36,795 nt of DNA from an uncultured Bdellovibrionales bacterium (GCA_964472005.1 CAYYIQ010000003.1:1-36795); one strand, 5' to 3'; positions 1 through 36,795 are shown, counted from the stretch's first letter. Notes: generated by a model not told the origin, from the letters alone. A program made the numbers and translations.

Positions 1-93
1 TCAGGAGTCAACCTAGATGAAGTGATCAAGTTGTTCAAAGAAAAGAATCCAGAAGGTTTTCGAGATTCAAGCTCGGAGTCCTCGCATCTCTAG
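1..93 (+). CDS. 3' end of a gene entering from the left edge (…SGVNLDEVIKLFKEKNPEGFRDSSSESSHL*)
   Basis: Frame 1 is open from base 1 to TAG at 91-93 with protein-like composition. The fragment is too short to assign. Confidence 0.5.
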   Translation, partial: SGVNLDEVIKLFKEKNPEGFRDSSSESSHL

Positions 94-158
94 CTGATGG
101 CGCCTTACTTTCATTTTGGGCCCTTTCAACAAAGATATTAGGAAGCGAGAATCCAAAT

Positions 159-1064
159 GTGTTTCATTATTCTTTAATTTTTGTCGTTTCTGGATTTGGC
201 TATTTAATTTTTGCCTCAATCCTTCCAAGTAATGAAAAAGTTTGGTGTAACAATAAATCATCAATCTACTTAATTGCGCTGTTTTCATTGATCTCAATTC
301 TACAGTTTACTTTAGGGGTTTATCTGTTTGAATATCAAGATGCACAGTTGAGTGTTTCTGCGTTGCTGAGAAATAGTTCTTTGGTGTTCGCAGCAATTAT
401 CTGTCATTTTGCTTATTTGAAACCTGAATATATTCCCGTCAAAAAGATAGACAGATTCGTTTTAGTAGGTATTGGATTTTTCATCCTAGCAAGCTGGTTC
501 TTTGTGGGAGCACCGAGGTCTTCTGCAACATGGATTACGGCATTTAGTATCTGGGGCTTTGTTAGTATTTGGATCGGATTTAATCGTTCAATCACAGAGA
601 TTCTTACCTACTCGATGACACGTAAATCCAATCGCTTTTCTATGAATCTTGGTCTTGGTGTTTGTTTAATTGCGTTTGGTTTTTTTGCTATTTGTGCTCT
701 TAGATTTAGTTCCAATTTTTCGCAGCTAGATACATCGATGAATTCGATCGGTTCGTTGTCTGCTATCGGATGGAGTTCTTTGATAGCGGTTGCTTTAATT
801 ATACCAATAGCGCAAGGTTTTCGATTCACAGCTCTCGAGTATTTAAACGATGTCGTCGGGAAGAAAGGAATTTCAATTTGGATGTTTCTTTTTACCTCTG
901 TGGTATTAGGTTATATTTTTTACGGAGAATCGCTAGAAAGTTTTAAGATTTGCGGTCTAGTCTTCGGACTAATTGCCGTGACATTTTTAGACACAGAGCT
1001 TTTTACTTGGGTGGCAAGATCTCTTAGAGGTCGTTTTCTGGCAAATCCTGACACAAAACAGTAA
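159..1064 (+). CDS. Multi-pass membrane protein, DMT/EamA-like transporter
   Basis: 301 aa with about 10 hydrophobic segments. The C-terminal VVLGYIFYGESLESFKICGLVFGLIAV matches the typical EamA/DMT tail (LG.lflGE.l….lG..l.l.gv). GTG start. Confidence 0.6.
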   Translation: MFHYSLIFVVSGFGYLIFASILPSNEKVWCNNKSSIYLIALFSLISILQFTLGVYLFEYQDAQLSVSALLRNSSLVFAAIICHFAYLKPEYIPVKKIDRFVLVGIGFFILASWFFVGAPRSSATWITAFSIWGFVSIWIGFNRSITEILTYSMTRKSNRFSMNLGLGVCLIAFGFFAICALRFSSNFSQLDTSMNSIGSLSAIGWSSLIAVALIIPIAQGFRFTALEYLNDVVGKKGISIWMFLFTSVVLGYIFYGESLESFKICGLVFGLIAVTFLDTELFTWVARSLRGRFLANPDTKQ

Positions 1065-1226
1065 AAATAATGTTTTCATTTGAGGGGTGTTTTTTTAATA
1101 CCCCAAAATCCATTAAGTTTTAGTTGATATTCGCGGGGCTATTGGACACGAAAACCGAACTAAAGTAGCCCACAAATAAATTCTTATTGATATTGAGGCC
1201 TTTATTTGGATATCTTGTTTGAATCT

Positions 1227-1901
1227 TTAAGATTTTTTGATTGTTGGAGACCTAGTTACAATTTTGTTAACCAGATTATTCAGATCCTCTGTTTCCTTGT
1301 CTTTTCTAAACTGTGTTGTTTCAAGAATTACTTTATTAACAGCTTCGGGAAGTGATGCTTGTTGAATATCGGAATCGATTGGTAGGGCTTTTAAGGCATT
1401 ACTAAAGTTCGTCAATCTTTTTGCAAGTCTGTCTAAGATCAGGCTGAGTTGTCTTGCTCTCCCAACTTTAGCTGTTGCAATACTATCTGTGGTCAACGTT
1501 TTATAGGCCTGAGTGTTAAAATTCTTTTTTGAAAGTTCTAAGGCGGTCTTCAACTCGCCCAACTTGTATGGGAAGCTTAAAAGGTTTGTAATTCCTGCAT
1601 CTTTAGCTTCAAGAGCAAAACTTTCTTCGTCTTTCCTAACCATGACAATGGACGAGATTTTTTCTGTAATTTTATTTTTCTTGAAAAACTCGATCAAGCT
1701 GGTTTTAGTAAGAGATGGTCCGAATATTAAAAAATTAAGATTAGGGGAGGTAAGGAGTGTCTCCGCTTTTATTAGTGATTTTGATTCAGCAACAGAGGCT
1801 GAAATATCCTCTTTTTCTAATGAATTAATTATTTCATCTGCAATTGTTTCATTTGATTCGATTAGTAAAAGATCATAATCGCGAGTCATAGGAATAGTCA
1901 T
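1227..1901 (-). CDS. Atypical (pseudo-)receiver domain protein with helical C-terminus
   Basis: The N-terminus follows the REC pattern (LLLIES…NFLIFGPSL…SIVMV…AKDAGITNLLSFPY..GELKTALE), but the phospho-Asp and conserved Lys positions are not retained. Confidence 0.6.
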   Translation of the reverse strand: MTIPMTRDYDLLLIESNETIADEIINSLEKEDISASVAESKSLIKAETLLTSPNLNFLIFGPSLTKTSLIEFFKKNKITEKISSIVMVRKDEESFALEAKDAGITNLLSFPYKLGELKTALELSKKNFNTQAYKTLTTDSIATAKVGRARQLSLILDRLAKRLTNFSNALKALPIDSDIQQASLPEAVNKVILETTQFRKDKETEDLNNLVNKIVTRSPTIKKS

Positions 1902-2002
1902 TATTGAAATGGGTTAATTAATCAATTTTTTAGATGATCCACCTTGGTAATTCAATTCTAAAAAAACGAATCCTCGATATCCATTTTAAGTGTTTGTTAT
2001 CA

Positions 2003-2710
2003 TTATTGATTTGTTGTGGGGGTGTTACTCGGATTTAAATCTTTGTTTTTAAATTCAAACCTTACGTTTGCAAAAATCCTAATTTCAGTTGGTCCAGAGT
2101 CGATATCTTCAGGACTACTTTCTAATTGGGCACGGATACTGGACGGAGGTGCCTCTTCGGTAATAACTATTTCCTGAATCTTACCTAAGGTTAAATTATT
2201 GGATTTAGCAATCTGTTCAGCTTTTTCTTTAGCGTTTGAAACAGCGTCGGCATAGGCAATCTTAAGATCATTTTCTTTATTGGAAAATCTTGTAGAAAAT
2301 TTCACTATCGTAACTTCTGGGTTGCTCAATAAAAGATCAAGCATTTTTGAAGTGGTCGCAATCGGTGTTATCAAAATGACGTCGTATATTGCTTGAATCG
2401 GAGTGCCGCTTACGAGTTGTTTTGGATTAGATGTTGCACCCATGAATTTTTTGTTAATAACTTTAAGTTTAGAATCGCTATCGACAGATATTTTTTTTAA
2501 ATTATTAAGTAACGAATTTTCTGCTGAAGATACATTTGTTCCATTGCCCTTAAGATTGAACTCAATGATAGCTATGTTTTTTTCAAGAAACACGAAGGAA
2601 GTCCCAGTCGTTTGAATATTGGTCTGCGCAATCAAATTCTTCGAAGATACGCTAATCACAATAATAGAATATATGATGGCCTGTGTAATTGTTCTTAATG
2701 TTTTGTTCAT
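2003..2710 (-). CDS. SIMPL (DUF541) domain exported protein
   Basis: Signal-peptide-like N-terminus. AYADAVSNAKEKAEQIAKSNNLTLGKIQEI and the C-terminal V.F.F strand are characteristic of SIMPL proteins. Confidence 0.75.
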   Translation of the reverse strand: MNKTLRTITQAIIYSIIVISVSSKNLIAQTNIQTTGTSFVFLEKNIAIIEFNLKGNGTNVSSAENSLLNNLKKISVDSDSKLKVINKKFMGATSNPKQLVSGTPIQAIYDVILITPIATTSKMLDLLLSNPEVTIVKFSTRFSNKENDLKIAYADAVSNAKEKAEQIAKSNNLTLGKIQEIVITEEAPPSSIRAQLESSPEDIDSGPTEIRIFANVRFEFKNKDLNPSNTPTTNQ

Positions 2711-2719
2711 TTAAGTTTC

Positions 2720-4039
2720 CTAGAATAGCTTTTCTATCTCCTCTCTATCTAAGGGGATCTCAGAGCTAATTATATCTGAGCCCTTTGCTGTCATTAGGAT
2801 ATCTTCTTCTAATCTAATTCCGATTCCACGTAATGATTTTGGAACCGTCTTGTCATCAGATCTTAGATAAAGTCCCGGTTCTATCGTAAACAACATCCCA
2901 GGTTCGAGTGGCATTAAATAAGAATGACAAGATTGATTTCTAATAATATTAGGACTGATATCGTGAACATCTATTCCAAGCCAATGTCCGGTTCTATGCA
3001 TGTAGTAAGGTTTGTATGCACCTTTTGCATGGAGTTGGTTTACATTTCCACTTAGTATGGAAAGGTCAACCAAACCTCTTGTCAAAGCTCGAGTCGCTGC
3101 ATAGTGAATATCATCAAGTGAGTTCCCTAGAGAAGCTTTCTTGCATGCCTCATCAACGGCATCTTTGACTACGTCATAGACATCCGCTTGTTCTGTTGAG
3201 AACTTTCCTGAAACTGGAAAAACTCTAGTTATGTCGCCAGAGTATCCTTGGAAATCGGCTCCACAGTCAATCAATACCAATTCTTTCTTCCAGAGAGGTG
3301 AAAAGCTTGGTAAATGGTGGAGTGTTGTTGCATTTTTTCCTGCTGCAACAATTGTATTGAATGATGTTCCTTGTGCTCCATATTTTGCGAAAAGGCTTTC
3401 AAGTGAAAGGGCACATTGTTTCTCGTTCTTCATTCCTGATAGAAACGGCAATAATTCTTTTAAAGATCTCGCGGTGATTTCCGATGCTCTTTTTGAAAGA
3501 TGAATCTCCTCTCGATCCTTTATTAAACGCATCGGCGCAGTGAGGAGGCGGGCGTCTTTTAATATCGCAGGTTCATTGAATCTTGGGCTTTGGCTTGATG
3601 ATAAATGTGCGCTAATCAAGCTATCTAAAAGTTTATTAGTACCCAATGAATAGTGAATGTTTTTAGTCGAATGAACGAGTTCTTTAAAGTCAATTCCTAG
3701 TTGTTCTATCGGACGAATATCTTCTATAGAAAATCTTCTTCGAGCTCTTTTTAACCCAAGTGAGGGGCCAATCCACTGTTCCATTAGAGGATCCCGATCC
3801 TTGAGATATAAAATGCTACGCGGCTTGTTATTTCCTCGTAACACTAAAACTGAATTTGGTTCGTTAAATCCTGTTAAATAGTAGAAGTCCGAATCTTGTC
3901 TAAACGGGACTTCTAGATCTCTCGAATGGAATTTTTGAATTCCTGATGAAATAAATACAATATCATCTTTTACTGATTTTAAGATGCTCTTTCGTCTTAG
4001 GTTGTAACGATTTTCTAGTTGCTTTCTTGGATCATTCAT
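2720..4039 (-). CDS. pepP: Xaa-Pro aminopeptidase (M24B)
   Basis: FRQDSDFYYLTGFNEP N-domain. Metal-ligand motifs IDCGA…YSGDITR, HWLGIDVHD, TIEPGLY and GIRLEEDIL. Confidence 0.93.
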   Translation of the reverse strand: MNDPRKQLENRYNLRRKSILKSVKDDIVFISSGIQKFHSRDLEVPFRQDSDFYYLTGFNEPNSVLVLRGNNKPRSILYLKDRDPLMEQWIGPSLGLKRARRRFSIEDIRPIEQLGIDFKELVHSTKNIHYSLGTNKLLDSLISAHLSSSQSPRFNEPAILKDARLLTAPMRLIKDREEIHLSKRASEITARSLKELLPFLSGMKNEKQCALSLESLFAKYGAQGTSFNTIVAAGKNATTLHHLPSFSPLWKKELVLIDCGADFQGYSGDITRVFPVSGKFSTEQADVYDVVKDAVDEACKKASLGNSLDDIHYAATRALTRGLVDLSILSGNVNQLHAKGAYKPYYMHRTGHWLGIDVHDISPNIIRNQSCHSYLMPLEPGMLFTIEPGLYLRSDDKTVPKSLRGIGIRLEEDILMTAKGSDIISSEIPLDREEIEKLF

Positions 4040-4309
4040 CGGTGTAAGTTAATTAGCAGATATAAGTTTCAGTGTAGGAAATTTATATCAAGATAGGTAT
4101 TTCCGCTAGGGGTGAAAGCAGCTTGGGATAATCTCCCAAAGCAAAGTCAGAGTAGGTACCAAGTCACTTTAACTTTTAGATCAGATTTTTGTTTGGGGTC
4201 GGCTTATTGGCTGCTGTGATGCTGCTATACAAAACGTGCTGAGATTTTACTAACAATCAAATTTAAATCGAACGCAGCATATTTACCTAATAGCTATTTG
4301 GTGTTTCTC

Positions 4310-4318
4310 TGGTATAAT
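4310..4318 (+). promoter_or_regulatory. Putative extended -10 promoter (TGgTATAAT) for the lipoprotein-dapA unit
   Basis: Exact TG-n-TATAAT ending 32 nt before ATG 4351, in a divergent intergenic region. Confidence 0.5.
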
Positions 4319-4350
4319 TAACCTTTCTTTATTAATATTATGGCAAATCA

Positions 4351-4839
4351 ATGAAACTTATTCGATCATCAATTATAGTTCTACTGCTTACTCTTTCCTT
4401 ATTTGCATGTGGTAGGAAGTCTCAACCTAAACCTCCCGAAGAAAGAGCTCCTGCGCCAGTTAGAGAGGCTAAAATCGAACCTAGGAGTTCAAGTTTAGTT
4501 TTAAAATGGAAAGCTCCAATTGAAACAGCTAGTGGGGATGAGATTCTTTATCTTGATACTTTCGACGTGTTAAGGAAGGTTAATCGCAAAAATGTTTCGC
4601 CGGATTACAGAGAAATTGCCGTAATCAATGTTAAAGAAGACGAAGTTAGTGATTTCGAATATCAGTTCGAAGATCGTGAGGTCGAACTAGGGACAGTCTA
4701 TGAATATTTAATTGTTCCAAGAGATGGAGAAGGTATTGAGGGAGTACCACAGTTATCTTTGAGAGTTTCTTTCCTAGGGGCTGGCAGTCTAGTCGAATCG
4801 ATACCATTTGTAGTTGAAGGTGAAGAAGATACTAAATAA
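4351..4839 (+). CDS. Lipoprotein with LptM/LppL-like N-terminal motif and fibronectin type III-like domain
   Basis: Lipobox LFAC followed by GRKSQPKPPE. Then P.PV…LVLKWKAP…F.D..VE.G.VYEY.I.P, an FN3-like beta pattern. Confidence 0.65.
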   Translation: MKLIRSSIIVLLLTLSLFACGRKSQPKPPEERAPAPVREAKIEPRSSSLVLKWKAPIETASGDEILYLDTFDVLRKVNRKNVSPDYREIAVINVKEDEVSDFEYQFEDREVELGTVYEYLIVPRDGEGIEGVPQLSLRVSFLGAGSLVESIPFVVEGEEDTK

Positions 4840-4849
4840 AGGAAGTTTT

Positions 4850-5725
4850 ATGTTTAAAGGTATGATGAGTGCGTTAGTCACTCCGTTTAAAGAAGTCGAT
4901 GGTCAAACTGAAATTGATTACGATTCGTATCGGAATCTAGTTGAATGGCAGATTGAGAACGGTGTAGATGGTTTAGTTGTGTACGGAACAACAGGTGAAT
5001 CGCCGACATTGTCAGATGAAGAAAAAATATTGCTGACTAAAAAAACAATTGAAATTGTTGGAGGGAGGCTGCCTATCATAGTTGGAGCAGGTTCAAATTC
5101 AACATCTGGAACGTTGAAGTTCATCGAAGAAATTTCAAAATTAAAAATCGATGGTCTATTAACAGTCGCTCCTTATTATAATCGTCCTACTCAAGAAGGA
5201 TTGTTCGAACATTTTTCTCTTATTGCGAACAAAGCTAGCCTACCAATTGTTTTATACAATGTGCCATCTAGGACCTCAGTGGAAATTTCGATTGATACAA
5301 TTGAAAAACTTTCAAAGAACTCTAATATTGTTGCGATAAAACAAGCTACTGATTCAGTGCAAAATATAACGGAATTGTGCGGCAGGTTGAGTTCAGAGTT
5401 TACTGTTCTAGCCGGTGATGATCCTTTAACAGCATATTGCATGCTTTTAGGTGGAAAGGGAGTTATATCTGCAAGTGGTAGCGTCATTCCTAAAGAAATG
5501 AAATCTATAGTTGCGGCAAGTGATGATGGCGATTATAAAAAAGCAGCTGACATTCAAAAAGAAATATTGCCTAAGATTAATGCAATTTTTTCAGAGACGA
5601 ATCCTACTCCTGCTAAAGCTTTGCTCAAGATGAAGGGGATAATTAAGTCGGACATTGTTCGTTTACCTCTAGTAACAGTGAGAAAAGAAACTCTCGATAA
5701 ATTAAAGAAAGTATTTGAACTATAA
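4850..5725 (+). CDS. dapA: 4-hydroxy-tetrahydrodipicolinate synthase
   Basis: ALVTPF, GTTGESPTL, PYYNRP, LYNVPSRT and the Schiff-base Lys in AIKQA. ATG 4850 chosen because it lies after the upstream stop and an AAGGA. Confidence 0.95.
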   Translation: MFKGMMSALVTPFKEVDGQTEIDYDSYRNLVEWQIENGVDGLVVYGTTGESPTLSDEEKILLTKKTIEIVGGRLPIIVGAGSNSTSGTLKFIEEISKLKIDGLLTVAPYYNRPTQEGLFEHFSLIANKASLPIVLYNVPSRTSVEISIDTIEKLSKNSNIVAIKQATDSVQNITELCGRLSSEFTVLAGDDPLTAYCMLLGGKGVISASGSVIPKEMKSIVAASDDGDYKKAADIQKEILPKINAIFSETNPTPAKALLKMKGIIKSDIVRLPLVTVRKETLDKLKKVFEL

Positions 5726-5793
5726 GTCGATAGATTTTTTTTATAGGGCAAAAGCAGGTCTCTTAGAACTTAATAGCGACCCGGGGAATAGAG

Positions 5794-6525
5794 TTAATGA
5801 AGACTATTTTTATTCCCTTTCTTTGATTCTAGAAATGAAGTTAATTGACTTACTGCTTCTGTGAAGCCATTTAGGGTTTCTAACTCTTTTGATAATGCGG
5901 GAGAGGAGTTTGGGTCAATTATCGGATCTTTAGCATTTTCTCCGACTGCTTTCATCGATTCGTCTAGTCTTGTCAGTAGTGATGTTGCGAGAATTTGAGC
6001 TCTAGAGAGTCCTAGCTTAGCAAATAAAGTTTCGTAAAATTTTAAAGAAAGCTCTTTTGAAGCGAGAATTGAATGGATCAATTGTTCAATAATTAATACT
6101 TCTTCAGCTGCGAATGCAAATCTCTCATCCTGTTTCCTCGCTTCAAAAAATATAAGCGTGGAAATAAAACTTTGACATAATTTTGAAAAATCAGAAATGA
6201 TACTCGCGGGAGCTTTTTTCTCTTCTAGGTAAAGTGCGATACGATTGAGCTGCCTACAAATTCTAATCTGTCTTGTCGCTCGCAATTCCGGATGCCTTAG
6301 ATCAGAAAGTTGACCAACATGACTGTAGGCCAATCTTTTACCCAAGATCTCTTGGTTTGTGATCATATCGGGTTCATTCAGTAGAGTTTCTGCTATGAAG
6401 ATCGGAATTTCTTCGTTCGGGAAGTTTAAATAGTAAAGCAAGCCTCTCAACGCATCCTGATCTAGTCGATCATTCTCGATCGAATCTATCAATAATTTGG
6501 TTAGCTCTTTACTAGAAAAATACAT
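5794..6525 (-). CDS. Hypothetical protein (helix-rich, 243 aa)
   Basis: Long ORF with ATG start, co-oriented 53 nt downstream of mlaA. No motif recognised. Confidence 0.75.
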   Translation of the reverse strand: MYFSSKELTKLLIDSIENDRLDQDALRGLLYYLNFPNEEIPIFIAETLLNEPDMITNQEILGKRLAYSHVGQLSDLRHPELRATRQIRICRQLNRIALYLEEKKAPASIISDFSKLCQSFISTLIFFEARKQDERFAFAAEEVLIIEQLIHSILASKELSLKFYETLFAKLGLSRAQILATSLLTRLDESMKAVGENAKDPIIDPNSSPALSKELETLNGFTEAVSQLTSFLESKKGNKNSLH

Positions 6526-6578
6526 TTCAATCCTTCATATGCCTACTAAATTAAGATGTAATTTTGGGCTAAGAGGTT

Positions 6579-7325
6579 CTATTCATTCCCATAATCAATT
6601 ATATCATCTTCCTCTGGCGCTAATCCATCATAAATTACTGCTTGTCGATCTTGTTGATAGGCATGCTTTATAAATGAATAATAGTCGAGAGACGCCTCTT
6701 TTGCTGCTTGAATAGTTGGTATTAGTCTTGATCTAATGTTTATAAATCTAAGTGTGTTAGCTCCACCTAAGATAAGATTTTTGTCGGCTTGATCAAGATT
6801 TGAATAAGTTACAGCTATAGTCGGTGATAAGAAACTCTCCCCAGCAAAACCAATTCCATCTCGCAAGCTTGATGGTCCTAAGAGCGGCAATACAATGTAT
6901 GCTCCAGGTCCTACTCCCCAGTAACCAAATGCGCTTCCTAGATCTTCATCATGGTGAGGGATTCCCCAATCATTTGCTACGTCAAGTAGACCTAAAACAC
7001 CAACCGTAGAATTAATCGCGAAGCGCTCTAAATGTGTGGCGCTTTGACCAAATTTTAGTTGTAGAATGTCTGATACTAAATAAACCGGAGTATTAAGATT
7101 AATGAAGAAATTTCTAATCGAACGTTGGACTGGGTCGGGAGTTATATAGTCATAACCTTTTGCTATCGGTTCAATAATATTTTCATCTAAAGTGTTGTTG
7201 AACCAAAAAATGCCGCGATTTATGGGTTCAATTGGGTCGGGAATATCTTCGGCTACTGCTGAGGACGTTAGAAATAGAATGGAAAATAATATTGAACTGT
7301 AATTTTTTAAAAGACTTTTTTTCAT
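6579..7325 (-). CDS. mlaA: MlaA/VacJ family phospholipid-asymmetry protein
   Basis: DPIEPINR.IF.FN, RFAINSTVGVLGL.DVA, EDLG..FGYWGVGPGAYIVLPLLGPSSLRD and D.Y..IK.AY.Q.R. Confidence 0.92.
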   Translation of the reverse strand: MKKSLLKNYSSILFSILFLTSSAVAEDIPDPIEPINRGIFWFNNTLDENIIEPIAKGYDYITPDPVQRSIRNFFINLNTPVYLVSDILQLKFGQSATHLERFAINSTVGVLGLLDVANDWGIPHHDEDLGSAFGYWGVGPGAYIVLPLLGPSSLRDGIGFAGESFLSPTIAVTYSNLDQADKNLILGGANTLRFINIRSRLIPTIQAAKEASLDYYSFIKHAYQQDRQAVIYDGLAPEEDDIIDYGNE

Positions 7326-7880
7326 GGTTAAGATTTTCTATTCTATGGTTTGAAGAAATAATAAGTTCTCGTATGTGTTCATGCACTGCGTTACTTAACT
7401 TTCTTATTCTATAAAAGTTAATTTGAGCAATATATAGTTAACATATCGGTTTGAATCGGATAAAGATGAAATTAGATTGTATTCAAGGTAGAAATATCTA
7501 AAAACACTCAATAATTTTTCCTTTAAAAGAATAAACCTGTGCGATTTAGTGTAAATATCAGAAACAATGTGTTTTTAGCACGAATTAAATTGCTTTCTGC
7601 CAGCTTCTCAATGAAATTAGTTTTATATCTGTAAACTCCAGGGGGGAACCCGGGTAATTTAGTGGTTTTATGATGAGTTTGGCAATATCTCTTCATTGAA
7701 TTTAATAGAAGCTTTTTTCTTTTCTTGAAATGCAAACGGATGATATTAAAAGTTGGAAGACCATCTAGGGTTCGAGTCCAACCTTTATTGAAAATGATGC
7801 TATGGTCAACAAATTACGTTTAGTTTAAATTGAAAACTAAAAAAATCTCTAGAAAACTTAATAAATAATTGTGTGAATTT

Positions 7881-8822
7881 ATGTTCGATCACGAGACGTT
7901 AGAGGTGTTTTTCGATGGTAAGTTTATGCCGTTTAAGAATGCAAATGTTTCAATTGCTAATACTGGCTTATTGTACGGCCTTGGTGTCTTCACAGGGATG
8001 CGTGCATTTAAGAATGAGCAGGGAACCCATCTTAATATATTTAGACCTGAAGCTCATTACAAAAGAATGCTCAATTCTTGCAAACTTCTGCGATACGATG
8101 ATTTTAAGAAAAATTTTAGTGAAAAGAAATTTACCGATACTATAAAAGATCTACTTTTAAAAAATTCGATAAAAGAAGACGCTTATATTCGGATTACTAA
8201 CTTTTCTTTTGAGAATAAGATTACTCCAAAACTTTCTGGCTATCGAGAAAATCTATCAATGTTTTTATATCCTCTCGGTGACTATGTTCCAACAACTGGG
8301 ATGAAATGTTGTGTGTCAAGTTGGACGAGAGTAAAAGATTCTTCTATTCCTGCTCGCGCCAAAATTACCGGCTTGTATGTTAATACGGCTTTAGCAAAAG
8401 CCGAAGCACTGAATAATGGTTATGATGAGGCACTTTTTCAAAACCATAATGGGAATATCGTAGAAGGAAGTGCCGAAAACATCTTCATTGTTAGAGATGG
8501 ATTGTTAATTACACCTCCTCCATCAGACGAAATTTTGGAGGGGATTACCAGACAATCAATAATGGAAATTGCCAAAGATAAGGGGATCGATGTTGTCGAA
8601 CGCTCAATCGCTCGTTCCGAATTGGTTTTTGCTGATGAGGTTTTTTTGACCGGAACAGGTGCAAAAGTATCACCAGTAATCGAGATTGATAAGTATTTAG
8701 TTGGAGATGGTAGTGTAGGACCAATTTCAAAGTTGATGCAAGAAACCTACCTCAACGCTGCCCGAGGTTTAGACTCTAATTACAAACATTGGGTCGAAGC
8801 AGTTGAGGTCAAAAATGCTTAA
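7881..8822 (+). CDS. ilvE: Branched-chain amino acid aminotransferase (class IV)
   Basis: LLYGLGVFTGMRA, PLP-Lys in PARAKITGLYVN, GYDEAL, EGSAENIF and ILEGITR. Confidence 0.85.
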   Translation: MFDHETLEVFFDGKFMPFKNANVSIANTGLLYGLGVFTGMRAFKNEQGTHLNIFRPEAHYKRMLNSCKLLRYDDFKKNFSEKKFTDTIKDLLLKNSIKEDAYIRITNFSFENKITPKLSGYRENLSMFLYPLGDYVPTTGMKCCVSSWTRVKDSSIPARAKITGLYVNTALAKAEALNNGYDEALFQNHNGNIVEGSAENIFIVRDGLLITPPPSDEILEGITRQSIMEIAKDKGIDVVERSIARSELVFADEVFLTGTGAKVSPVIEIDKYLVGDGSVGPISKLMQETYLNAARGLDSNYKHWVEAVEVKNA

Positions 8823-10302
8823 AGCCCATTGGAAAATTATCTCCTTTCTAGAGAGAATTGCAGATAACATTCTAATTGTCGTTGCTTTTTTTTTAGCGCA
8901 CAAGATTCGCAGCACTAACTTTGGATCATTCGTACATCAATATCTACCTCTGCCGTCCGATCTGCAAAACTTAGGTGAAATTGAACGGTATTACCTAGTT
9001 TTGGGTATCGCGTTGCCGCTGTTTAATGCATCGCTTTCAATTTTTGGTGCTTACCGGAGTATGAGAAAGTATGTTGCGTTGAAATTGTTACGAGTATCAA
9101 TCGTATCGGGTTTGATTACCTTCCTATGTTTGGGTTCACTTCTTTATATTTTGAAACTTGATTTTAGTAGAAGTTTCATAGGTTTGTTTACTGGAATATG
9201 TAGTTTACTGTTCTTTATTGAGAGATTTTCGGTTTTACTTCTACTTAGATTTTTTAGAACTAGAGGAAAGAATTTTAGAAATGTTCTAATTGTTGGAACA
9301 GGAGTGCAAGCGCGTAATTTATTTTTTGAAATTGGCGCACACGGCCAAATGGGAATAAAGGTTCAGGGGTTTGTCGATGTGAGAGGTGCTACAAATCTCA
9401 GAGGTGAAACTGTTCCTGAAGATGATAGTGCGGTCTATGACCTGCAGGCCCGAATAATTTCAACTGCCGAGACATTTGAAGAAACGTTAAAAAGATTTGC
9501 AATCGATGAAGTTATTTTCACCGATGTTATAAATACATTTCCAGTCGTTCATGATTTGGCGGAAATTGCGACGGAAGAGGGGATACACGTTACGTTTGCC
9601 GCAGATTTATTTAGTATCGGAGTCTTTACCTCTGAAGTAGGAAATATCGGAGATATTCCGTTGCTTCATTTTCATCCGTCACCAGGCGGTCAAGACAGTA
9701 TGCCACTACTTTTTAAGAGATTTTTAGACATATTGATTTCAGGGATTGTATTGGTCGCCTTTTTGCCGATTTTTATCATTGTCATGATAGCCATTCGAAT
9801 AGATTCAAAGGGTCCTGTATTTTTTAAACAAAAGCGAGTGGGACTAAACGGCAGACATTTTACGCTCTTAAAATTTAGATCGATGGTTGAGAACGCAGAA
9901 GAACTTTTGAACGATCTTAAAGAAAAGAATGAAATGAAAGGACCGGTTTTTAAAATCAAAGAAGATCCTAGGATCACTAAAGTTGGAAAGGTCCTACGAA
10001 AGTATAGTTTAGATGAATTCCCTCAATTACTTAACGTTTTGAAGGGAGACATGTCACTTGTTGGCCCGCGTCCACCTTTACCGGAAGAGGTCAAATTCTA
10101 CAAAAGGAAGCAGCGGAAAAGATTGAGTATGCGACCTGGTTTGACATGCTCGTGGCAAGTTAGTGGTCGGAATGAAATACCAAGTTTTGAAGAATGGGCA
10201 AAAATGGACTTGGAATATATCAACAATTGGTCTTTGAAACGAGATTTAATTTTGATTGCAAGAACTATTCCCGTTGTTATTCTTGGAACAGGGGCAAGAT
10301 AG
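8815..10302 (+). CDS. Polyprenyl-phosphate glycosylphosphotransferase (WcaJ/CpsE-like sugar transferase)
   Basis: Four N-terminal TMs, LIVGTG domain, KRFLDI, KFRSM, DPRITKVG..LRKYSLDEFPQL.NVLKGDMSLVGPRP and PGLTCSWQVSGR. Confidence 0.92.
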   Translation: MLKAHWKIISFLERIADNILIVVAFFLAHKIRSTNFGSFVHQYLPLPSDLQNLGEIERYYLVLGIALPLFNASLSIFGAYRSMRKYVALKLLRVSIVSGLITFLCLGSLLYILKLDFSRSFIGLFTGICSLLFFIERFSVLLLLRFFRTRGKNFRNVLIVGTGVQARNLFFEIGAHGQMGIKVQGFVDVRGATNLRGETVPEDDSAVYDLQARIISTAETFEETLKRFAIDEVIFTDVINTFPVVHDLAEIATEEGIHVTFAADLFSIGVFTSEVGNIGDIPLLHFHPSPGGQDSMPLLFKRFLDILISGIVLVAFLPIFIIVMIAIRIDSKGPVFFKQKRVGLNGRHFTLLKFRSMVENAEELLNDLKEKNEMKGPVFKIKEDPRITKVGKVLRKYSLDEFPQLLNVLKGDMSLVGPRPPLPEEVKFYKRKQRKRLSMRPGLTCSWQVSGRNEIPSFEEWAKMDLEYINNWSLKRDLILIARTIPVVILGTGAR

Positions 10303-10599
10303 CTTAGGTAGTAGTAATTCGCGTTAAAAATGCCAACCTGAATCTTAATTCTAAATTAGCGCCTCTGGAATTGAAGAAGTTAGTTCCGCCTCATTGGAAA
10401 CTAAAGCTGTCCGGCCTCTTAGTATTGCTGACTTTCATAAATTTGATTTTGAGAGCATTTTAAAAACTCTTAGGCGTCTAACTCCCTAGATAGACTTGCA
10501 AAATTCGATTCTGCAATGATTGCCTGCTTAATTAGTTTTTAAATAAAGTTATGCTGAATATTTACCGACAGTAATTGTGAATATTTGTAGTATAATTTT

Positions 10600-11748
10600 A
10601 TGACGCACCGTATCTTAGTAGTTGATGATTCAGAAGAAAACCGTTGGATGGTTAAGTACTGCCTTGCGGCCGATGGTTATGCTGTCGATGAACTGGAAAG
10701 CGGTCAAGAATTACTCGATTTGGGAGAGAGAGTTACAGAGTTCGATTTAATCTTGCTTGATGTAATGATGCCCAATCTTGATGGGTTTGAGACATGTCGA
10801 ATCTTCAAAACTCAAGCATTTGCAACGAACATCCCCGTAATATTTCTTACTGCTGAAAGTGAAGAAGATAGCAGAGTTAGCGGTTTCCAGGCAGGGGGAA
10901 TTGACTATATTCTCAAGCCTTTTGGGAGAAAGGAATTGGGTATGAGAGTCAAGTCTCATTTAGCGCTTTCTAATAAGTTTAAAGAGGTAAGTCACGAAAA
11001 AGAAACCCTAAGAGCAAATCTACAACGTGGAGCCGAAATTCAAAATGCATTTTTACCTTCGAAGACATTTACCCATCCAAACTTAAATATTGCCTGGGAT
11101 CATCGACCAATTGAGCATATCGCGGGTGATATGTTTGGTTTTATTGATTTCGATGACGGTTCATTAGGAGTGTATTTACTTGATGTATGTGGACACGGAT
11201 CTTCTGCAGCTTTAGTGGCTTCAGCTGTATGCGGGGCAATCACAACTAATCGAGATCTAATGGGCTATGAGGATGCGGGTCGGTACTATCCACGGGACCC
11301 TAGTGATTTCTTCTCGAGATTAAGCAAGCATTTCCCGTATGAAAAGTACGAAAGCTATTTTACGTTTTCGTATGTTGTAGTCGACCCAAAAAATCATAAT
11401 TCAAGAATTGGGGTTGCTGGACATCCAGCTCCGTATTTAGTCGGATCTGAAACCGTTAGCAAGGTTGACGTAATTGGGGCGATCTTAGGTCTCGACTTAG
11501 ATAGTAAATGGGCAAGTCAAAAAATTATATTTAAGCAGAATGACAAAATCATTATTGTTTCAGACGGAGTATTGGAATTAACGAACAAGTCAGGCAGATT
11601 TGATAAAGTTATAGATTCAGTTCTTGTTCAACATTCTAAAGGTGATGCAGAAAGTTTGGTTCAAGGTTTGCGGCATCATATTAACGAATTTGTGGATAAC
11701 GGTGAAATAAAAGATGATTTGACGATTATATGTGTAGAAAATAAGTGA
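10600..11748 (+). CDS. Response-regulator receiver fused to PP2C/SpoIIE phosphatase (RsbU/RsbY-like)
   Basis: Intact REC domain (VVDD, LLDVMMP, FLTA, YILKPF). PP2C motifs AGDMF, DVCGHG, SDGVLE and DDLT. Confidence 0.92.
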   Translation: MTHRILVVDDSEENRWMVKYCLAADGYAVDELESGQELLDLGERVTEFDLILLDVMMPNLDGFETCRIFKTQAFATNIPVIFLTAESEEDSRVSGFQAGGIDYILKPFGRKELGMRVKSHLALSNKFKEVSHEKETLRANLQRGAEIQNAFLPSKTFTHPNLNIAWDHRPIEHIAGDMFGFIDFDDGSLGVYLLDVCGHGSSAALVASAVCGAITTNRDLMGYEDAGRYYPRDPSDFFSRLSKHFPYEKYESYFTFSYVVVDPKNHNSRIGVAGHPAPYLVGSETVSKVDVIGAILGLDLDSKWASQKIIFKQNDKIIIVSDGVLELTNKSGRFDKVIDSVLVQHSKGDAESLVQGLRHHINEFVDNGEIKDDLTIICVENK

Positions 11749-11782
11749 AATTCGAAGCACTTTGCAGTGAAAAAGGAAAAAA

Positions 11783-12127
11783 ATGTTAAAATTAGTTGAT
11801 TCAAAGTTAAAACGTTACAAGCTTCTCAAAGTGGAGTCTTCTGTAATTGATAGTACCAATTTCTCAGAATTCAAATTAGGTCTGATGAAGGAACTGCGTC
11901 CAGATGAGACTATAATATTAAATCTGGAGAACGTAAATTTTGTAGATAGTAGTGGGCTTGGTGCACTTATTTCGGGTTTGAAAGCTGTCGGGAATCCAGA
12001 GCTTCTTATTCTATGTGGATTGAATGAACAAATTATAAGCCTATTGGAACTTACTTGCTTAGATAAAGTTTTTAAAACCACTAAGGACTATCAAGATGCT
12101 TTAGAAGAAGTAGGACCTCGGCCATGA
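11783..12127 (+). CDS. STAS anti-anti-sigma factor (RsbV/SpoIIAA-like)
   Basis: NLENVNFVDSSGLGALI contains the phospho-Ser motif. L.LT.LDKVF tail. Confidence 0.9.
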   Translation: MLKLVDSKLKRYKLLKVESSVIDSTNFSEFKLGLMKELRPDETIILNLENVNFVDSSGLGALISGLKAVGNPELLILCGLNEQIISLLELTCLDKVFKTTKDYQDALEEVGPRP

Positions 12128-12549
12128 TGAAGTTCTCGTGCGAATTGCCAGCAAATTTTCAAAGTCTTAAGTCTCTTAGGGAACTTTTGCAGCGTTACGA
12201 AGCCGAGTCATCGAATGGACTTAAACGTTTTTCTCAAATTGAACTAGCCTTGATTGAAATTTTTACTAATATTGTGAAACATGGAGAAGTTATCAAAGAT
12301 GATTTAATCGAAGTTCAATTACGATCGAGTGGAAATGAAATGAATATTCAGCTAATTGATAATGGAAAGCAATTTCTACCTTCTATTCTCGAAACAGTCA
12401 TGCCAAGTATTTCACAAGATATCGACTTGCTACCAGAAAATGGATTTGGTGTCCCTTTAGTAGTTTCAATTACAGATTCAGTCCGATACGAGCGAAAAGA
12501 CGAGAAAAACTTCACAACTCTTATCTTCGTCCTAGATGAGGATTCCTAG
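12124..12549 (+). CDS. Anti-sigma factor / Ser kinase (RsbW-like, HATPase_c_2)
   Basis: ELALIEIFTNIVKHG (N box), DNGKQF (G1) and ENGFGVPLV (G2). ATGA overlap with the STAS gene. Confidence 0.9.
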   Translation: MMKFSCELPANFQSLKSLRELLQRYEAESSNGLKRFSQIELALIEIFTNIVKHGEVIKDDLIEVQLRSSGNEMNIQLIDNGKQFLPSILETVMPSISQDIDLLPENGFGVPLVVSITDSVRYERKDEKNFTTLIFVLDEDS

Positions 12550-12630
12550 TCTAGACATATTTTAAAACCACTAAGTGTATATACACCTGGTACAGGTTGT
12601 TTAGCACCAAGATCAATTCTAGCAAATTAA

Positions 12631-13743
12631 CTAATTCTCTCTTTCGTCTTCATTCCTAATGTTACCGCTGTAGAGAGGATACTCCTTGATTCCAAGTTTT
12701 CTTAGAACTCTATTTATATGGATGTGGCCTGTTTCAATAAAATGCTTCGCTCCATCGATCTGAGTACCTGCTACAGCAGTTCCAATGATAAAGGCATTTT
12801 TTACATTGGTTTCATTTGTCTCGTTGTTAATCTCTGGCTTTTTAGCTTTACCCGTAAGTTTGATCCCTGTTTGTTCGAAAAGTGAAGAATCTTGTGCATA
12901 GCCTGTTAAGAGTAGGGTATAATCACAATCTATTTTTTTTATAGGTTTAGCATCATCATTGGTTTTTTTAAGGGAGACTGTGTTCTCATCAATTTTAATG
13001 ACTTTCGTTTCCATTTCAATTTCGATTTTACCTTCTCGAATTAAAGCTTTTAGTTCTGGTAATAACCATGGTTTGACTTTTTTTGGATCAAAATTAGCTC
13101 TACGGTGTATAAGAGTAACTTTTGCACCAGCTCGATAAAGTCGAATTGCTGCTTCAACGGCGGAATTCTTACCACCAACTATTGCGACTTTCATGAATGA
13201 TAAGGAATGAGGATCAGGTAAAAAATGACTTACGAATGGACCGTTTTCACCTTCTATTTCAAGATACTTTGGATGGTGCATGTCACCAATAGCAAAAATA
13301 ATCTTCTTTGCTAGGAGATGCCTTGTTGAAGAAGTATTCAATTCAGTTCTCAATTCGTTATGACGAGGTCCACCAACTCCAGTCGGTGATTTGGTCACTG
13401 TAATTTCGAATTCTTGCTCTAAGTTGGTGGTTATACTTTGAACCTTGGAAAAAAAACTAATCTGAAGATTAAATTTTACAACTACACTTCTTAAGTAGAG
13501 TAGATATTCTTCTCTGGTTATTTTAAAATGTGGATAAGTCTCGAGAGGGATTCCTGCGATTGATAGTCGTTCAGGAGAACTGAAGAATGGTGTTCCTGGT
13601 GCGTACCAATTTATTGTCGATGCGAGACATCCTGCTTCTAGGTGAATGTATTCAATATTAGATGTTTTAAGTGCGGCTGCCATCTCAATCCCAATTGGAC
13701 CAGCACCAATTAATACAAGATTAGTTTTAACTATTTTTTTCAA
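12631..13743 (-). CDS. YpdA-like FAD/NADPH disulfide reductase (bacillithiol disulfide reductase family)
   Basis: IGAGPIG, GCLASTI.WY…FFSSPERL, REEYL.YLR, GGKNSAVEAA..LYRAGAKVT, VKPWLLP, LLTGY and FIETG.IH all parallel YpdA. TTG start. Confidence 0.75.
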   Translation of the reverse strand: MKKIVKTNLVLIGAGPIGIEMAAALKTSNIEYIHLEAGCLASTINWYAPGTPFFSSPERLSIAGIPLETYPHFKITREEYLLYLRSVVVKFNLQISFFSKVQSITTNLEQEFEITVTKSPTGVGGPRHNELRTELNTSSTRHLLAKKIIFAIGDMHHPKYLEIEGENGPFVSHFLPDPHSLSFMKVAIVGGKNSAVEAAIRLYRAGAKVTLIHRRANFDPKKVKPWLLPELKALIREGKIEIEMETKVIKIDENTVSLKKTNDDAKPIKKIDCDYTLLLTGYAQDSSLFEQTGIKLTGKAKKPEINNETNETNVKNAFIIGTAVAGTQIDGAKHFIETGHIHINRVLRKLGIKEYPLYSGNIRNEDEREN

Positions 13744-14103
13744 AATGCTTAGGCGTCACTTCAGTTTTAGAGAAATAAATTAGATGTTTAGATGTGATAC
13801 TTTTGATATCAATGTTAATCGTACTAAATACTCATAGGATGAGTCAAAAGATAGGAGATATAATATATTTTAAATCATATATTCCTCGGATTGATGATAC
13901 TGTATTCTCTCAAATAGCAATGCTCTAGGAGGAAATCCTATCAGAGCGCACCTGTTGAGAATGAGACTCTCGTACATTAAATATCAGCAATACTAGGCCT
14001 ATTTTCGGAAGATTAAGCAGAACAGATAATTTCCCAAAAATCTAATTCATAGTAGAGTAAATTTCATTTATTTACTTTATTTTGGCGTGATTACTAGAAA
14101 TTA

Positions 14104-15288
14104 TTGATCTTGAGACCTAAGAAATCGTTCATTCAAATTCAAAGAATTTTAGATTCCATCTTGGGTGGTGTTTTGATTCTATTATTTAGGCCTATCTCGT
14201 TGGCATTAGAGCCAATTATGAAACGCGACCATGAACTCGTTCTGAAAGGAACTTTTGTCGTTGTTAAGATATTAGGTGGTGGTAGTCTTTTTGTCGCTGC
14301 GCCGTCATTAATGGCATTGCGAAAGAAGTATCCAGACGTTAAATTCAAGTTGGTTTGTTCAAATGAAGTTAAGGTCTTTGCGGAACTGTTGGGAGTTTTT
14401 GATGTTATTATTCCGATTTCTACAAGTTCTAGCATTGAGTTTCTAAAAACATCTTTTATTGCGTTACGCCAAATATTTAGATGTGATACGATCCTTGATT
14501 TGGAAATCTACTCTAAGCTCACATCTATTTTTTGTCTGTTTTCATGTGCAAGGAATCGGATTGGTTTCTTTATGAATATCAATTCTTGGCAAAGTGGACT
14601 TACTACCCATTCTTTATTTTTGAATCATAGTGCCCCTATCTATACTTTTTACGAGCAAGCTGTTTTGCTGCTAGGAGCTACAGCTCTATCCACTCAGGAG
14701 TCTAGAGATATTTTGAAATCTGTTCATCCTTGGATGAGTGAAGTTCAAAAGGATCTTTCCTCTTATACAATAGCACCATTTTCATCCTTGCTTGCTCCGG
14801 AACGAGAGTTCTCATCGGAAGAGTGGGCGGAGATATTGAGTCGAAATAAATTTCCTGAGAATGCCAAACTTACGATCCTTGGAGGAAATGCTGATGTTGA
14901 TAGGGCTGCTGAGTTGGAAATACTTTTAAGCACTCGATTGAGAGATGTGAATATCGTTAATATGGCTGGTAAGTTGAAATTAGTAGATAGTGCCCATGAA
15001 ATTTTTAAATCAAATAGGTTATTTGCGATCGACTCAGGGTTGAATCATATCGCGCGTTTGTTTGGAACGGATGTCACTTCTTACTGGGGGCCAACAAACC
15101 CTAATCGATTTTTGAAGCCAATGAGTGGAATCGATGAAGAGGTTCACTATAAACCACCGTATTGTTCGCCATGTGTTCATTTGATTGATTCTCCGCCATG
15201 TGCGGGAAATAATATATGTATGAAGAATCATTTGTCGATGAGTCAAAGTTGTTTAGATGGTTGGTTGATAAAGGGAACTAGGAGTTAA
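14104..15288 (+). CDS. Glycosyltransferase family 9 (heptosyltransferase-like) with Cys-rich tail
   Basis: NMAGKLKL, AIDSGLNHIA..FG…..WGPTNP and C-terminal CSPC-x8-C-x5-CM. TTG start, position uncertain. Confidence 0.85.
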   Translation: MILRPKKSFIQIQRILDSILGGVLILLFRPISLALEPIMKRDHELVLKGTFVVVKILGGGSLFVAAPSLMALRKKYPDVKFKLVCSNEVKVFAELLGVFDVIIPISTSSSIEFLKTSFIALRQIFRCDTILDLEIYSKLTSIFCLFSCARNRIGFFMNINSWQSGLTTHSLFLNHSAPIYTFYEQAVLLLGATALSTQESRDILKSVHPWMSEVQKDLSSYTIAPFSSLLAPEREFSSEEWAEILSRNKFPENAKLTILGGNADVDRAAELEILLSTRLRDVNIVNMAGKLKLVDSAHEIFKSNRLFAIDSGLNHIARLFGTDVTSYWGPTNPNRFLKPMSGIDEEVHYKPPYCSPCVHLIDSPPCAGNNICMKNHLSMSQSCLDGWLIKGTRS

Positions 15289-15289
15289 T

Positions 15290-16885
15290 TTGAAAGAACG
15301 GATTTGCATAGTTGGTTCAGGGCCTTCGGGAGCACTCTCTGCATACGTCGCAGTCAAAAAAGGTTATGACGTAATTATGCTTGATACAGGAATCGAGCCT
15401 GAAAAAGATGTTAGATCTTTAATAGAAAATCCTTGTTTGGATACGGAATCATTTAGTAATAAAGTCAGAGAATTCCGAAAAAAAACTTTAGCGGGTCATA
15501 AGGGTATTCCTGAGAAACTAGCATTTGGTTCATCGTTCCCATATGATATTTTCCCAGGTGGAAAACTGAATTATGAGAAGGGGACGGATTTTGTTATCTC
15601 GTACGCATATGGAGGGCTTAGTAACGTCTGGGGAGCTACTGTTGCTGCGCTTCATCCAGATGATGTCGCTGATTGGCCAGTAAGCGTAGAGGAGTTTAAC
15701 GAATATTTTTCAATGTTGAATGAAGTAGTCGAAGTCTCTTCAGGCACTGATAACATTGACAAACTCTATCCAGTTGAAATTAGTGATGGAGCTAACTATG
15801 CCCTAGGCGGTCAAGCTCAAATGTTATTAGATAATTTAAATCGCCATGGGGACGAATTATTAGATAAAGGGATCTATTTTGGCCGTGCTAAAATTGCGCT
15901 CGGTAAAAAATATTCAACAAATAAAATCGGATGTGTGCAATGCGGAATGTGCATGCACGGTTGTCCTCATAATGTCATCTTTTCATCTAAGGATATAATT
16001 AATAAATTTTTATTAAATACTCCAAACTTCGAATATCTAAAAGGTTGTTTAGTAAAAAGATTCGAAGAAGAATCAGATAAAGTAAATATTTTTTATCAAG
16101 ATAGCGAAGGACGTGATCTTGCAATTGAAGCTTCACGCTTATTTTTAGCAGCTGGAGTCATCGGTAGTACTACTATTGTATCTAAGTCGACGAATTGGCA
16201 AAAAAAGTCTTTTAAAATAAAAGATAGTCAAAAGTATCTGTTCCCGTTTATCTTAAATAAACGTTTGCCAAAGGTAGCTAGAGAGTCAACGAACACTTTG
16301 TCTCAAATATATTTTGATTTCAAAATTCCTGGAATTTCTGGTTATATAGTACACATGCAATTGTACGCTTATAATGAGCTAGTATTGGAGCCTTTTAGAA
16401 GGTTCTTACCCGATAAAATTGTAGACCAATTTCCTAAATACTTTGGCTTTTTTTTCGATCGATTGATGATAGGGATGATTTATTTGAATGGGGTTGATTC
16501 TGGCCAATTGGAATTTTTTCCTAACAGGGAGAGCAGCTCCAATTCTTTGGGTAGAGTTACGGGTAATCTTAATCCCAAGGGGAGAGAGGTTTTTAAAAAA
16601 ATACGAAAATTAATCTCGAAAGAATCAAAAAAAATCGGTGGAAGCATCCCATTTTTCGGTATAAGCGAAATCCCAGCTGGTAAAAGTCAGCACTTTGGTA
16701 GTAGTATTCCAATGTCTGCGAATCCAGAGGAGGGAACTAGCGATACATTGGGTAGGCCTTTCGGGTGTAGTCTTGTCCATGTAGTTGATGCATCTGTGCT
16801 GCCAAGTGTTCCAGGTACACCGACGACGTATCCAATTATGGCAAATGCGGCGAGAATTACTAAATTAGCATTAGAACTTAATTAA
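15290..16885 (+). CDS. GMC-family FAD oxidoreductase with CxxCxxCxxxC motif
   Basis: IVGSGPSG Rossmann motif, GGLSNVWG, CVQCGMCMHGCP, LFLAAGVIGST, HFGSS and VVDASVLPS.P..PTT..IMANAARI. GGAG precedes the TTG. Confidence 0.85.
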   Translation: MKERICIVGSGPSGALSAYVAVKKGYDVIMLDTGIEPEKDVRSLIENPCLDTESFSNKVREFRKKTLAGHKGIPEKLAFGSSFPYDIFPGGKLNYEKGTDFVISYAYGGLSNVWGATVAALHPDDVADWPVSVEEFNEYFSMLNEVVEVSSGTDNIDKLYPVEISDGANYALGGQAQMLLDNLNRHGDELLDKGIYFGRAKIALGKKYSTNKIGCVQCGMCMHGCPHNVIFSSKDIINKFLLNTPNFEYLKGCLVKRFEEESDKVNIFYQDSEGRDLAIEASRLFLAAGVIGSTTIVSKSTNWQKKSFKIKDSQKYLFPFILNKRLPKVARESTNTLSQIYFDFKIPGISGYIVHMQLYAYNELVLEPFRRFLPDKIVDQFPKYFGFFFDRLMIGMIYLNGVDSGQLEFFPNRESSSNSLGRVTGNLNPKGREVFKKIRKLISKESKKIGGSIPFFGISEIPAGKSQHFGSSIPMSANPEEGTSDTLGRPFGCSLVHVVDASVLPSVPGTPTTYPIMANAARITKLALELN

Positions 16886-16889
16886 ACTT

Positions 16890-18362
16890 ATGAACGACAA
16901 TACTGTGACATCACATTTAATTTCAATCAAAGAAAAAATCGATTCAAAACAACTTCTATCGGTCGAAGATTGCGATTACTTGGATATTGACTTGGTTCAC
17001 GATTTACATAGAAAATATGTGAATTCTTCTCGTGTGGATTTGCTTAAGATTTTTGAATTTGGAAATGAGCTTGCATCTCATGCAGAAGGAACGAAAATCT
17101 TTCTTAAAAATGGCAAAACAATCTTAGATTTTACTGGTGGAATCGGGGTGTTAAATCACGGCCATAATCACCCACGGATATTGGAAGTCCGACGTAGATT
17201 TGCTGAAATGAAGCGGATGGAAGTTCATCGAAACTACTTCTCTCAATACCTTTCAGTGCTAATACACAATCTGGCAGTTCTATTACCGGGGGATTTAGAG
17301 TTCTCTTTTTTCCCCAACTCTGGTTCAGAAGCTGTTGAAGCGGGTTTAAAAACAGCATTTAAATATCATAACGTTCGAAGAGATATAATATTACATTCTG
17401 ATATTTCTTTTCACGGAAAACTTTTTGGAGCAGGTAGTGTTACTCATTCTCCGGAAAACCATTTTCCTTTTCCAAAAATTCCCAGAACAAAACGTTTTAT
17501 CTTCAACGACATTAAGTCAGTAAAAAATTTAATTGATGATTCAAGACGATCTAATGGAGAGTGTGCTGTTGCTGGCATTATCATTGAACCTTTGAATGTT
17601 AGTAATATGATTGCTTGTACAGAAGACTTTCTTATAGAGTTGAGAAAGATTTGTTATAAAGAAGACATTGTTCTGATTTTCGACGAAGTATATTCTGGTT
17701 GGGGGAAAACGGGCGCCTTGTTTAATTTCATGAAATACAAAGATGTCATACCTGACGTACTTTGCTTTGCTAAGTCCTTTGGAGGCGGAAAAGCTTCAAT
17801 TTCTGGAATTACTACTCGTCGCCCGATTTTTAAGAAAGCTTTCGACGACTCAGTTTCTGCAAATTTGCAGTCAACAACCTTTTACGGCTTTGGAGAAGAG
17901 ACAGTCACGGCTATTGAAGCATTAAATATTATAGCAGAGGATGATTACGTAGGTAGAGCGCAAAAAATAGATATTCACCTAACGAGCGGTTTAAAGAAGC
18001 TTCAAGAAAAGTTTCCTAGTTTAATTAGGGAAGTCAGAGGACAAGGTGCCATTCACGGAGTTTTTTTTAATTCTGGTCCAGACATATTGAATAAGATTGT
18101 AAATTTAGTACCAGGTGAATTATTTAAAGATCCTAGATTTATCGGGAAGCTAATTACTGCAGCGGTAGTCTCGGAACTATATTCAAAAGAAAATATTTTA
18201 ACCTTTACCAGCCTCGGCCTTGATATCCATCTAATAGCTGCCCCATCGTTAGTTGCAAGTGAAGAAGACGTGAGCAATTTCATTGATGGCTTAGATCGAA
18301 CTCTGCAACAAGGAATCTTGCCGATAGTGTTAAAGTTCGTGAAACGTAAATTTACGTCGTAA
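16890..18362 (+). CDS. Class-III PLP aminotransferase
   Basis: LDFTGGIGVLNHGHNHP, NSGSEAVEAGLK, SFHGK, IFDEVYSGWGKTG and FAKSFGGG (PLP-Lys). Confidence 0.9.
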   Translation: MNDNTVTSHLISIKEKIDSKQLLSVEDCDYLDIDLVHDLHRKYVNSSRVDLLKIFEFGNELASHAEGTKIFLKNGKTILDFTGGIGVLNHGHNHPRILEVRRRFAEMKRMEVHRNYFSQYLSVLIHNLAVLLPGDLEFSFFPNSGSEAVEAGLKTAFKYHNVRRDIILHSDISFHGKLFGAGSVTHSPENHFPFPKIPRTKRFIFNDIKSVKNLIDDSRRSNGECAVAGIIIEPLNVSNMIACTEDFLIELRKICYKEDIVLIFDEVYSGWGKTGALFNFMKYKDVIPDVLCFAKSFGGGKASISGITTRRPIFKKAFDDSVSANLQSTTFYGFGEETVTAIEALNIIAEDDYVGRAQKIDIHLTSGLKKLQEKFPSLIREVRGQGAIHGVFFNSGPDILNKIVNLVPGELFKDPRFIGKLITAAVVSELYSKENILTFTSLGLDIHLIAAPSLVASEEDVSNFIDGLDRTLQQGILPIVLKFVKRKFTS

Positions 18363-18377
18363 ATTGAAATATTTTAT

Positions 18378-19112
18378 ATGAGGATTTATATCTTAACATG
18401 CGAGGATCCTCTTTTTTCGGATAGGATCTTTAAGCACCTGTTTAAGACACTTCCAAATCAAATTGTTGGTGTCGGATTTGCAGCCGGTCTAGTTACCTTT
18501 GATAGGGTTGTTGTCACTTTACTTGTATATGGACCAATCAATTTTTTGAAATTTGGCTTCGAAGTATTTAGAACAACACTCTTTGGTAGTGGCAAGGTTG
18601 AAAAAGTTTGTGCGGAAAACGGTATTTCTGTGGACAAGCCCAAGACAATCAAATCACAAGAATTTTTGGAAAACTTAAAACGCTTAGAACCAGATTTAAT
18701 TGTCTCGATTAATTGTAATGAAATCATTGGTAAGACGATCCGCGAAATTCCTAAATATGGGGTTATAAATCTTCATAACGGAGATTTGCCTCGTTATCGA
18801 GGATTGATGCCAATATTTCATGCAATTAGATTAAGAGAGAAGAGTATTGGTGTCTCAGTTCAAGAAATTGATTCAGGGAAACTTGATTCAGGTCCAATCT
18901 TGGGCCAAGAAAAAATGGATCTACTAGAGAAAGAAGACCTTCTATCTGCGTGGAGTAGGGCGACGGAGGTCGGTTCGAACCTACTTCTCAAAGTAATACG
19001 GAATTTGCAGAATAATGAGTGTCTTCCTCAGAAAAATGATGAGAAACTAGCTACTTATTATACACTTCCAAGTTTCAGGGAAATTTATCAATATTGGAAA
19101 ATCATAAAATAA
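18378..19112 (+). CDS. 10-formyl-THF-dependent formyltransferase (single catalytic domain)
   Basis: INLHNGDLPRYRG and LDSGPI carry the N/H/D triad. 244 aa, lacking the tRNA-binding C-domain of Fmt. Confidence 0.88.
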   Translation: MRIYILTCEDPLFSDRIFKHLFKTLPNQIVGVGFAAGLVTFDRVVVTLLVYGPINFLKFGFEVFRTTLFGSGKVEKVCAENGISVDKPKTIKSQEFLENLKRLEPDLIVSINCNEIIGKTIREIPKYGVINLHNGDLPRYRGLMPIFHAIRLREKSIGVSVQEIDSGKLDSGPILGQEKMDLLEKEDLLSAWSRATEVGSNLLLKVIRNLQNNECLPQKNDEKLATYYTLPSFREIYQYWKIIK

Positions 19113-19126
19113 GTTTGATCGACCTA

Positions 19127-21649
19127 ATGAATTTAATTAGAAACATAAAGTTATATTCAAAAACTAATATAGAGATTTTTGCGCTAGTTATTTTAGCTGC
19201 AGTTTTTTTAGGCAATGAAATTTTACTTTTACAAACTGATAGTTTTTGGAATTCGTACAGCTTCCCGTATAGCAAAACTTTCCCTATCTTAGCTATTCTT
19301 GCAGTCTTTTATTTTACTCAAGCAATGGTTTCGTCTAGTAGCATTCTTCGTTTGTTTGTACCTGTTACGATCTGGTTATTGTTTCTTTTTTGCGTTGCTA
19401 ACGATAAAATCGAGATTGTCCTTTTTTGCTTGTTCCTGCTGGGAAATTGGCTAGTTGTAAAGGGCTTTGCTGGAAGCCTAATGCATTTCTTTAATGTTAA
19501 TATTTCACTTGCAATTTCATATTTGATTTTTCAAGTAATATTGCAGTTTTACTATCTAATGTTGGCACTGATCGGACAACTAACTATCGAACTTGTATTT
19601 TTACCGATCTTTTTACTTGGATCGTATGGTTGCCTATTAACATTTTATAAAATTAGGAATGAAGGTCTACCAACTTCATCCTATAGACTTTCGGGTTATG
19701 ACTTAAATTCTAATTCAATTATTTTCTTTAGTATCATAATTTTTTCCATAGTCTTTATTTCAGGTTCAATTCCACAGACTTATACCGATGGTCTTGTTTA
19801 TCGCCTTCCTTTCCTTAAGGATCTTTTGGATACAGGTGCGATGCCAAGCCATCTATATCTTTGGGCGCGATTAATTCCTCAAAGCGTAGTTTTTCAGATG
19901 GTACCAGCTTATTTCGTATTTGGTGAGATCGGTGCCGTATGGACTGTGTTCACATTCTTAATCGCTTTGTTTTTTATCGTCGTAGAATTCTGTGACGAGT
20001 TGGAAATTTCTAAGGGCTTGGGGCTTTTTACCGCGTTCATGATTATTTCACATCCAGTCATCTGGTTGCTATCTACGGTTGTGTATAACGATATTCCAAT
20101 TGTGTGTTATTCGGTCTCTGGCCTTTTGTATCTCTTTAAATTTAGAAAAAATTCAAAGGAGCTAGATCTTCTATTCGCGTTAACTTTGTTGGCCTTCGCA
20201 TGTACAATAAAACTAAATGTGCCGATTTTTATCTTGGTAACATTAGTTACATGGATTTTGATTGATCCGAGAATAACAAAATTATTATTTAGGGTTCGAA
20301 ATATTTGGTCTGTTGGGATATCTTTATTGGTATTGTTACCTTGGTATTTATGGACATATTACGAAACAGGTAACCCATTTTTTCCTTTTTTGGGAAAATA
20401 TTTTAGCTCTAAGTTCCCCGCAGATACGATATTTACAGATGAAGCTAATAGTATGTTTGCTGCATTTGATAGTTTCATCGAATATCTCATGATTCCATGG
20501 TCATTAACTTTTAGCACTTCTAGGTTTGGCACCTATCCGAATGGCTCATTTGGACCTATCTTACTTTTTTTAACCCCATTCTTAATTTTTTCAATCATAA
20601 GATTAATTAAAGACGGTCTAATTTTTTCACCTGATACTAGAATTAGACTTATTCTAGTATTTGCTCCGTTATTGACGTTCCTAGGAGTCGGGTCGGTGAT
20701 TGGCTTATTATATTTTAGATATTCCCTTGCGGCATTTGTTACATTCGTTATCGGTGCTACCGCATTAATTGATCAATTGAAATTCAAAAATGTTAAACCT
20801 CTCCATACCCAGTTTGCATGTCTTTCACTTACTTTGTTCCTTGTCTTAGTAGGGGCCCGATCCAACTATGGAGTCACTGGAGGAATTGGAGATGAAATAT
20901 TTTCAGGAGAAGTGAGTGAGGACGAATTTAAGAATAGGTTAACTCACGGTGTCGATGATTATTTAAATGAGGTTTTAGAGAAGGATGAAAACGTAATCTC
21001 TTATATCTTTTTCCCGATAAACAGAATCAAAAATGAAGTATATTTTGTTTCGACCAAAACTTCTTTATTTGGCCAAGTTCTTGAACCTGAATCCTTTGGG
21101 GTATTTACTAAAAAACATAAGATAAGATATGCGATCGTAAATAATTCAAACATTCCTGAATTTTTAAACACAGCAGGCTTCTTTGGCCAAGTTTTTCGTG
21201 ATGAAGGATTGGTATACGGTTCCGGAAATTATGCAATATATGATCTGTGGCAAGGGGGGCGGGGAAACTGGTTAAAGCATTCTTTATTTGGGGATGAGTT
21301 AAATGATAAGATTGAAGTTTCGGCTAATCCAGACGAGTGGCTTGTTCGTGAATTTCCGATTGATAAAAAAGTTGAACTTGTGAGAGGTAAGGTTAAGGTC
21401 GTTACAAAAGAAGAAAAATCATCTCTATTAGTAAATTTGGTTGAATACGACGCGAACAATCGTGAATTACGACAAGAAATACCTGCAAAGGAATTGCTTC
21501 GAGAAGTGGAAGATGAGTTGAAATTTGTTTTTAAGCCATTAAATGACACTACAAAGGTTAAGATAATTGTACATCCTTGGAGAGAGGTAGATGGTAGTAT
21601 ATTTGTTCTAGAAGGAGAGGTTTATTTTAAAATGGGCAAGGACAAATGA
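19127..21649 (+). CDS. Large multi-TM protein, GT-C (ArnT/PMT-like) glycosyltransferase candidate with soluble C-terminal domain
   Basis: More than 12 hydrophobic segments, loop motifs TDGLVYRL, YNDIP, TIKLN and LPWY…Y..TGNPFFPF, plus a beta-rich C-terminal region. ATG 19127 preferred over TTG 19094. Confidence 0.6.
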   Translation: MNLIRNIKLYSKTNIEIFALVILAAVFLGNEILLLQTDSFWNSYSFPYSKTFPILAILAVFYFTQAMVSSSSILRLFVPVTIWLLFLFCVANDKIEIVLFCLFLLGNWLVVKGFAGSLMHFFNVNISLAISYLIFQVILQFYYLMLALIGQLTIELVFLPIFLLGSYGCLLTFYKIRNEGLPTSSYRLSGYDLNSNSIIFFSIIIFSIVFISGSIPQTYTDGLVYRLPFLKDLLDTGAMPSHLYLWARLIPQSVVFQMVPAYFVFGEIGAVWTVFTFLIALFFIVVEFCDELEISKGLGLFTAFMIISHPVIWLLSTVVYNDIPIVCYSVSGLLYLFKFRKNSKELDLLFALTLLAFACTIKLNVPIFILVTLVTWILIDPRITKLLFRVRNIWSVGISLLVLLPWYLWTYYETGNPFFPFLGKYFSSKFPADTIFTDEANSMFAAFDSFIEYLMIPWSLTFSTSRFGTYPNGSFGPILLFLTPFLIFSIIRLIKDGLIFSPDTRIRLILVFAPLLTFLGVGSVIGLLYFRYSLAAFVTFVIGATALIDQLKFKNVKPLHTQFACLSLTLFLVLVGARSNYGVTGGIGDEIFSGEVSEDEFKNRLTHGVDDYLNEVLEKDENVISYIFFPINRIKNEVYFVSTKTSLFGQVLEPESFGVFTKKHKIRYAIVNNSNIPEFLNTAGFFGQVFRDEGLVYGSGNYAIYDLWQGGRGNWLKHSLFGDELNDKIEVSANPDEWLVREFPIDKKVELVRGKVKVVTKEEKSSLLVNLVEYDANNRELRQEIPAKELLREVEDELKFVFKPLNDTTKVKIIVHPWREVDGSIFVLEGEVYFKMGKDK

Positions 21650-22431
21650 GTATCACAAAGTTAAAATATTTTATTGCAAAGAAATTAGATTCTAATTTAA
21701 TTTTGTCTCATTTGATTTACGGAATAGTCGGAAGATTCAAATTTTTACTGCCTCATGATAAATCTTACTTTGGACTCTATAAGTTTTTTGAAAAAAAAAA
21801 TGGGGTTCGCATCTTGGATGTCGGAGCTAATAATGGAATCTCGGCGTTGTCCTTTAAAAAATTGTATCCAAATTCACAAATAACGTCATTTGAACCCAAT
21901 CCTCGACATAGAAAATCTCTCGAAAGAGCTTGCAAGCAAAATTCGGGTATTCAATTCCAAATGCTTGGAGTCGGTGAGACTGCAGGGGTGCTTACTTTTT
22001 ATCAGCCTACTTTAAATAATGTTGCTTTGCACACCGCAACAAGCACAGATCTAAATTTTGTGAAATTACAACTTGCTGGAATCGGGATTGATATCTCTAA
22101 AGTCGAATTTGATGAGTTTACAAGCCCTGTTATTAATTTGGATTCGCTAGATTTGAGTCCGCATATTATTAAAATTGATTGTGAAGGTTTCGAGTTGCCA
22201 ATTCTAAAAGGTGCGAAGGAGACCATTAGAACTCATAAACCTATAATCTTGACTGAATACTCTGCGGAAATATCTGGAGTAGAATATGTTCAAGAATTTC
22301 ATGATTTTATATCCTCCATTGGATATGAAGCAAAATATTTTGAAAATGACTCGAATTCTATGAGAGAATATAAGTTCGGTGACTTTCGTTCTGAAACAGG
22401 AAGTCGAAATATTTTTTTGATACCTTTATGA
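21646..22431 (+). CDS. FkbM-family SAM-dependent methyltransferase
   Basis: ILDVGANNG, SFEPNP and IKIDCEGFELPILKGAKETI..HKPII. ATGA overlap with the upstream gene. Confidence 0.9.
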   Translation: MSITKLKYFIAKKLDSNLILSHLIYGIVGRFKFLLPHDKSYFGLYKFFEKKNGVRILDVGANNGISALSFKKLYPNSQITSFEPNPRHRKSLERACKQNSGIQFQMLGVGETAGVLTFYQPTLNNVALHTATSTDLNFVKLQLAGIGIDISKVEFDEFTSPVINLDSLDLSPHIIKIDCEGFELPILKGAKETIRTHKPIILTEYSAEISGVEYVQEFHDFISSIGYEAKYFENDSNSMREYKFGDFRSETGSRNIFLIPL

Positions 22432-22452
22432 TGGTAAGCAATTGGATTAATT

Positions 22453-23478
22453 ATGAAAGCCTTAATTAAAGATAAGAATGAAGCTGGACTAACTCTTCTT
22501 GAGATTGCTGAACCAACAATAGGTGCGAGAGACGTTTTAATTAAGGTTATTAAGACGGGTATCTGTGGAACTGACCTGCATATTTACGAGTGGGACGATT
22601 GGGCCAGTAATACAATCAAAGTACCATTGACTATCGGCCATGAATTTGTTGGTAAGATAGTTGAGCTCGGTAGTGACGTGAAGAGTTTCTCGGTCGGTGA
22701 TTTAGTCAGTGGTGAAGGACATTTGGTATGCGGTCAGTGTCGTAATTGTCTCGCAGGAAGAAGGCATCTATGCTCTTTTACCCTTGGCCTAGGGGTTAAT
22801 CGAGATGGAGCTTTTGCTGAATATGTCTCTATTCCTGAATCAAATGTTTGGTTGCATGATAAAGATGTTAATATGGACGTCGCCGCAATCTTTGATCCAT
22901 TCGGGAATGCAGTGCACACAGCCTATTCTTTCTCACTATTAGGTGAAGATGTGGTGGTTACGGGAGCTGGCCCAATTGGAATCATGTCAGCAATTGTTGC
23001 AAGGCATGCGGGCGCTCGGAATGTTGTCATTACGGATCCTAATCCATATCGGAGGGAGCTTGCTAAAAAATTTGGAGTGACCTTAGCGATAGATCCAACA
23101 ATAGAATCATTGGCAGAAGTCCAAAAGAAATTGGGAATGAAAATAGGCTTTGATGTTGGGTTTGAAATGTCTGGTAATGGCACTGCTTTTAAAGAAATGA
23201 TTTGCAATATGGCGCATGGTGGAAAGATCGCGTTACTCGGAATTCCGGCACAAGGTTATGACATAGATTGGAAGCAGGTCATTTTTAAAATGTTGACGTT
23301 AAAAGGAATCTACGGCCGGGAAATGTTTGAAACTTGGTATCAGATGAATGTGTTAACTAGGGGAGGGCTTGATATCTCACCAATTATTACCCATCAGTTT
23401 CATTTCAGCGAATATGAGGACGCATTTAAAACAATGAAGTCGAAGGAATCGGGTAAGATTATTTTAAATTGGGAATAG
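22453..23478 (+). CDS. tdh: L-threonine 3-dehydrogenase
   Basis: [43 protein letters not shown] and [13 protein letters not shown]. Confidence 0.96.
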
Positions 23479-23483
23479 GTATA

Positions 23484-24677
23484 ATGAAAGAAAATGATAC
23501 TTTCTATTTGCAGCTTGGAGAAATTCTAAAATCGATTTCAAATGACGGGCTTTACAAAAACGAAACAATTATCTCAAGCCCGCAAGATTCGTATATCTCA
23601 GTTGGAAATAGAAAAAAGATATTAAATCTTTGCTCAAACAACTATTTAGGTCTCGCTAATAATAATGAAATTAAGGCCGCTGCGATTCAGGGTATTAAAG
23701 ACTGGGGCTATGGATTATCTTCTGTTCGGTTTATTTGTGGTGCTCAGGAAATTCATAAGCAACTTGAAGATAGTCTTAGTAAATTTTTAATGACAGATGA
23801 TACTATCTTATATAGTTCCTGTTTCGACGCAAATGGAGGTCTCTTTGAGACTATATTAGGTCAAGGAGATGTTATTGTTTCTGACGAACTAAATCATGCA
23901 AGTATTATTGATGGAATAAGATTGTGTAAATCTGCGAGAATTCGTTATCGTAATAATGATCCAGAAGATTTAGAGAGAAAGTTAAAAGAAATAAAAACAA
24001 GTGGAAAAATTTTAGTTGTTACAGATGGCGTTTTCTCAATGGACGGAATTATCGCTAATCTTAAAGATATATCAACGGTATGTAAAAAATATAATGCATT
24101 ATTGATGGTCGATGACTCCCATGCTGTAGGCTTTGTTGGAAAAGGGGGGAGAGGCACACATGAGTATCATGATCTATTGGGGAATGTTGATATCCTTTCA
24201 GGTACCTTTGGAAAAGCGTTAGGTGGAGCATCGGGTGGCTATATTACGGGTCGACAAGAAATTGTCTCATTGTTGCGACAACGATCAAGACCCTACCTTT
24301 TTTCAAATTCTCTCGCACCAATGATTGTCGTCGCGACTTTGAAAGCATTGGATATTATATCGAGAGATGGCTCTCTTAAGGAAAGACTTGATGATAATAC
24401 TAAGTACTTTAGATCAGAAATTTCGAAATTGGGGTTGGATATAATTAGAGGAGAACATCCAATAGTTCCAATAATGTTGGGAGATGCTCATCTAGCAGGG
24501 GAGTTTTCTAGGCAGTTGTTAGAAAGAAACCTTCTAGCAGTTAGTTTCTCCTTTCCGGTCGTGCCAAAAGGGAAAGCTAGAATAAGGACACAAATTTCAG
24601 CAGCACTCACTCGACAGGACTTAGATTTAGCAATTGAGATTTTTCATGATGTTAAAAACTTACTTTGTAAGAGTTAG
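23484..24677 (+). CDS. kbl: Glycine C-acetyltransferase (2-amino-3-ketobutyrate CoA ligase)
   Basis: NNYLGL, SSVRFICG, SCFDANGG, NHASIIDG, DDSH, GTFGKALGG, RQRSRPYLFSN and PVVPKGKARIRTQ. Confidence 0.96.
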   Translation: MKENDTFYLQLGEILKSISNDGLYKNETIISSPQDSYISVGNRKKILNLCSNNYLGLANNNEIKAAAIQGIKDWGYGLSSVRFICGAQEIHKQLEDSLSKFLMTDDTILYSSCFDANGGLFETILGQGDVIVSDELNHASIIDGIRLCKSARIRYRNNDPEDLERKLKEIKTSGKILVVTDGVFSMDGIIANLKDISTVCKKYNALLMVDDSHAVGFVGKGGRGTHEYHDLLGNVDILSGTFGKALGGASGGYITGRQEIVSLLRQRSRPYLFSNSLAPMIVVATLKALDIISRDGSLKERLDDNTKYFRSEISKLGLDIIRGEHPIVPIMLGDAHLAGEFSRQLLERNLLAVSFSFPVVPKGKARIRTQISAALTRQDLDLAIEIFHDVKNLLCKS

Positions 24678-24700
24678 AAGGACTATTAAACCTTAGTATT

Positions 24701-24742
24701 AAAGAAAAAGTATGACCATAATTTAAAAGTATGGCCATACTT
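24701..24742 (-). terminator. Intrinsic terminator downstream of the tandem csrA
   Basis: The minus strand reads AAGTATGGCCATA-cttttaaat-TATGGTCATACTT (13-bp stem with one G-U pair), followed by TTTCTTT. It starts 38 nt after the csrA stop. Confidence 0.65.
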
Positions 24743-24780
24743 ATTTAAAATTGTCGTGGAATCCATTTTGTTATCCAAGT

Positions 24781-25251
24781 TTATTTTTTATCGCGACCTC
24801 GATGAATTGCATTGTATACCTCTTCTCGATGCACCGGAACTTCTTTGGGAGCTTCAATACCAAGGCGTACTTTATCTCCCCTGATATCAACAACTTCGAT
24901 AAAAACATCATCCGCAATTAGAATGCGTTCATTCCGACGTCGGCTGAGAACGAGCATGCCTCCGAGTTCCCCCATTTCCTTATGACTAGCAACAACATTA
25001 TTTTCGATGGTCGGTACGTCTAGGGGAGCGACAATTTTTTCTTCAATCTCTACGACCTCGACCTTACTATTTTTAAGATCAAGTTTGCTTTGACGTTGAA
25101 TTTCATCGTAGATCTCTTGCCGATGAATGGGAACTTCTCGTGGAGCGTTTATTCCAAGTCGGACTCGATTGCCTCTAATTTCAACCACGGTAATGAAAAT
25201 GTTATCACCGATAATTATTCTTTCGTCTTCGAACCTACTAAGTACCAACAT
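24781..25251 (-). CDS. csrA: Tandem double-domain CsrA/RsmA-family RNA-binding protein
   Basis: Two full CsrA domains: aa 1-54 (MLVLSR…VRLGINAPREVPIHRQEIY) and aa 99-156 (MLVLSR…VRLGIEAPKEVPVHREEVY). GGAGG lies 9 nt before the ATG. Confidence 0.93.
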   Translation of the reverse strand: MLVLSRFEDERIIIGDNIFITVVEIRGNRVRLGINAPREVPIHRQEIYDEIQRQSKLDLKNSKVEVVEIEEKIVAPLDVPTIENNVVASHKEMGELGGMLVLSRRRNERILIADDVFIEVVDIRGDKVRLGIEAPKEVPVHREEVYNAIHRGRDKK

Positions 25252-25296
25252 CTTTTGGTACCTCCGAATAAGGGAGTGAAAAAACTAAAAACAAGC

Positions 25297-25302
25297 ATTA
25301 TA
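25297..25302 (-). promoter_or_regulatory. Putative -10 box (TATAAT) for csrA
   Basis: Exact TATAAT on the minus strand, 45 nt upstream of the csrA ATG. No consensus -35 at 17-nt spacing (that position lies inside the inverted repeat). Confidence 0.4.
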
Positions 25303-25303
25303 C

Positions 25304-25352
25304 ACTGCTCTGCTTGATACTTCTCTATTGGAGAAGTATCAAGCAGAGCAGT
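25304..25352. repeat. Perfect 22-bp inverted repeat with 5-nt spacer
   Basis: ACTGCTCTGCTTGATACTTCTC (25304-25325) - TATTG - GAGAAGTATCAAGCAGAGCAGT (25331-25352). Confidence 0.95.
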
Positions 25353-25597
25353 ATGACAAATAGTTTTACAACCATCTGTTAGTTGAATTTTCACTACGAT
25401 AAATCAGGAAAACCTAGCTACCTTCTAACCGCGGGGTAAGTACCATAAATTGGTCGGAAATAGAAGGGTCTTAATAGATACCTGATAATATTAGAGAATT
25501 ACTGAGGTTGAGGAATCATTCAGAAGATATTTTTGTGTGTAGGAGGTGTTCTTAATGGTTAAGCGGCTGTACTGCATGACGTTCTGTGAATGTCGGG

Positions 25598-26950
25598 TCA
25601 GCATTCAGTTATATTCACGGCGAGTCCACCTTTCGATGTTTCTTTGTAGATATCTTGCATATCTTCGCCTGTTGTTTTCATTGTTTTGATAACTTTATCT
25701 AGACTGACAATGTGGTCGCCATCTCCCTGAAGAGCTAGGCGAGATGCATTTATAGCTTTAATCGCGCCCATCGCGTTTCTTTCAATGCAGGGAACTTGAA
25801 CAAGTCCAGCAATTGGGTCACAAGTTAAACCAAGATTGTGTTCCATTCCGATTTCAGCGGCATTTTCAACTTGTTCTGGTGTACCACCCATTACCTCGGT
25901 CAACCCAGCTGCTGCCATGGAACATGCAACACCGACTTCACCTTGACAACCAACTTCGGCTCCCGAAATTGAAGCATTTGTTTTAAAAAGTATTCCAATT
26001 GCGGTTGCAGTTAATAAGAATTTTTCAATTCCAATTTCGTTACCGTTACAAAAGTTAACATAGTATTTTAAAACTGCGGGTATAATACCTGCAGCACCAT
26101 TAGTTGGTGCTGTCACTACTCTTCCACCAGCAGCATTTTGTTCGTTTACTGCAATTGCATATAAACTAACCCAGTCCATGATTTTAAGTGGATCCAAAGA
26201 ACTAGATTGGGTGGATAGCTTTTGGTTTAACGAGAAAGCTCTCCTTCTAACTTTTAAACCGCCGGGTAAGATTCCTTCTGTATTACAGCCTTGTTCGATA
26301 CTTAGGTCCATCGCATTCCAAATCTTCATAATTTGGATTTTTACCTTTAATTCGGATTGCCAGCTGCATTCATTCTCCCAAATCGCAGTTGATATACTTA
26401 TTTTTCTATCTTTGCATAATTCGAGCAACTCCTTACCAGTCCTAAAATAGTGCGGCGGGTTTAATTGGGTTAAGGCTTCTTCGTCAGACGTTTTTACAAA
26501 GCCGCCGCCAACAGAATAATATATTTTTTCAAGGATTAGTTTTTTATTTTCGAACGCCTGAAATTTCATGGCATTCGAATGAAACGGGAGGGTGTCTACT
26601 CGATTGAAAATAAGATCGGTTTGATGATTATATGGGATGTTATGTTTTTTTAGTAACTTTATTTTACCTGTGGCTATAATTTTTTCGATTCTTTTTTCGA
26701 TTTTTTGAATTAGAATTTCTTCAGGAATTTCCCCTTCGAGACCCATTAGTATAGCTTTTTCACTTCCGTGAGCCTTGCCCGTGAATCCCAGAGAACCAAA
26801 GAGTTCAACTCTAATACCATTTGTTTTTGAGATTAGATTTGCAGAATTAAGGTTCGTAGCGAATAATTTCGCGGCTTTCATTGGGCCAACAGTGTGGGAG
26901 CTTGAAGGTCCTATTCCGATTGAAAACAAATCAAAAATTGAAAGATTCAT
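25598..26950 (-). CDS. sdaA: L-serine ammonia-lyase, Fe-S dependent, single chain
   Basis: [49 protein letters not shown] and [20 protein letters not shown]. Confidence 0.96.
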
Positions 26951-26990
26951 AGATCTATCTTAGCAGTAAATCCCAGAACCTGCTCAAGTA

Positions 26991-27140
26991 TTAATGACTT
27001 GTAATTTCTGGTATACTGATTGAATCGGAGTTACCCTGACTCAAAGCGGGTATTCCTGCAAAGCATACTAGTGAAAGAAACAACAAAATCGTAAAAATAA
27101 ACTCTAATACCCGTTCACGATTTTTGTCTGTTGCGTTCAT
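26991..27140 (-). CDS. Putative 49-aa single-TM small protein (not in ORF track)
   Basis: ATG 27140 to TAA 26991 gives MNATDKNRERVLEFIFTILLFLSLVCFAGIPALSQGNSDSISIPEITSH. It is co-oriented between mrcB and sdaA and ends 40 nt before sdaA. No clear SD. Confidence 0.5.
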   Translation of the reverse strand: MNATDKNRERVLEFIFTILLFLSLVCFAGIPALSQGNSDSISIPEITSH

Positions 27141-27384
27141 AGTTATTTTATACTTCTAGGTTGTGGTTACCTATATTATTTCGACAAAACTATTGATTAA
27201 CTTAATAAATTGAGGCGGTAATAAAGAATACTTTCTTTATTCTAGGATGAGATTTTATTTCAAAAAGCGAAAAACTATTGTTTTAACAGTTCTTAACGCT
27301 TCAAAAGAGAATTTTTTGTGTTTTCTCTTAAACTCTCCTTTGAATTTTCAATATGTTTAGACAGATTTTAAGCGTTGAGGCTTA

Positions 27385-29823
27385 TTATTCGCTAATCTCT
27401 GAAATCAACCTCGAACCTTCGACCGAATGTATCGGACAAGGCGTTACAGGTTCGGTATCCCTAACAAAAAGTTCAGTGATTCTCGATTCTTCTGGGCATT
27501 CTGGCGTGAAAAGCAAGCCACTGGATTTATCTAGGGCTACTTCGACGACGTTTGGTGGGGGGAGAAAATTTAGAACGGGTTCCATCGGAGAGATGCATTT
27601 CATGTACTCTGCCCAAATCGGTGCCGCTGCCTGCGCTCCTGTTAGTTTTATTGGTTTATTTGAGTCGAAACCAACCCATACAATAGTTAAAATTTTCGGC
27701 GTGTATCCCGCAAACCATGAATCCTTTGCATCGTTCGTAGTCCCAGTTTTTCCAGCAACAGGGCCTTTTACGCCCAATCGCCTTATCACGGTACCAGTTC
27801 CGCGTTCTACGGCGGTCCTCAAAATGTCTGTGACAATATATGTGGCATCTTCACCTACTATACGTTTTTCTTCTACTGGACGCCTGAACTTCAATGTTCC
27901 AGATTCGCTGTCAATTACAAAGAAAAAAGGATGGAGAGTTCTTTTAATTCCTCCGTTGGCTAAAATTGAATAAGCTTGCGAGAGTTCAAGAGGAGAAACT
28001 TCTCCGGCACCTAGCGCCAAGGAGGGAACGGCTGGTAGATTCTCTCCGAAACCAAAAAGGCTCGCAGTATTAGCAATGCTTTGAATGCCTACTTTCTGTG
28101 CGAGATTAACTGTCGGGATATTTAATGAAAGAGCCAACGCATCCCGCAACCTTACTTCTCCTCGGTATTCTTTGTCGTAATTTTTCGGAGACCATGGACC
28201 ACTAACCGGTACGTCAATTGTGGTTGGCTCGTCGATCAAAATACTTGTCGTTTTCGCTGTCTTGTAAGAATTTAAAGTTCCGTCTAGTGCTGTTAGATAA
28301 ACAAATGGCTTAAATGTGGAACCAGGTTGCCTTTTTGCCAATGAGACACGGTCGAATTGGCTTTCTCCAAAATCTTTCCCTCCAACCCAGGCACGGATCT
28401 CACCACTTGAGGGTTCAACCGATATTAAAGCAGCCTGAATCGGTTCTTTTTGTTTTCTCAGGTACGAGTGATTCTTCTCTAGTTTAGCAAGTCCTTCTTC
28501 GATACTTTTTTCTGCGCAATTTTGATATTCTAAATCTAGACCAGAAACAATTTTATATGCTCCATCGGTAAGTGAATTTTCATTCATCAAACTGGAAACT
28601 TCTCTATTTAAATAGTCAACGAAGTAAGGTGCGATTCTGCGATTTCTTATCGCATCAAATGTTTTAATTTTTTTCTTAATCGCATCTTCTTTTTCTTCTT
28701 TAGAAATTTTGCCAATTGCTTCCATCCTTGCAAGTACAACTTCTTGCCGCGCTTTGGCTTGGTCAAAATGATTCCTTGGTGAATAGGACGAAGGTGCTTT
28801 GACAAGGCCCGCGAGCATTGCGGATTCTGCCAAATTCAAATCCGCCACTTCTTTACCAAAAAAAGATCTGCTAGCTTCTCCAAAGCCGTGTATTGCAAAT
28901 CTACCTTCTTGACCTAGGAAGATTTCATTTAAGTACATCTCAAAAATTTGTTCTTTTGAGTAGGCTGCTTCTAGGACTACGGCTGCAAGTGCTTCCTTAA
29001 TTTTTCTAAAAAATGTTCTTTCTGAAGAGAAAAAAAGATTTTTTGCTAGTTGCTGGGTGAGAGTTGATCCACCTTGAACGACTCTACCAGATCTTATATT
29101 TGCGATAGTTGCTCTTAATATCGAAAAAGGATCAATTCCAAAATGATAGTAAAAGTGTTCGTCTTCGATTGCAGTCAACGCATTTTTTAAGTCATCACCG
29201 AATTCATTAAAATGTTTGAAATTTATCGCTCGTTGCGATGAGTCGCCGAGTATCGAGAGAATTTCTGGCTCAATCCAGAAAACAGCAGTTTGTTCACGTA
29301 GCTCTGGCTGAACAATTTGCGAAATCTCACCATTCGGATCAAGTTCCATTTCATAAAGGTTGGCGGCTTGTATTTTGTCTGGTCTAACAAGTGTTTCTCG
29401 AGTGAATATTTTAAAAGATTTTTGATCTGCATAATATTCTCCGGGTTTACTAGGCTGCGAAGACATTTTTCGAAAATTTAGTCGGTGTAATCTGTCTTCT
29501 AATTTAACATTCGCAATAGAAATGCCTTTAACTAGTGGCAAGGGGCGACTGTATACAACCGATGAAGATGAAGTTATTTTCCTCGATAGAATAGACTGTA
29601 TTTCCTGCTTGATAAATATGGATGCAATTAATAAAGAGAAAACACCTAGGCATGAGACTATTACAAAAACGGAAAGTAAGCTGGAGAAAGTGGATTTTCT
29701 CTTCTTCTCTGTCGATAAGTGTTGATTTTGGGTAGACGAAGTAATCACTCTTTTTCTTGGTCTTCCCTCAATTCGTCGTCCAGTTCTGGGTCTCCTTTCC
29801 ATCGGTAAAATTCTATCGCTCAT
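27385..29823 (-). CDS. mrcB: Class A penicillin-binding protein, PBP1B-like
   Basis: N-terminal TM and UB2H-like region. GT51 motifs EDEHFY.H.GID, GGSTLTQQLAKN and RKIKE. Transpeptidase motifs STFK, SLN and KTG. Confidence 0.9.
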   Translation of the reverse strand: MSDRILPMERRPRTGRRIEGRPRKRVITSSTQNQHLSTEKKRKSTFSSLLSVFVIVSCLGVFSLLIASIFIKQEIQSILSRKITSSSSVVYSRPLPLVKGISIANVKLEDRLHRLNFRKMSSQPSKPGEYYADQKSFKIFTRETLVRPDKIQAANLYEMELDPNGEISQIVQPELREQTAVFWIEPEILSILGDSSQRAINFKHFNEFGDDLKNALTAIEDEHFYYHFGIDPFSILRATIANIRSGRVVQGGSTLTQQLAKNLFFSSERTFFRKIKEALAAVVLEAAYSKEQIFEMYLNEIFLGQEGRFAIHGFGEASRSFFGKEVADLNLAESAMLAGLVKAPSSYSPRNHFDQAKARQEVVLARMEAIGKISKEEKEDAIKKKIKTFDAIRNRRIAPYFVDYLNREVSSLMNENSLTDGAYKIVSGLDLEYQNCAEKSIEEGLAKLEKNHSYLRKQKEPIQAALISVEPSSGEIRAWVGGKDFGESQFDRVSLAKRQPGSTFKPFVYLTALDGTLNSYKTAKTTSILIDEPTTIDVPVSGPWSPKNYDKEYRGEVRLRDALALSLNIPTVNLAQKVGIQSIANTASLFGFGENLPAVPSLALGAGEVSPLELSQAYSILANGGIKRTLHPFFFVIDSESGTLKFRRPVEEKRIVGEDATYIVTDILRTAVERGTGTVIRRLGVKGPVAGKTGTTNDAKDSWFAGYTPKILTIVWVGFDSNKPIKLTGAQAAAPIWAEYMKCISPMEPVLNFLPPPNVVEVALDKSSGLLFTPECPEESRITELFVRDTEPVTPCPIHSVEGSRLISEISE

Positions 29824-30360
29824 TAATTGTTATTAAAAGTTGCTTTAAGAGAAAAATAATCTCTTTATCATCGTTTCTACAGAAATATTATGTAGATCAC
29901 TCGTATTTTAAGTCTTTTGAGGTAACGTTCAATTTTTGGGTAGTTTATACCTTACTAACATTAAGTTAAGAATAGTTAACCACAGAGCTACCAGAGCAAC
30001 CAGAGGATTTTACGCTCATGAGCAACTATCGGCTGATATCTTGGGATACAGGACGATTGAGTGTCTAGTTCTATGTAACGCGCTAAGTGCGATCTTAATT
30101 ATGCAGTTATATATAATTCGCATCTAATGGGAGTACCTTTTTATCTAGCGGGAGAGGTCTTAATGGTTTGGAGGGTCCTTTTAAGGTTGACGATCGTTAT
30201 AATAAGGTTGATCGATGTCTCTGAAATGAAATAGATTATCATGATTTAGTTTTCAGGTGGTACGTTTAATTTTATGAGTAGTATAATTTGAAATAGTCCA
30301 TTGTTTTAGTCTTTATTTAGCGATATCGTTTAAATAAAATTCAAATCAAAGTAGTTAATT

Positions 30361-30990
30361 ATGATCGCAAGACTTCTCGGCGAAATTGTCGAAAAAGACC
30401 AAGGTACTCTCGTCTTAAATGTTAATGGGGTAGGCTATGAGGTTATGACCTCTTCTAGCGTTAGTTCACGAGTTGGAAATATTGGTAGTCAAATAGATTT
30501 AGTCATTTATACGGATGTTCGAGAAACTGCTATTGTTCTCTACGGGTTTAACAATAAAATAGAAAAACAGACTTTTTTGCTCTTGAAAAAAGTTAAGGGC
30601 ATCGGTTCGAAAATTGCAATGGTGATACTTTCTGTAATGTCTCCAGAAAAGTTAATGATTGCGATAGGGCAAAGTGATACCTCTTCTCTGACTAAAGTTC
30701 CAGGCATCGGTAAAAAATCAGCTGAGAGAATTATTGTCGAATTGAGGGAACAAGTTTCAGAATTTGTAAGTGTATCGGAAACCTTCGCCGATGGTTTAGA
30801 ATTAAAATCTGGCAATAGAGATGTGTTGAGAGCCGAAAGTGTTAAAGAAGATGCAATTCTCGCTTTACAGAAACTTGGATTTAATCGAGAAGTCGCTGTC
30901 AAGGCAGTAAAAAGTGCGATTTCTAACAATCCAAAATGTGCATCAGATACGGGCGAATTATTAAAACAGTCTTTGGCTTTTTTAGGATAA
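30361..30990 (+). CDS. ruvA: Holliday junction branch migration protein RuvA
   Basis: MIARL.G, VNGVGYEV, LYGF, the HhH motifs VKGIG.K and VPGIGKKSAERIIVEL, and AL..LGF. Confidence 0.96.
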   Translation: MIARLLGEIVEKDQGTLVLNVNGVGYEVMTSSSVSSRVGNIGSQIDLVIYTDVRETAIVLYGFNNKIEKQTFLLLKKVKGIGSKIAMVILSVMSPEKLMIAIGQSDTSSLTKVPGIGKKSAERIIVELREQVSEFVSVSETFADGLELKSGNRDVLRAESVKEDAILALQKLGFNREVAVKAVKSAISNNPKCASDTGELLKQSLAFLG

Positions 30991-30999
30991 ATATTAAAG

Positions 31000-32016
31000 A
31001 TGGATGAGAATCATGAATTTGATGAACGAATAGTCTCTGGATCGGAAACTATTGAAGATTCTTTTCAAAACAAGTTACGACCTAAATTACTGATTGACTA
31101 CATAGGTCAGGAAAAACTGAAGGATCATATCAATCTTGCGGTTCAAGCAACAAAGAGAAGGAATGAACCACTTGATCATGTATTGCTCCACGGGCCTCCA
31201 GGATTAGGTAAAACTACCTTAGCAAGTGTGGTAGCTGCAGAGTTGGGAGTTTCGTTCAAAGCAACCTCAGGTCCGGTTTTAGAGAGAGCTGGTGATTTGG
31301 CCGCAATCCTTTCGTCTTTGAATGAACACGATGTTTTATTCATCGATGAGATTCATCGTATTCCGAGGATTGTTGAAGAAGTACTCTATCCCGTAATGGA
31401 AGATTTCCAACTCGATATAATTATTGGTCAGGGTCCTGCTGCAAGGTCGGTGAAGATCGACATTAAGCCATTTACGCTGATCGCGGCAACTACAAGAACA
31501 GCTTCATTAACTGCGCCACTTAGAGATAGATTTGGAATTATCGAGCGTTTTGAATTTTATACAACTGACGAACTTACAAAAATCGTGCAAAGATCAGCAG
31601 AAATTTTGCAAGTGGGTATAGAATCAAGTGGGGCAAAAGAGATTGCTCGACGTTCTAGGGGAACGCCTCGAATTGCAAATCGCCTTTTAAAGCGTTCTCG
31701 AGATTACGCACAAGAGCGCGCAGATTCATTCATAAGTTTGGAGGTTTCGAGAGATGCTTTGAGTCTCTTAGATATTGATGAACAAGGTCTTGATAGAATG
31801 GATCGATTGATTCTAAAGACAATGATTGATGTTTATGGCGGAGGCCCCGTAGGAATAGAAAGTTTATCTGCATCGATTCAAGAAGAAAGGAGTACAATTG
31901 AAGATGTATATGAACCTTATTTGATGAACCAAGGTTTCATTCGAAGAACAGCACGAGGTCGAGAAATAACAGATGCTGGTTATCGGCTTTTTGGAATCGC
32001 CCCACCGATTAATTGA
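31000..32016 (+). CDS. ruvB: Holliday junction DNA helicase RuvB
   Basis: LRP…[37 protein letters not shown] and RTARGR. Confidence 0.97.
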
Positions 32017-32017
32017 C

Positions 32018-34240
32018 ATGTCAGTATCTCGAAGAACAACTTTTGTAAGCACCCTTTTTCTAACCTCAGTTGCGGTTTTAGCGGCTTTGTTATTGCAGAG
32101 AGGATTCCCAATTTTAGAATCTGAACAGACTTTGGGCAGTAATTTATCATTTCTTGCGCTAATTAACGTTAATATCGTAGCGGTCATGATTCTTGCATTT
32201 GTAGTCGTGCGAAACGTGATCCGTCTTGTGCTTGATCGGAAAAGGAATATTCTAGGCGCAAGGCTTAGAACAAGATTGGTTTTTGCGTTTGTTTTTCTTT
32301 CAATGGTGCCGACAGTTCTACTTTTTCTTGTCGCCCAAGGTATGGTAGGCGGTGTCTTAGAAGATTGGTTTTCACCAAAAATAGAATTAGCATTAGATAG
32401 TTCGCGGAATCTGGCCAACGATTTCTATAGCTTCCTAGAGAAAAATACGATTGAATCTCACCGCGATGTTCAAGAGAATTTTAAAAATAAATTTAGCCAT
32501 AAACTAGAAAATGGTGGGCGACTAGAAAAGTCGGAGGTCCAAGAATTTTTAAATAGTTTTGTTAAAACTTCAGATGCTACCGAGTATTATTTAATCACGG
32601 ATAATGGTGAAGTAATTGCATCTAGCATCGGAGGAAGAGTAAATAGTCAAGAACCTACAGTTGATTTGTCATTATCGAATGCCTTTCTCTCAGTAAAGCA
32701 TTCTGGGGACATCTATTTCGCTCTCGAAAATACACCTAATACCGAATACCTCAAATTATATAGTTCGCTAACTAGTTTTTCTCACCCTGCTTATAGTAAT
32801 CTTTACCTTGTAACCTTACGATTTATATCACCCAACGTCTCGAAATCGGTTAAAGGACTATTAACTGCATCTGAGGAATATAGCGCTTTCAAATCGTATC
32901 AAAGACCTTTGGCTTCTAGTTATTTTCTTACTTTGGTCGTGGTCACGTTATTGATAATTTTTGCTGCTATCTCAATCGCGTTTTTTCTTTCTCGTAGTTT
33001 GGCGGTTCCAATCGGTTTGCTAGCGAAGGGTACCGAACAAATTGCTAATGGAAATCTGAATTATAGTATTCCTGAAGTTGGTGACGATGAACTTGGTGTA
33101 TTGGTAAAAGGTTTCAATCAGATGACCACAGATTTGCGTATCGCAACAGCTGAGCTTGTTAATCGCAGTAGATATATCGAAACAGTGTTGTCAAGTTTGG
33201 AAGTGGGGGTACTATCGATTGATAACGATGGTTTTATTCGGACATTGAATGAAGCTGGTATTAAAATCCTAGGTATAGCCGATGGTGATATTATAATTGG
33301 CAATAAATACACAAGCGTTCTCCCTCCCGAGTTCGTAAGGTCGATTGACGAAATTAATCAAAGAAATTTAAGAGGCAAAAATCAAGTTGTATCTAAAAAT
33401 ATCAGCTATTCTGGGGCGGGTTCATTGCGCCACCTCTCTATTACTTTGTCCAAATTGATAGAAGAAAACACGAGGCTTGATGTGGGTTTGGTCGTGTTAG
33501 TTGACGACGTAACCGATTTAGAAAGAGCACAGAGAATGGCTGCGTGGCAAGAAGTTGCAAGGCGAATTGCCCATGAAATTAAAAACCCACTTACACCAAT
33601 ACAGCTTAGTGCGGAGCGGATATCGAGGATTCAACAACGATCTGAAACTAGTGGTGCTATCTCAGATAGTGACAATAAGAGAGTCGTGACCGAAGCAACC
33701 GAAGTTATTATTAATCAAGTGCAAAACCTTCGGCAATTGGTAAATGAGTTCTCAAATTTTGCGAGGATGCCTAAATCAGAACTGAAACTCGGAAAACTGA
33801 ACGATGTTGTAATCGCTTCAATTGATGCGGTGAAAAATTCTAATCCAGAAATCCTTTTCAATGTCGAACTCCAAGATGACATTCCAGAGATGTTAATCGA
33901 TGCCCACCAGTTTGAGAGAGTTTTGATAAATCTTTTAGATAATTCAATTTCCGCACTAAGAGACTGCAAAGAATCTCAGCCAAAACTTCAGGTTAAAACT
34001 CGGTGGGATAGCCACATAAAAATTGTAAGTTTGGAGGTTTCCGACAATGGTCCTGGCGTCTCAGATAAAGACAAACAAAGAATTTTTGATCCATATTATT
34101 CTAAAAAATCAGATGGGACTGGTCTTGGACTTGCTATTGTTAAGACTGTGGTCTCAGATCACAATGGTTTTATTCGTGCATTGAATAATCCGGAAGGGAA
34201 GGGATTGACTATTAGAATCGAGATCCCACTACTTTTGTGA
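32018..34240 (+). CDS. NtrY-like sensor histidine kinase (TM, HAMP, PAS, HisKA, HATPase)
   Basis: GARLRTRLV..F, HAMP motif DELG.L…FNQM, AAWQEVARRIAHEIKNPLTPIQLSAER, NLLDN, DNGPG and GTGLGL. ATG 32018 is 1 nt after the ruvB stop. Confidence 0.9.
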   Translation: MSVSRRTTFVSTLFLTSVAVLAALLLQRGFPILESEQTLGSNLSFLALINVNIVAVMILAFVVVRNVIRLVLDRKRNILGARLRTRLVFAFVFLSMVPTVLLFLVAQGMVGGVLEDWFSPKIELALDSSRNLANDFYSFLEKNTIESHRDVQENFKNKFSHKLENGGRLEKSEVQEFLNSFVKTSDATEYYLITDNGEVIASSIGGRVNSQEPTVDLSLSNAFLSVKHSGDIYFALENTPNTEYLKLYSSLTSFSHPAYSNLYLVTLRFISPNVSKSVKGLLTASEEYSAFKSYQRPLASSYFLTLVVVTLLIIFAAISIAFFLSRSLAVPIGLLAKGTEQIANGNLNYSIPEVGDDELGVLVKGFNQMTTDLRIATAELVNRSRYIETVLSSLEVGVLSIDNDGFIRTLNEAGIKILGIADGDIIIGNKYTSVLPPEFVRSIDEINQRNLRGKNQVVSKNISYSGAGSLRHLSITLSKLIEENTRLDVGLVVLVDDVTDLERAQRMAAWQEVARRIAHEIKNPLTPIQLSAERISRIQQRSETSGAISDSDNKRVVTEATEVIINQVQNLRQLVNEFSNFARMPKSELKLGKLNDVVIASIDAVKNSNPEILFNVELQDDIPEMLIDAHQFERVLINLLDNSISALRDCKESQPKLQVKTRWDSHIKIVSLEVSDNGPGVSDKDKQRIFDPYYSKKSDGTGLGLAIVKTVVSDHNGFIRALNNPEGKGLTIRIEIPLLL

Positions 34241-34334
34241 TTCATCCAAACATACGCATTCTTTACAGATAAAGAAAACTTAACAATCTTCTTAAAGGAA
34301 ATTGGATTTTAAGGTAGATCCTTTAGACTAAGAT

Positions 34335-34625
34335 CTATTTTTCTTTGTCGTCAGAGTGGAAAAAACGGTGTCTCTTTACAAGTGTGAAAATTGTAATGCC
34401 GATAACTATTAGTAGTACATAAATTTGTAAGTACCAATAAACGGAATATCTTTCAGCTGGGAAAAATTGTTTTAAAACATACAACAACAACATCAATAAA
34501 GCCCAAGAAGGCCCTAGGTATGGTTCGCTTTCTTCGCCTTTAATGAAATCTAAAGAATCGTCCTGTTTGTTCTCAGAAGGATCTAATTTTTCATTTGTTA
34601 ATTCGTCTTTTGATTCCACGTCCAT
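34335..34625 (-). CDS. Small hypothetical membrane protein (acidic N-terminus, two TMs)
   Basis: 96-aa ORF with ATG start and two hydrophobic segments. Confidence 0.6.
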   Translation of the reverse strand: MDVESKDELTNEKLDPSENKQDDSLDFIKGEESEPYLGPSWALLMLLLYVLKQFFPAERYSVYWYLQIYVLLIVIGITIFTLVKRHRFFHSDDKEK

Positions 34626-34898
34626 CTTCTAATTAGTGCTAAAGTAGTAAGGTTAAACTTTAAGTTCTATTAAAATGTATTTAAGCATCTTTTTACAGTT
34701 GCTTAAGTACCATTGAGATTAAAATAATTAAAGGATTGGTGCAGATTTTATCTTAAATTGCGGTGGAGGCAGATCTAGTGATCGTTATCCTCAATATTTA
34801 CAAATGTTTAAGCAGGAAAATTGAGTATAGATTAAATTGTTTCTGAATAAGCTGAACGGTCTTCCACTGTTTTTATAGCTTTCAATACTCATATAGTC

Positions 34899-35750
34899 TC
34901 AAAATCCTCTATTTTTTCTGACAGACTCATAGGCATTTTGAACTTCCTTAAATCTTTGCGCTGCAAAATCGATGAAATCCTGAGGAAGTTCTTTGCTTAT
35001 AATTTTATCAGGATGATATTTAGCGACTAGTTCACGATAAGATCGTTTTATCTTTTCAGAGGTATCTTCTGGTTTACATCCTAAAATTTGATAGTCTTTG
35101 TTTAAACCAGTAGGGGCAGAGCTCGATTGTTTTTGATTTTGAGAGCTATTGGTTTTGTTGTTTCCAGTCGTGTCTTTTTTCTTTCCGGATCCATTGATTA
35201 TTGAAGTTATTTCATTCGGATCTAATCCAAGTACGCTCGCGGTTGTGTAGAGAATTTTAAATTCAATTTGATTAATGTGGCCATCCGCTTCTGCAATTTC
35301 TCTTAGAGTGTAAACGGTATTTAAAAGACTTTTCTGATCGTTTCCTAGAACTTCCACTAGCTTTGATGCTAAAGTTTGAATCGCGATGTTTTGATTATGT
35401 GCGTTAGTGAAATATTTTTTCGCAAGATTACGCTCTTTTCTTTTATATTTAAATCTGTCTTTTATTATTTCATCTATTTTTTGACTTTCTTTGGGACAAA
35501 TTTTTGCGTCTGAGGAACAGATTTTTCCAGCAAGGGTAAAAAAACAAAATAGGAAATCTGCCTCTGCTTGTGCTTTTAATCTTTGCGTATGGAATTTGCG
35601 ATATTTCCATATCATAAACTTTTTATAAGCCAATAGATCTAAGAAGTGGCCAAAAAAAGCACCGACTATTAGTCCAACACCAGGGTGGCTACCTAAGAGC
35701 TGTGCCAATTTTGCTGCGAGCAAGCCAATGAATATCTTAAACAGAATCAT
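34899..35750 (-). CDS. djlA: DjlA-like co-chaperone (TM, TerB-like, J domain)
   Basis: G..VGA.FGH..D N-terminus, IAEADGHI…E, and the J domain Y.ILG…IKRSYR.L..KYHPDK…F..VQ.AYE. Confidence 0.88.
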   Translation of the reverse strand: MILFKIFIGLLAAKLAQLLGSHPGVGLIVGAFFGHFLDLLAYKKFMIWKYRKFHTQRLKAQAEADFLFCFFTLAGKICSSDAKICPKESQKIDEIIKDRFKYKRKERNLAKKYFTNAHNQNIAIQTLASKLVEVLGNDQKSLLNTVYTLREIAEADGHINQIEFKILYTTASVLGLDPNEITSIINGSGKKKDTTGNNKTNSSQNQKQSSSAPTGLNKDYQILGCKPEDTSEKIKRSYRELVAKYHPDKIISKELPQDFIDFAAQRFKEVQNAYESVRKNRGF

Positions 35751-35754
35751 TTTT

Positions 35755-36168
35755 TTAGCTTTTAGTGTGATTATCTATTGGTACAGCTTGAAATTCTGGT
35801 TTTAAAATTTTGGTAAATACAACTAGTACAATTCCAAAATTGATAATCGAAAACAGCAGGATCGGGTTGCTTGAAGGATCGTTAAAAAAACGTCCAACTT
35901 GATAGGTTAAAGTTAAAAGCAGAACAATATTTCCAAGAGCGTAACCAAAAATTCTATTTTTTTTCGCTATTCCAAAAGATGAGATCAAGCAAAGTATAGA
36001 AAATGTTGCAGTAAGTATGGAGTACGATGAGTTGATGGAATTTAGTATGCCAGTGTCCGCAAGCAATATAGGTATCGACGCCCACAAAGATAGAAAAACA
36101 AAGAAGAGGCAATAAATATTAAGAATTAGCGATCGCCTTAGGGAGTCTATTTGCTTTTTAAAATCCAT
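35755..36168 (-). CDS. Hypothetical membrane protein (about 4 TMs)
   Basis: 137-aa hydrophobic ORF ending 4 nt before the djlA start. Confidence 0.7.
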   Translation of the reverse strand: MDFKKQIDSLRRSLILNIYCLFFVFLSLWASIPILLADTGILNSINSSYSILTATFSILCLISSFGIAKKNRIFGYALGNIVLLLTLTYQVGRFFNDPSSNPILLFSIINFGIVLVVFTKILKPEFQAVPIDNHTKS

Positions 36169-36795
36169 TCCACTTCACCAACAAGCCCTATTGTTTGAAA
36201 TAATTAACTAAATGTTGCGTACCTTCAATTCAAATTTTGACATCCACGGTATTAATTTGAATTTAAACCCATTTTTAAGGATCACTTAAAAACTAAAATA
36301 TCGCCTGGGAAACTAAACGACGACTATTAAGCCAAAGTCTCGGATTCTTGCACGAAAATATTGCCTGTTTCCGAGATCATAATTACCTTACTAGTAACTT
36401 GGAATGGATTTGTAGCTAGTTCTTATAACTACTTAGACAGCCCAATTTAAATTTTAATGCCTTACGCCGCATTCATGTTCCTATGATATAGTCCCGTTCT
36501 AGTGATTATTGCTTCAGATTGAGCAGATAAAGTACTTGTTAGCCAGCTAGAATTAGAGTAGTTTTAATTACTTAACTCAAATTTTTACTCGTTAAAAAGT
36601 ATTGCTTTTCACTATTTGGTTGCTCGATCTAGATGAATCGGTGAATCGAGTAGGTCCTTTTTGTCTTGCTGTACTATATGAGATGAGTGTTTTTTAAGGC
36701 TACTCTATTAGGAGTAGCATGAAATTTGGAAAATTTGTGCTGTGATTCAGAGTTTTAACTTTAATTTCTATTGGTCGTACCTTGGTTAGCGAAAT

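Follow-up and report, generated by a model that had tools for sequence, protein, structure and literature searches.

The DNA analysed here, referred to as the window, is a stretch of 36,795 nucleotides from an uncultured Bdellovibrionales bacterium (GCA_964472005.1 CAYYIQ010000003.1:1-36795). Its gene content is that of an ordinary chromosome, with dapA, mlaA, an RsbU/RsbV/RsbW-like partner-switch trio, genes for LPS and sugar modification, tdh-kbl, sdaA, PBP1A, ruvAB and an NtrY-like kinase, and the named relatives of its RuvB come from Oligoflexia (72% identity), Bdellovibrionales (69%) and Bdellovibrionota (65%). Between sdaA and kbl lies a minus-strand open reading frame that runs from an ATG to a TAA without an internal stop and encodes a protein of 156 residues (Table 1).

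We found that this single frame contains two complete CsrA domains. The Pfam profile PF02599 matched it in two stretches (E 1.7e-47; 159.6 bits, with the cut-off at 27), both of them reaching from profile position 1 to 52 out of 53, and the NCBIfam csrA equivalogs NF002469 and TIGR00202 both scored above their cut-offs, again with two stretches each. A hidden Markov model built from the homologue hits placed the domains at residues 1-54 and 99-152, leaving a linker of 44 residues that is acidic (9 D/E versus 5 K/R). The two halves are identical at 34 of 53 aligned residues (64%). Both contain the RNA-contact core known from alanine scanning of CsrA and from work on RsmE-RNA complexes, an arginine on beta1 and a histidine-arginine pair on beta5: R6 and H43-R44 in the N half, R104 and H141-R142 in the C half. 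R6/R104 and H141/R142 are invariant in a 62-sequence alignment of tandem proteins. After this arginine the halves diverge, reading SRFED in the first and SRRRN in the second, with a net charge over positions 6-9 of -1 and +3, respectively. The original prediction, made from the sequence, had described just this arrangement, namely two complete domains joined by about 44 residues without a stop, both keeping R6 and the HR44 motif and differing sharply in charge after R6, and each of these points was borne out. In one respect the protein departs from its family, in being a single 156-residue chain and not a homodimer of identical chains of about 60 residues. Because it is one chain with unlike halves, we filed it as a variant of the CsrA family and not as an ordinary member. 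The locus is thus a real gene for a natural single-chain CsrA, a variant of a known regulator and not a new kind of regulator.

Table 1. Features of the tandem csrA locus and the other csrA genes of the genome (window positions, or contig)
Feature	Position	Strand	Basis	Remarks
Whole tandem-CsrA ORF	24781..25251	-	PF02599 twice	Stop codon 24781-24783; bridged by public contigs without differences
N half	25069..25251	-	HMM and AlphaFold2	Residues 1-61, five beta strands and a helix (45-61); residues of note R6, F7, E8, D9, R11, F19, H43-R44
Linker	24958..25089	-	AlphaFold2 pLDDT, composition	Residues 55-98 by HMM; disordered part about 62-98
C half	24784..24957	-	HMM and AlphaFold2	Residues 99-156, second complete CsrA domain; residues of note R104, R105, R106, R109, F117, H141-R142
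GGAGG	25261..25265	-	Read from sequence	Shine-Dalgarno-like, 9 nt upstream of the ATG
Hairpin	25302..25354	-	RNA fold	Perfect, 24 bp, between the sdaA stop (25598) and the csrA start
Flagellar-type csrA	contig C324			About 106 aa, directly upstream of fliW
Single-domain csrA	contig C24			With a 64-residue tail
Second tandem csrA	contig C2			Divergent, 111 aa

The tandem csrA shares its strand with sdaA, from which it lies 346 nt downstream, and is convergent with kbl. The hairpin between sdaA and csrA folds at -44.3 kcal/mol (z -9.3; none of 200 shuffled sequences folded as well), was unique in the genome by blastn and is directly followed by TATAAT. It is probably a terminator or insulator for sdaA, and the tandem csrA would then be monocistronic. 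A consensus scan for promoters and terminators over 24500-25800 returned nothing on the minus strand and did not call the hairpin a terminator. The Shine-Dalgarno-like GGAGG is the only GGA in the short leader and may be a CsrA site as well. A hairpin loop around the start codon, in a 76-nt fold of the leader, was dropped, as it was no better than shuffled sequences (z -0.12), and Rfam gave no match in the window at the gathering threshold. The neighbourhood of the gene is not conserved. One of the five genomes of the same family carries sdaA (G003, contig C56); the closest kbl matches (56-61% identity, in G002 and G003) lie on other contigs than sdaA, and no csrA match was found on the G003 contigs that bear sdaA or kbl. 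The genomic context gives no functional clue.

Tandem CsrAs in other genomes and the origin of this one

A search for proteins of near length (85-273 aa) returned 7241 proteins. From the best 119 of these, 75 hits were scanned with Pfam (P0002-P0068 and eight longer ones), and 63 of the 75 contained two CsrA stretches. An exhaustive HMMER search of 1.84 billion representatives gave 25,886 family members at E <=0.001; among the best 150, 84 had two CsrA domains, five had three, two had four and 59 had one. Since a two-domain query favours two-domain hits, the resulting figure of at least 91 clusters with two or more domains is a floor and not a frequency. Among 41 related genomes we found five tandem loci in four genomes (two in G000 and one each in G003, G027 and G029). 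Two clusters of compact single-chain proteins in the ESM Atlas extend this range: one of 105 residues has 96 members, most commonly labelled Candidatus Peregrinibacteriota, and one of 88 residues has 56 members, 53% of them viral. A phylum-wide search of 124 genomes gave 194 matches. A separate search for related loci on genome contigs gave 21 loci, all of which encode single-domain CsrAs caught through the helix motif and are so uninformative on the spread of the tandem form. The gene of the window has no counterpart in the five same-family genomes; no orthologue with the same linker was found in these searches, the best tandem homologue being 53% identical.

Tandem CsrA is therefore widespread, and it is annotated simply as 'carbon storage regulator'. 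The rarity implied by the original prediction did not hold, given the 63 of 75 near-length hits and the at least 91 of the best 150 clusters with two or more domains. That prediction had also named, as grounds for giving it up, that the architecture be common and already characterised; common it is, and no characterising paper was found. In the literature searched, no study of a tandem or single-chain CsrA from nature turned up, and a sequence search of the PDB returned only ordinary CsrA chains and two pieces of an engineered construct, Re-CsrA. A 2026 survey of more than 20,000 CsrA homologues (PMC13443453) does not use the words tandem, duplicat* or 'two domains' in its main text; its supplements, with lists of homologues and their protein lengths, may include tandem forms.

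The two halves of the window protein have drifted far apart in DNA. They share 100 of 159 bases (63%), and the identity is uneven, with 46 of 53 second codon positions and only 19 of 53 third positions the same; at the 34 identical residues the same codon is used only 12 times. Third positions that have diverged while second positions were kept indicate an old duplication under purifying selection and not an assembly duplicate, in agreement with the earlier view that halves so different in DNA make an assembly duplication unlikely. Each half is 75-77% identical to single-domain CsrAs, as against 64% to its own partner. R11 together with F19 is a combination that both halves of the window protein share and that none of 343 other domain sequences has, which argues for an internal duplication within the lineage and against a fusion of different paralogues.

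In a FastTree domain tree of 345 halves and single domains over 54 columns, N and C halves were scattered among the single-domain sequences, falling into 62 and 68 maximal pure clades, and supports around the query were 0.5-0.87; because it is unresolved, this tree cannot separate one ancient fusion from many. Nearest neighbours retained some signal of position, as N halves lay next to N halves 51 times and next to C halves 15 times, and C halves next to C halves 39 times and next to N halves 11 times.

Predicted fold and the two putative RNA-binding faces

An AlphaFold2 model was computed with the 62-row alignment of tandem CsrAs (mean pLDDT 88, pTM 0.73). Both domains fold in this model, with residues 1-61 and 99-155 at pLDDT 96-98. 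By DSSP the N half has strands at 2-7, 11-14, 18-26, 29-35 and 42-44 and a helix at 45-61, and the C half has strands at 99-105, 109-112, 116-124, 127-133 and 140-142 and a helix at 143-155; each predicted domain thus shows the five strands followed by one helix that the CsrA family requires. The disordered part of the linker, residues 62-98, has no secondary structure in the model, with block means of pLDDT of 72, 67, 52 and 66. Foldseek matched each half to CsrA chains taken from dimers (5z38, 2bti, 1vpz) with TM 0.88-0.93 by target and an rmsd of 0.5-1.0 A, and VIA-align superposed the C half on 1vpz_A over 57 residues (Z 6.8, rmsd 0.7).

Several features of the model suggest that the halves pair with each other. 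The pTM of 0.73 was reached with only about 118 of 156 residues ordered, which indicates that the halves are placed confidently against each other. In CsrA, the strands beta1 and beta5 find their pairing partners exclusively in the second chain of the dimer; that DSSP assigns strands at 2-7 and 42-44 therefore implies a partner, which here would be the other half. Structural neighbours are consistent with this. Against 48,161 chains, VIA-align found unrelated single-domain beta-sandwiches that align 75-100 residues spanning residues 1-148 of the model; such matches are generic (Z 4-8.6) and no sign of homology, but single domains that align across the whole span point to one compact body. In the ESM Atlas model of the protein, residues 1-147 align to the 105-residue single-chain cluster (TM 0.92 by cluster row), and the 88-residue cluster matches with TM 0.91. 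A complex prediction with two full-length copies scored 0.00 against a mark of 0.42 and was not weighed for or against any reading. AlphaFold2 tends to reproduce the dimer-state conformation of CsrA from co-evolution alone, and the intramolecular pairing is here based on pTM, DSSP and structural neighbours and not on inspected contacts. On this basis the prediction points to an intramolecular CsrA-like pseudo-dimer with an interlocked beta-sandwich.

Each half is 46-54% identical to the solved chains of canonical CsrA/RsmA/RsmE homodimers (1Y00, 2BTI, 1VPZ, 2JPP), and the window protein resembles these in its R6 + H43-R44 core; as predicted, it would also have their interlocked beta-sandwich and two composite faces. 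It differs from them in having one chain in place of two of about 60 residues, unequal faces (SRFED/SRRRN, Q45/E143) and an added acidic linker. Two non-equivalent faces are also a property of HD-CsrA, a heterodimeric one-site protein that Mercante and colleagues are reported to have obtained in 2009 by co-expressing a wild-type chain with a mutant one, and to have used as evidence that a single dimer can bridge two GGA sites; HD-CsrA is non-covalent, whereas in the window protein the inequality lies in one gene. RsmF/RsmN of Pseudomonas (4K59, 4KJI) is another natural re-wiring of the CsrA fold that retains the RNA-binding arginine, but it is a homodimer with a permuted helix position, and our model matches it poorly (Foldseek rmsd >12 A over 143-144 columns; VIA Z 4.7).

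The nearest precedent is Re-CsrA, an engineered CsrA(1-44)-GGGGSGGGGS-CsrA(1-61) that folds, binds RNA and CesT and has been crystallized (PDB 5Z38; Ye et al. 2018, PMC5864733). Its purpose was the removal of one CesT site by dropping the helix of the first half. Re-CsrA is a covalent single-chain pseudo-dimer, as the window protein is predicted to be, and shows that the topology tolerates an N-to-C tether. It is man-made, lacks the first helix and has a 10-residue linker, whereas the window protein is natural and has both helices, both cores and a 44-residue linker. Some natural tandems with short linkers (for example P0048 and P0054) resemble Re-CsrA more closely, in that the first helix is lost.

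In the RsmE-RNA complex, as set out in PMC5864733, each RNA sits on a surface to which one chain gives beta1 and the other beta4/beta5, and H43 and R44 are among the four residues mutated there. By analogy, the window protein would have a face A, formed by beta1 of the N half (R6, F7, E8, D9) and beta5 and helix of the C half (H141, R142, E143), and a face B, formed by beta1 of the C half (R104, R105, R106, N107) and beta5 and helix of the N half (H43, R44, Q45). Since the arginine and histidine core is kept on both, both faces probably grip GGA-containing RNA.

We examined how often tandem proteins keep both faces in a set of 118 two-domain proteins, chosen so that each of the two domains spans 45 profile positions or more (9 of 127 were dropped on this account, and seven proteins with three or four domains are excluded). 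The core of R6 and H43-R44 was present on both faces in 62 of them, on the beta1(N)+beta5(C) face only in 38, on the other face only in nine and on neither in nine; the window protein belongs to the two-faced class. Losses of H43 are concentrated in the N halves, as it is missing from 45 of 118 N halves, against 17 of 118 C halves and none of 109 single-domain CsrAs. R44 was present in 114 N halves and 116 C halves, and R6 in 63/63 N and 63/63 C halves of the first homologue set.

The two faces of the window protein are unlike in charge. A value of -1 over positions 6-9 occurred in only 3 of the 118 tandem N halves, and none of the 109 single-domain CsrAs fell below +1. In the first homologue set, phenylalanine at position 7 was found in 1 of 63 N halves and glutamate at position 8 in 2 of 63. 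Of the 109 single-domain CsrAs in the sample, 105 have a basic residue at position 8; E. coli CsrA presumably does not, so the effect of E8 is uncertain. Position 11, arginine in both halves, is serine in 90 of 109 single-domain CsrAs. The Discussion of PMC13443453 includes positions 7, 11, 45 and 47 in its determinants at the RNA-binding surface, and at three of these the N and C halves differ (F versus R at 7, Q versus E at 45, I versus V at 47). From the differences between the faces at surface positions 7, 8 and 45, face B would be expected to be the stronger, canonical site, with face A weaker or differently tuned.

We put at about 0.6 the probability of the following reading. An old internal duplication would have put two CsrA domains into one 156-residue polypeptide, whose halves would fold onto each other within the chain, as two separate CsrA chains do, with the 44-residue acidic linker looping out, disordered. 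The outcome would be a regulator of translation in which two non-equivalent composite sites are locked together 1:1, probably acting as a FliW-independent paralogue beside the flagellar CsrA-FliW pair of the genome. Of the covalent pseudo-heterodimer with asymmetric sites that had been proposed for this locus, the asymmetry of charge is real and the fold is favoured by the model; it was the implied rarity that failed.

Such a protein would be of interest beyond this genome. The CsrA homodimer uses its identical faces to bridge a pair of GGA sites, or has them titrated by sponge RNAs with multiple sites, and to our knowledge all mechanistic work on CsrA assumes a symmetric homodimer. In a single chain the two sites could be tuned separately, in affinity, specificity or partner binding, whereas a homodimer cannot evolve a fixed unequal pair, and the chain would largely escape exchanging subunits with the cell's three other CsrA paralogues. 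The tandem protein would also be a ready-made scaffold for heterodimer experiments that so far needed engineering. Its architecture is found again in more than 90 sequence clusters, with candidate-phyla-radiation (CPR) bacteria and phages among their sources, so that one biochemical study would annotate a large overlooked class.

The same charge data allow a reading in which only one face works. The beta1 tail F7, E8, D9 of the N half, acidic and hydrophobic, might disable face A; the protein would then bind a single GGA site, without two-site bridging or cooperative sequestration, like the engineered one-site CsrA. The charge of -1 is extreme by the comparisons above, PMC13443453 names lysine at position 7 as a determinant of function, and the H43/R44 core of one face is already gone in 38 of 118 tandems, making one-sidedness a common end state. 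Face A nevertheless retains R6 and H141-R142, which are kept in nearly all CsrAs, and the purifying selection described above is seen on both halves. Moreover, one-sided tandems usually lose the beta1(C)+beta5(N) face, which is fully canonical here. We consider loss of face A unlikely.

The length of the linker bears on how the halves meet. The median spacer of the 118 tandems is 21 residues and that of the window protein is among the longest (at least 40 in 4 of 118); at 44 disordered residues it would also permit swapping between chains, and does not force intramolecular pairing. CsrA halves are made to pair with a like partner, so N could pair with N' and C with C', or N with C', between molecules, giving dimers or open-ended chains with at least four RNA sites that could bridge or condense RNAs. 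Against this, the tether makes the partner in the same chain by far the most concentrated, and AlphaFold2 sets both halves of one chain confidently together. Elsewhere in the family the spacer is often short: it is 15 residues or fewer in 33 of 118 tandem homologues, and compact single-chain forms of 88-105 residues superpose on the whole model. These many short spacers and compact forms suggest that the tandem family works as a single-chain unit. Assembly between chains is accordingly an improbable reading of the window protein, and pairing within the chain is the one we retain.

Start sites and integrity of the frame

The second domain opens with a methionine, M99, and a further GGAGG lies just upstream of it (24959-24963). 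An internal start there would add a free 58-residue C-half CsrA to the full-length protein, which could homodimerise or pair with the full-length chain. This GGAGG ends one base before the ATG of M99, as against a spacing of 9 nt at the true start, and of 63 homologous C halves only 23 begin with methionine, so that an internal start is not something on which the family relies; the frame itself is open throughout, as the public contigs confirm. A second product is highly improbable on these grounds, and the GGAGG before M99 is probably a relic of the ribosome-binding site of the duplicated gene.

The frame was checked by aligning Logan contigs of four public runs (X1-X4), which are aquifer and groundwater metagenomes from one year, to positions 24600-25600. 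A contig of run X1 (24772-25600) and one of run X2 (24888-25232) both span the linker with no differences and no gaps; in run X3 the linker is covered by two overlapping contigs, and in run X4 positions 24914-25052 are uncovered. These runs have a low depth (2-6), and the sample behind the window assembly may be one of them. Among the public runs listed as carrying this stretch, none is an RNA run. The identical 156-residue protein is recorded from five contigs. Support for the frame from public contigs is thus modest but real, and the stop or frameshift in the linker that the original prediction had proposed to look for is absent from the X1 and X2 contigs. That a sequencing or assembly error fused two neighbouring csrA genes is hardly credible, even for a fragmented metagenome-assembled genome of 379 contigs at low read depth, as two runs repeat the linker exactly, the same protein stands on five contigs, more than 100 homologues share the architecture and the linker is open through all 44 codons.

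Other CsrAs of the genome and a family of GGA repeats

A search of the whole genome found six CsrA domains in four genes, the three others being listed in Table 1. The only FliW match (PF02623, E 2.4e-32; C324:1663-2013) lies next to one of these, the flagellar-type csrA, so the genome possesses a FliW-CsrA module of the B. subtilis type (5DMB). The window gene differs from that module in lying on another contig and in lacking a C-terminal extension, and it is 42-48% identical to the CsrA on C324. Its halves share 58-75% identity with the short CsrAs from genomes of the same family and 42-58% with the flagellar type, which by sequence makes both halves of the non-flagellar CsrA type. In the AlphaFold2 model the C half ends right after its helix. 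Neither an adjoining fliW nor a C-terminal extension, the marks of a FliW-regulated CsrA, was found at the window gene, and the tandem CsrA is for these two reasons probably a FliW-independent paralogue.

The genome also contains a family of GGA-bearing repeats, with no copy in the window. A hairpin module, CCTGGAT-CCCTGC-TTYC-GCAGGG-ATGACGG, is present in 90 copies when up to 4 mismatches are allowed over 27 bases, spread across 57 of the 379 contigs. Frequently it continues into arrays that repeat a 19-nt unit in tandem, approximately CGCAGGGATGACGTCGGGA, with two GGA per unit, 8 and 11 nt apart. We found 47 loci of such arrays on 35 contigs, 5.2 kb in total and often at contig ends. With a period of 19, which is not divisible by 3, the arrays are non-coding. 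No defined fold was seen for the array part, and six repeat loci gave no Rfam match at E up to 1. The core CAGGGAUG resembles the CsrB repeat and the CsrA SELEX consensus.

A link of these repeats to the expanded CsrA set is possible; a single genome allows no statistics on it. Carried further, the tandem CsrA would be half of a lineage-specific Csr-like circuit, in which its unequal faces have evolved to read the paired GGA sites, set at fixed spacing, of the genome-specific 19-nt arrays and REP-like repeats have been recruited as a CsrB-like antagonist; if true, the arrays would be sponge or scaffold RNAs for the expanded CsrA set (four genes, six domains) of this Bdellovibrionota organism. 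We regard such a circuit as a long shot. The sober reading of the repeats is a REP/RAYT-like family with slippage arrays. One Y1 transposase match is present in the genome (25.9 bits against a cut-off of 23), and an 18-mer of the unit (up to 1 mismatch) has 80 matches in this genome and 0-2 in each of 40 relatives, with none for a reversed-pattern control.

Other CsrA proteins in the genome and in databases

Besides the tandem CsrA of the window, its genome encodes a second tandem protein and a single-domain CsrA with a C-terminal tail (see table). The second tandem is far more divergent than that of the window and its linker is almost absent. Among the conserved RNA-contact residues, R6 is represented by L in its second half, and H43 is replaced by R in both halves. 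The single-domain protein has a tail of 64 residues with a high content of E, K, L and Q, and its N terminus, MSVFSR, is unusual, nearly all others having MLVLSR. We also found that four database relatives, P0165 (310 aa), P0192 (248 aa), P0159 and P0184, carry three or four CsrA-like domains per chain; these would be single-chain 'double dimers'.

Coordinates of features in the window and in other contigs (C) of its genome, with locus (L) positions
Feature	Position	Strand	Remark
Second tandem CsrA, 111 aa	C2:33634-33948 (L005:1471-1833)	+	genome-wide CsrA search
Single-domain CsrA with C-terminal tail	C24:16909-17064 (L004:1303-1692)	-	
Perfect 24-bp hairpin, sdaA/tandem csrA gap	window 25302-25354	-	-44 kcal/mol, z -9.3
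Example repeat locus	C105:6210-7350 (L048:405-1550)		
Example repeat locus	C234:7-502		
Example repeat locus	C355:1581-1800		
Example repeat locus	C141:8906-9097		
Partner-switch module, three genes	window 10600-12549	+	
851-aa ORF	window 19094-21649	+	within sugar-modification gene cluster

Hairpin and GGA-dense repeats

The hairpin preceding the window's tandem csrA is the sole copy in the genome and is followed by TATAAT; a consensus terminator scan did not call it as a terminator.

Outside the window, the genome contains a GGA-dense repeat family with two components. One is a hairpin module of REP-like type, present in 90 copies across 57 contigs; the other consists of 19-nt tandem arrays (47 loci on 35 contigs), which are frequently positioned at contig ends. 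The array unit, approximately CGCAGGGATGACGTCGGGA, has two GGA per unit, and its core resembles CsrA-binding consensus motifs. The family is genome-specific. An 18-mer of the unit had 80 matches here versus 0-2 per genome in 40 relatives. Because their period is 19, the arrays are non-coding, and an Rfam search of six repeat loci gave no match. The repeats may be REP/RAYT-like DNA repeats, or possibly CsrA-sponge RNAs.

Other genes in the window

A Pfam search (E up to 0.01) assigned no family to the 851-aa ORF. The partner-switch module encodes a response-regulator/SpoIIE-type phosphatase, a STAS-domain protein and a HATPase_c_2 anti-sigma-like kinase.
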